Of a stretch of DNA of 64,000 nucleotides, positions 1 through 64,000 are shown in pieces (position 1 is the first letter of the stretch; every line of letters begins with the position of its first letter). Made by a program: the position numbers and the translations under genes. The notes below the pieces were generated by a model. The model saw only the letters and a list, made by a program, of their open reading frames with translations, had not been told where the DNA came from and made no database searches. Where the stretch lies: assembly GCF_009914755.1 (NCBI RefSeq), contig NC_060927.1; one strand, written 5' to 3'. The stretch is from the human T2T-CHM13v2.0 reference genome, Homo sapiens.

Positions 1-921
1 TACTTGACCTGGGTGAGGACCACTGGGAACATTTGCACCTTTCACCATTGCAAACTTTGACATGTGAGAGTTTCCAGAAATACAGAGATTCTTATTTTAA
101 TCCTTTTTCTTTTTAACTGCAGAAGGGAAATAATAATGGGATAGAATAACTGCAGGGAGTAGAGAGATGAGAAAACATTAGAAAAAATAGTACAGAAGTA
201 GAGCTGGATGAGAATCCAAGTTATGAGAACCTATTGATGAGAGGCATGCAGAAATAAAAAGCCCAAATTCAGTGATCTAAATCAGGGCTCAGATGAGGCT
301 GTTTGTATTGCACGGTAGGAATATATCCAGAAACAGTGGGCCTTTTATAAATTAAGCCTGCCATTCTCCAATTGCTTAAGACACTGAGGCCCATCAGGCC
401 AGAAACATATGACCCACTTTTTCTGAGAAGGAACTTTCCCTTTAGGAGTGGTAATTTAGAAGAAAAGAACAAGCCCAATGAATAGTCCCTTATGGGAGGC
501 ATCTCAGCAGAGGCCCTTTTTGGGGGCAGGAGGGATTGCATAGCAATACTGCCTACCCAGAGTTGTTGTTCCCAGGCTAGGGTCCAAATCAGGGCAGGGA
601 GATCTACTGGAGGCAGCGTATCACACACTAGTTGTCCAAGAGATGGAGAGAGAGTGCAAAATCTGAGCTGTGCTTATGGGAAGCTCGGAGTCTCACAAAA
701 CTACACCCATGCTGCCCATGGTTTATGTTTAATGAATGAAATGATGATTAAGATAGGACAATTGGACAAAAAGGCTGGGCCTTCTTAGGTGGGTATTGAG
801 TGGGAAGTGATTCAAGAGGCCAGACATTCTGTCTGGATATTAGCTGGAAGTGGGGCTGGACAAGATGAACTAGAGCCCTCTTGTGGTCCCATCATTCAGG
901 CCTGTAGCTTTCATTTGAGAC

Positions 922-1106
922 CAGTGGTTCTTAAACTTTTGCAGGGATCAGAATCACCTGGAGGACTTGCTAAAGCACAAATTGCTGGGCCCCACCCCAG
1001 CGTTTCTGATTCAGTGGGTCTGGGGTTGGGACTAGGAGTGCATTTCAAAGCACTTTCTGGAGATATTGATGCTGCTGGTCCTGGGACCACACTCTGAGAT
1101 ACAGTA
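922..1106. mobile_element. MER5A hAT-Charlie DNA transposon
   Basis: cagtggttcttaaactt...gaatcacctggag...gctgggccccacccc...gatgctgctggtcctgggaccacactctgaga; flanked by tttgagac/atctagac TSD-like 8-mers. Confidence 0.85.
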
Positions 1107-1777
1107 ATCTAGACCATGAAGGAGGTCTGGATCCTGGGGAGGGAATCCGCTTTCTGCTTTCTTAGGCACTAGGAAGGCAAGGAGATACTTGGGGCTGGAA
1201 GGTGGCAGGGGAGCATGGAAGGGAGGAGTCCTTGTCCATCGTGTCTCACCATCTGAGGAGCTGTCATCCTTTATTCATCCTGCCCTTCTGCTTGCCCTCA
1301 GTCTCAGAAATTCCAAAAGACAGCTTATGACCCTGCATTTTTGGTTAAAGAAAGGAGGGAACTGAACTGTCTGCTCTATGAATTCTGGGCTAGTGGGGAT
1401 CATGGGGATTTTGTAAATTATTTTGGTAGCCCGTTGAGTTTTGTCTCAGGATTTCAGCGGAATCCAAACCATGTGACATGGACCATTATCATTCAGCTGC
1501 CACCTCCTGGATCCTGCCCTGTAAACATGCCCAGGGGTCTCTGAGGATGGACGCGTGTCATTCACACACCAAGTGTGTTAGAGACAACAGAAAACCTTGT
1601 TTTTTTCCTGTGTTCTGGTGAAAGTCTTTTCTGTCTTTCCCTTTGTTTCTTCGAGGGAGCTTGAGTGGCAGGATTATTATTAAGAGTACTTTTTAAGTTC
1701 CCAACAATTAGATAGGAAATGAACTGAATGGGAGTTCACATTTTATCTTCAGGAAAATGACCGCAAGAAGGCCTTAC

Positions 1778-2032
1778 TGTGGGGTGGTTAAGAGCATGGC
1801 CTGGCTTTGGAATGCCTGGATTGGGAATCCTTGTTTTGTCACATCATCGCTGTGTGATCCTAAGCCAGTGATGTGACCTCCCTGCACTTCAATTTCCTCA
1901 CCTCTAAAGTTGGGATAATACTACAACTTATTTAGTAGGATTGCTGTAAGGACCAAATAAGATAATATAGCTCATGCAGTTAGAATTGGACCTGTCACTT
2001 ACAGATAGAAGGCAATACATTTTAGTTCTTAC
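1778..2032 (+). mobile_element. MIR SINE, near full length
   Basis: gtggttaagagcatgg...gctgtgtgatcct...tttcctcacctctaaagttgggataata...ggattgctgtaaggac. Confidence 0.85.
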
Positions 2033-2361
2033 TGTAAGACTGAGACATCCAAAGACGTCTCATACTGTAATGTGTGATATTTATGTATATGCTTTTTAAG
2101 GACTACAATCCTTAGTTTCCTACCTACTCAAGGTTATGTTTTGTAGATGCTAACAGTGTACATTCTAGAGAAAATCAGCTGGAGGGAGGAAAATGGTACA
2201 GTTCTAAAATTCTTTAAGCCTCGTTTAATTTTTTACCTGTTACTGCTTTCATCATCACCTCTCACTCTCATTTTCTAATAAGCCTGAAAAGCATGATGGA
2301 GTCATAAATCATGTCTGTAAAATGAAGATGTGTAGACTTTGGTAAGATCTCACATGTGATG

Positions 2362-2665
2362 TTAATAACAATACCTTACATATCTGGCCTCACACTTCAC
2401 TTAAACTGTCCCATTTAATCCCTGAAGTGGTCTCATTAGCTTCTGTTAGTCCCATTTTACAGTTTGTACAGTGGAGACTTCAGAGAAGAACCTGGCCCAG
2501 GCTCCACAGGCAGTTAATGACAGAGCTGGGATTTTTTTTTGTGGAGGAATAGGGGAGACTTTTCTGGTAAAGACCAGAAAACCTGCTAGACAAATTCTAA
2601 AAGAGCCATAACACTCAGAGCGGGGATTTTAACTTCATCTTCTGCTTCAGGGACCACATTGTTCC
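2362..2665 (-). mobile_element. MIR SINE interrupted by the U7 retrocopy
   Basis: cccattttacag...gacttcagaga...ggcccaggctccacag...gacagagctgggatttt|aacttc matches the reverse MIR core. Confidence 0.75.
2551..2615 (-). pseudogene. U7 snRNA retropseudogene
   Basis: Minus strand AGTGTTATGGCTCTTTTAGAATTTGTCTAGCAGGTTTTCTGGTCTTTACCAGAAAAGTCTCCCCT resembles U7 (Sm site AATTTGTCTAG, 3' hairpin); poly(A) at 2532-2540; 15-bp TSD at 2521-2535 and 2616-2630. Confidence 0.93.
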
Positions 2666-2742
2666 CAGTGTGTTTAAACACCTGGCTGGTTTTTCACTTG
2701 GGGTTCTCATTCAGATTCGTGATTCTGTTTACTGAGAGATGA

Positions 2743-3075
2743 TGTCCCAGTTACTCTAGCTCTGTAACAAATGACTCCAAAACTTGGGGCTGTGAAATAA
2801 TCATTTTATTTTGCTCATGGATTCTGTGGGTTATTCAGACTCAGTGTTCCATGATATTTGGGGCCTCAGCAGGGGTGATTCAACCACAGGAGCTAGAGTC
2901 CCCTGGGGTGTCTTTGCCCACGTGTCCCACAGGTGCATGGTTAGGACAGGGACCTCAGATGGGCTGTCATCCAGAACACCTACGTGTGTGGCCTCTCAAT
3001 GTGGTCTTTCTGCCTGGGCTGACTTGGGTTTCCTCAGAGCATGGCAACCTGATTCCTAGTGAGATTTCCGAGAGA
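2743..3075 (-). mobile_element. MaLR LTR (MLT1F/G-like), partial
   Basis: tgtcccagttact...gtaacaaatgactccaaaactt...ttttgctcatggattctgtgggt...cctcagatgggctgtc...acctacgtgtgtggcctctc. Confidence 0.75.
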
Positions 3076-4839
3076 GTGCGGTTGTCTGGCACTTCTGTGA
3101 TCTGGCAATAGCTTCAAGGAAGGAAATATATTTTTACATTGAAAGAAGAGAATATGAGCCATGTGTGCCAGGTACGGGGAGCCACCTGTGAAGATCCTGA
3201 GTAGAGGCTTAGGTCACTGTGGACACAGTGGCAGCAGTGGACAAGGACAAGGGATGCCGGGTCATGCATTCACCCCACAAATATTCCATCTATCTCTGAA
3301 CTAGGCAGAATGAGCAGGGCACCAATCTAATGGCTCTTCTGGATAATCACTTCACATGGGAATCCTAGGACTCCATATTATATTCTTATCCTGTTGAAAA
3401 TTTGACCTTTTAAAGATTTATTTATATTTAGCTCAGGCCTTAAAAATTCCATGTACTATCTAAAAAGGGAAAAGTTCATCCCAGTCAATGTCCTGTCTTG
3501 CTTATGTTTAAGTTGGATAGGAAGAAAAAAATCCACACCAGGAGAAGATTGGTTGTAAAAGTTTATTTTACATTTATGTGAAGTTTATTTTTGGTTCTGA
3601 TATTCTTCATAGGGTAGATATTTCTTTTAAGACTGTTAATAGTGTATTTCCTTTTTATTTGCCACTCCCCACCAAAATAAACCCTCTTTTATTTTTGAAT
3701 CAGCTTCATATCTTCAGAACGTCCAACTTTAAATAATGGTTGGAGAAGCTCCAGGTTAAGTAGAGAGTAAAATCCTATTGCTTTCTGACCTTTGGGTTAG
3801 GATCAAGTGTGGTGTAATAAAATATCAGTCCCAAGAGTCACCTTTGCTGATTTTTTTCCTATTATTCTTTCCTGTTATTCCATATTCATGCAGGTCTTGC
3901 AGCCAAGGATTGTTACATTAAGATCCAATCTGAAATTAAAACTTATGGTTTTAACCAATAAGCTATAAAGCTGTTGAACTCCCACTGGGATGTAGTTACC
4001 TTTTCCTAAACTTCCTGCATTGTCTCCTTTTAGCCCCACAGTTGATTTCTTATTGAGCCTTTGGAAAGTTCCTTGCCGTTTCACAGCCATTTCCCGTCAG
4101 AGTGGGGAATATTGACTGTGCAAACCACTTAAGGTCACAGGCACCACAGCTGTGTTTCTTCTTTGCAGAAGGGGGGTTTCTTTGGGTGGGGCTGTGCTCA
4201 GCCCTTCCGGGTGGTGAAGGTCTGAGGTCACACTGGGAGAGCAGGTCCATATCGGGATTGGGGCTCCAGCAGGATCAGAATGACTTCACCCAGACTTCTG
4301 GACCTGGAACTCATTCTCAGAACCTTCCAGAAGACCCTGCCCTGGAATTGCTTTCAAGGGTCTTTTTCATCTGTGTACAGAGTATATTTCCTTGGAGGCA
4401 GCTTTGCTGAAGGCCCCTTGAGTCAAGGGTAATAGGGTGGGAGCAGCTATACACAGTTGCATTTCAGTGTTTGATGATAAAATGGTGTCCGTTGGTGAGC
4501 ATCTTGGTGGTGAGGAAGTTTATACGACCACAGATGCTTCTCACCCCAAGGTACCCGTGCCCTGTGCTGCTGGTGCCACTCATCCTAGGGCATTCCTGCT
4601 TGGCAGTAGCAGATTCTAGATTGTCCTGTTTGCTGGTTTGGGGGCTGCAGGGGTCTGCAGAGTGCCGCAAGGAGGAGGAGTCCCAGATCACTGGTTGACC
4701 TTCAGCGGGCATTTAACAGCATATTCCATCAGGCCTCACCTACTAGTGTTTTGTTGAGGCTGCTATGTAACTTTGACTTTCTCTGCTGTCTCCTATTTAA
4801 GAGTAAATAAAGGTAGTGACAGTCACAAAAATAGCATCA

Positions 4840-5056
4840 ATGATGACAACTAGCGTTTACTGAGTGCTGACTATACCCAGGCACCATTCTAACCTCTTTA
4901 CCCAAGTTGTCTCTGCTAGTCCTCACCACAGCCCTGGGAAGTGTGTGCTGTCATATACCCATGAAGAAACTGAGGCCAAGAAAGGAAAGCAGCTCTGCCC
5001 AAGGTGTTATAAGCAGAGAGCACCGAGACAGGACCCAAGCCCAATTTGTGTTGACT
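4840..5056 (-). mobile_element. MIR SINE
   Basis: agcgtttactgagtgctgactatacccaggcac...atgaagaaactgaggcc...ctgcccaagg. Confidence 0.8.
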
Positions 5057-6020
5057 GGGGAATCAGTACTCAGTTCTCTTAGTCTTTGGCTGTTTTGTTG
5101 AGTGCCCAGGTCATCCTGGTAGAAGGGAGACAGTGACCCACGTGAAAAAGGATGGCTACAGATGCATGGCTGCATGGCTGTGCGTCATCCACCCTGGAGT
5201 ATCTGCTTGCCAAAAATAGGGCTACCTGCAAAATGCTTTGAGCACTGTGGAAACCAGCCGTTACAACTCCAAACGTTTATTTTTCTGATAATAGGTCAAG
5301 GTTTTCATAATTGAGTTTTAGGGGGGCTAATTTTAGACTTTCTGAAAATCAGTCTCAAGAAACAAAACCCAGAGTCAAGTAAAAGGATGCTTTTGGAACT
5401 GATGATTCTCAGAAGAAGCCATGAAGGGCTCGGCCATAACCCCGGGAAAGCTCACTGGCCAGCAGCCTGGAGCCAGTGGAGCTTCAGGTGGCTTTAATTC
5501 TTCCCTGGATGCTGGTGGTCTCCAGAGACACAGGGGTAAACAGGTCAGCGTCCTTGTCCTCAAGGGCGTCATCCTCCAGGGAGGACATAGCTGGTAATGA
5601 CAAAATGTGGGCCAGCGCCTTCTTGCAGCTGGGCACACAGGGCTAGGGGAACTGAGAGGAGAAAAGGATGAATTTGGCCTTGGCTTGGAGCAGCCTTTTA
5701 ACAGAAACACGCGTAACTTTCCTGCAGATGCACTTCCTGTGAATGAAGAGTCTTGATATATATTTTTCTTTAACAAGAGAAAGCCAGGCTTTTGATTAAT
5801 AATTTATATGTCAATGTTGGGATCTTCATTTTGTTATGAGAGATTTCAGTTACAACAGTGTGAGGTGGGTGGTCAGGAAACATTCCCCCTGGGCTCACTT
5901 TTTGCTTAGAAAAGTCCTGATGGAGAGGTTGAGGTGGGAAGAGAGTGAGGGGGAAGACTCCATGGAGCATGACAGGCATGCTGTGCCTGCCACAGCCAAG
6001 CATGGAGGTCCCAACCATAA

Positions 6021-6303
<283 letters not shown>

Positions 6304-8599
6304 TCCAACCACAATTCTTGTTTTAAAAAATGAAAATAGAGTGAAACAGAAATGGTAGAATCAAGTCACCTTGCTCATTCACAGTCATGTGTGGCTAGGA
6401 CACCATGTGGTCCAGTCTGACACAGGCTGATCCTTTCCCCTCAGGACCCATCCTTGGGGTCGTCCAGTCCTTGGGCTCTGTTCCTCTGATGTGGCACAGG
6501 TGGTCAGTGGGGCAGGGAAGACAGAAAGATGAGGGCCACATCCACAGAAGTCATTTCCTTCCTGTGGTACAGACATGACACCACCCTGTGGGATGAATGG
6601 GGATTCCCATGTTTGCTAGTTACATATGGCCAAGCCCTTCAGCCTTTCTGCCCCACTTCCAGTTTCTTTCTTGGGTGGGAATGCCTTGAGCCTCAGTTAA
6701 TTGTTTGAGTTTTCTTGAGTATAAAAGGAATCCTGGCTGGGCATTGAGTGAATACAATCATAAAACCCAAATGATGCTGTTGGCCTCATCTGAGCTGAGA
6801 GTGGTGTTGGCACCTTCATAGCTGACATCAAATGGATCTCCAAGCCCAAACACTAACAGTGGAACCAGCTATTGCTGCTTCTGGTGTATCATCCAAATGG
6901 GTTTTCCCAGCCATCTTCTGGTGCATTTCTAACATACCCTTAAAAGGCATAAAAAAGTGGCATAGATGATGGCTGGAAAGATTAAGTTCTTTCTGGTGGC
7001 TTCTTTAATTTTGGAATAACCAGCCTTCCTTCAACCCCCTTACATGCATTAGAAACTTCTGAACTGTTTTTGTTCTGTTTTTAATTAGGTTGTGGTACAA
7101 GAGGAGCAATTAATAAAACCTTCCATTTCCACATCTACTGTGAAACTCTGTGACTTCTTCCCGTGTGATGATGGCTAAGTGCGCAGAACATGTGAAATTT
7201 AAGTAGATTTGTGGAAACAGAAACACATTTTTATTTAGTCGTGAGCGTCACTTGGAGTATAAATAGAGCCCTTTATGATTCGTGTGCTGGTCTTTCTTCC
7301 TGGAGGGCTTCAGTATTATCTCATGCTGTCATCTTTATGTTGTATTGGAAAAATCTGGGATTCTTTTTCCCTTGGTCATTATTTGCTTTTTAAAAAATAA
7401 TGTAGTTTTAAAGAATTCTTGCTATTTAATCTCAAGCCCAAACATGGTTTTTAGTGAGGAACTGATACTTAATAAAGTTTGATATTTTTAGTTCTAGAAA
7501 GAATTGTTTTGGGGGGTGGGAGGCTGCAGTTGAGAGGTACAAGAAATGTTCAATGAGGGGAAGACACTCTACTGTGGTTCCATTTGCTCTTTGAAAACTT
7601 GTGTTTCTGTTGGAAAGAAAGGTTTGATTTTGGAAGTTTTAAATGTACTGCATGATGTTGCTAAATTTTAGTTCGTTGCTGGGAAGTTTTGGATGAGCTC
7701 ATTTCATAAGGATTTATGTGCCTTATAGGCCAGTGTGGGGTAAGGGGTGGAGAAGCTTGCCTCCTTCAGAAGGGTCTTCATTCCTAGAGGGATATGGAAT
7801 GACCCACTGCTTTTTGGTGGGAAACGTAAAGGCCAGTCAGCTTTTGGATGAATTTTCAAGGAAGACAGCAGCTGTCCATCTTCAGTCTTGACTTGCCATT
7901 CCCTTAGGGAGTTCCTTCCTTTCACCCATCTTTTTCTCCCCATGGCTTGGCCATGCCACAGTGGTCCCTCGGCTTCAACAGTCTTGCTTGCTTACATCTA
8001 CTAACTGGGCAAGAGAGACCATTCTCCCATTGGCCCTGGACCACCACTCTGATTTGGATTTAGATGGGCTCAGGAATTTTGTTTGGAATCCTTTTGGCCT
8101 TAAACAAAATAATGATGAGAGAAATCTGCCTCCCATAAGTCATAATCTCAGCAGGCTCCTGTGTCTGAGCTATTTCTGTATCCAGGTCCCCAAGAGGGCT
8201 ACAGGGAAAACTTCATCATGATGGGAGGGAAGAAAGAAGGTAAAGTCCTAAGATGTTTGCTTCCTATTCCTTGTAAGGTTTAGCCATGTATAGTCATGTG
8301 CCAGTCACCTAGGGCTGAGAAAGGGGAGCAAGCAGAGAGGGAGAAGAGGAAGAAGCCAAATGAGATGGTTCGTAATTGATTAGTGGAAGTTAAATCATGT
8401 TAAGGATAGGAGGCTTGTCCCCTCCATCATGATTTAGTATATCATCCTTCCCAAGAGAAGTTTTGAGAACTTGTCCTCTGGTATCCAGGAAATGGCCTCC
8501 CCAGCAGTGTGCATAGTCCCAGGGAAGCCGTCTCATGAGCCCCTCCTTCTCTTGACTCCTCTCCTAATGGTCACATGGTGCCACCACTCTTTCAAGCCA

Positions 8600-9070
8600 A
8601 GTCAAATTGCATGCAGCAGAAAACCCAAATAAGTTTATGCAGTAGAGGTTTATTCTCACACCGAAGTAATTCAGCATTGGTATGGTGGCTCCATGGACTT
8701 CAAGGATCAAGGATCCTTTCCTCTTTCTGTTCCACCATCCTCAGAACATGGCTTCCAGTTTCAAAGTTACCTTATGGCCCAATGTGGCTGTTGGAGCTCC
8801 AGCCATCACATCCAAATTCCAGATAGGAAAAAGAAGGAAGAGAGAAGATTACAAAAGAAAATTATCTCCCAGCTAATTTGTCTTTATTTATGGAGTTTTC
8901 CTGGAAGCCTCACATTATGGTTTCTGCTTGTATCTTCTTGACCACCTCTTCTCCAGGGGAGACTAGAAAATGTCTTTTAGGTAGGCATATTGTAGATTGG
9001 AATAAAGTTGAGTTTGGTTAAAAGGGAAAAGTAGAGAATGGATATTGGTTAGGCATATAGTCTCTGCCAT
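8600..9070 (-). mobile_element. MaLR LTR (MLT1J/K-like)
   Basis: gctccagccatcacatccaaattccag...ggagactagaaaatgt...gaatggatattggttaggc...tctctgcca. Confidence 0.75.
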
Positions 9071-10227
9071 GGTCTAGAATATATGAAGAACCTCATGTGT
9101 GAACCTTAATATATTCTGCCAAATATTCTGTTTATAATATCTAACCCTCCTATCAGATCCTAGGCCATTTGGAAGCCAGGAGCTTATCCTCTCCTCTTTG
9201 TATCAAGCCAGGGGCCCACATGTTGGAGTTATAGCCCATCTTTGTTCAATTGATTCAGATTCAGCCCTTGCCTCCCATATCCCTCACCATGGATATGCAG
9301 TTATAAATGATTTCTTGTTAAGCATTTTTAAAAGGTTAACTTCTTCCCAGAGAGCTTTTACATAATTATCCATTTAATGTGTTTTTAATGATAAAGAATC
9401 TAATAGTTATCAATAATGTTGGAAAAGTAATTCTAGGCATGAAAATTAGCAGTATGGTACATATGAAGTACATACCAAGTACTACCTGATTCCAGATATT
9501 AGGAAAACAAGACAGAAGGGTTTCACCACTAGTCAGTATCAGTAGATTGTTGGGGAGAAATCTTTATGAAAAATGCCACTTTTCACTCTTTTTTTCAAGT
9601 TTGAACTGACTGTGGAAAGATGGGAGATGTCTGAGAAAACTTGTGTCAGTACTTCATGTTTGTAAAAGGACAGGGAATCCTTCTGAAAATCTAGTTACAT
9701 AAATTTATGTTCCACCACAAGAAAAATCAGTGGATGGCTGGAAGGCGGGGCTTTCCCTTTTGCTCTGGAAGGGAAGGAAACTCTGACAGCCAGACTTCTC
9801 AGTCGGAAAGTGTCTTTGGTGAGCCTTACTATGTGACTGGCTGATTCACTTTGTCCGCTAAGTCTTGGGAGAGGTGATGTAACCAGGGACTGCAACTTCT
9901 AGGGAAAGGGGAAAAATCACTGTTGGCCCCACCCTCTAGCATTGGAAGCTTAACAGGGCTTTGGCCCACAGCACATGGAAGTTTGAGCTGTGTTTTGTAA
10001 TTCTTTTTTAAATGTTCGCCAGAGCATCCATTATTCTTCCTCATTTTCTCTTCTCCTCTTCCCTCCTTTTCTTCTTTCTTACCTTTTCTCTTTTTTATCC
10101 TGGATGTGCTCCTGTATGGCCATTCTAAATCAACTCAGGTCTGACCTTTGGAAATACGTACAGTAATAAGGAATCCTAGGGGCTTCCTGCTGTATTTCTG
10201 TTTTTGAATTTGATTAACATGAGCTAA

Positions 10228-10420
10228 GAGGTTGAGTAGAAAGAACTTGGACTTTGGTGTCCAAAAGACACGGGTATGAATTCTGACTCTACCATTACTG
10301 GCTCTGTGACTCTGGACGAGTTGCTTTACTTCTCTGACTCTCTAGAATCTCACCTGGAACTTGAGGTTAATTCCTGCTTCAAAGCGTTGTTAGGAAGATT
10401 GAACAAAATAATGTGTGAAG
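10228..10420 (+). mobile_element. MIR SINE
   Basis: gtagaaagaacttggactttgg...ggtatgaattctgactctaccattact...ttacttctctgactc. Confidence 0.75.
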
Positions 10421-10444
10421 GAAAACCCAGCGAGAGGGATGAAG

Positions 10445-10750
10445 AGCAGAGTGTGCTGGGCTACATAGGCTAAACTAAGAAGTTTGGATTTTATTTACAG
10501 TGCTCTGGGAAGCAGGGAAGTGACCTGATATTGTAGATATTTTCAAAAAATCACTCTGGGCCTGTGGAGTGAATGGAGGACAGGAGCTGGAGTGGAAGCA
10601 GATAGCCCAGCTAGGAGGCAAGAACAGTGGACAAGACGGCTGGACTAGTGTGGTCACAGAGGGAACAGACGGAAGCAGTGATTCTTGAGAACTTTTGGAG
10701 GTAAAGACACTAGGAGTAGCTGAAGTCTTAGATGTGAAAAAGGGAGGGAA
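10445..10750 (-). mobile_element. L2 LINE fragment
   Basis: aagaagtttggattttat...ttcaaaaaatcactctgg...ttttggaggtaaaga, typical reverse L2. Confidence 0.7.
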
Positions 10751-11208
10751 AGAGAACACTCAAACATGGATCTTAGGTTGGGTCTTGAGCGCGTGATTGG
10801 TGAGGACTGTTTGACAGTGTAGCCCAGGACTGTGCATGGGGATGACACCCACAAGATGTTGGCTGGCTGGCTGGATTCATGACTATCTGGAGGAAAGAGA
10901 GAATGCGTGTTCTTAGGCCATGTTGGATGCTGAATGCAGTGGGACAGACCCGGTTCTATTTCTTGCTTTGAAGAGATTGTGTTCCAATTATCTGCCCTGT
11001 TTAGATGGCAGCTTCCAGAATCAAGTTGGTCAGTTTTGAGCAAGATCTGGAAAGCAAGACAATGTCTCAAAAGCATCAGGACCCCTGATATCCACCTTGT
11101 TAACACCGTAGATGACTTCGGTGCCCTCCCTGCAGCCGTCTGCTTTAATTGTCAGAACAAAGTGAAAGCGAACTCAGAGTGGGACTTGGGATGGGCTTTG
11201 GAACTGAG

Positions 11209-11351
11209 CAGCATTCTCAAAGCTGGGTGCTGTAGTGGCATGACTATTACAGGTGGGGCCAGGACCCCACTTCCACAAAATTCAATTGGATACATCTGGT
11301 AGGAGGTGTTCACCTGGAAATCTGGGTCTTAAACCACTTTGAGAAACACTG
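11209..11351. mobile_element. MER5-family hAT fragment
   Basis: TIR-like ends cagcattctcaaag ... ctttgagaaacactg. Confidence 0.6.
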
Positions 11352-12426
11352 TCCTGGAGGTAAGCAGCCCCTGTTCTGGTTCTTTTTCTTCCACTTTTTA
11401 AAAAGGAAATCAGTTTGGTGGCAAAATCTCCCCTTCCTGTCCATAATTCAGACTACGACAGCAATTAGAGGCAGGCAGCCTCCCCTCCAAGGAGAAAGAA
11501 ACCCTCCACGTGTTTTATGAGTATATTCCTAATAATGACAATAGCAGCAAACAAACACCATAGTGGTGATTTCATACTCATGAAATTATTGTCATGGAGT
11601 TAGAGCCTAGATAAAAGTGTTTGGCAAGTCTCTAAAGCATATTTCAAGAGAAAAAGGAGGCCAGAATTTATAGAATCTAAAAATAGCAGTTGAAGTGCAG
11701 CTGTGTTTAGCTTGTCAGAGAACCTGTTGAGTCAAGATGGGCAGGGGATTTTATTTCTCTGGCCCTGAGGTCATTTGTCTTGTTTAAGAAGGGGCAGCAA
11801 ACATTTCCAAATAGGGATTGACTTTTAAGGGGAGGAAGATGGCTAAATGTATATGGTATTTCTTGTTTTCTGCTCTTACTCTTCCTACCTCCAACCCCAT
11901 TCCAAATTTCCTCTTAAGAAAAGGAAGGAGAGTTTGTTTTTCTCAGTAGAGTAAGTAGTGACTGCCTAGGTGGCAGGATTTTGGATGGTAGTGGTGATGT
12001 TACTTATTGATGGCACATTTGATGACTGTTAGTCCATGGAGTGGTGGGGGTAGACTAACTATCTGGTCTTAGTGGGTTCTGTACAATCCCATTAAGTTGA
12101 AGGAATAAACCTGTAGTTGGAGAAATAACAGTGTGACTTCTCCAAGACTGATTGGCTGACTTTTGGACCCTCTTTGTCCCATTTCTAGTCAGGAATTATG
12201 TCTTCTACTGTTCCACAACCCACAAAAGAAGATGTCTGTTCCACTTCTGGCCTAAGCAATCCTCAAGCCTCTATACTTAACAACATTGGAATGTCACCAT
12301 CTTAAAACTTGTCAACCAGTAGGCCTTCAAACCTCCTGCCCTTTAATATTTATTGAAACCTTGGTGGAAATGAATTCTGTTTTTGGTGGAGTGCGTGAAG
12401 TTATTTCCCTCCATTAGTTTGTAGGC

Positions 12427-12570
12427 CAGAGGTTGAAAACTAGTGGCCCGCAGGCTGAGTCTTCCTCACCGTCCCACTTTGCTTGCCTGGCAAAGTGTTA
12501 ACCTATACAATTGCCAATATTGGAAAACTGGGATACTTTGTTTACAAATCTTTATTTCTGGATTCTCCTG
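12427..12570 (+). mobile_element. MER102-like hAT fragment
   Basis: cagaggttgaaaactagtggcccgcaggc start; tttacaaatctttatttctgg. Confidence 0.45.
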
Positions 12571-13439
12571 GGTTGCTCTAATATATATTCTTGGTTTAGA
12601 TTTCTTTTCTGGAGAGGTGTCCCCAGACTGCTGTGCATAGGTCCTTGTCCTCCCAGAGTAGCTCACCTGTGGGTCATGATGAGAAATAGCCACTGTATTT
12701 TATTTGAGGATAATAAGAAAGGGGTTAAATAAATTGTATGTTGAGCACCTAGAAAACATATGCATGTGCATGATGAGCACCCTGTAAGCATTAGCTATTA
12801 TTGCTATCATCATCAGCATGTTTAATGTATTTTCTGTTGAGGGTTCCATTGAGGACATTGTTCATGACATAACCCAATGTCTTATGAGGCCTCATGAAAG
12901 ACATGTCTGTCAGATCTCAGTTCCAGAAAATAGCTGTCCTTCTTCTGAATTACTGGTTCATCTGTACCTTACTCATGCCCCCAATCTTATTTCTATCTTT
13001 GCACTAGCTTTGCAGAAGCTCAGAGGCAACTATGTAGTTCATGTCTAGCAGGAGGACTTGGATTCGATTTGTTGATCCCTTGGTTTCACATGCCATAATT
13101 TCCTTGCTTCTCTACTTTTCTCACTTATTTTGTTGTGAGCATTATTGTAAGCAGCCTTAAATCCTGTTGGAACAAGGCTGGGTGTAAATTAAAAAACAAA
13201 TCAAGCATCCATTCCTCTGAGAGGTTATATAATCACTGAGAATAGGCTTCCACATCAGGACAGGTTTCATGTCTTAGCCTTGGGACTACATGTTTTCTCT
13301 TTCCCTTCTGGACACTACTGACCTCTCATTGTCATGTTGGACTTGATTCTATCAGTTGTGCTCATGCTTTCCCTTGAATCTAGATAACCTGTAACTTCTG
13401 TTACAGAATGAGATGGCTTATTTCCCTGGGTAGACTGAC

Positions 13440-14189
<750 letters not shown>

Positions 14190-14249
14190 GGCAGTGTAAT
14201 TATTTGAAGACCATAAGGTTGGGCATACAGCATAGAGTATCTAGCCCTT

Positions 14250-14659
14250 AGTGGCTATGTTGGCTATTCTCTACTTCCCCTCTCCAGATCCATTCTCCAC
14301 CATTATCCCTCCTGCTTTGTGCCCTTGGGAGGCTGACCTTCCCCTCTGCCTTTTAGTTGGGTTCAGTCAGAGGGGAGCACTGGAAAAAGAGGGTGGAAGA
14401 GTGGCCAGCCATAGTGACCATGGCTCTCTACGGAAGGCCATAGCTTCTGTCAGGTGGTTAGTTCTAATAACTTAGGGGTTCCAGTGACCACTCCCCACCT
14501 TGCTCCTTCCGACCTAGGGCATTAATGGCTCCCTGCTTTGCCACAGGGGTCTCTTTTAAACTGACCCCCCTTACTGTTGTAAATAGTCCCTTCAGTGAAT
14601 TCTTTTTGTCTCCCTGGTTGAAGGAAACATCTGCTTCTGGCCAGGACCATCATGGATAC
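14250..14659 (+). mobile_element. LTR33-like ERVL solo LTR
   Basis: ctccagatccattctccacc...tgtgcccttgggaggctgacct...gtaaatagtcccttc...catctgcttctggccaggacc...gataca. Confidence 0.75.
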
Positions 14660-17065
14660 AGTAGGTGCTCAATAAGTGCATGGTTGATTAGCAGGCCTCC
14701 TTGTTTTTCCTCTCCTCTGGCCTCTACATCACTAAATGGTCACTTCTCTTCTAGCCTGAAGAGCCCATGGAATGTCAGCTTGGGAATCCCTCCCTCTTTC
14801 CCCATAACTTGTCCAACCACCATCCCTCTCCCAAGAACCTGGCACAGTAAATTCATTAGAGCGAATTCAAATAAATAAGGTTTTACTTTTCTTCTTTGGG
14901 ATTTCTTAGCATGCCCGTTGGGACAATTAGGGAGGGATTCTTTCAAGTACAACATTTTCTCTAGCAATTATGGGGGTTTTATCTCCCAGATGTGATTTAT
15001 GCCATATTACACTCCAAGAAGGGAACATGAAGAATGTTTGTGGCTAAAGAAGTCTCAACACAAGGAAACTACAGGTGAAACGTAACAATAGTAATTGCCT
15101 TACTTTATTTGCGAAGGGGTGGTGAACACTAATATGCCTGACTCCATAGAGCAGTGTATTTGGTTTTCTTAAGCAGGAAGAAGGGGGCCCCCCCCAATTT
15201 TAATTTACTGAATGAGTTTAAGAACCATGGTGTATTTCCCAAGCTTCGCTAGTGAAGATGGTATTTTGTTAAAAATTGAGATTCCCATTGATCCAGATCC
15301 AGTTGGGCCTGGGAATCTGTTTTCAACGTGTATCCTGAGTCATATTTGGGAAGCACTGGGCTCTGCTTATGATTCTCACGTTCTGGTCTGTGACTGAGGA
15401 GATGTGCCATGATGAGAGTGATGATGGTGATGGTGGCAGACAAGAGCATGTCACATTTAGAAATACTGTAACTGGTTGCTGAGGTTTTACATATATTCCT
15501 TCTGAGCTTGTTTTGTCTAATATTGCCTGTGCCAACAGTATTTTACCAGAATTGAATGAAAAGAAAGGTACCAGCAGATTTTTTTAGATGTTCTAATTGA
15601 TACCAGAAGCAAAGACGTAGAAACCGTCATGTTATAAACATGAAAGCCCCAAGCAAACAGCCTTTAGCCCACCCTTTGAGAACCACTACATGACTTCTTG
15701 ATAAGATTCTTTCAACTTTACCCTATGCCTGGATCATGAAAGAGGTGTTTCTAGAAAGCTCTGCAAAGGACTTTCTCTGACAGACGGCTCTAGGCAGGGG
15801 GAAGCTCTGACTAACTGATCTCTGGAGAGGAACACAGATGTTCCCTCCTAAAAAAGGACATGCTGGCCTTGCTTTCTTACAGGTCACGAAGTCTCTTTTA
15901 GGAATGCCATTTGGCATTTCAAGTTTCTGCAGCAGTTCTGCAGAAAGCCATGCCTAGAAAATTTATAATTACTCTGATACCAGATGGCTTTGCGGCCTTC
16001 AGTATCAAATGCATTGTGATTGTGCTATGAGAATTTTGGGGGGAAAATTCCAAACTTTATTAATTATTGTATTGGGGAAAACATCATGTTATTGAATTTT
16101 AATTAGAGTTGCTGGGCAGCCTGGGCTGCCTTTTAACTTACGGGTCACCTGGTTATTGCCTGTGAGGCTCACTGAGGAAATGTCTTGCTGGCAAAGCTGA
16201 GTTCGCTCAGAATGTGGACTGTTCCATTTTTCTGTTGTCCAACACTTGCTTTGTTTGTGACATTTAGCTCCTTTTCTTCCTTTCCATCCCAAATCCACAC
16301 CCTTTCTTCTGTCTTTTGCAAAATCTATGACACTGTTGAATGAATAATATAAGCCCAAGGACTTGGAGGGATGAGAGCTGTGATGCCCACATGTTTTAGT
16401 GTTGGCATGTTTCCCTCATTTTTGGGGATGCCTTGGGTTGAAGCTGATTTTTCAGCATCCCTGGTTTAGCATATGTTGCATTATGTATCTGGGAAAGTAG
16501 CATATCTATTTTCTCATTTTGCATTACAATAGCATCTAGTAACATTCAAGCCTCAATTAATTGAACCAATAATTATTATATTAAAAATGGTATGTATGCC
16601 CCAGGGCAGAGGTTAGGCTATGGTGGGCATTTGAGACCTTAGGGCCATAGACCCCGAAACATGCATTCTCCAGAACTGAGTATGCAACTGTTTGCTTTCG
16701 ACCTTACAGCACAGGCTTTGGGAGAAAACAGTTACGTTCAGGTCCTAACTCCAGTAATGAATTTCAAGCTTCTTGTTATTGTTTTTCTTCCTGAAAGACA
16801 AAGGGAGTTTTATGCCATGGTATTTTGAGGACAATGTTGAATCAATTGTTATCAAATGGGAAGATTTCTGAATGCTGAATAGTTTGTAATATCCTTCAAA
16901 AAACCAAACCAAGAACCCACCCACCCATTCACCATTTATCTCTCCATTTGTCCACCCACCCATTACCCACCCATCCATCCATTCACCCATCCATTTCAAC
17001 ATTCACCAGTTCCTACAAGGTACTGAGTACTGCATTTATTTGCTAGGGGTGCAAAAATAAAGTCT

Positions 17066-17225
17066 AATAATAATAATAACCATCATTTATTGAGAACCTA
17101 CTATGTGTTGAGCAGTTTCCAATCTTCAAAGCAGTTTTGTGATGTAGGAATTATGTTCTCCGTTTTATGAGAGAACAGAAGCTAATTTACTTGCCTGGGT
17201 CACCAGGCAGTCAAGGCGGAGCAGG
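17066..17225 (-). mobile_element. MIR SINE fragment
   Basis: aataataaccatcatttattgagaacctactatgtg...acttgcctgggtcac. Confidence 0.7.
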
Positions 17226-18414
17226 CCTGAGGCATCCTTGCAACATTAGAACCAGAACAACATTTCATTCTTTTATGTTAAACGGACTCTCCTGCCTGGA
17301 CCCAGGCCCACGTTAGCATCCAGAGTGGCATGCAGTGGCAGAATTGGAGCTGGAACAGCCCTCATTTGTTGTCTTCTCTCCTTGGGAAATCTTCCTGCTA
17401 TCAGTGAAAAAGGGAGAGGGATCAGCTCTTGTTTCTTGGCTTTGCTCTTTACAGCCTCTTAGAAACTTGAGTTCTATCTGGATTCATCGTGTCATTTGAT
17501 GGTACAGGAGTACAAATGGAGGTCCACTTAGCGAATATCTAAATATTTAAAGATTACAAATCAAGGTAACTGTTCAGTAAACTGTGTTCCATCCTACCTT
17601 GACAAATATACCTTTATAACAACTTGGAAGCCCTAGGTTGAATTTTGATTTCTCAGGCCTCTCAGAGTTTAGTGTAGAAATGGATGGCTTGGGGAGAGCC
17701 AGCCCCCAGCCCACCCCCCCACTTCCCTTTCCATCTGACTCCATCCCGCATGGCAATGGGCCTTCTGTGCATGCGTGTGTGGACACCCATCCAAGCTTCG
17801 TCCACCCCCTCCCCACAGAGGCTGCCCTTGGACCTCAGGTAGGGTACACTCACTCATGGTGCACTTTACAGTGCAGGGGACAAACCCTGGAGTAGAGCCC
17901 AACATGGACCCTGAAGGAGGACTTAGGGCTGTTGGGGCAGGGATTTCTGTTGTCCTGGGCACACAGAGCATATCTGCAAGAGGGAGATGTGGAGACTGAC
18001 CTTGGTCTCACAAACTCATTGCCCCTTGCAAAGAAATAACCAGGAGGGTCTCCTGAGAATGGGGTTCAGAGTAAGGGCCCCTCTTGCCTGGGTCTTACCC
18101 AGGGTGATACCATTTCTGCCAAGTCAGAGGATGAAAGGGACTTCGGCGGAAGCCATATGACCCACCTCTGTCATTTTAGGGAGACTGAGCATGGCTGGTA
18201 AATCTCAGTGATGGCTGGAGCCCTGGGGGTCCTTAGTTTCCCAGCAAGTGCCCTGTCCTGCTCTTGCCTTTCTGAGCATCATCCTCGTGGCATTCTGGAG
18301 CATGAGGACCCAAGGCTGGGTCTGAGTGGATGACTGTAGTTACGTACACAGGCTCTGCTGCAGGGACAGGATTACAGAAGATGTTTACACAAAGCTGTAG
18401 CTTTGGAAACAGGC

Positions 18415-18635
18415 TGTGGTGCATATCTTAGCAGCCCCACTGACCAGCTTGGTGATTTTTGTTCAACTGGAGCCTTGGCTTCCTCGTCTAGAAATTGGAG
18501 ATAAAATGGTATCTGTAGGTAGAGTTGTGTAGGTGGAAGATGAGATGTTTGTAGAAATCTTCATACAGCACTTGGCTTTCCCAAAGGGAACATCAGCGAA
18601 TTGTAGCCACTGTGACTGGAGCTGCTACTATTGTT
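18415..18635 (+). mobile_element. MIR SINE fragment
   Basis: gagccttggcttcctcgtctagaaattggagataaaatggtatct. Confidence 0.65.
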
Positions 18636-18671
18636 CACCAGGTGTCCTGGACCCCACTGAGAAGACGCTGC

Positions 18672-19285
18672 CATTCGTTCATTCACTGATTCACCCACTC
18701 AAATATTCATAGAGCACCTATCATGTGCAAGTACTATTCTGGTAGCATGGGACTTACCAGTGAACAAGAGAAGCAAAATTCCATGCCATAGTGGAGCTAA
18801 CATCCTAGCAGGTAGAGGCAGAGATAAACCATAAACATAATTAACATGGAGATATAGAACATATGGAATATAGAGTATGGAAACACGAAAGCTGATAAGT
18901 GCTATGGAAAAAGGTGGATAAGGGAAAGGGGTTTGGTTGACCCAAGGTGGGCTGTAATTTTAAATAGGGTGGTTAGGGTAGGCCTCATGAAAGAGGTTTT
19001 TAATCAAGAACTTGAAGGAGGTAAGGGGAGAGAACCATGTGGAGGGATCTGGGAGAAGAGCATTCCAGGCAGCGGAAACAGCCGGTGCAAAGGCCCTGAG
19101 GCAGGAGTGCCTGTTGTTCCAGGGACAGTCAGGAGGCCAGTGTGTCTAGAGCAGAATGAGGGTGTAGGTATTAAGAGACGAGGTCAGAGACATGACAGAG
19201 GCCTGACCGTGTAGGGCCTAGTAGACCATTGAAAGGACTTGGCTTTTACTCATTGCAAAGTACGGAGGGGACAAATGACATGACC
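18672..19285 (-). mobile_element. L2a LINE 3' end
   Basis: cattcgttcattcac...gagcacctatcatgtgcaag...agagcattccaggcagcggaaacagccggtgcaaaggccctgaggcagga. Confidence 0.85.
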
Positions 19286-21600
19286 TTCTGCATCTCCTCC
19301 CACGCCTTGGGCCCACAGGCTGCCTCTGCACTGTTAGTCCTCCCTGACTTCCTGCCCCAGGCTCACTGCCCCCATCCATGTTGCACACCCCTCTCTACCT
19401 GCAGCCGCCATCCCCTAACAGGTAGAGGTGTGCCCTGGGTCCACTCCCTCAAGTCCCAGCTGCATTACCAGCCAAGGATGTGATGCATAGTATTCTGGAG
19501 CTCCTTTTTAAAAAGGAGTTACATTGCTTTGGGAGTTCAGGACACAGGCAGCCTGGGGGTGCTTGCTTCATTTCTGAAAAAGCAGGTTGTGGCCACCCTT
19601 TCATGAGCCTTGACTCTACTGGGCTCTCCCTGCTCCCCATGGAGCCTCATGCTGTCCTCAGGCCACCCTAGCCCCCTGTTCTCCTGGCTGGCTTTATCCC
19701 GCTGAGCAGTGGGACAGAGGACAGGAAGATGAGAGGAAGATATTCCAGAGCTGGGTGGAGAGTCAGGGTGGAGTAGAGCTGTGTGAGGGTGTGCATGAGG
19801 GAGCCAACAGGAAGGAGGGCTGGGTTCTTGTTCTCTGACCAATTCCCAGTCATGGCTCTCCCATGGGGTTTCACAGCTCAGTCCGAAGACACATTGTTCC
19901 TGTGCATGGTGTAGCCAAGCCCAAATATTTAGCTACGGCCACACCAGCCCTTGTTCTGCTTATAACTGTGGTGTAGACCTCAGTCCAGACACCCTCCAAG
20001 AGATACCCACCCTGCCCCTTGGCACTGGCTTGGGCGGCCTTGTCTGGTGCTGGAAGGCTCTCTTGGGTTCTTTGCCAAAGTTCAGATGTCCCCCTTTCCC
20101 ACTCTGTGGGTGGGCCCTAGTGGGGGATGGATGAGGGCTAAGGCATGCTTTACCCCTGGCTCCCAGGCACAGAGATGAGGGTGGCCTCTGGGTCAGAGGG
20201 CTTCCTGTTGAGTCAGAGCCTCCAGCCGATATGCCTACTGTCCCACCCCTACTCCACATAGATGCAGGGCACCCTGCAGCTTTGTTTCAGGAGGAACTCT
20301 GCCAGTGGAAACCCCATGTCCTTAGCGCAGCCCTGGGGGTTATCAGGGTGGCTCAGATGCAGGAAGTCCTCGCCTCTGCTGTCCTGCTCTGCCCCACCCT
20401 GTCCTGCAGAGGGGAGGCCCTGCCCATGGGAGAGTCTGCCTCTACTGGGCAGTGCTGGCCTGGAGGAAACTTCCATGCCACCCCTCCTGCCCCTGGGCTC
20501 CAGGGCTCTCGATTTTTGGGGTAAACAGAGGTGCTGGGCTCTGCTGAGGATAAGCTTTGTGATCTGGGAAGGATCCCTTTCTCCTCATTTTTTCCCCACC
20601 TCCTTTTCATCATGTCTGTGTGAAAACGAAAGCTATTGTTTATGTAAAAGGACCATTTGCCTAATGTCCCTGGAATTTATTTGCTGGAGCATTTTCCATT
20701 TTCATATTCAGTTTAGACCTTGGCTGAAGTAGGGAGGTTATGTAACTGGGATGGAACAAATCTCATTGGCATCTGGGGACCCTAGTGTACCCCACCCTTA
20801 GCCATTCCTGCAGTGGACTGAGTGCCCCCCTGGCTGTATATTCAAGTCGCCTCTGTGGCTGCCAGAGTTGGGGAGCTGGGGAGCTGGAGTGATAGAGAAG
20901 GAGTTGGCAGCATTTAGAATGGAGTCAGGAGGAAGATTTCTCTGGGGGGTTGGATTCATAGATCTGCTTTGGGGCTGTCTCCTCCTCCTCAGCTGTAGAC
21001 CTCGGGGGTCCAGACTTTCCTTGCACACAAAGCCTAGGCCTTTCCTATCAGCCTGTCTGTGGACCTTAGCCAACAGCCTGAGCCTCACTGCTTGAGCCTT
21101 GGCTGGATTAGGGAAATGTCTCTGGCACTTTCCTTCTTGGCTGTCTGTGGAACCTGTCTCTACATTCTAACCCATCCCCAGCAGCACTGGCCTTGAGGGC
21201 CATGTTTCTACCCCTGATTCCCAGCCTGAGCGCCTTGGGTTTCTCCTCAGAAGCCTTGTCTGGGTCTGCATGGAATTACTTTGACAAAGGATGGGATGTT
21301 TTTCTAGGTTATGAGGGCCTGGACATTTGCCTGCCTGGGGTTTTAAAAGAAGGCAAATATATAGAGTGGGTTTTGGAGCCCTGAACTTAGTCATGGGTGG
21401 ATAGGGGTGGGCTGAGGAGGGGGTGCAACCTCTGCCTTCCCTCCCCACACCCCCATATTCTGAGATGGTAGAGAACCCTTTCATTCCTCCAGCCTGTCTC
21501 TTTCATCCCTCTATGGACTGAGACATCTCCCTTTACACCAGTTTTTTACTTAAACATGCTTATTAGCCTCCATTAAGAAAAAGGTAACCCTGTGTATACC

Positions 21601-22005
21601 TGTATTAACACAATGCTAACTGCTGCAACAAACCCTCAGTTTTCAATTACTTGACCTACTAGATGTTTGTTCATTGCTCATGTGTCAGTCAAATAAGGCT
21701 ATTCCTCGTTGAAGGTAGCTTCCTCCACGTGGTGATTCTGGGACTGCAGTTGCTTTCCATTGCTGCTGCTGCAATTCCTTAGGACCTCCAGGATTTCTGC
21801 CTCCTGGGGGCAGGAGGAGAAAGAAGCAGTGGAGAAGGCACACCCACCCCTTAAACACTCCAGCCTAGAAATGACCCACATCCCTTCTACCGACTTTCCA
21901 TTGGTGGGAACTAGTCACATGGCCACAGCCGGCCTCAGAGGAGGCTGGGAAATGTGGGTCCAGGCTGGGCACCACCTTGGGAATGACTCCACATATCAGT
22001 GGTAG
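21601..22005 (-). mobile_element. MaLR LTR (MLT1I-like)
   Basis: atgctaactgctgcaacaaaccctca...ccattggtgggaactagtcacatggccaca...gaggctgggaaatgt. Confidence 0.75.
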
Positions 22006-22444
22006 GAGATGGAGAGGAGGGGGTGTACTTGGGAAACGGCGAGGTCAAGTCAGCAGGGTGGATTGAGAATATGTAGGGGGACGAAGCCAGGAGTCCAAGG
22101 ACCCCTTGGGTTTCTGGTTTGGAGAACAGGGTGGATGGTGCCTCTGAAGGCAATGGAGTTAACAGGAAGATGGACGATGCTGAGAGGGAAGGCTCATCTG
22201 TCAAGTGCCCAGCAGGGGTGGGTGCTGTAAGAATGTTTTGTGAATGCAGGAATGAGGAGAAACAGTAGTGAATGAACTTGAGTCCCTTCTGCCAACCCCT
22301 TGCAGCTATAGTGGAGAAAAACTGTTTGGTAGCTGTACTCCATAGCCTGAAACCATAGCACCTGATGAAATTGGACCAATCTGTTTTCAAATACAAAGCT
22401 AGTAGTTAGAATAACCAGGGGGAAAAAAGCATAATCAGTAGCCC

Positions 22445-23111
22445 CATGTCTTTGCACAGGCTGCCATAAAAAAAGGTACAGTTGTTTCTCAGTATGCATG
22501 GGAGATTGGTTCCAGGATTCCCAATGGATACCAAAATTCATAGATGCTCAAGTCCCTGATATAAGGTGGCATCGTATTTGTATATAACCTACATATATCC
22601 TCCTGTATACTTTAAATTATCTCTAGATTACTTATAATACCTACAACAATGTCAATGCTATGTAAATAGTTGTTATACTGTATTTTGGGTTTTTTGTTGT
22701 ATTGTTATTTTTATTGTTTTTTTCCTGAATATTTTTGATCTGTGGTTGGTTGAATCCATGGATGTGGAACCCATAGATACAGAGGGCTGACTATCCCATA
22801 AATTGGGTGGGTTACACAACAGAAATTAATTTGCTCACAGTTTTGGAGGCTGAAAGCCCACAATCAAGGTGCCAGCATAGTTGGTGTGTGGTGTGGGCTC
22901 TCTTCCTGGCTTAGAGTCGGCCACCTTCGTGCTATGTCCTCACATGGCAGGGAGAGAGAGGGAGAAAGCTCTCTAGTGTCTCTTCTTATATACCATCATG
23001 AAGGCTATGACCTCCTCTAAACCGAATTATATCCTGAAAGGCCCATCACAGTGGGAGTTAGGGCTTAAAAATGTGAATGTGGTGTTGGAGGACACAATTC
23101 AGTCCACGGCA
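22445..23111 (-). mobile_element. MaLR LTR (MLT1A-like) interrupted by MER2
   Basis: gctgccataaaa[MER2]...acaacagaaattaatttgctcacagttttggaggctg...ggacacaattcagtccacggca. Confidence 0.8.
22479..22793 (+). mobile_element. MER2 (TcMar-Tigger MITE)
   Basis: ta|cagttgtttctcagtat...gattggttccagga...gatgctcaagtccctgatataa...gatacagagggctgact. Confidence 0.9.
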
Positions 23112-23931
23112 TCCAGTGGCGATGTCTCCCCAGGCATAGAGTCCTCTTCTGTGTTGGGTATTGTCTCTCTAAGCTGCGGGGAAAGGGAAGGCAGCAGATT
23201 GGTGTCCTGGCCCATCCACTTCAGGTGAGAAGGATGCCTGCTGTCCTCGTGTGGACACAACTTCCTCTGCTCTCCTTGGCCTTGGCCTTGGCCTCTTTGC
23301 TTTAGGATATGATGCCCAGAAGGGCTCGAAACTGGAGTCTGACCAGGGGCAAGCAGGCTGCCTCTTGCTCCTCCCCAGAAAGGGAGAGCCAGCTGAGGGT
23401 GACACCTTGGGCTGCAGCCACAGGCCACTTTGCCACTGGGCTCACCCACGCTGCTGCTGCCACACGTGGGGCCAAGGGTGACAAGGCTGCCAGGGAGCCT
23501 GGGATCGGAGTTCCAGGGCCATCTGAGCTCTGGGTCAGCAGCAGTCATTGGAGCAGGGATCTGGGGAGGCTTTTCACGTGGGGGTTGTTGAGATAGGGGT
23601 CTGGCCCCATTCCTGCCTGACTGGCAGTCTTCATTAATGTACGTTTATACCAGGAGCAAGTGGAGCTGGGGAGGGGACTCACATCTCTGTCTGTGGGAAG
23701 CAGGGCAGAGTGAGGGAGAGTATGGCCTGCTTTCTAGCTGATATCTCCCCTTGCTCTCAGCAAGCTCCTCTGCCTCTTCCTTTCCTTCTGGTAAAGCATA
23801 AGGAGAGGACTCAACAGTAAGGACTAATATTTGACAGTGAGGAGCAGATAGAGTTTTTTAGGCAGGGGTCACTGTTAAGGAAGTTTGTATTTTTTTTTTA
23901 ACTTCCAAATAAAGCTTGAAGTGTCTGAGAG

Positions 23932-24160
23932 GCTGCATAACAGAGGTGAAGGGCACAGACTTGGGAGCCCCATGGCCAGGATTTGAATCTGAACTCTTAG
24001 GCAGGTCCCTGAACTGCTCAGCCCTCAGTTTCCCATCTGTAAATGGTGATAACAGTACCTTCCTAAGGTCATTATGAGGACTAAATGAGTAAACATTGAT
24101 ACAGTGCTAACAACGCTTAATAGAGTACTTACAACACTTCACTTAATAAGTGCCATATGG
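23932..24160 (+). mobile_element. MIR SINE
   Basis: ggatttgaatct...cctcagtttcccatctgtaaatggtgataacagtacct...atgaggactaaatgag. Confidence 0.85.
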
Positions 24161-24176
24161 TGGGTGTTAAATATAT

Positions 24177-24340
24177 ATTTTGGGGAACGGGGTCTCGCTA
24201 TGTTGCCCAGGCTAGAGCGCAGTAACTATTCACAGGCACAGTCAGAGCCCACTACAGCCTCCAACTCCTGGGCTCAAGCAGTCCTCCTTCCTCAGCTTCC
24301 CAAGTAGCTGGGACTACAGGCATGTACCATTGCACCCAGC
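24177..24340 (-). mobile_element. FAM (fossil Alu monomer)
   Basis: Single monomer retaining the 7SL-like GCCTGTGAATAG segment and ending GGGCAACATAGCGAGACCCCG. Confidence 0.85.
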
Positions 24341-24464
24341 TAAATTTTTAAAAATTAAGTCTTGTTGAAGAGTGAGTAGAAACCAGAGTGGTGATAATTT
24401 CTGGTTCTCCCTAGTCATCTCCCTCAAGAATTTCCCAGTTACTTCTCCTGGAAGATCCGCTTCC

Positions 24465-24626
24465 TTGTTTTGTTGTTTTTGTTTTTGTTTTTGTTTTTTT
24501 TTGACTTTGAGACAGGATCTCACTCTGACACCCAGGCGGGAGTGCAGTGGTACAGTCTCCGCTCACTGCAGCCTCAACAGCCCAGGCCCAAGTGATCCTC
24601 CCACCTCAGCTTTCCAGGTAGCTGGG
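24465..24626 (-). mobile_element. Partial Alu right arm (AluJ/FRAM-like) with (TTTTTG)n tail
   Basis: gagacaggatctcactctg...gctcactgcagcctcaac...gtagctggg, then homology ends. Confidence 0.85.
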
Positions 24627-27057
24627 CAGTGTCAGCAGCTCTCCTATGGCCAGCTCCACCACCAGGTCAGACAGTACCCTTGGCAACCTGTGGACCAGGC
24701 TGGGGAAGAAGAAAATCTAGGAAGAAAAGGCCACACAAGGAAGAAGTGCAGATGGCAGGGGATTCCGGTGGCCAGGGACCAGATGGGAGTCCGAAAGCTA
24801 CACAGAGCAAACAACCAAAATTGAAAGCAAACAGACTCTGAGTTGAGAAACCTGTTCTCCCTATCCAGAGCATACAATTCAGAAAATGCCGGAACAGCAT
24901 AAACACTGCAAAACAAATCCAGCTATGTAATCCCTTTATTTTAGTAATTAGAGGTGGCACTGGGAATGCTGGTAACAGTGGAGTTTGACTCAGATCCCCT
25001 TGACCTCACTTGGCTTTTCCTCCATGTTCCAACAACTTGTTAAGTCTGCTTCTCCATTCCATTCCTTTCCCGGCGTGGTGTTTGGGTTTGTAGGCAGGAT
25101 GGCCATGTATGCACAAAGAAAGCTTTGGGGCAGTTTCCTGCCACCCAGTTTTTATGAACATTCTCTTTGCCCCATGTGTGGCAGCAGAAGGCAATCCAGC
25201 CCTCAGCCTGGACCGCCGACCTTGTGTGTTTGTCTCCCTCTGTGCCTAGGCCCGAGAGGCCATTAGAAGCCCCATTTGTGTGTCTCAGCATGGCAGGAAG
25301 GTCAAACCGCTGCTTCCTGGTTGGAAATGGTTTCTTCATTGATTCATCAGGTCAGTCAAGCATTTACTGAGCACCCACTGGAGCCAGCATTGTGCAAGGT
25401 GCTAGGAATACAGTGATGAGGAAAAGCAGACATAGACCTTACCCTTCTGAAAGTTCCACTAAAAATCAAATAACTGTGAACAAATGTCCCCTTCCTGCTG
25501 TGATACCTGCCATAAAGAAACATGTTACTATTAAAGTATAACCAGATACTCACATGTGACATTCTCTTGTTGGTTTTCCCTGAGTGCAAAAGAGGTGGTG
25601 AGTCTTTCTAAATCCTGAGTCAAGATGCTTGACCACTTATTAGGACTTGAAAAGAGAAAGGCTACAACTCAGTTTTGGACCCTTAGTCCCTTATCAACAT
25701 CGAAGGTACAGAAGGATTGACATCAGAGAGGCCCAGGAAGTTTGACATTGGAGAGAGGCGTTTTTGGAGAAGGCTGATGGGCTGGGGGGTGTTTTCCGAC
25801 CTGAGCCCCTTGGAGGAGAGAAAAGGGTGTTCTTCCTCCAGCCCAGAGAAAGGAGGAGACCAGACAGGTCTAGCTCCTGAGAGCTAGCCTGACTTTCTTC
25901 CAGAGTCTTGGAGAGCACAAAGATGTGTGTTGATGTACAGCTTAAAGGGGAGTTAATGGAGCCCTGAGAATGTCCTGCTCCCCCGGAGGAGGACATATGA
26001 GTGCATCTCAGGGTGAAAGCTGGCTAGGAGCTATTTAAAAGGGGTTGTACCTTAGGTGACCCTAGGGAGAGGTGATGGGACCATACCCAAAACACAAGGG
26101 GTCTGGGGCCAGCGGAGGAGACCTTGTTCCCTCTTGGGAGTTGCAGGGGAGTGTCCCAATGCTCAGGAAGCTCCAGGGAACCTTCAGTGTGCCTGAAAAA
26201 AAGTCAACCTGGAATACCCACCAAGCTAAGGGAGGTCAGCGTGCAATGCCACAAAGCCACAGAAGTCTCTAGAGCGACTCAGCTTTAAACAGCTGCCATG
26301 GCCAGAGAAAAGCCAACACCCAAAGACACCAGTTCCAACTAGGTGTGGCTTCTCCTCCCCTCCTCTCCTCCCCTCAAAAGGTGTTCTAAGCAGCTGCTGG
26401 GAAAGGGGGTGAGAGGAAGTGACTGCAGCTTTTTTATCTCCCACTTCCCACCCTCTAGCAACCTTCAAAGCCTGAAGTAGGGCCAAGTTGGAAGAGGCGA
26501 GGAAGTTTAACTTTAAATGAAATTTGGAGTTTTTCACTAATACGCAGGACTGGTCATTTTGATACTGAATGGGATTATTCTGGAGATTAAAGCAATGGAA
26601 AGACTTTTCATGATCTAAGAGTGATCCAAGAGATAGTGGGACCTGCTCAAGGTTTCATCCAGGAGGCCAGGGAGAAAGGGCCAACCTCAGTATCTAAGGG
26701 TTAAGGGTGTGCAAGAGAGTGCAATCAGTATTGCATTTCAGCAGATCAGCCAAGCTGCAGGATAGGTGACAGATATGAAACGATAAATGTGGAGGCAGGG
26801 AGACCAGGTAAGAAGTCTGCGGTGGTCTAATGGTGGAGGTGAAGAGAAGAGGGCAGGCTGCAGAAAAGGCAGGATACGAGGTAGAACTCCCACAGTTTCC
26901 TCATCTCTATTGTACATAGTAATCAGGGTCTAACATAGCTTCCCTTTCCCACCTACGACCTATGAGGTGCACCTGTCCGTAGTAAGTACTCAGTAAATGA
27001 CTGGTGAATGAATGTGTTTTAAATAAGGTATATAGTGAGAAAAGTGAGCATTGGAGT

Positions 27058-27350
27058 CTATTTCAGTTATGTGTTACAATAATAATGCTGCAGAACAAAC
27101 TCAAAACTTCAGTGGCATACAATACAAAGCATATAGTTTGTGCAGCTGGGATTAGCAGTGGCTTGGCTAGCTGGCTCTGCTGATTTGGGCAGGGCTTGTT
27201 CATATAGCTAGGGGTCAGCTAGCTGTTGGTTATCTAGACTGGCATTGGCTGGGGTGACTGGGGCAACTCAGCACCGCTCCATGCATATCTCACTGTCCAA
27301 CAGGCCAGCCTGGGCGTATTCACGTGGAGACTGAGAAGCACGAGAAGGCA
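27058..27350 (-). mobile_element. MaLR LTR (MLT1G/H-like), partial
   Basis: aatgctgcagaacaaactcaaaacttcagtggcatacaa...ctctgctgatttgggcagggct...caggccagcctgggc. Confidence 0.7.
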
Positions 27351-28532
27351 GAATTGGGCCCTTGATAAGATCATCCTAACACAGAGGCAGATGTAGATTT
27401 GAACCCTATTTGCAACAGTCACTAATCATGTGATCTTCGGTGATTTATTTTACACTTTGTGGCTTAATGTCTTTATCTGTAAAATGGGGCTAGGAAAATT
27501 TATCTCACTGGGTAGTCAGGATTACATAAGAGTAATAACATCTCATTCCCACTATACCATCCTGAGAGGGTAAATAATTCTGCCTATGACGCAGGTATAG
27601 AAATAAAAAAGACTATGAAAAGATTAAAAAGAGCTCAAATGAAGGGAAGATAATTCTAGGCAGAAGAAAGAGCATGTTCAAAGGCTGTGTGAGTGAAGAG
27701 GTGGGAGAGTGTGCTGAAAGGTGGGCAGAAGCCTCTCTGCCCTGGGGGAGGGGATGGTGCCAGGGAGCTCTAATTGTATTTTGCTGGCACTGGGGAGCCA
27801 TGGAAATTTCTGTAGGAAGGGAGAGATTTATTTTATTCCACAAACATTTATTTGGCACCTATGATGTGCAAGGTATTCTTTAAGATGCTTGGGAGACAGT
27901 AGTGATTAATCAATGTCCAGTGGGAGAGTCAGGGGGGTCAGGAAGATCTTGGCACAGAATGAGGTCAGAGTGAGAGAGGTCAAGATTGGCTGGCCAGGGG
28001 TATTAGCCCTGAGATACACTGCTGCTCTATGGGATTTTGCCCCTCATTCACAAGCAGAGGGCCTACCCTTAGGCCCCAAGTGTGTCAAGCCCCCTCTGCT
28101 TACAAAACTTTATTTTTCACAACCAAAGGTGGTTCATAATGGTGGGCTGAGGAGGAAGCAACTGAAGTAGGGGAAGCTCAGAAGTCTCTGAGGGTCCTTC
28201 CCACCAGGAATCTCCCCACTTGAACCTAAGGCTGGGACACTTTGGCATGTGTGTTTTAAAGGATCCGTGGGTTTGTGGGGAGGGCTGCACCAGTGACCAG
28301 TTAAGCCCAGTGGGTGATGCCTTTCCTTTGTTACTTTTCATGCAGACATCTGGAAAGAATTTGTCAAGAATTATAATAAAGAATACCACGGAATGAAAGC
28401 AAATGTGGTGAGAAGCAGAGTTGCCTTAAGACTGAGAAGCCAGCAGGAATGGCTGCTGCTAAGAACCTCATTCTTATAGGAAGGATTCAGTTCTTTCCCT
28501 GAGCAACAGAAGTGCATAGGTGCACGGCATAG

Positions 28533-29022
28533 TGTGTCAGTTAGCATTTGCTGAGTAACAAACCTTCCTCAAATTTAATGGCTTAACACAACAGCCATTT
28601 ATTATTGTGTATAAGTCTCTGGGTTAGCTGGATAGTTCTGCTGATCTGGGTGGGGCGTGGCTGATTTTGGCTGGGCTCACTCATGTGTTAGGGTTCAGCT
28701 TGCAGGCTGGCTGGAGGCTGGCTCAGTCAGATGTTTTAGAGTTGGCTGAGGTGACAGTGTGGCTGGGCCAATGCCTATCATCATCCAGCAGGCTGGCCTG
28801 GGCTTGTTTACATGGTTAGGAGGTTCTACAAGTGAGAGTGGAAGTAGGCAAGGCCTTTTGAGGCATGGGCTTCAGAAGTGGCATGATGTCATTTCTTACA
28901 CATTCTCTTGGCCAAAGTAAGTTCAAGGGATGGGAAAATAGCCTCTTCCTGATGATGGGAGGAGCTACTGTATCATCTTTTCATGACACATATGTAGGGA
29001 CAGGTAGAACATTGTGGTCATA
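28533..29022 (-). mobile_element. MaLR LTR (MLT1H-like)
   Basis: tgtgtcagttagc...gtaacaaacc...catcatccagcaggctggcctgggcttgtttacatgg...cattctcttggccaaag. Confidence 0.8.
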
Positions 29023-31150
29023 TGCAGTGGACTGAGCCCATGGGCTTTGGAGTCACATGGGGCTCTCAAGCCATGATTCTTTACTTAACCTTCATCTATA
29101 AAATGAAAACACTGATAGAATCTATCTCACAAGATCATTTTGAGGTAAATGCACATGTACCTAATGCATAGTAAATTCTCAGTAGAAAATAACATTTTAT
29201 GTATTTTGCATGTTTCTCATAAACTGATTGTGCATTCTAATTATTTAGTTTGGAAAATGTAGTCTCTGTAGGTTTACCCTTCCCTGAGGCAGTAGGGGAG
29301 ATCATCACCTCTGTAATGGTATAATATGAACTCAGGAGTTGAGATTCGTAAAGCAGTAAGGAATGCATAGTCAGCTATACTGGAAATTTGAGAAAGGGAA
29401 ATGGACTATGTGGGAAAGCGGGACTCTTATCCTTGCAGAAGTCACTATGAAATGAGGCTTTCAGTAAACAGAAGATGGGCATTTCATCCTTTCTCATTAC
29501 TGAGCCTTCCTCAAGACCTCCTTAACATCCTAACATTATAAATACAATAATTTTAGAAATTACTTAGTCAATAAAAAATAAGCACTTATTGTATACGAGA
29601 CTCTGTTCTAGGAGCCAGAGATACAGAGGAATAAGGAATTAAGGTATTTCTCCCATATTCAAGGACTTCAGTTTCATTACCTGTCCAGAAAACTATGAGA
29701 ACCACCCATCACCTCTGGTTATAGATTCTTAAGTGGGATGTCAAGCCCCTTCCCTAATGATCTCAGTTTAACCTGCTGTCCTATTCCTCTGTGGCCTATT
29801 CCTGTGCTACACTCGAGCCAAGGTGGCCTCTTCCCTAGCCCCACACATACTCTTTGTTTTTCCATTCTTCCAAGCAGGCCCGGAGAAGGAATGGGCTCCA
29901 CGATGCAGGGCCCGCGGTAGAGAACAGCCAGGCAGAGCAGGGGGCCTGGCTGGATGTGGCCAGCATCTGCAGGGGTTCAGCATTGAGATATGACACTGTC
30001 ACCTCCATCTCAAGAAGCCCTTACGGATGCCTCCCTTCCCTTCATGACTCACTGTGATCTACAACTCCTCAGAGCCAGCCTTAAAGTGGTCTGTGGATCA
30101 GTCTCATCTCCCCACTGGAGCTCCATGGGCAGAAAGCACTCTTTCTCTTCTGCCTACAACATCCTCCTCCCATCGGTATGCACCCCTTCCTAGGAGCCCC
30201 ACAGGCAATGACAGGAACCCCCAACCCCATGTGTGCACATATACACATTCCCACATGTGTGGGGAATGAGAGGCTACATAGCCTGCTCCATCCTCTTCTT
30301 TTAACCTGCAATTACTGGGTGAAAAGAGTAGGATATAGTAAAATGCAAATGCTAGTTTAGTAAATGGCATAAAGACATTGAAGTGTCCCTGGACATCAGT
30401 CACGTGGCTGTGGAAGGGAGACTTAGGGTGTGGCTTTCCCCATGGACCATGGTGGGTCTTTGGGATCCCTCTCTTCCCCACCCCAGTCCTTTAAAGACCC
30501 ACCAGCGACTTTGTGAGATTCTAGACTCCTTTCCCTCGTACCTCCTAGCCTTATTGGATGGAAAAGAGGGAACAGTGGTTCCTTTCTTTCTGCCACGCCT
30601 CCACCTTCCATTGGAGACTCCTATTTCTCCCTCCGTGACATCTTTGCTGAACAGAACAGCTCTTAAACCAGACCTTATCTGTTCCATGGGTGCAGAAGGG
30701 TGCAATGTGAACAGAAACAGCAAGTCTCTGGAAAAGAGCTCCTTCAGCTGCAAAGAACACAGAGGTCAGGAGGAATAAAGCTAATGAGAGAGCAGAGAGT
30801 CCTTTGTCTCCCCAGGTGTTATTCCCAGAGGGCAACTAGGGAAAATGGAGATGGGGTATAAACATCTGAATTCACTGTTAAACACTCCATGAACTGTTGA
30901 TAATTCCCTAGAAGCAGCATATTCCTGAGGTAGCTTCATATGATCTCCAGAAGCAACTTACATGTAGACATTTTTCTGAGAATTCCAGAAAGAATATTGA
31001 TAATTTTCAGACACCATGGCTTCCACGCCTCATCAACATAAGCAGTATTAGGCTTTATCTCTGACATCAATCAAACTTGAACACCATCAGCATGGGCTTT
31101 AATGAAATTCTCACATATGTATCAGAACTTGTATTTTTTCCTTTAGTCAG

Positions 31151-31575
31151 TGTCTTGATCCATTTGTGTTGCTGTAAAGGAGTACCTGAGGCTGGGTAAT
31201 TTATAAAGAAAAGATGTGTATTCGGCTCATGGTTCTGCAGGGTGTACAAGAAGCATGATGCCAGGCATCCGCTTTGGGTGAGGGCGTCAGGCTGATTCTA
31301 CTCATGGTGGAAGGAGAAGGGGAGCCATCGTGTGGAGATCACATGGTGAGAGAGGAAGCAAGCGGGGAGTGGAGGTGCCAGGCTCTTTTTAACAACCAGC
31401 TGTTGTAGGAGCACAGTGAGAACTGACTCACTACCTAGAGAATGGCACCAAGCCATTCACAATGGATCCGTCCCCATGACCCAAGCACCTCCCATCAGAC
31501 CCACCTCCAACACTGGAGATCAGATTTCAGAGTGAGACTTGGTGGGGCCAAACAAATCATATTCAAACCATAGCA
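31151..31575 (-). mobile_element. MSTB-like MaLR solo LTR
   Basis: tgtcttgatccatttgtgttgctgtaaaggagtacctgaggctgggtaatttataaagaaaag...cccacctccaacactgg...caaaccatagca. Confidence 0.9.
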
Positions 31576-32084
31576 ATTAGAATCTTAAAATCAAAATTGA
31601 TGCTTTATTTTTCTAAAAATGGGAAAATATCTCCAAAACATTGTTCAAAAACAAAACAAAACAAAAAAAAAATGTTTGTTCTTATATCCCATCAGTTTAT
31701 TCAACTAACATTCACTGTGGACTTTTTATAAGGCAGTAACTGTTTTATGAATAGGAGATATAAAACTGGGTGAAACAGTGAGGTTCCTGGCCACTGTATT
31801 GTAATAATAGAGGCACATATACCAAAGAGCTAAAATACAGGCAGCAAACTCTAGGGACTGAAGTAAATTTCCTTAATTTAATGAAATGTATCAAGCAGAA
31901 ACCCACAATAAGCATCATACTTAAAGGATTCATTTGAATTTTTTTATTTATTTTTATTAAATCAGATATACTTTTCTAGTTTTTTTAATTTTTATTTTTT
32001 GCATTTCTTGATCATTTCAAAGTGAGGTCAGTTACAGAGTGAATGGGTTCATCCTGTCATTGTAAATAACAGTTTTTTGTTTAA

Positions 32085-32305
32085 TAATGGCATTTTGTAT
32101 TACCAAGACCTTGCTTCACATTAGGTGTTTCGTATACATTATCTCATTTAATCAAAACCAGCAGTCTATATCATGGGTGCCACCATTCCTCTGATTTTTG
32201 CTAAGGAGGAAACTGAGGTTCAAAAAGGGTAAATAAGTTGTCCAAGACCACACAGCCATTGTTTGGCAGAGCTGGGGCAAAGGTCTATACTGCTGCAAAG
32301 CTTGT
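32085..32305 (-). mobile_element. MIR SINE
   Basis: attatctcatttaatc...gaggaaactgaggttca...gtccaagaccacacagc...ggcagagctggg. Confidence 0.8.
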
Positions 32306-32563
32306 GATTTTTGGCTACTACCCTCTAATGTTCTGTGAGGGTGGAACACCTAACCTAGAATTTCCCTGTGGATCACTCACCCCCAATGATGGCATGTCTT
32401 GCTCTGGACCCATGATATAATGATCTGGATACAGCCAAAGTCACTAAGCACGCTACACCCTAGCCTTTCAATTCCTTTATTACTTCATGGAGAATCATGT
32501 ATTTCAGCCACTCAAGTATCTTTAAGGTCTAGGCCTTATCGAATGGGGTTTAGTCACTCAGTA

Positions 32564-32892
32564 CAGTCTGCCCTTTGTACTCATGAGTTCAGCATTCATG
32601 GATTTGAAGAACTGTGGGGTGAAAATATTCCAAAAATTGGATGGTTGCATCTGTACTGAACATATACAGACTTTTTTCAATATTTCCTAAACAATAAAGT
32701 ATAGCAATGATTTACATATTATTTACATTGTATTGGGTATTATAAGTAATCTAGAGATTAAAGTATATAGGAGGATGTGTGTATGTTATATGCAAATTCT
32801 ACACCATTTTACATCAAGGACTTGTGTGTTCTTGGGGTTTGGTGTCAGGGTGGTCCTGGAACCAGTTCCTCATGGACATTGAGGAATGACTG
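32564..32892 (-). mobile_element. MER2 (TcMar-Tigger MITE)
   Basis: ta|cagtctgccct...gtattataagtaatctagaga...gtcctggaaccagttcc...gaggaatgactg. Confidence 0.88.
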
Positions 32893-34294
32893 TGCTTCCC
32901 CTACCCAATAGAAGTGGTTCTCCCGTCAGGTTATAATAGGGAAGGGATGTGTGATCTTTCCTGAGAACTGAGGCATGCTATTAAGCTTTAAATGGAGCAT
33001 CTCTAAGTTTCCTTACCAAAAAGTAATCAGACAAAGGGCCATGTGGCAAGAGCTCTTGCTTCACCAAACACGTAGTGATGGACCCCCCTATACCCAGTGT
33101 GCCAGACATCATCATGAGATGTAACTCCTTTCACATATCTCTTCCCTTGCCAGAGGAAGGAACTGAGGCTCAGAAAGGTTCAATTCCTCACCCAAAGGTT
33201 TCCAACCCAAGGTTTCTGACCTGGAGCCCTGCTCTTTCCTCCACACCCTGCTGCCATTATTTTGTCTTGTTGGGCTGGGGAAGGGCAAAGAGGGTGCCCA
33301 CTGCTGGATGAAAGAAGCAGCTACATTCCCATTCAAGGTGTGCTGAGCCCAGTCCTAACTGCTCAAGTCTTTCTTAGGTCTTATGATGGAACTGAAAAGC
33401 AGGCTACCTATTTTATCCAGGAAGCAGACAGAGGATACGGATGGGCAAGCACTTCTATCAGATGCTGGTTCTGTTGTAAGACATCATCAAGGTTCCTCCA
33501 ACCCCTGCTCCTCATCACACTGCACAGCCCTTTGGCAGAGACAGGGAGAAGCTTGTTGTTTGAGACATCTGGAGTTAGAAAGTATCTGAGCTTTAAATGG
33601 AGAAGGAGTGGGGAGAAACTGACAGTGAAGTGTAGACATGAGGCTTAGAGAGATGCTAACTAAGTAGTCATGAGTCGAATCTCCCATTTAGTCAGACACA
33701 TTTTTCTAGTTTTTCTAGTTTTCTACCCTTCAAAATACTTTGTGTTAAACTCAATTACAGAGATAGATCCTTCCATTCATCAAGTGAATTTTAGAAGCCA
33801 CACCTTTGGGTGGGTCTTAAAAGCAGTTCATGGGAATCTATAGGCTATTGTGTATAACTGGAGGGTAGCAGAAAACAAGTTCCTTGTGAGATCAGACACA
33901 TGAGCTAAACATTTAGGAAAACCTTACAGAAGCAAATCTTTAACGGAAGGGTTTCCACACTGACGGCCTTGTGTTGCTTTTGGGAATGGTGTAGAAATCA
34001 CGTGCTTAGTCTTGAATTATGATTCACCTTTACTGAATGTCCCTTCTCTTTTCTTTACTCACTGTCGAACAGGAACCCAAAGGATGTAGTTTTTGGCAGA
34101 TGTCCTTTGTAGGGTTCAGTATTTCTCACTCACCCCTTTAAGACCCTAAAGGGAGAGTTATTAATAGTTTCAGAAAGTTGAGGGAAATCATGCAGAGGTT
34201 CTCAGATGTTCAGAGAGGCTTCCTCTCCCCTTCCATGAAAGTTCTAAGGCTCATGGGTGAGGCCTAAGAAAGGCATGTCAGTTGTCTATCAAGT

Positions 34295-34835
34295 TCATTA
34301 GTTTATTCAGCTTATTTCTGAAGCTTTTGATGGGCCGGCTATTCAGAGGTCAATGAAATAGACATGAGTACTCTTCACAGACCTTACCGTCTAATAGGAA
34401 TGATAGCAAGTGAATGTATAATAAATAAATAATTAGGGGTTGATTGTTACGAGTGCTATGAGGGGAATAGCCAGGGTGACATGTTTGAGAAGGGGTCAGT
34501 ACTGCTAAGTGTTGGTCAGGGAAGCATTGCAGGCAGAGGGAACAGCAAATGCCCATGGTTTGGAGGCAGGAATGGTGTTCCAAGAGTAGTAGGGAGCCTC
34601 GGGACTAGAGTTTGGAGGATGAGCGGGGAGAGTGGGAGGAGATAGCGGGAAAGTCTGTGGAGCCAGTTCCCTGAGGGGCCTGGTGGGCCATGCTCAGTGG
34701 GGGTTTCATTTGACGAGCCATGGGAAGGCTTCCAGCAATGGGGGATGTGGTTTTACTTGTACCTTAAGAAGATCACACTGGGTCTTGTTTGGAGAATGGA
34801 CAGGAAAGGAGCAGGAGAGCAAGCAGAGAGTCTGA
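34295..34835 (-). mobile_element. L2 LINE 3' fragment
   Basis: agcattgcaggcagagggaacagcaaatgccc...ccttaagaagatcacactgg...tggagaatggac. Confidence 0.75.
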
Positions 34836-35684
34836 GGTGCAAGAAATGCCCTGTCCTCCCAGCAGACTGGAGCGAATTCTAATTCTGCCTCTGCTACTTC
34901 ATTCCTATGCAACTTTGGGCAGGTTTCCTAATCTCTCTGCCTCTCAACTGTTCACCCCTCATAAAATGAGGACAAGTATTTTCTCATGTGGTTTCTAGGA
35001 CAAATAAGTATTCGTAAAGTCCTCTATAAACTTGGGCCATATGCTTATCTGAGCTATAATATGATTCATATTGAAAGGAGGGGGACTCCTGCAATGTTGG
35101 GAAAACGACTCAGCTGCCCCTATATAAGGAATATGTTATTACAGTCCGAGACTAAAAAGATGCTTTTGTTTCTTTACTGCCATCAGTGTCTCTCTAAGGG
35201 AGGGCGGCTGGTTAAAAATCACATGGTGTGGGCATTTATAGGGGTAATAACTTGAAATGATTAAACCCTTTTTTTTTAAAGCTTCATGTCTCTGTTCTCC
35301 ATCTGTAGGTGGTGCATGAGTATGATATAGTGTGCATGTGTGACATGCTGCGAGTGTGAGGAATGCCAGAGGGAGACCCACGAAACTGCCCTGCAGGCAG
35401 AAGGCCACATGCTCTCAGCACCAGTCAGTGGTGCTCGCTAGTCCGGCAGATTGCTGTATTCTTGCACCCTGTACCACAACATTGTTAGGATAAAGTTTCA
35501 TAAGTCTTATATGGCTTTGAACAAAGCAAGTCTATTTTTCATCATAGTATGGGTTATTTAGAATTCATATGTTATGAGGAAATACACTGTTTCAAATGCA
35601 GTTTTCTTTGTGGTGTCTCAGCAGATACTGAGTTTTGCTGCCCTGTCATCCAAGAGGGCCTCAAGGTGCCCAGAGAGACCAACT

Positions 35685-35871
35685 GAAAAATGTTCACTGG
35701 AACGGAGCTGCAATGGTGGAAACGTTCTGTGTGTGCCCTGTTCAGTACAGCAGCCACTGCGCGGCTGCTGAGCCCTTGAAATGTGGCTATCAGGGTAGAA
35801 GAACTGATTTTTAATATATTGAATTATGAGTCATTTAAATTTAAAGAGCACAGCTGTATTGGACAGCACAG
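35685..35871. mobile_element. MER3 hAT-Charlie element
   Basis: gcaatggtggaaacgttctgt...cttgaaatgtggcta...gtattggacagcacag. Confidence 0.8.
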
Positions 35872-36354
35872 CTGTAGAAGGATGTTTTCTCTCATGGAAA
35901 ACCCCAACTCTGAGCCCCAGGGGTCCTATGGATCCATGAGCTCACAGACTCCCCTAACGTCCATGAAGATCATCACCAGGATTTGAGGGAATGCTGTGGT
36001 GCATACTTTGTGTTGGACAGTTATGGGGGATTGCTTTTGCCGTCTCAGCATTTCACCGCTGTCCTCGGTATGAGATTATGGTGATGTTGAATGGGGGTCA
36101 TTAGAAGGCTGTCCACAGAGGGGATCAGCCCCCCTCAATGACCACTACTCCGAGCATGGGCTTTCTTCTGTTTGATCTCGTTGGGCCCTCAGCTGTGACT
36201 GTGGAGAACAGCAAGTCCTCAGTGAGAGTATTTGTCACTTCCTACTCTTGGTGTTTAATATCATCCCTCTGGCACAGATGCTTGAAAATCAATGGTTTCT
36301 TGACACATCTTGGCTTGTGTGAGGGGCCATAACAATAGCAGGGCTCATGGCTCC

Positions 36355-36533
36355 TTTTTTTTTTTTTTTTTTTTTTAAAGAGATAGGGTTTTACTCTGTC
36401 ACCCAGGCAGGCAGGGGTGCAATAGAGTGATCATAGTTCACTGTAACCTCGAACTCCAGGTCTCAAGGGATCCTCCTGCCTCAGTCTCCTGAGTAACTGG
36501 ATCTATACACATGTGCCCCCGTACCTGGCTAAT
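36355..36533 (-). mobile_element. Alu right monomer (FRAM or truncated AluJ)
   Basis: T22 tail, gagatagggttttactctgtcacccaggc...cctggctaat; TSD-like tggctcctt/tggcttcctt. Confidence 0.85.
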
Positions 36534-36894
36534 GTGGCTTCCTTTATGTTCAGCAAGGAACTCTCAGTGTTTGTCCATTTCCTTAGGAACATGAGTGTTT
36601 TTGGAAGGCCTTTGATGAGTGGCAGTTGGGTGGATGGATGAGCTAATACATCCATCATCCTATCTCAGGAGGATGCTTGGATTTGTGTTTAGAAATTGGG
36701 TAACTCAGTTGTTCATGGAGGAAAAAGTTGAACATTACTCAAGTGCAGATAGGGAAACAGTGTAAGAACAAAAAACTTTTTTTCTATCTACAAGTGAGGA
36801 AAAAAATATTGACAGTGTGCCCAAGCTTCATGGTAGGATGGGTGTTAATTGGGAATGGCATGTAATTCTCTTCTGGAATCCAGTGTCTGGGCAA

Positions 36895-36980
36895 GTCCTG
36901 CCTCTCAGATTAAGGCACCAGCATTCAGCATAAGAGGGTCCTGCCTCTCAGATTAAGGCACCAGCATTCAGCATAAGAGG
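36895..36980. repeat. Perfect 43-bp tandem duplication
   Basis: gtcctgcctctcagattaaggcaccagcattcagcataagagg x2 (36895-36937, 36938-36980). Confidence 0.97.
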
Positions 36981-38957
36981 GAGTAATTGACATTCTACAT
37001 GGCAAAAGACCCTTGAAAGATAACAGATGAATGTCTCATGGCCAGTAGCTTGGTTTTTTTGCATGGTGTAGATTTAGAATATAACTTTTACAGGGAAGAA
37101 AGGGGTTAAAATGTCTGGTGCCATCTGTCACAGTAATGAGTTGTGCAAAGCCCAATGAACCTTGTAGAAACAACATCGTGCCCAGAAATAGCCTAGACCT
37201 CAGAGTGACATCAGGGGGCAGGGACCTGATAGATGTGGTCCTGCAAAAGGACCGAAGGTTCTTCTTTAACAATTCAAATTGAATAGGAACCATTTTTAAT
37301 TTGGGGGTAACTCCGTCTTCACCATTAATGGCCATTCTTCAAAGCTACTTTCATTCCTGTGAGGGATGGCCAGACACGAGAAAGCCAAGCAGGGATTTTC
37401 AGTTACAGGTGAGCATCCGATCTGCAGCCAGGGCTTTTTCTACCGGGCACATCTTTGTGCGCAGCCTGGTTTGAGCTGATCTGCACATAAACAGGCACTC
37501 TGGGTGTGGATGGGGGCATCTGTGTACTCTTTATGGCTATATTTCCAGAATATGCTTTTAAAGACTGTGGTCACATTTACCTTGGTTAGGGAAGATAGTG
37601 ACTTATAAAAACCTCAAACATTTATGTTTCCCTTTCCAATATAAAAAGTGTTAATAATTTACCCACTTAAAAGGTTAAGATCAAAGAGATCATAAACACA
37701 CATGAATACTATTTCAGGAACATAAAATTCAGCTATTTCTACTAACAGAAAGTGAGTTTATGGGATACCAATGCAAACAAACATAGATTTAGTGGAAAAT
37801 GACTCAACCAAGTAAGATTTACAAAACAAACAAACAAAACTGTTTTCATCATCTTTGGTTGTAGTTTTATAAAGAATGCTGGTTCATGGACTCCAGACAC
37901 TTCACTGAAACTGTGTGAATCATTTTAAACAGGTTTGTCCTTGGGCCCCAGATAGTACATTGGCATTTGTGAATCATTTTAGATGAGTTTGTCCTCAGTA
38001 CAAATCGTGCTGTGTTTAAAGTTCTTGGAGACACTTCTCTCTTCCAATAAAAGGCTTTTACTAGATGTTTCAGTGACATAAAGTTGAAGACATAAATACT
38101 GTTTTATATTGTAAGCAGGACCAACTCTTTTATGGTGTGTTTTATACGTCTAGAGGATTTTTGTTGTTGTTGTTTCTTTGAGGTTTTCTCTGAAACTTCA
38201 GATTAAGGTAGTCCTTGAAGTGGAGGCTATTAAGACCTAGTGTTATCTGTCTCAGGGAGGTGGGGGACTAGGTGGACTGATGGACCCCAGAACTCCAGAT
38301 TCCTTGCACTGGAAGCTGGTGTTTTGTGTTTGGAAGAGCCTCTGCCCTCTGTGTCATGCTGCAGTAAAGTATGGGTCAACATCCCCAAAATGTGTGACTC
38401 GCCCAAATTAAGTGGTGTCATACTCTGATCCTTCTTCCACTGAACATCACATTCTTCATGAGAATCACACCATTGTCCTCTGTCTGCCCTGCCTGTGAGA
38501 CGGGCCATGCTCTATGCTTGCCCGCCTCTTCCATCAGGAACACTCACACAGTCATTCTCCTCACATACCCCACTCTCATCTGCTGCCCCTCACACCTGCC
38601 CTTCTATAGAATGTTCTACCCTTTAATAGGGAAGGGTTTCTTCTTCCTATGAATTTTTACCTCACTTTGTGTCTTTTTAGGTTTGTATTGGAACTATTTG
38701 CAAACAGGTCTTGGCTTATCTAAAGAAAAATTGTAAGCTCCCCATGACGCAAGACAGTATCTTATTTACCTTTGAAAACCTCATCACACTCTGCCCTGCT
38801 CAGAGTACAATCTAAATAAAAGTCTATTGAATGACTGAAGTAGAGTTTCTTTTTTAACACTTATATGCACATTCTTGTGACAGGCACAGTGAAAGATTTA
38901 TCAAGGAATGACATGGTCCCCACCCATGACACTGTTAAATCCATAATTTGTGATGCA

Positions 38958-39358
38958 TTGTTTTTAGTTATCTAGTGCTGCTGAACAAACCACTCCAAAC
39001 TTAATGATGTAAAACAACAGCAATTTTATCATGCTCACAGACATTGTGGGCAAGGAATTCGGGACAGGGCACATTGGGGATGGCTGGTCTCTGCTCCATG
39101 ATGCCTAGGACCTCAGCTGGGAGAGACTTGAACAGTTGGGGGCTGGTGAATCCATGTCTAAGCTTCTTCATTCACATGCCTGTCACCTTGGCAGCATGGC
39201 CTAGAAGCCTGGGCTTAGCTGGGCCTGAGACCCCCAGCATTCTCTTCAAGGTTGGGGAATTGGACCCTACATTTGATGGGAGAATTAGCCAGTTCATGTT
39301 GCAGAAGAGCATGTGGAGTCGGAGATACTTTACAAGCATCTATGGAAAATACAGTCTG
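38958..39358 (-). mobile_element. MaLR LTR (MLT1F-like) with internal deletion
   Basis: gctgctgaacaaaccactccaaacttaatg...ggcaaggaattcgggacagggcac...gaagagcatgtgg...ggaaaatacagtctg. Confidence 0.78.
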
Positions 39359-41568
39359 AAGTGAATGCCCAAATGAGTGGCACCAACACTGATTATTACT
39401 GGGTGACAGAGGCACATGGAGAAAATGTCATGAGGGAGGAAATGCTGGGATTTGCCTTGACCTCTGGCTGGGGGACGGGGAGGGATGAGAGGTCCAAGGC
39501 AAGATGGATAAGTAGGAATAAGCAGCCTTGTTTTGGGGAAAAAGAGGGACAGACCTAGAATGGCTGGCTGGGTGAAATGGCTTGTTGTGTCTCCTAAATT
39601 AGATTTTACATTTTTGAGGGCAGAGCTACTTAATATTGTATTTACCCCAGAGGAAGATTATTTTTTTCATTCTCTAAATTGTTTAATTAAAACTCATAGT
39701 TCATGTTAAATTTGTTCAAAGTTTCCATCTAATGGTGAGGTGGTAAAGGAAATAAAACTTACCAAAATAGAAGAGGGAGAAATGAAAAGGAAATATGATC
39801 AATGATTTCTGTTCTTTTTACTTCCTACTTGCAAAGACTCTGGAAATGTAATGATGGTTCAGAGTGTTCTGCTATAAATCCTAACAGCTTAAACAATCTC
39901 CTGGGATCATATTGGCAAACTCTAAGATGATACAAGTATAGACTTAGTTTGTCTGAGCCCGAGGTTCAGTGTTTGGAGAAAAATAATACCTATGTCGAGA
40001 TAATATCAGATAACCTATAAAAGCAGGTAGCCCAGTCATGCACATTGGTGATCAATCAATGTTAGCTGAATCCAAATATTACGAGTGCAGATGCTGAAAG
40101 GAACAAAAGGAAATCTCACTCAGTCATCCATCTGCCAGTATTTCCACCCTTTCCCGCAAAGAGGAGCTCAGTGTCTGTCTCTGTTATTGCATCAGGATCT
40201 CACATTATCCAGTAAACCCAAATGCTGTAGGTAAGAGATGTAATAGGTGGTATTTATTAAGTGGTTTTAATAAAGTTTTGTGGATAGGTATGACACCATT
40301 TCTTTTGAGCTTAAAGATGCTTAAAATAGCTAAGGTTAAAAATGAGGGAAGATCTGAAAAGAAAAACAGTAAAGAGATGTGAGATGTAAACACTGAAAGG
40401 AAGTAAGGGTAGAGCAAAAAAAAAGTAAAGCATCAGGTAAATATTTAATAAAATGTTTATACATGTATATTGACTGTAGGTGTAGGGTTAGTCTATTGAA
40501 TAAAGCTGCCTTTCTTAGGAATGGTGGTCTCAAAATGCACCAGTGCCTTCCTATTGGCTGAATGTCCACTTCTGTTCTATGCACTGTGCTAAAGGGTGGA
40601 CATGCTGAGATGAGTGTGAGTGGCCTCTGCACCAAAGAGTTCAGTCTAATTCTGGGGGTTGGGGATAAATATGTTAGCCAGTAAATGCCATTTATTGCTT
40701 TAGATGTCATCTCAGAAGGATAAGGAGCAGTGGGGACAGGAGGAGCAAGCCATCTCCTGGGGGAGTCAAGAAAGATGAGGACAGAGAGAGAATGTCCCTT
40801 GGATCCAATATGGTGGCCATTAGTGACCTTGTTAAAACCAGTAGGAATGGGGTGGCAAGAAGGAGAGTAGAACAGACTATAAGAAAGAATGAGTTTTGAT
40901 GAAAGTATTGGAATTTTGATGACCTTTTTTATTACAGGTTTGGGAGCAACTACTTTCTTCACTCTCTAAACTGCAAATCATTCAGGGTAATTGTGCTGGT
41001 TCAGTTAGCCCCCAAGCTGAGAAGACAGGCCCACTGTGGTTTGAGTAACTTGGAAATCTTGTGGGGTCAGTGTTTTGACTCTCTTCATTTTGGTCATGGT
41101 TCAGGATTTTCACACACCACTAAGGTCTAGGGGAAGCTTCTCAGCTTTCTGGATACCCTCTCAGGGCTCATGAAGTGGCAGGCCTGCCCTGGGAAGGTCA
41201 GGATTCTTCTGTAAAAGCAGAGAACACTGCATGGAGCCCAGAGAGCCCACTCTCTGCGCTCTTCCCTTCCTATGGGCTCACACGGGGAAACAGATGCTTT
41301 CCTATAACTCTGAGCACTGAAGCAGCTTTGCTCTGCCTTGGCCGAAACATCTATCCAGGACCAAATTCTTAAAACCCCAGGGGCCCTGGGGTGATTTTCA
41401 GCCCAGGCCCTGAACCTGTCATAAAATGTAATGGATGATATATTTTTAACTGCTGAGACCAGAGAGTTCACATAACCTATGAAGACTGAAACAACATAAT
41501 GTTTCTGCAGTTTTGAAGCATTTCAAAAACCAGAGGATGGTCTCTCTCATTAGGCATTACTAGTAAGA

Positions 41569-42044
41569 CAAAAGTTCTTAACCATTTCTGTGCGTGGACG
41601 CCTTTGGCCGTTGGGAAGCGCACGTGGATCCTTTCTCAGAATATGCTTTTACATACATAGAATAAAATACATAGAATTACAAAGAAATTCAGTTATACTG
41701 AAATGGAGTTATCAAAATTTTTAAAGACCACTTTATGATATAATAATATACCAGCTTTTTCTTGATGCATGAAATAAGAAGATCTACAGACATTTTGAGT
41801 ACTGTTAAGCATAAACAATATTTCAAGGTGTCTACAACTATAATATAGTGTGTAATATCTCAGATTTCTATCGACGGTAGAGTCACAGGTCTTTCTAATA
41901 CTTTTGTGGTTTGATGCCTACATTTTATAATGGAAGGAAATGCTAAATTTCAGTTAGAGGTTAATAAAAATAAAGAAGGAAAATTCTTTTCCTCTATCTA
42001 AATCCACAGATGCCCTGAATTCTCTTCGAGGTTAAGAACTTCTG
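41569..42044 (+). mobile_element. Charlie4a-like hAT element
   Basis: TIRs caaaagttcttaacc ... ggttaagaacttctg; internal ataatggaaggaaatgctaaatttcagttagagg. Confidence 0.8.
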
Positions 42045-42563
42045 GTTTAAGATATGCTTTTGGTTGACAGTAGTAAAACAAGCCAAAAGAAGTTGACCAT
42101 TTATGTGATGTGCAGTAATAAATTAGCAATTCAGAGTTGAGGAGCTCATTACTAATCTGTGGATAGTCCTAATCCCAGCCCTTTTCTTTCTGAGCTTTGC
42201 CTTTTGTAAATCTCAGTGCTTCACACACATCAGACAAAGATATTTTGTGAGTGGCTCTAAAAATGGGGGCAAAACATGACCCTGAGGAGGCCTGGGGCTG
42301 ATCTGAGCCTTAAGACTTATTTGTGGAGACCTTGTGCTGTTCTTTTTTTTTTTTTTTAATTATACTTTAAGTTTTAGGGTACATGTGCACAACGTGCAGG
42401 TTTGTTACATATGTATTCATGTGCCATGTTGGTGTGCTGCACCCATTAACTCGTCATTTATCATTAAGTATATCTCCTAATGCTATCCCTCCCCCAGCCC
42501 CCCACCCCACAACAGTCCCCAGTATGTGATGTTCCCCTTCCTGTGTCCATGTGTTCTCATTGT

Positions 42564-46386
<3,823 letters not shown>

Positions 46387-46449
46387 TATGATGTTAGCTG
46401 GTTATTTTGCTCATTAGTTGATGCAGTTTCTTCCTAGCCTTGATGGTCT

Positions 46450-47465
46450 TTACAATTTGGCATGTTTTTGCAGTGGCTGGTAATGGTTGTTCCTTTCCAT
46501 GTTTAGTGCTTCCTTCAGGAGCTCTTTTAGGGCAGGCCTGGTGGTGACAAAATCTCTCAGCATTTGCTTGTCTGTAAAGGATTTTATTTCTCCTTCACTT
46601 ATGAAGCTTAGTTTGGCTGGATATGAAATTCTGGGTTGCAAATTCTTTTCTTTAAGAATGTTGAATATTGGCCCCCACTCCCATCTGGCTTGTAGGGTTT
46701 CTGCTGAGAGATCCACTGTTAGTCTGATGGGCTTCCCTTTGTGGGTAACCCGACCTTTCTCTCTGGCTGCCCTTAACATTTTTTCCTTCATTTCAGCTTT
46801 GGTGAATCTGACAATTATGTGTCTTAGAGTTGCTCTTCTCGAGGAGTATCTTTGTGGCATTCTCTGTATTTCCTGAATTTGAATGTTGGCCTGCCTTGCT
46901 AGACTGGGGAAGTTCTCCTGGATAATATCCTGCAGAGTGTTTTCCAACTTGGTTCCATTTTCCCCGTCACTTTCAGGTACACCAATCAGACGTAGATTTG
47001 GTCTTTTCACATAGTCCCATATTTCTTGGAGGCTTTGTTCGTTTCTTTTTATTCTTTTTTCTCTAAACTTCTCTTCTTGCTTCATTTCATTCATTTGATC
47101 TTCCTTCACTGATATCCTTTCTTCTAGTTGATCGAATTGGCTACTGAGGCTTGGGCATTCGTCACGTAGTTCTCGTGCCATGGTTTTCAGCTCCATCAGG
47201 TCTTTTAAGGACTTCTCTGCATTGGTTATTCTAGTTAGCCATTCATCTAATTTTTTTCAAGGTTTTTAACTTCTTTGCCATGGGTTCAAACTTCCTCCTT
47301 TAGCTCAGAGTAGTTTGATCGTCTGAAGCCTTCTTCTCTGAACTCATCAAAGTCATTCTCCATCCAGCTTTGTTCCGTTGCTGGTGAGGAGCTGCGTTCC
47401 TTTGGAGGAGGAGAGGCACTCTCATTTTTAGAGTTTCCAGTTTTTCTGCTCTGTTTTTTCCCCAT
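46450..47465 (-). pseudogene. Disrupted L1 ORF1
   Basis: ATG GGG AAA AAA CAG at 47465; TGA at codon 60; 1016-nt span is not divisible by 3; C-terminal 248 aa open (...YPAKLSF...QKHAKL). Confidence 0.93.
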
Positions 47466-47879
47466 CTTTGTGGTTTTATGTACCTTTGGTCTTTGATGAT
47501 GGTGATGTACAGATGGGGTTTTGGTGTGGATGTGCTTTCTGTTTGTTAGGTTTCCTTCTAACAGTCAGGACCCTCAGCTGCAGGTCTGTTGGAGTTTGCC
47601 AGAGGTCCACTCCAGACCCTGTTTGCCTGGGTATCAGCAGCGGAGGCTGCAGAACAGTGGATATTGGTGAACAGCAAATGTAGCTGCCTGATCATTCCTC
47701 TGGAAGTTTTGTCTCAGAGGAGTACCTGGCCGTGTGAGGTGTCAGTCTGCCCCTACTCGGGGATGCCTCCCAGTTAGGCTACTCGGGGGCCAGGGACCCA
47801 CTTGAGGAGGCAGTCTGTCCATTCTCAGATCTCAAGCTGCCTGCTGGGAGAACCACTACTCTCTTCAAAGCTGTCAGAC

Positions 47880-48090
47880 AGGGACATTTAAGTCTGCAGA
47901 GGTTTCTGCTGCCTTTTGTTTGGCTATCCCCTACCCCCAGAGGTGGAGTCTACAGAGGCAGGCAGACCTCCTTGAGCTCCAGTAGGCTCCACTCAGTTCG
48001 AGCTTCTCAGCCACTTTGTTAACCTACTCAAGCCTTGGCGATGGTGGGCGCCCCTCCCCCAGCCTTGCTGCTGCCTTGCAGTTTGATCTC
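47880..48090 (+). promoter_or_regulatory. L1 antisense promoter region, directed toward the ITGA9 exon
   Basis: Corresponds to about nt 400-600 of the L1 5'UTR, where the ASP is established; activity of this copy unknown. Confidence 0.5.
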
Positions 48091-48304
48091 AGACTGCTGT
48101 GCTAGCAATGAGCAAGGCTCCGTGGGCGTAGGACTCTCTGAGCTAGGCACGGGATATAATCTCCTCGTGTGCTGTTTGCTAAGACTGTTGGAAAAGCGCA
48201 GTATTAGGGTAGGAGTGACCCGATTTTCCAGGTGCCATCTGTCACCCCTTTCTTTGACTAGGAAAGGGAATGCCCTGACCCCTTGTGCTTCCCAGGTGAG
48301 GTGA
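48041..48304 (+). CDS. L1 ORF0 homologue, open, 87 aa (extended)
   Basis: gcgATGG Kozak; MVGAPPPALLLPCSLISDCCASNEQGSVGVGLSELGTGYNLLVCCLLRLLEKRSIRVGVTRFSRCHLSPLSLTRKGNALTPCASQVR* resembles L1HS ORF0 (MAGAPPPASLPPCSLISDCCAS...); translation not demonstrated. Confidence 0.6.
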   Translation: MVGAPPPALLLPCSLISDCCASNEQGSVGVGLSELGTGYNLLVCCLLRLLEKRSIRVGVTRFSRCHLSPLSLTRKGNALTPCASQVR

Positions 48305-48968
48305 TGCCTCGCCCTGCTTCGGCTCACGCTTGGTGTGCTGCACCCACTGTCCTGCACCCACTGTCTGACACTCCCCAGTGAGGTGAACCCAGTACCTCAG
48401 TTGGAAATGCAGAAATCGCCCGTCTTCTGTGTCACTCATGCTGGGAGCAGTAGACTGGAGCTGTTCCTATTTGGCCGTCTTCGCTGTTATTTTTAAGAAT
48501 AAATTTTAAAAGGACAAAGTAAAACTCCAAGTTGAACTTAATGGCAAGGAAGTGTCAAAATGAGACTCTGCATGTAACTCCCCATGCCTCTCCACTACTG
48601 ATATGGATCTGCCTGGTCCACATCATCCTGGAGTGCTAGGGTGACCCTAGCACTGTATCCAGCTCTTCTCACCTCTTTAGGAATTTTAAGCCCACAAATT
48701 AAGTATGGAATTTATTACATGGTATCTTGCATTTCAGAAGCAGAATCTGAGATGGGGATTTTTGCCAGAGATTTATTGGGGGAGTGCTCTCAGAAGTGAG
48801 GAAAACAGAAAGGGACAGAGAAAAAAATGTTGAGTAAGGATGTGGTCTCAGGAAAAGTCTAGCCTCAGCCTGATCCCGTGCAGAAGCTCTGGAGCAGAGC
48901 TTATCCCACCCAGCAGCAAGGGGGATGGGGTGTTATCCTGCTGCATCTGCCAGCTAGGGAATGGGGCA

Positions 48969-49589
48969 GGTATTAGTTTTCTAGGCCACTTCAAAAATTA
49001 CAAATTTAGCAGCTTAAAACAGCATAAAGTTACTATCTCACAGTTTTTGTCAGTTAGGAGTCTGAGCATGGCCTGCTTAGCGTTTCACAAGGCCGTACTC
49101 AAGGTGCCAGCCAGATCTTTTATGCGGCTTGGGGTCTTGCTCCAGGCTCTCATGGCCGTTGCTGGAATTCACTCCTGCAGCTGTGGAGCCCAGGGTGACT
49201 TGCTTCTTCAAGACTAGCAGAAGACTCTTTTTGCTGCTTCTAGTCTCTTAGCTCAGCCTTCCAGTCTCTTAGCTCAGCCTTCCAGTCTCTTAGCTCACTG
49301 CTCTCCAAGGATTCTTGACACTTGCACTCCAACCCACTCTGGGTCAGAAGCTATTCCTCCCTGTGAAAGGGGTCACTTGAGTAGGCCAATTCACGCCATC
49401 CTTTCTGATTCACTCAATTGAGCTGATTCAGAACTTTAATTACATCTGCAAACTCCCCTCACCTTTGCCATTTAATGTAACATCACAGGAGTGAGAACCA
49501 TCATATGTCCAGTCCTTCCTACCCTCAAAGGGAGAAGATTATACAGGGGCATGGGTCACTGGCATCATTTTAGGATTCTGCCTGTCACA
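48969..49589 (-). mobile_element. MaLR LTR (MLT1D/E-like)
   Basis: gtattagttttctagg...aatttagcagcttaaaacagca...tttaattacatctgcaaa...ggattctgcctgtcaca; TSD gggca/gggcg. Confidence 0.82.
49237..49297. repeat. 21-bp tandem repeat, about 2.9 copies
   Basis: cttc(t/c)agtctcttagctcagc repeated. Confidence 0.95.
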
Positions 49590-50358
49590 GGGCGTCACTT
49601 GCAGGCTTCGCTGGAGGAGATGGCTCCTGTCACCCAAGGGCAGTTCTCCTGAGAAAGTTGTGGGCATAAGCAATGCATGTAGCGGCTAGGGCACTGAGGT
49701 CCCGTGACCTGGTTCCAGCCTGCTCTCCTTCCCTGTCCATAGTCCCTCCCTGCCCCTCCCCCGTGATCTTGCCCCACAGACCTTTCTCAGGTGGCGGTGG
49801 TGATGGTGTTGTAGGGGCAACTGGCTTTTTTAGAGTGTCAGGAGCTCTCCAAGGTGCTTGACATCCATTTCTCTAATCTTCACAACAAGCATGCAAGGTT
49901 GATTCTGTCATCCCATTTTACATCTGAGAAAACAAGCTCAGAGAGAGTAAGTAAAGTGGCCAAGGTTGCAGTTTGCAAGAAATGGAGCTTGGACCCCCTC
50001 TGACCTTGAACTGGCTGACATCAAAGTTGTCGCTTTGCCTGGTCCTGTCACCTCTCTTCCTCAGATGTCTAGTGTTTATTAGACCTCCATAGTATCTTCA
50101 CCAACTGAGAAGGTGCCCCATCAGCCTGAGGAACTCCCAGGGTCACCCCTCTACAAGGATTCTTGACACTTGCACTTCTACCCACTCTGGGTCAGAAGCT
50201 ATTCTTCCCTCATTGGATTGCCACCATTCTTGTAAGGGCACCTTCTCTGCACCACAGTTTTTTGCTCACACTCCTCCTATTTTTCTCTTCTCAGCTTCCC
50301 TATGCCTCATGATGCCAGGCATAAGGCACACAGCAACCAAGTGTTGGCAGAAGGCAAA

Positions 50359-50720
50359 TTATATGGTTTGGCTGTGTCCCCACCCAAATCTCATCTTGAA
50401 TTTTAGCTCTTATAATTCCCACATGCTGTGGGAGGGACCTGGTGGGAGATAATTGAATCATGGGGGTGATTTTCCCCATACTGTTCTTATGGTAGTGAAT
50501 AAGTCTCATGAGTTCTGATGCTTTTATAAGGGGAAACTCCTTTCACTTGGCTCTCATTCTCTCTTGTCTGCTGCCATGTAAGATGTGCCTTTTGCCTTCC
50601 ACCATGGTTGTGAGGCCTCCCCAGCCATATGGAACTGTGAGTCCATTAAACCTCTTTTACTTTATAAATTACCCAGTTTTGGGTATGTCTTTATCAGCAG
50701 CATGAGAACAGACTAATACA
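50359..50720 (+). mobile_element. THE1 (THE1C-like) MaLR solo LTR, sense to ITGA9
   Basis: atatggtttggctgtgtccccacccaaatctcatcttgaa...ggaactgtgagtccattaaacctc...gactaataca. Confidence 0.93.
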
Positions 50721-51520
50721 CCAATTGAGGTTCCTCCAGAGAATTAACAAAATGTCCAGGCACTCTTTCGTTGTTCCCCCATACCCACAGACCTGCCATC
50801 CCTGGCCCTGCCTGGATGCCGGTACCTGGCCACTGCTGCTATATTCCATGCTTTTGGACAAGAGCATGTTCAGTATTGTCCAGGAGACCCAGGGAGCTCA
50901 AGACAGAGCTGAGATCCAGTTCCTACAGCCACAGTTAACACCCCAGCCCCCGACACACACACAGACTTTTCAATGCAAAATCAAACCATTCCCAAATATC
51001 CAGCTACATATTGTTTTACCTTTGAAGAGAAAAAAGCATCAGTGGGGTTATGTGATTTTCATAGATGAACAATTTTTGCAAATATGTTAATTGAAGAGTA
51101 ATTGGTGCTTTCTTGACCCTCCTGAGCACTGATGCTTGCCAAAGGGTTATACATTTCAGACTAATGATGATATCCATTACTATATGTGCAATTGCTTATA
51201 AACTAATATATAGTCATATTAAAATCTCTAATCTGATTGAGAAATTTTCAGAAACAAGGTACACTGATTTTCTCACCACTTATTTCCTGCTCTCATGACA
51301 GAATTTCTGGAGTTCTTTGAATTCACCTGGTTTTTGGAGCTCTGTCAAGTCAATATTTATAACTGAACTAGTTCAAACAGTTCAAGCATTGTCTCTTCCT
51401 TTCTGGTTGAAGTTCTGTCTTAGAAGACTGTTGTAGTCAGCTGTGCTTGTCATAAAGTTTTGTTTAAAATTATTTTAGAATTTTCTTCTTTGGCTTTAAT
51501 TTAAATTTTTGTTTGTTTAC

Positions 51521-51772
51521 TTTTTTTTTTTTTTTTCCCCGGCTCACTGCAAGCTCCACCTCCCAGGTTCACACCATTCTCCTGCCTCAGCCTCCCAAGC
51601 AGCTGGGACTACAGGCGCCCGCCACCAGGCCTGGCTAATTTTTTTGTATTTTTTAGTAGAGACAGGGTTTCACCGTGTTAGCCAGGATGGTCTCGATCTT
51701 CTGACCTCATGATCCACCTGCCTCGGCCTCCCAAAGTGCTGGGATTAGAGGTGTGAGCCACCGTGCCCAGCC
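51521..51772 (-). mobile_element. AluY lacking about 47 nt next to its tail
   Basis: AluY diagnostics gcaagctcc, gttcacaccatt, gttagccaggatggtctcgatc; 13-bp TSD ttgtttacttttt. Confidence 0.92.
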
Positions 51773-51944
51773 TTGTTTACTTTTTAATTTATAGGATTGT
51801 AAATGAAACTATACTTGGCCTCAGTTTATTCTCTGGGAAATAGGTTCTTGCTACAGGTACAGTTTATAATAAGGATTTATTTCATAATAGGGAGCTTTTT
51901 ATAGATTTTAATATCATAGTTGCCATTTAAAAAATTGTATTAAA

Positions 51945-52230
<286 letters not shown>

Positions 52231-52379
52231 TTAAAAATGGTAATGATCACCATTTATTGCTTGCCTACAGTATGTCAGTCATTATACAAGGTATATTTTA
52301 TAATTATAAATATTATTTATTATCTGATTACAAATATGTTATACCTTGCACTGTGTCCTGTATGTCTGTTATGTTTATT

Positions 52380-53170
52380 TCTGAATTTTCCTTCCTTTTT
52401 CCTCTCCATGCTTTGATCTGGATATTTCCTATTGAGAGAATACACTGAGGCCCAGTGTGATTTCATTCACAATCCTATAAATTAAAAAGCAAACAACTTC
52501 TGGGTCACTGGTCGTCTTTTCTGCTGTGTTCAATCTCCAGTAAAATATGTCAGCACCTTAACCACTGTCCTCTGCCTGGTTTCTTAGTCTCACAGCCCCG
52601 TGCTGCTGTAGAATTGGCAGATGCCTTGAGGACAATTGTGGCGTACAGTAAACATACCTCAATATACTTATTTCTGTTTGGGATTTTCGCCCCTCAAGTC
52701 CTCATTGCGTTATTAGCCCTGAGCTCTTAAGTTTTGTCTTCACAGAGTCATAAGACTTCCAGAAATTCAGCTTAGAAACTCAAGAACTTAGCTTTTTAGC
52801 CACTGCTTCACTTTCAGTTTCATAGCCTCTCATCCCACACTGCTTACAAATCTGGAAACACCTCAAGGGAAAAGTGCCCATAAATGTTGGGGTTACCTCC
52901 ACATTCTTTCCTTCTCTTTGGGACCCTATACTCTGAAGTCCTGGCTGTCTTGATAGTTAGTTCCCTGATAACTTTATATATTTTTAATTTTTTTAAATGA
53001 ACCTGGCATTTCAAACATAAGTTCCATGATAATTTTAAACAGGGGTGTGTGTGTGTATGTGTGTGTGTGTGTGTCTGTGTGTGTGTGTGTGTGTGTGTCC
53101 AGCTTTTCGAGTTGTCCGTGGGAGGACGGTTTCAGTAAGTTACTCTATCATTACTGGAAATGCAAAATCC
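52380..53170 (-). mobile_element. Old L1M 5'-end fragment
   Basis: Monomer-like gaattggcagatgccttgagg / aaatctggaaacacctcaagggaaaagtg; ends with ctctatcattactggaaatg. Confidence 0.5.
53045..53098. repeat. Interrupted (GT)n microsatellite
   Basis: About 27 GT units with two interruptions. Confidence 0.95.
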
Positions 53171-53719
53171 TGTTTTCTTTTAAAAGAGTCTTCAAGCTGA
53201 TGAAAATTTTAAAGTAGCTTATAACATTTTAACTGTGATCTTATTTATTATGAGTATAGAGATAAAGGAAAAGGCATCCCACTTCTGAAGATTTCTCGTT
53301 TCTAGGAGTGTCTACAAGATTATCATAGGTGAAAGTAGGGTTGGATGCAGAGAAATAGTAAGAAAGGATGGAGGATGGAGGGGATAAAAAGATCACATGT
53401 TTGGTGAATCCTCTTTTAAAAACACTTAGAAGATTTTCCCTAAACTAATTATCTGGCTTAATGCTAACTGCTTATTTGCTGACCTTCTGCTTTATTTACA
53501 AATTTAAAGTGGGGCCAACCCTTCCTGTTTTCCTTTAATTTACCCCGGCAGCTGCTGGTTAGCTAAGGAAGAAAAAAAACCCTTTTTTTTTTTTTTTTTT
53601 TTTTAATGGAGACAAGCAGCAATTAGGTAGGCTTCTAGGTCAGGTGGCCAGTTAGGGGTGCCAGGGTTCCCAGGTCCAGCTTTCTTCGGGTCATAGAGTG
53701 AGGGTGGGAATCAAGTCAC

Positions 53720-54770
53720 TCAGATATTTCTCCCGAATTGAAATGCGTGTCTTCCTTTGGCTGGGCAGATGAGGTCCCCTCTTCTCCATCTCTGCTGCTG
53801 GGTCCTGGTGCAAGCCCTTACTCTCTTTCCACTAAACCCATGTGGCAGCCTCCTCCTTAGCCTGTTTCTCCCCAGTCCTGCACCCATCAGTCCACTGCCA
53901 CACGGCAGCTACAGGGACCTTTCTAGAACACAGCCTCCTGCTGCCTCCATGTTGGCCTCCCTGCCCCTGTCAGAGGGATTTTTATTTATTTTATTTATTT
54001 ATTTTTGAGACAGAGTCTTGCTCTGTCACCCAGGCTGGAGTGCAGTAGTGTGATTGCAGCTCACTGCACCTCCGCCTCCTGGGTTCAAGCAATTCTCCTG
54101 CCTCAGCCTCCTGAGTAGCTGGGATTATAGGCGTGCTCCACCACGCCCGGCTAATTTTTGTATTTTTAGTAGAGATGGGGTTTCACCACGTTGGCCAGGC
54201 TGGTCTCAAACTTCTGACCTCAGGTCATCCGCCTTCCTCAGCCTCTTAAGGTGCTGGGATTACAGACGTGAGCCACCATGCCCAGCCAAGAGGGACTTTT
54301 CTATAACAGCCTCTAGGATCATGCTACCCCCTTCCCAGCTCTCCCTAGCTTTTAAGATCACATAACCTGCAAAGTGCCCTGAGATCTGGTTCTGCATGAA
54401 TCTTCTCTACCCTATTGCTGCCTATCAACTTGACTTCCCACCTTTGGGAGTCAGATGCAGTCCGCTGGACAGCCCATGCCCTCTCCATGTGGCTATACCA
54501 CCCCTGCCTTGCCCCTGCTCTCTGCCTGATGTCCTACTGTCTTTTGACTGTGCCCAGGGGCATTTCCTCTGGGAAGCCTGCCAGCCCTCAGTCTGAACCT
54601 TTGGGTCCCCAAAGCCTCCCCTGTCCTGGTATGTGTTGCACTGCGTTGTCATCTCTTGTCTGTTTCCCCTGAGACTCATTATTCCCTGAAGGTCTTTCAT
54701 CTCTGTTTCCCTGTGGCCCAGCACATTGCCTGGCATAAAGTAAGCACCCAATAAATTTCAGATGGAGCAT
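53720..54770 (+). mobile_element. L2 LINE 3' region interrupted by an Alu
   Basis: tccactgccacacggcagc...catttcctctgggaagcct...cagcacattgcctggcataaagtaagcacccaataaat. Confidence 0.72.
53979..54287 (-). mobile_element. AluSx-like
   Basis: Full dimer with (TTTA)n tail; TSD agagggattttt/agagggactttt. Confidence 0.93.
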
Positions 54771-55649
54771 ATGTTAAGTTCCCTATAAAACCTCAGCTGC
54801 TGCAAATTCTGCCACCAGCCTGGGTGTTCTCCTCTGTGGGGACTCCTTCAGTTTTCAGAGACAGGAGACTCCCATAGATTTTTAGCAGGAAAAGGTAGAT
54901 TCTTGCCTTTTAGTCTGTCAGAATGACACTTTATTAGATGCTTTAGAACTGCAGAAGCTTCAATTTTAGAATTTTCAGTTTGTAGCGTTATTTTTTTTAA
55001 GCAGTAAAATTTCAGCGACTATGGTCTGTGCCAGAGCCCTAAGCCTCTTTCTCCATCCTAAGGAGTTTCTCTGCTTAATTGCAGTGCTGAGCTCAGGGAA
55101 GCTGCATATCCAAAAATGAAAAGGAAACCGCTAAATTGTGCTGCTACTTTTCCTTTGCAGCTCAGATAAAACAGGCCCAGTGTGGGAAGAAGGGGCTGTC
55201 CTTTTGGGGGTGTTGGCCTGTTTCTAATTGCTGCACCCTCCTCTGCCTCCACCCATGCCTCAGTGTGGTTTGGGTCCCTTCTGCCCAGAGCTACTGGGAC
55301 ATGTAATAAGAAGCTGCTTTTCAGACTTCTTAATTAAAATAGGTTCCGGCAGCCATTGCCAGGAAGCAGCATTCGCACCCCTACATGTCCAAATGCATTA
55401 CTCATCCAAAATAAGATATGCCACGACTCAGGTTTCCCTCCTTAGCCACCATGGCTTGAATGGCTGCATTTAGAAACAGCCCTTACTTCAAGCCCCTATT
55501 TCTTAATTATTTGTCACTTATTCGCATTCATCCTTGTGTGTGAAACATTTTTCCCCTCACCCTATATGCTGTTATGTAAACAAGTAATTTTTTAGGATGA
55601 TGTCAGAACCTGATGTAGTTGGGGTGGTTTTAAAATAGTATTTTATGGA

Positions 55650-56185
55650 CAGCAAGAAAAGTAGTTTTGCTTCTGGTTTCACTTGCTAGCTTTGGGATGG
55701 AGGGACATTTATTTGAGCTTCTGCACCTCTGTGATCTTGTCTATAAAACGGGGGGCAATGGCTGGTGCTGTGGCTCACACTTTTAATCCCAGCACTTTGG
55801 GAAGATGAGGCAGAAGAATCACTTGAGGCCAGGAGTTCAAGACCACCTTGGGCAACATAGTGAGACCCCATCTCTACAAAATAAAAAATAAATAAAAGAA
55901 ATAAAAGAATGAAAGTTAGCTAGGCATGGTAGTATCCAACTGTAGTCCCAGCTACTCAGGAGGCTGAGGCAGGAAGATTGCTTGAGCTTAAGAGTTCAAG
56001 GCTGCAGTGAGCTATGATTGTCCCACTTCTGGGAAACAGAGCAAGACTCTGTCTCAAAAAAAAAGTGGAAGGTGGGGGTCAATAATCTGCCAGCTCAGGT
56101 ATTGTAAGGATTAAGAAAGACAGTGTCTGTGAAGAGCTTGGCCCAGTCTCTGGAACACATTTGGTAGCCAGGAAATAGTAAATGA
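55650..56185 (+). mobile_element. MIR SINE interrupted by AluJ
   Basis: tctataaaacgggggcaat[Alu]aataatctgcc...attgtaaggattaaga. Confidence 0.7.
55760..56064 (+). mobile_element. AluJ
   Basis: cacttgaggccaggagttcaagacc...ggctgcagtgagctatgatt; expanded A-rich linker. Confidence 0.92.
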
Positions 56186-58364
56186 CTTCTGTTTCCCTAC
56201 CCCCATCTTCACCTCCTCCCCTAGAATAACAACATCATAACTGACTTATTTCATCATTAAGGATTTAAATGCAAAACCTTAAGATAGTCAGCCTTAGGGA
56301 AACACTGAAGAATTTATTTTTAAACACATAAAGATTGCATTCATTCATCCTTCTCCACACCGCGGGCAGTCTTCAAATTCTGGTTAGCAGAGTCAGCGGG
56401 CAGGGAGGATCTGGATCCTGGGGTTGTGTGCTTTGCTCCCAGAGGGACATGAGTATCAAAGGTCTGCCCCGATATCTGGAGTTCAAGAGGCGTTTTCTGG
56501 AAACAATTTGTCCAAAGGCTCCCCTATCACTCTCTTGGAGAAGTCCTGTGTTTTATTTATGCTGAATGATTGAATCTATTCCCAGCCGAATGTTTTCCTG
56601 AACACCAGTAAAAATCATCTGCCAGTCACTCGGGCTCCCACCCCGGGAGTCATCTGTCCCCTTTGCCTGGTCTCCCATGCCTCACAGCTCAGCAGCCACA
56701 GGCATGGCCATATCTGCCTCTCTTGCCCTTGCCACTCCACTTCATCATGGCCGTCTCCTCTCTGGGGCTGCTGCGGGAGATTTCCAGTCTGCCCTCCAGT
56801 GTCTCTGCATGCATTCTACTCACCTCCTCTCCCCCCGCAGCCCCGAGGAACTCTGAAGAAACACAAGCTTCTGTGGCCCCGTACACGTAGGACTACCACC
56901 GCTTACTTGGAGGCAGTGGCAGTAAAAACGGAAACAACAAACAAAACAGAATAAAATCCTCTTTAACTTTGTTTAACTTGGTGTCCCATGCAGTCTATTT
57001 AATTTCAGACTCTTATTTACCCCAGTCCTAGGGAACTGAGGTTCATAGGACCAATCTGGGTGAATGCTGCTACAGTTTGTGGATGGGCTGCTCCCCATTT
57101 GCTTGTTCAGGTAGCTTTGAGCCCAAACATTGGTCAGCAAGGGCATCCATATAGTGACATGCTGTATGTCATCAAAAAGAAGGTGTTCCTGACATAGACA
57201 ATTTCCAGAATATATGCTAAGTGACTAAAGCAAAGTGCAGCATGAGATGCCACCATGTGCTGCAGATGCTTGGACTGGATGGATACCTAAGTACCCCCAA
57301 ACTGGCAGGCACATCTGCCTCTGGGGAAGGGGGCTGGGTGTCGGGGAGGGGTGGGAGCAAATTCCTCCCCGTGTGCCTCCTGGGGCCTTTAGAACCTCTA
57401 CTTCTTTGAACACAGTGCTACTCTGCTCCAAACGCCCCCAAACTTCACACAGAGAGTAGTATGAAGTCCTCATCTCTGCACTTGTGGCCCTGAGGTTGGC
57501 CTCAGCCTGCCCGCCCAGCTTCTCTTCTCATTCTTCCCTGCTGCCACTCTCCTGTCTCCCCAGGGACTCGGCTGTTTGAGCCACTTTCCTTTGACACGTC
57601 TCAGACTTGCCCTGCTCCACTTGGAAGTCCTTGGAGCAGCCCACACGCACCCCCGCCGAGCTCACTGTCTCAGAATGTGGGACCACCTACCAGCTTTACT
57701 CCTGCGTCTAACTCTAACTTGTGAGATTGTGGGGGCCAGAGTCCCCAGGAGGCAGTGACGCTGTGTGCAGAAAAGCCAAGAGCTCCAGGGCTGAACAGAT
57801 GTGACTGAAAATCTTTACCAGCCATGTGCCCTGGGGAACTGAGCCTTTCATTTCCCCTTTCCTTTTCTGTATAATGGAGGATAACAAGCCTTCACTCACA
57901 GGGCGTGGGTGTGTTTCTCATCTCCTTGCAGCACCTAGCACAGTACCTGGCATCTCATATGTTCAGGGCATGTTTGCTCTCCTCCCTTCCTTTCCCATCG
58001 TGACTGTCAATCGACTGTTCCCTTGGGGCTTGAGATTCTTGGATTCCAAAGGAAAGAACACAGGGCCAGGAGTCAGAATTTCATCCTTGCCTCCGCTGAT
58101 GTCTAATTCTGGGATAACGCTGGGCCACTCAGTCTTTGGATTCCCTGCCCTAACACAAAATCCATATTTATCTCAATGCAAAAGAGATGTGGTCATCGAA
58201 ACACTGAATGCAAAGGGTTAGCAGAGTGAGCACAGATGTTCTCCCATTTGCCAACTGGTTTCTAAGAATATTTGGAGGATGAGTAAAGTAATGTCTTCCA
58301 TATGCTCAAGAGAAGATGATTTAGCACCATGCAAGGTAGAGAAGGAGAGCCCCCACCCATCAAC

Positions 58365-58525
58365 AGAATGACCTTGGACAAGACACTAGCTGCCCTAGGC
58401 CTCAATTACCTCATTTAAAATATGAAAGTCATAAAACCCTACCTCACGAGGGTGATTGTGAGGATTATATGAGGCAATTCATGTAGAAGGTCTTTGTAAA
58501 CTGTGAAATGCTCTACGACTGTCAG
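58365..58525 (+). mobile_element. MIR-family SINE ending about 40 nt before the ITGA9 acceptor
   Basis: tgaccttggacaag...cctacctcacgagggtgattgtgaggatta...tttgtaaactgtgaaatgct. Confidence 0.78.
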
Positions 58526-58567
58526 CCAGGATTAGTAGTTAATGCACGTATTTGTTTATTGTTTCAG

Positions 58568-58717
58568 CGGAGGGTGCAGGACGTCATCAGCCCGATCGTG
58601 TTTGAAGCAGCCTACAGCCTCAGTGAGCATGTGACTGGAGAGGAGGAGAGGGAACTGCCGCCTCTGACACCAGTTCTCCGCTGGAAAAAGGGACAAAAGA
58701 TTGCCCAAAAGAATCAG
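58568..58717 (+). CDS. ITGA9: Internal coding exon of integrin alpha-9 (probably exon 16), 150 nt, phase 0/0
   Basis: Acceptor tttgtttattgtttcag|CGG and donor CAG|gtcaga; 50 codons RRVQDVISPIVFEAAYSL...LPPLTPVLRWKKGQKIAQKNQ match the ITGA9 thigh-region sequence as recalled; locally CpG-rich relative to flanks; exon number from memory. Confidence 0.96.
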
Positions 58718-58777
58718 GTCAGAACCTTAAAGCTCATACTCAGCACCCAAGGTGGCAGCTGCACACAGCAGAAATAA
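58718..58777 (+). CDS. ITGA9: In-frame read-through into the intron giving a 19-aa alternative C-terminus (VRTLKLILSTQGGSCTQQK*) of a truncated alpha-9 form
   Basis: ORF stays open past the donor to TAA ending at 58777; 613+19=632 aa fits my recollection of a short alpha-9 isoform. Confidence 0.6.
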   Translation, partial: VRTLKLILSTQGGSCTQQK

Positions 58778-59683
58778 TGGCCCAAAAGTTGAGAGAGCCG
58801 TGGGCCTGGCTGCTCAGGAGACCGCAGCCAGGACACACCTCCTCTCTGGGTCTCCCTTTTCTGATCTGCAAAATGATAAACAGTCTTAGGGGTTACTTGT
58901 GACTACTGTGGGACTTAAACACTTTCAGACAATTCTCAGGCTGTTAGAAGTTACAATCCCCTCGAGTTCGTGAACTGGCTGGCCACTTGGTCCCTGAACT
59001 TGCCTCTGTTCCTAGACTGTTTTCAGAGCTTAGATTGGTGGATAGTAGGTGCTTAATGAATGTTTTATTGGTGGGAGAATGAGTGAGGTGAAGAAGCAAG
59101 AATGGTAGCTTGCTGAATTGGCAGTTGAGTTACAGAATGCTCAACCCAAGAGTCCCTGGAAACCAGAGCACTGGGGCAAGTACAGGTGGTCCACACTCAT
59201 CAGATTCTGGGATGTGCGGCTGTGTAGAGAAGCTTTAGTGCGATGGGTGTATCACTCGTATGAGGTAGGAGTGAGCCTGTGCCTGATTTTGTGCAGCAGC
59301 GCTGGCCAGCTCTGAGGCGTGCAGCACTGAGTGCGGTGCAGGAATATGCAAGGAATCTGCAATCCCAAGTCTGTTTCAAATCTTTTCTTGAAACCCAAGA
59401 TCACCACAGATTCAGAACCCTGTGGAAGATCAGGAAAAACTGTGGGCTAACCCAGCCTCCTAGGCAGGGTTGGGGCAAAGCTGTGGAACCACCTTTCACA
59501 GTGCTTCAGACCACTGTAAGTGTAGGGGAAAACTAGCAGATTGTGACCCATGCCTTGTAGATTAGAGTTGTAGACTGAACCACAGAGAAGGGTTTGGGAT
59601 TTGAGATATCCATCCAGGTGTTCACGTAAGTGCTGAGATTTTTTACCAAGGCATCGCATTATCTCCCAAAGCCTCTTTCCCAT

Positions 59684-60073
59684 CATCCTAAGTGGGGTTC
59701 CCTAGAAGCAGAGCCTGAGAAAGGGAATTGGGAACACATGGTCTAATGATGCTGTGCTCTTAGGGAAAACCTGTAAAGGAAAGGCATGGGGGCTCAAAAT
59801 GGTTGTGGTCTCAGATAAAGTCTGGCTGAGGGACTCTGGAACAAAAATTACACCAAAGAGTTGTCCTCACCTTGAGGCAAGAGGGGCTTCCCTTTTGTGC
59901 CCCATATCATTCAGCCATTGACTGGCTGTGGGGGGGAAGGGAAGTGTAACCCTCCTTGAAAGGAGATCCCCTCAGCTGAGGATGGTTCTCTAGAGAAGAA
60001 TGCAGATGTGAGCCATAAGCAGCCTACACACACATCAGCCAGGAGATGGGCCACAGTTCACAGTGCCCACTAC
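59684..60073 (-). mobile_element. LTR16C-like ERVL LTR
   Basis: gggttccctagaagcagagcctgaga...cagagttgtcc-like aagagttgtcc...cagccattg...cccactaca. Confidence 0.72.
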
Positions 60074-60820
60074 ACATCAAAACACACCCTCTGGGGAATG
60101 CTGCCAAGAGGTTTTGATTTAAAACACGAACCTTCTTTCACAACACAAGTGCCCCAGGAGAGTGGCCTGTAAGTCCCACTGGCCATTGATACTTGGAACA
60201 GGCCCTGGGGGAGTGAGGGAGGACACGTGGTGTCTAAGCAGGTGGGCAGAGTAGATGGGCTGGCCTTACTCTGAGGTGTGGAGAAGGCTAGAGAAGAGTA
60301 GAAGATAAGGTGAAGAGGCAGGGCAGGAAGCTGATGGCTTCTGCCTTGACTGGGAAGTACAGACCTAGGTCCCCTCCTGACAGGGAAGTGGGGAGAAGAG
60401 GTTGGCCTGGGGACACAGTAAAGCATGGTATTATGGTAACTTCTACATAATTGGTCTCTAGTTCTAGAATTATTCTGCTTTCTAAGGTCAAATCTTACTG
60501 GACTGATAAACTTACCCATACTTGGGTTACGGAAGTTACCCAGACTCGGGGTCCTGGGAAGAATTTCAGGGTCCTCTGTGCTTATTTGTTTCTGAATTGA
60601 CCCAGTGAGGTAGTCATCTACCCTGTCCAGCATCTTGCTAGCCTGGACATACTTTCCACAGTTAACCTATCTCTCATTCCTGCAAGTCTGTCAGTGGCAC
60701 AGATGTGGACTTTCTTTAGTGAAAAGCATCTTGGAACCTTTACTGACATTTTTAGATTTAAGCAGCCCAATCAAAGCCAGAGATGGAGGGACAGATTAGT
60801 ATTGAAATGATGTTCTTGGT

Positions 60821-62650
60821 CACTTCTGGTTCCAGATGGCCAACCAAGCACAAATGTTGATGTCTGTGCCTTCTGGTACCCCATTGCAATGATTATAAAT
60901 GAGTAGATCGGAACAGGGAGGACAACACTGTGAAAGAAAGGGCATCAGCTAATAATAAGAGTCCAGTAATTTTCTGGTATGAGTGAAGTAAATGGAAGAG
61001 TGTTAGTGGGTGAACTTGAACTGTACATGGAAGAGCTGGCTTCCTGCCTACCCAGGGAACAGAGAAGCTGCAGCCACAGCCAGGCCAACAGTTACAGAGG
61101 GGGCCAGAGTAAGAAGTGGGACTGCAAGTGGTGGTGGTATTGAGGGAGGTCAGTGAAATGTGAAGGTTGGTATGAAGAAGGGTTAGAGTTGACTTTTCAC
61201 CATTGTCCCCACCCCTACAGGCTTCAGGCATGCAGAATAGCAAGCAGCCAGGCATCGCCTTCTCTAAAGTGTTAAATAAACTGTTTAAGATAGTGTGGGC
61301 GGCCTCGTTCTCAGAGAAAAGAAAGCCTTACTTCTGGCATTTGAAGTCACCAACGTAAGAGCTAGCTTTCTCTCCCACAATCCACCCAAACACTTTCACA
61401 GATTTTCTACTCAGTCCTTTTACCTTAGTTTGAAATATGAATGGACAACCAAGGAAACCCAAGATTGAGGAATATTTGGTGCATGAAAGGAAAGGCTAAA
61501 ATAAACCAGGAGAATAACTAACTTAAAAGGAAACAAATGATTTAGGGAATATAAGAGATTATTTTAAAAAATTTTAAAAATGCAACACCTTAATGTCTAT
61601 GCAGTAGACCCAAGGAGATTTAGGAATATATTCCATTCTTTTCATTTTCTAATGGATGGGATTCTGTTCCTTTTTAAAGGGAGGAATGAAAGGCAAGGGA
61701 AGTGTTCTTAAAAATTAAAAATATATTTGCAGCACCAAAAACTCAGTGGAAGTATTAGAAGACAATGGTAAATAATTTCCCAATGGAAGTGCTAAAAGAC
61801 AAGTAGAAAAGAAAGCTAAAGAATAAATTTACGGGGTCCTATATCTCCAAGTAATAAGAATACTAGAAAGTAAGAATACCAGTAATAAGAAAAGAGAAAG
61901 AAGGGGGAGAAAATTATGTAATAATAGAATAGCATGTTTCAGAGTTAAAGAGGGAGACTATTTTTTAAAATTGGTGTAAACAACAATTTACAATCAAAAT
62001 AAACCAAAATTATCATAGACACATCATTTTGAAATGTCAGTGCTTCAAAGACAAAGGGAAAATTCTAAATGTTTCGAGGGCAAAGAATGCAGGAATGTTG
62101 ATCATGGAGGATAAGTCAGCTTACAACAGAATGAGAGTCAGACTGAGTAGTCCATTAGACTTTTTATAAGCAAGATTAGAAACTAAACTATGATGAAATA
62201 AAGGCTTCAATGTTCTGAGGGAAAATGATTTTGAAATTAGAATTTTGTTTTCAGCCACACAATCAAAGTATGTGGTAAAAATAAAGTCACTTTTCAGATA
62301 AGCAAGAACCCAGAAAGTTTACCTCCCTAGTAACTCTTCCAAGGAAATTATCTTGTACTTCAACAAAACAAAAATGACAACCAGAAGGAGCAAGATGTGG
62401 GATACAAGAAACTCTGGAACTAACTCTCAAAAGTCTAATGACAAGAAATCCCAGGATGATAACTGCAGCAAGTCTAAAAAGCAGCCAAGTCTATTGAGAA
62501 GAGGAGATCAATTAACTTCCAGAAGAATGAAGCTAAGCAATAGAATGATGAGCAAGTGGCAAATATTCAGTATATAGTGCAGATTGAATATGTTTCTTTT
62601 ATGGGTAAGAAAAAAATAAAAGCATTCAAGACCTCTCAGAAAAATAGAAA
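60821..62650 (+). mobile_element. HAL1 or old L1-derived element
   Basis: Starts acttctggttccagatggc; decayed ORF1-like gaaaatgattttgaaattagaatt...cagaaagtttacctccc; tcccaggatgataactg. Confidence 0.6.
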
Positions 62651-62667
62651 TAAGATAATTACCTGTA

Positions 62668-63356
62668 CAGATTCTCCTTGACTCACGATGGGGTTATGTC
62701 CCAATAAACCCATCATGAATTAAAAATATTGTCAGTTGAAAATGTATTTAATACACCTAACCTGCTGAATATCATTGCCTAGCCTACCTTAAATGTGTTC
62801 AGAACACTTACATTAGCCTACAGTTGGGCAAAAGTCATCTAACACAAAGCTTATTTTACAATAAAATGTTGAATATCTCATGTAATGTATTGAACACTAT
62901 ACTGAAAATGAAAAACAAAATGGTTGTATGGGTACTCACCATTAACACACACAGCTGAAAGCACACTGGACCTAAAGAATATTTGAACTAAAATTAACTG
63001 CTGGATTATGGGGCTACTAGTGTAACAGGGTCATCCATTTCTCTCTCTTCTGATGAGTCTCAAGAATAGCTGGTAGAAGCCACTGCGGTATTAACACTCG
63101 TTGATGGCTTAGCAGGCATGGTGTTCTGTAGAAAGCTATCAGTTGTTTACCCTCCTAATCCTATAACTGACTGGGACCTGCAGCTCACTCCCACTGCCCA
63201 GCATCACAGGAAGTATTGTACCACATATTGCTACCCTGGGAAAAGCTTTTGAAATAAAAAATTTGAAATATGGTTTCTACTGAATGCATACTACCTTCAC
63301 ACCATTGTGAAGTCAAAAAATCGTAGGTTGAACCATTATAAGTTGGAGACCGTCTC
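62668..63356 (+). mobile_element. MER47/Tigger5-derived TcMar element (long form)
   Basis: ta|cagattctccttgactcacgatggggttatgtcccaataaacccat...aaccattataagttggagaccgtctc|ta. Confidence 0.82.
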
Positions 63357-63374
63357 TATGTCATGGTTAAAATA

Positions 63375-64000
63375 TAAAACAAATTAAAATGTGATAAAAT
63401 AACCAGTTATAACTATCAGATGTTTTTTGTAAGCCTCATGGTAACCACAAGGCAAAAACCTATAGTAATACAAAAATAAAAATAAAAAAGCAAAGAACCA
63501 AACCATACCACTAGAGAAAATCACTTGACCACAAAGGAAGATAGCAAGAAAGGAAGAAAGGAACAAAGGATCTACAAAACAACTAGAAAACAACAAAATT
63601 GCAGTAGTAAGTCCTTACTTATCAATAATTATCTTAAATGTAAATGGATTAAACTCTCCAATCAAAAGACATGGAGTGGTTAAATGGATTTAAAAAAAAA
63701 AAAACAAAAAACAAGACCTAACTATATGCTGCTTATAAGAGACTCACTTCACCTGTAAGGACACACATAAAATGAAAGCAAAGGGATGAAAAAAATTCTA
63801 TGCAAATGGAAACCAACACAGAGCAGGAGTAGACTTTAAGTCAAAAATAGACTTTAAGTCAAAAACTGTAAAAACAGACGAAGATCATTATACAATGATA
63901 AAGGGATCAGTTCAGCAAGAGGACATAACAATTGTAAATATATATGCACCCAACACCAGAGAAACTAAATATATAAAGCAAATATTAATAGATCTTATGA
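63375..64000 (+). mobile_element. Old L1M fragment: inter-ORF region and start of the ORF2 endonuclease, running off the window
   Basis: aatgtaaatggattaaactctccaatcaaaagac (NVNGLNSPIKR)...aaatatatatgcacccaac (NIYAPN). Confidence 0.85.

What the first reader, a model, noticed from the sequence alone, without database searches (positions are those of the whole stretch)
48041..58717. Predicted in-frame L1 ORF0-ITGA9 fusion driven by the L1 antisense promoter
Seen: the L1 is antisense, so its ORF0 is on the ITGA9 strand. ORF0 is open from gcgATGG (48041) for 87 codons. A strong donor, CAG|GTGAGG, falls exactly after codon 85 (48295; 255 nt, phase 0), and a second, AGG|GTAGGA, after codon 56 (48208; 168 nt, phase 0). 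The next ITGA9 acceptor (58568) is phase 0, about 10.3 kb away. Known: L1 antisense promoters make chimeric transcripts (e.g. L1-MET) and ORF0 can splice into host exons. As I recall, L1HS ORF0 (71 aa, ...RCVRHPFL) stops before this donor; here gtgccatctgtc shifts the frame so the donor is reached in frame. Inference: a headless alpha-9 (85 aa ORF0 plus the alpha-9 leg, TM and tail) could be made when this L1 is derepressed.
Basis: partly seen in the sequence, partly recalled or inferred. Interest (0 to 1): 0.8.

Follow-up and report, generated by a model that had tools for sequence, protein, structure and literature searches.

The report
Intronic L1PA4 ORF0, hypothetical ITGA9 fusion
An old, dead L1 retrotransposon lying backwards in an ITGA9 intron keeps a small antisense reading frame that could on paper splice in frame into the next ITGA9 exon, but many L1 copies of its age share this layout and no spliced product has been seen, so it is most likely ordinary.

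Summary
The element is a full-length, coding-dead L1PA4.

The extra base that carries ORF0 to the far donor is not special to this locus. It marks an older L1PA class: 65 of 100 sampled chr1 copies have it, and 20 of those 65 have ATG, an open frame and a GT donor in phase 0.

In published L1-antisense ESTs, mostly from young L1s, splicing uses two upstream donors. The site equivalent to 48295 was spliced in 0 of 3 exact-motif cases.

ITGA9 is absent from a 988-transcript EST catalogue. One glioma RNA-seq table lists this L1 with 1 read pair in 1 of 11 samples. That pair lies downstream of all three donors, so it is unspliced or pre-mRNA.

The predicted protein would lack the alpha-9 signal peptide and begin inside the thigh domain.

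Verdict: a correct observation and a legitimate but unobserved prediction of a known kind. Low interest.

The parts
42333..48478 (-). Full-length (about 6.1 kb) L1PA4 retrotransposon, antisense to ITGA9, coding-dead
   Evidence: The extent comes from the repeat mask in the hub annotation. Pinson 2022 Table S2 row Id_515 calls an L1PA4 of 6141 bp, minus strand, in ITGA9. It maps here with a constant hg19-T2T offset of 40,120. It is the only L1 5'UTR of this type in the 263 kb of ITGA9 that I scanned. Its sense ORFs are broken into 777+218+122 aa pieces plus a 248-aa piece. The 7 nearest paralogues are 6.4-9.7% divergent.
47878..48078 (+). Expected L1 antisense promoter / start-site zone (L1 positions about 400-600); inferred, not tested
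   Evidence: Placed by distance from the L1 5' end at 48478. Pinson 2022 names an ASP region around +450 (passages). The 400-600 range is recalled from Speek 2001, which is not held.
48041..48304 (+). ORF0, 87 aa, older-class long form
   Evidence: Three of 65 older-class copies have the same 87-aa length; others that are still open run to 100-179 aa.
48144..48152 (+). Site of young-L1 donor SD1 (after ORF0 nt 106), lost here (TAG|GCACGG, GT to GC)
   Evidence: GT is present in 34 of 34 young and 50 of 65 older sampled copies. ESTs spliced at this site appear.
48206..48214 (+). Donor-like site AGG|GTAGGA, exon end 48208, phase 0
   Evidence: Consensus match 6 of 9; U1 proxy -8.6 kcal/mol.
48229..48237 (+). 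Homologue of young-L1 donor SD2, CAG|GTGCCA, exon end 48231, phase 2, weakened (+5 G lost)
   Evidence: This is the dominant donor in published ESTs (TTTTCCAG 68 occurrences versus 5 followed by GTGC).
48293..48301 (+). Donor-like site CAG|GTGAGG, exon end 48295, phase 0; best consensus donor in ORF0
   Evidence: 8 of 9 consensus; -11.6 kcal/mol. Seven of 65 older copies carry this exact 9-mer. The equivalent site was spliced in 0 of 3 exact-motif ESTs.
48369..48382 (+). Internal L1 antisense acceptor (CCCCAG|TGAG, exon start 48379)
   Evidence: ESTs CF594064 and CF594290 from another L1 splice SD2 to the homologous site. AG is present in 34 of 34 young and 58 of 65 older copies.
48498..48503 (+). 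AATAAA poly(A) hexamer 20 nt beyond the L1 5' end
58568..58717 (+). ITGA9 coding exon (150 nt, phase 0 in and out), late thigh domain
   Evidence: Hub annotation.

Best explanation
This is an ordinary fossil: a full-length L1PA4, roughly 15-20 million years old and coding-dead, inserted antisense in an ITGA9 intron. Its antisense ORF0 is the long form typical of older L1PA elements, in which one extra base relative to L1HS/L1PA2-3 carries the frame past the young-L1 stop. That places the conserved GTGAGG donor-like site at nt 255, in phase 0. The frame is still open because no stop-creating mutation happens to have hit it, not because of selection. If the antisense promoter fires at all, the expected products are mainly unspliced or short read-through transcripts. 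Some may be spliced to the internal L1 acceptor or to decoy acceptors. An in-frame ORF0-ITGA9 mRNA would at most be a rare by-product. Its protein would lack a signal peptide, begin inside the thigh domain, and probably be mislocalised and degraded. Shown: the anatomy, the subfamily distribution, and the EST donor usage in other L1s. Inferred: promoter activity here, the transcript fates and the protein fate.
For: (1) Subfamily trait. The motif pair around the frame-shifting base has 2492 genome matches versus 0 for the reversed control. Of the first 100 listed (all chr1), 34 have the 4-nt spacer, 65 the 5-nt spacer as here, and 1 a 6-nt spacer. In the 5-nt class the far donor is phase 0 in 45 of 65, and 20 of 65 combine ATG, GT, an open frame and phase 0.
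(2) Age. The nearest paralogues are 92-94% identical over ORF0 and a median 7.0% divergent over 1.9 kb. The L1 ORFs are broken. RepeatMasker calls it L1PA4.
(3) Donor usage. In Criscione 2016 Table S3 EST text, CGAGCCAG occurs 79 times and 49 of those are followed by GTG. TTTTCCAG occurs 68 times and 5 are followed by GTGC. GCTTCCCAG occurs 3 times and all 3 are followed by GTGAG. Splicing is therefore at SD1 and SD2 and not at the far site, although 23 of 34 young copies carry the same strong CAGGTGAGG there.
(4) No junction evidence. ITGA9 is in 0 of 10 Criscione supplementary files, and 0 papers were found.
[quoted passage not shown] Their row for this L1 has 1 read pair in 1 of 11 samples, mapping to window about 48360-48461 and 48579-48680, downstream of all three donors. 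It is marked not validated and not in the EST literature.
(6) Criscione's summary of Denli 2015 gives 57 of about 3200 ORF0 loci seen fused to a gene exon.
(7) There are 14 crude strong acceptor-like sites and an AATAAA at 48498 between the L1 and the exon.
(8) The exon aligns to residues 535-581 of a 597-residue alpha-4 headpiece chain, so the fusion would start inside the thigh.
Against: In this particular copy SD1 is destroyed (GT to GC) and SD2 has lost its +5 G. The 48295 site is by far the best donor by consensus (8 of 9) and by U1 pairing (-11.6 against -6.8 for 48231 and -6.9 for ITGA9's own exon donor). If the promoter fires, use of the in-frame donor is therefore plausible.

The EST donor counts come almost wholly from young L1s. 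Only 1 EST of the older spacer class was found, and only from the 546 ESTs with a predicted peptide.

Pinson 2022 reports antisense-promoter activity for L1PA1-L1PA7, with 13.5-20.6% of elements giving chimeras, and does list this element.

The frame, the Kozak context and the absence of an upstream ATG are all favourable. An in-frame product would escape nonsense-mediated decay.

I could not look at any RNA-seq junction, CAGE or long-read data.
Confidence: 0.75

Rival explanations
1. One reading: when this L1PA4 is derepressed, its antisense promoter makes an mRNA that starts upstream of 48041 and splices 48295 (or 48208) to 58568. That mRNA would be translated into ORF0 (85 or 56 aa) fused to the C-terminal ~45% of integrin alpha-9.
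For: All frames and phases check. 48295 is the strongest donor in this copy, and the usual upstream donors are lost or weakened. ORF0-exon fusions and L1-antisense alternative promoters are established phenomena (passages). L1PA4-age antisense promoters are reported active.
Against: No junction, EST or paper links this L1 to a spliced ITGA9 transcript. The far donor was used in 0 of 3 exact-motif ESTs elsewhere. Most LCTs are unspliced (2.9% spliced). [quoted passage not shown] There are 14 decoy acceptor-like sites and a poly(A) hexamer in between. The protein would have no signal peptide and a truncated thigh (topology is inference).
Confidence: 0.12
2. The antisense promoter is active at a low level, but its product is a non-coding L1 chimeric transcript. 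It would be unspliced read-through into the intron, ended near the AATAAA at 48498 or further on, or spliced only to the internal L1 acceptor at 48379.
For: The Pinson Id_515 read pair spans the L1 5' end into flanking intron, unspliced. By that paper 97% of LCTs are unspliced, and most were under 400 bp. ESTs CF594064 and CF594290 show the internal acceptor in use in another L1, and the site is intact here. AATAAA lies at 48498.
Against: One read pair in total RNA on the ITGA9 sense strand cannot be told from ITGA9 pre-mRNA. The row is marked not validated.
Confidence: 0.3
3. Splicing occurs, but from the SD2 homologue at 48231 (phase 2). This gives a frameshifted message that stops inside the ITGA9 exon and is removed by nonsense-mediated decay.
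For: SD2 is the dominant donor in published ESTs (68 TTTTCCAG occurrences, only 5 followed by GTGC). The join reads to a stop at residue 85.
Against: Here SD2 is CAG|GTGCCA, without the +5 G and +6 T of the young form. It has the weakest U1 proxy of the three donors (-6.8).
Confidence: 0.08

Closest known systems
L1 ORF0 and ORF0-exon fusion proteins (Denli et al. 2015, Cell 163:583). The paper is not held; it is known here through passages in PMC4859970, PMC4908685 and PMC13517631.
   Same: An antisense ORF in the L1 5'UTR about 440 nt from the L1 5' end, with a strong Kozak ATG and donor sites that can join it to downstream host exons.
   Different: The described ORF0 is 70-71 aa with two internal donors. 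The ESTs shown place the donors in use after nt 106 and nt 191 of ORF0, and I take these to be the two. Here the ORF is the 87-aa older-class form, the first donor is lost, the second is weakened, and the proposed donor (nt 255) lies beyond the young-L1 stop. No fusion transcript has been observed for this locus.
L1-MET and other L1 antisense-promoter alternative transcripts of host genes (Speek 2001; Nigumann 2002; Weber 2010; Criscione 2016)
   Same: An intronic full-length L1, antisense to the host gene, positioned to drive a 5'-truncated host transcript from the next exon on.
   Different: Those cases rest on ESTs, RT-PCR or RNA-seq junctions and mostly involve L1HS/L1PA2. ITGA9 is not among the 988 catalogued transcripts. 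The L1-MET details are recalled, not read here.
L1 chimeric transcript Id_515 (L1PA4 / ITGA9) in Pinson et al. 2022, Table S2 (PMC9396940)
   Same: The same element: L1PA4, 6141 bp, minus strand, in ITGA9, with coordinates matching at a constant offset.
   Different: That entry is a single unspliced-type read pair across the L1 5' end, not an L1-to-exon junction. It was not validated, and it cannot be distinguished from pre-mRNA.

Membership tests
Full-length L1PA4 element | About 6.1 kb with a 5'UTR homologous to other L1PA1-7 5'UTRs | tested here: met
   The masked span 42333-48478 is 6146 bp. The 264-nt ORF0 stretch has 4894 first-look candidates genome-wide, the best at 92-94% identity.
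Full-length L1PA4 element | Subfamily call by RepeatMasker diagnostic positions | tested here: met
   Not run here, but Pinson 2022 Table S2 (from the UCSC RepeatMasker track, hg19) labels the element L1PA4. A divergence of about 7% from the nearest copies fits that age. The published L1PA4 age is recalled.
L1 ORF0 locus (sense of Denli 2015) | ATG with Kozak context on the antisense strand of the 5'UTR, about 440-450 nt from the L1 5' end | tested here: met
   ATG at 48041 is 438 nt from the L1 end at 48478. The context is GCGATGG, and there is no upstream ATG in 47800-48040.
L1 ORF0 locus (sense of Denli 2015) | 70-71 aa ORF with two internal splice donors | tested here: not met
   The ORF is 87 aa. 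The SD1 site reads GC instead of GT, and SD2 is present but weakened. It is the older-class variant of ORF0, not the described young form.
ORF0-host exon fusion transcript | Observed splice junction from inside ORF0 to an annotated exon, in frame | not testable with these tools
   No RNA data were available. The frames are compatible. ITGA9 is absent from the EST catalogue.
L1 chimeric transcript (LCT) from the antisense promoter | Transcript whose 5' end lies in the L1 antisense promoter and continues into unique flanking sequence | tested here: inconclusive
   One CLIFinder read pair in 1 of 11 samples, with the 5' end not determined and the LCT_validated flag FALSE.

The most novel reading that the evidence does not exclude
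Older L1PA elements (the 5-nt-spacer class, L1PA4-like) carry a distinct long ORF0 architecture. In it the strongest donor of the antisense 5'UTR sits in phase 0 inside the ORF, so several hundred copies genome-wide could put an in-frame ORF0 tag onto phase-0 host exons. That figure is my extrapolation: about 2492 x 0.65 x 0.31, or roughly 500. At ITGA9, with the competing upstream donors lost, this copy would make a leg-only alpha-9. Its unusually hydrophobic N-terminus (ALLLPCSLI) might even act as a cryptic signal sequence. The result would be a tumour- or placenta-restricted membrane protein or junction neo-antigen.
Probability: 0.04. Interest if true: 0.5.

Novelty: new member of a known kind. 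Interest (0 to 1): 0.2.

Why it matters
If the junction were real, it would add one more L1-driven truncated host isoform and a possible tumour-specific junction peptide. That would be useful but not new in kind.

The more general point is about method. An open ORF0 with an in-frame donor upstream of a phase-0 exon should not by itself be scored as remarkable for L1PA4-like elements, because about a third of sampled older copies keep that layout (20 of 65). The donor usage seen in ESTs also does not follow consensus strength.

Tried and rejected
Papers and supplements:
- Denli 2015, Speek 2001 and Matlik 2006 are not held. ORF0 facts therefore come from other papers' passages and from genome copies.
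- Earlier scan findings were not open.
Its list of nearly a hundred hiPSC L1 chimeric transcripts could bear on the claim and was not seen. Its main text, and that of Garza 2023, have 0 mentions of ITGA9.
- The search ITGA9 + L1PA gave 1 irrelevant paper.
- Criscione Table S1 has no exon-block columns, so donor positions could not be taken from it. I used motif counts in the EST text of Table S3 instead. These count text occurrences, with cells cut at 400 characters and possible duplicate rows.

Genome and scripts:
The scan for a second L1 of this type covers 263 of 374 kb.
- A CpG-count comparison between classes failed, because the fetched flanks were too short (n = 1 and 7 usable). It is not used.
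- MaxEntScan and SpliceAI are not available. I used a 9-position consensus count and a U1-duplex energy with a recalled 11-nt U1 motif as crude proxies.
- No structure, complex or protein-database search was run on ORF0 or on a joined protein.

Rejected idea: that the open 87-aa frame signals selection. It is rejected because 21 of 65 sister copies are open to the same point.


Full report
OBSERVATION

On the + strand an ATG at 48041 opens an 87-codon frame ending in TGA at 48302-48304. There are three GT sites:
- CAG|GTGAGG, with its last exon base at 48295 (255 nt, phase 0).
- AGG|GTAGGA, at 48208 (168 nt, phase 0).
- CAG|GTGCCA, at 48231 (191 nt, phase 2).

The annotated ITGA9 exon 58568-58717, read from its first base, gives RRVQDVISPIVFEAAYSL.... 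This aligns to integrin alpha-4 residues 535-581 of chain 3v4p_A (597 residues) and 568-614 of 9p95_A (E 7e-6 to 9e-6). The acceptor is therefore phase 0.

Joining by coordinates in a script, the 48208 and 48295 joins stay open through the exon. The 48231 join stops at residue 85. No ATG lies between 47800 and 48040, and the start context is TTGGCGATGG.

WHAT THE ELEMENT IS

The repeat-masked block 42333-48478 is a full-length L1 on the minus strand.
- Its sense frames are broken: 777, 218 and 122-aa pieces where ORF2 should be, and a 248-aa piece for ORF1.
- The 264-nt ORF0 stretch has 4894 first-look candidates in the same genome. The best are 92-94% identical.
- Over 1.9 kb the seven nearest copies are 6.4-9.7% divergent, with a median of 7.0%, or 5.4% when sites in CpGs are left out.

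A published table names the element. Pinson et al. 2022 (PMC9396940, hg19; passages; Table S2) lists row Id_515: L1PA4, chr3:37654453-37660593, 6141 bp, minus strand, gene ITGA9.

With an hg19-minus-T2T offset of 40,120, this maps to window 42333-48473. I scanned 263 kb of the 374-kb gene, made up of the window. Only this one copy of the 5'UTR turned up, so the identification is safe. The last 111 kb could not be fetched, but an element there would need an impossible offset.

THE FRAME SHIFT IS A SUBFAMILY TRAIT

I searched the genome for the two flanking motifs with a variable spacer. There are 2492 matches and 0 for the reversed control.

I fetched the first 100 listed matches, which are all on chr1 and were not selected. 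I tabulated each copy against the window without building any consensus.

Young type, 4-nt spacer (34 of 100):
- 27 of 34 have a 71-aa ORF0.
- The far GTGAGG site lies at nt 254 (phase 2) and beyond the stop, so 0 of 34 reach it.

Older type, 5-nt spacer as in the window (65 of 100):
- Spacers are CGTCT in 26 copies, CATCT in 22 (the window's form, a CpG-decay product) and TGTCT in 6.
- The far site is phase 0 in 45 of 65.
- 21 of 65 have ATG, GT and an open frame up to it, and 20 of those are in phase 0.
- Open copies run to 87 aa (3 copies) or 100-179 aa.

One copy has a 6-nt spacer.

The window's layout is thus what about a third of L1PA4-like copies still show. By my extrapolation this is some 500 copies genome-wide. 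That figure is biased towards well-preserved copies, because the pattern demands exact flanks. No selection or locus-specific event needs to be invoked.

WHICH DONORS L1 ANTISENSE TRANSCRIPTS REALLY USE

Reviews state that ORF0 has two splice donors (passages). Denli 2015 itself is not held.

The EST sequences printed in Criscione et al. 2016 Table S3 (PMC4908685) show the donors directly:
- One lies after ORF0 nt 106 (CGAGCCAG|GTG).
- One lies after nt 191 (TTTTCCAG|GTGC).
- There is also an internal acceptor inside the L1. ESTs CF594064 and CF594290 splice to the site homologous to window 48379.

Motif counts in that file:

| Motif | Occurrences | Followed by unspliced continuation |
|---|---|---|
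| CGAGCCAG | 79 | 49 (GTG) |
| TTTTCCAG | 68 | 5 (GTGC) |
| GCTTCCCAG (far site) | 3 | 3 (GTGAG) |
| CTTCCCGA (far-site variant) | 13 | 9 (GTGAG) |
| CTTCCCAA (far-site variant) | 10 | 7 (GTGAG) |
| CTTCCCGG (far-site variant) | 5 | 0 (GTGAG) |

Two of the displayed TTTTCCAG cases not followed by GTGC were unspliced variants. For the far-site variants, the non-matching passages I was shown (1 for CTTCCCAA and 2 for CTTCCCGG) were unrelated sequence.

So the far site is unused there. This holds even though 23 of 34 young copies carry the same strong CAGGTGAGG.

Caveats:
- These are text occurrences, in cells cut at 400 characters.
- They cover only the 546 ESTs with a predicted peptide.
- They come almost wholly from young L1s. 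Only one EST of the older spacer class was found, and it reads through its CGAGTGAGG.

THIS COPY'S OWN DONORS

Here the nt-106 donor is lost (TAG|GCACGG). The nt-191 donor has lost its +5 G and +6 T (CAG|GTGCCA against the young CAG|GTGCGT).

The 48295 site is the best in the ORF. It matches 8 of 9 consensus positions. Its U1-duplex proxy is -11.6 kcal/mol, against -8.6 for 48208, -6.8 for 48231 and -6.9 for ITGA9's own exon donor. These are crude proxies, and the U1 motif was recalled.

If the antisense promoter fires here, 48295 is the likeliest donor.

EVIDENCE ON EXPRESSION
- ITGA9 occurs in 0 of 10 supplementary files of the 988-transcript EST catalogue.
- Full-text searches for ITGA9 with 'L1 antisense promoter', or with 'LINE-1' and 'chimeric transcript', gave 0 papers. 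ITGA9 with 'L1PA' gave 1 irrelevant paper.
- The main texts of Garza 2023 and Adami 2025 do not mention ITGA9.

The only trace is Pinson's Id_515. It has 1 read pair in 1 of 11 total-RNA samples (GBM.7), is marked LCT_validated FALSE, and is not in the EST literature. Its two mates map to about 48360-48461 and 48579-48680. Both lie downstream of all three donors and across the L1 5' end. The RNA was therefore unspliced there. Being on the ITGA9 sense strand, it may simply be pre-mRNA (my inference).

Three published statements set the background:
- Criscione's summary of Denli gives 57 of about 3200 ORF0 loci seen fused to an exon.

OBSTACLES BETWEEN DONOR AND EXON

An AATAAA sits at 48498, 20 nt past the L1 end. 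There are 12 further poly(A) hexamers before the exon.

A crude scan (at least 14 of 17 pyrimidines, then YAG) finds 14 acceptor-like sites in 48320-58570. The true acceptor does not pass that filter. Exon definition should still favour the real exon, but 'the next acceptor' is not guaranteed.

THE PROTEIN

The exon aligns to the last ~60 residues of a propeller-plus-thigh alpha-4 headpiece chain. The product would therefore begin inside the thigh beta-sandwich, not at a clean head/leg boundary. It would also lack the alpha-9 signal peptide.

I infer that a cytosolic, unglycosylated, non-disulphide-bonded leg fragment with a far C-terminal membrane span would be mislocalised and degraded.

One open point remains. 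This copy's ORF0 N-terminus has a hydrophobic 9-mer, ALLLPCSLI (Kyte-Doolittle mean 2.4), where most copies read ASLPPCSLI. Whether it could serve as a signal sequence was not testable here.

COMPARISON AND VERDICT

The finding works like the known L1 ORF0-exon fusions and L1 antisense alternative promoters such as L1-MET (recalled). The locus is a member of the L1PA4 family and an older-class variant of the ORF0 locus. It does not meet the '71 aa with two internal donors' description. Membership of 'ORF0 fusion transcript' cannot be tested without RNA data.

My estimates:

| Reading | Probability |
|---|---|
| Ordinary fossil with at most noise-level output (the unspliced-transcript case in the next row is part of this reading) | about 0.75 |
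| Low-level unspliced non-coding L1 transcript | about 0.3 |
| Some detectable in-frame junction somewhere | about 0.12 |
| Stable, functional leg-only alpha-9 | a few per cent |

Novelty: a possible new member of a known kind. Interest is low.

Noticed in passing
window 48369-48382: The internal antisense acceptor of the L1 5'UTR (CCCCAG|TGAG) is intact here. In another L1, ESTs CF594064 and CF594290 splice the nt-191 donor to the homologous site, removing a mini-intron of about 147 nt. AG is kept in 34 of 34 young and 58 of 65 older sampled copies.
   Followed up: partly
window 48498-48503: A canonical AATAAA lies on the ITGA9 strand 20 nt beyond the L1 5' end. It could end short antisense-promoter transcripts.
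   Followed up: no
L123 (G000:C3:37656001-37666000), positions 65-5232: A second long L1 body (5.2 kb, 88% identical to this one, same orientation) lies about 36 kb further into ITGA9. It has no 5'UTR of this type, so it carries no ORF0.
   Followed up: no
L121 (G000:C3:37636001-37646000), positions 1005-2965: A 2-kb fragment just past the window's end aligns to the first 2 kb of the body query (window 42348-44308, the low-coordinate end of the L1). It is 96% identical and in the same orientation, which is closer than any full-length paralogue found for the ORF0 region.
   Followed up: no
L095/L096 and L101/L102 (G000:C1 about 120.2/120.7 Mb and 145.5/146.0 Mb): Two pairs of chr1 L1 copies gave identical per-copy rows (same ORF length, donors and C-terminal residues). 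They are probably copies within pericentromeric segmental duplications, so the 100-copy sample holds a few non-independent rows.
   Followed up: no
L009-L108 (100 chr1 copies): In older-class copies the commonest ORF0 truncations are at 24 aa (12 of 65) and 60 aa (6 of 65). This suggests recurrent CpG-decay stops at the same codons; the CGA-to-TGA reading is my inference.
   Followed up: partly
window 49728-49928: The RefSeq 'silencer' functional element lies between the L1 and the exon. One of the crude acceptor-like sites (exon start 49743) falls inside it.
   Followed up: no
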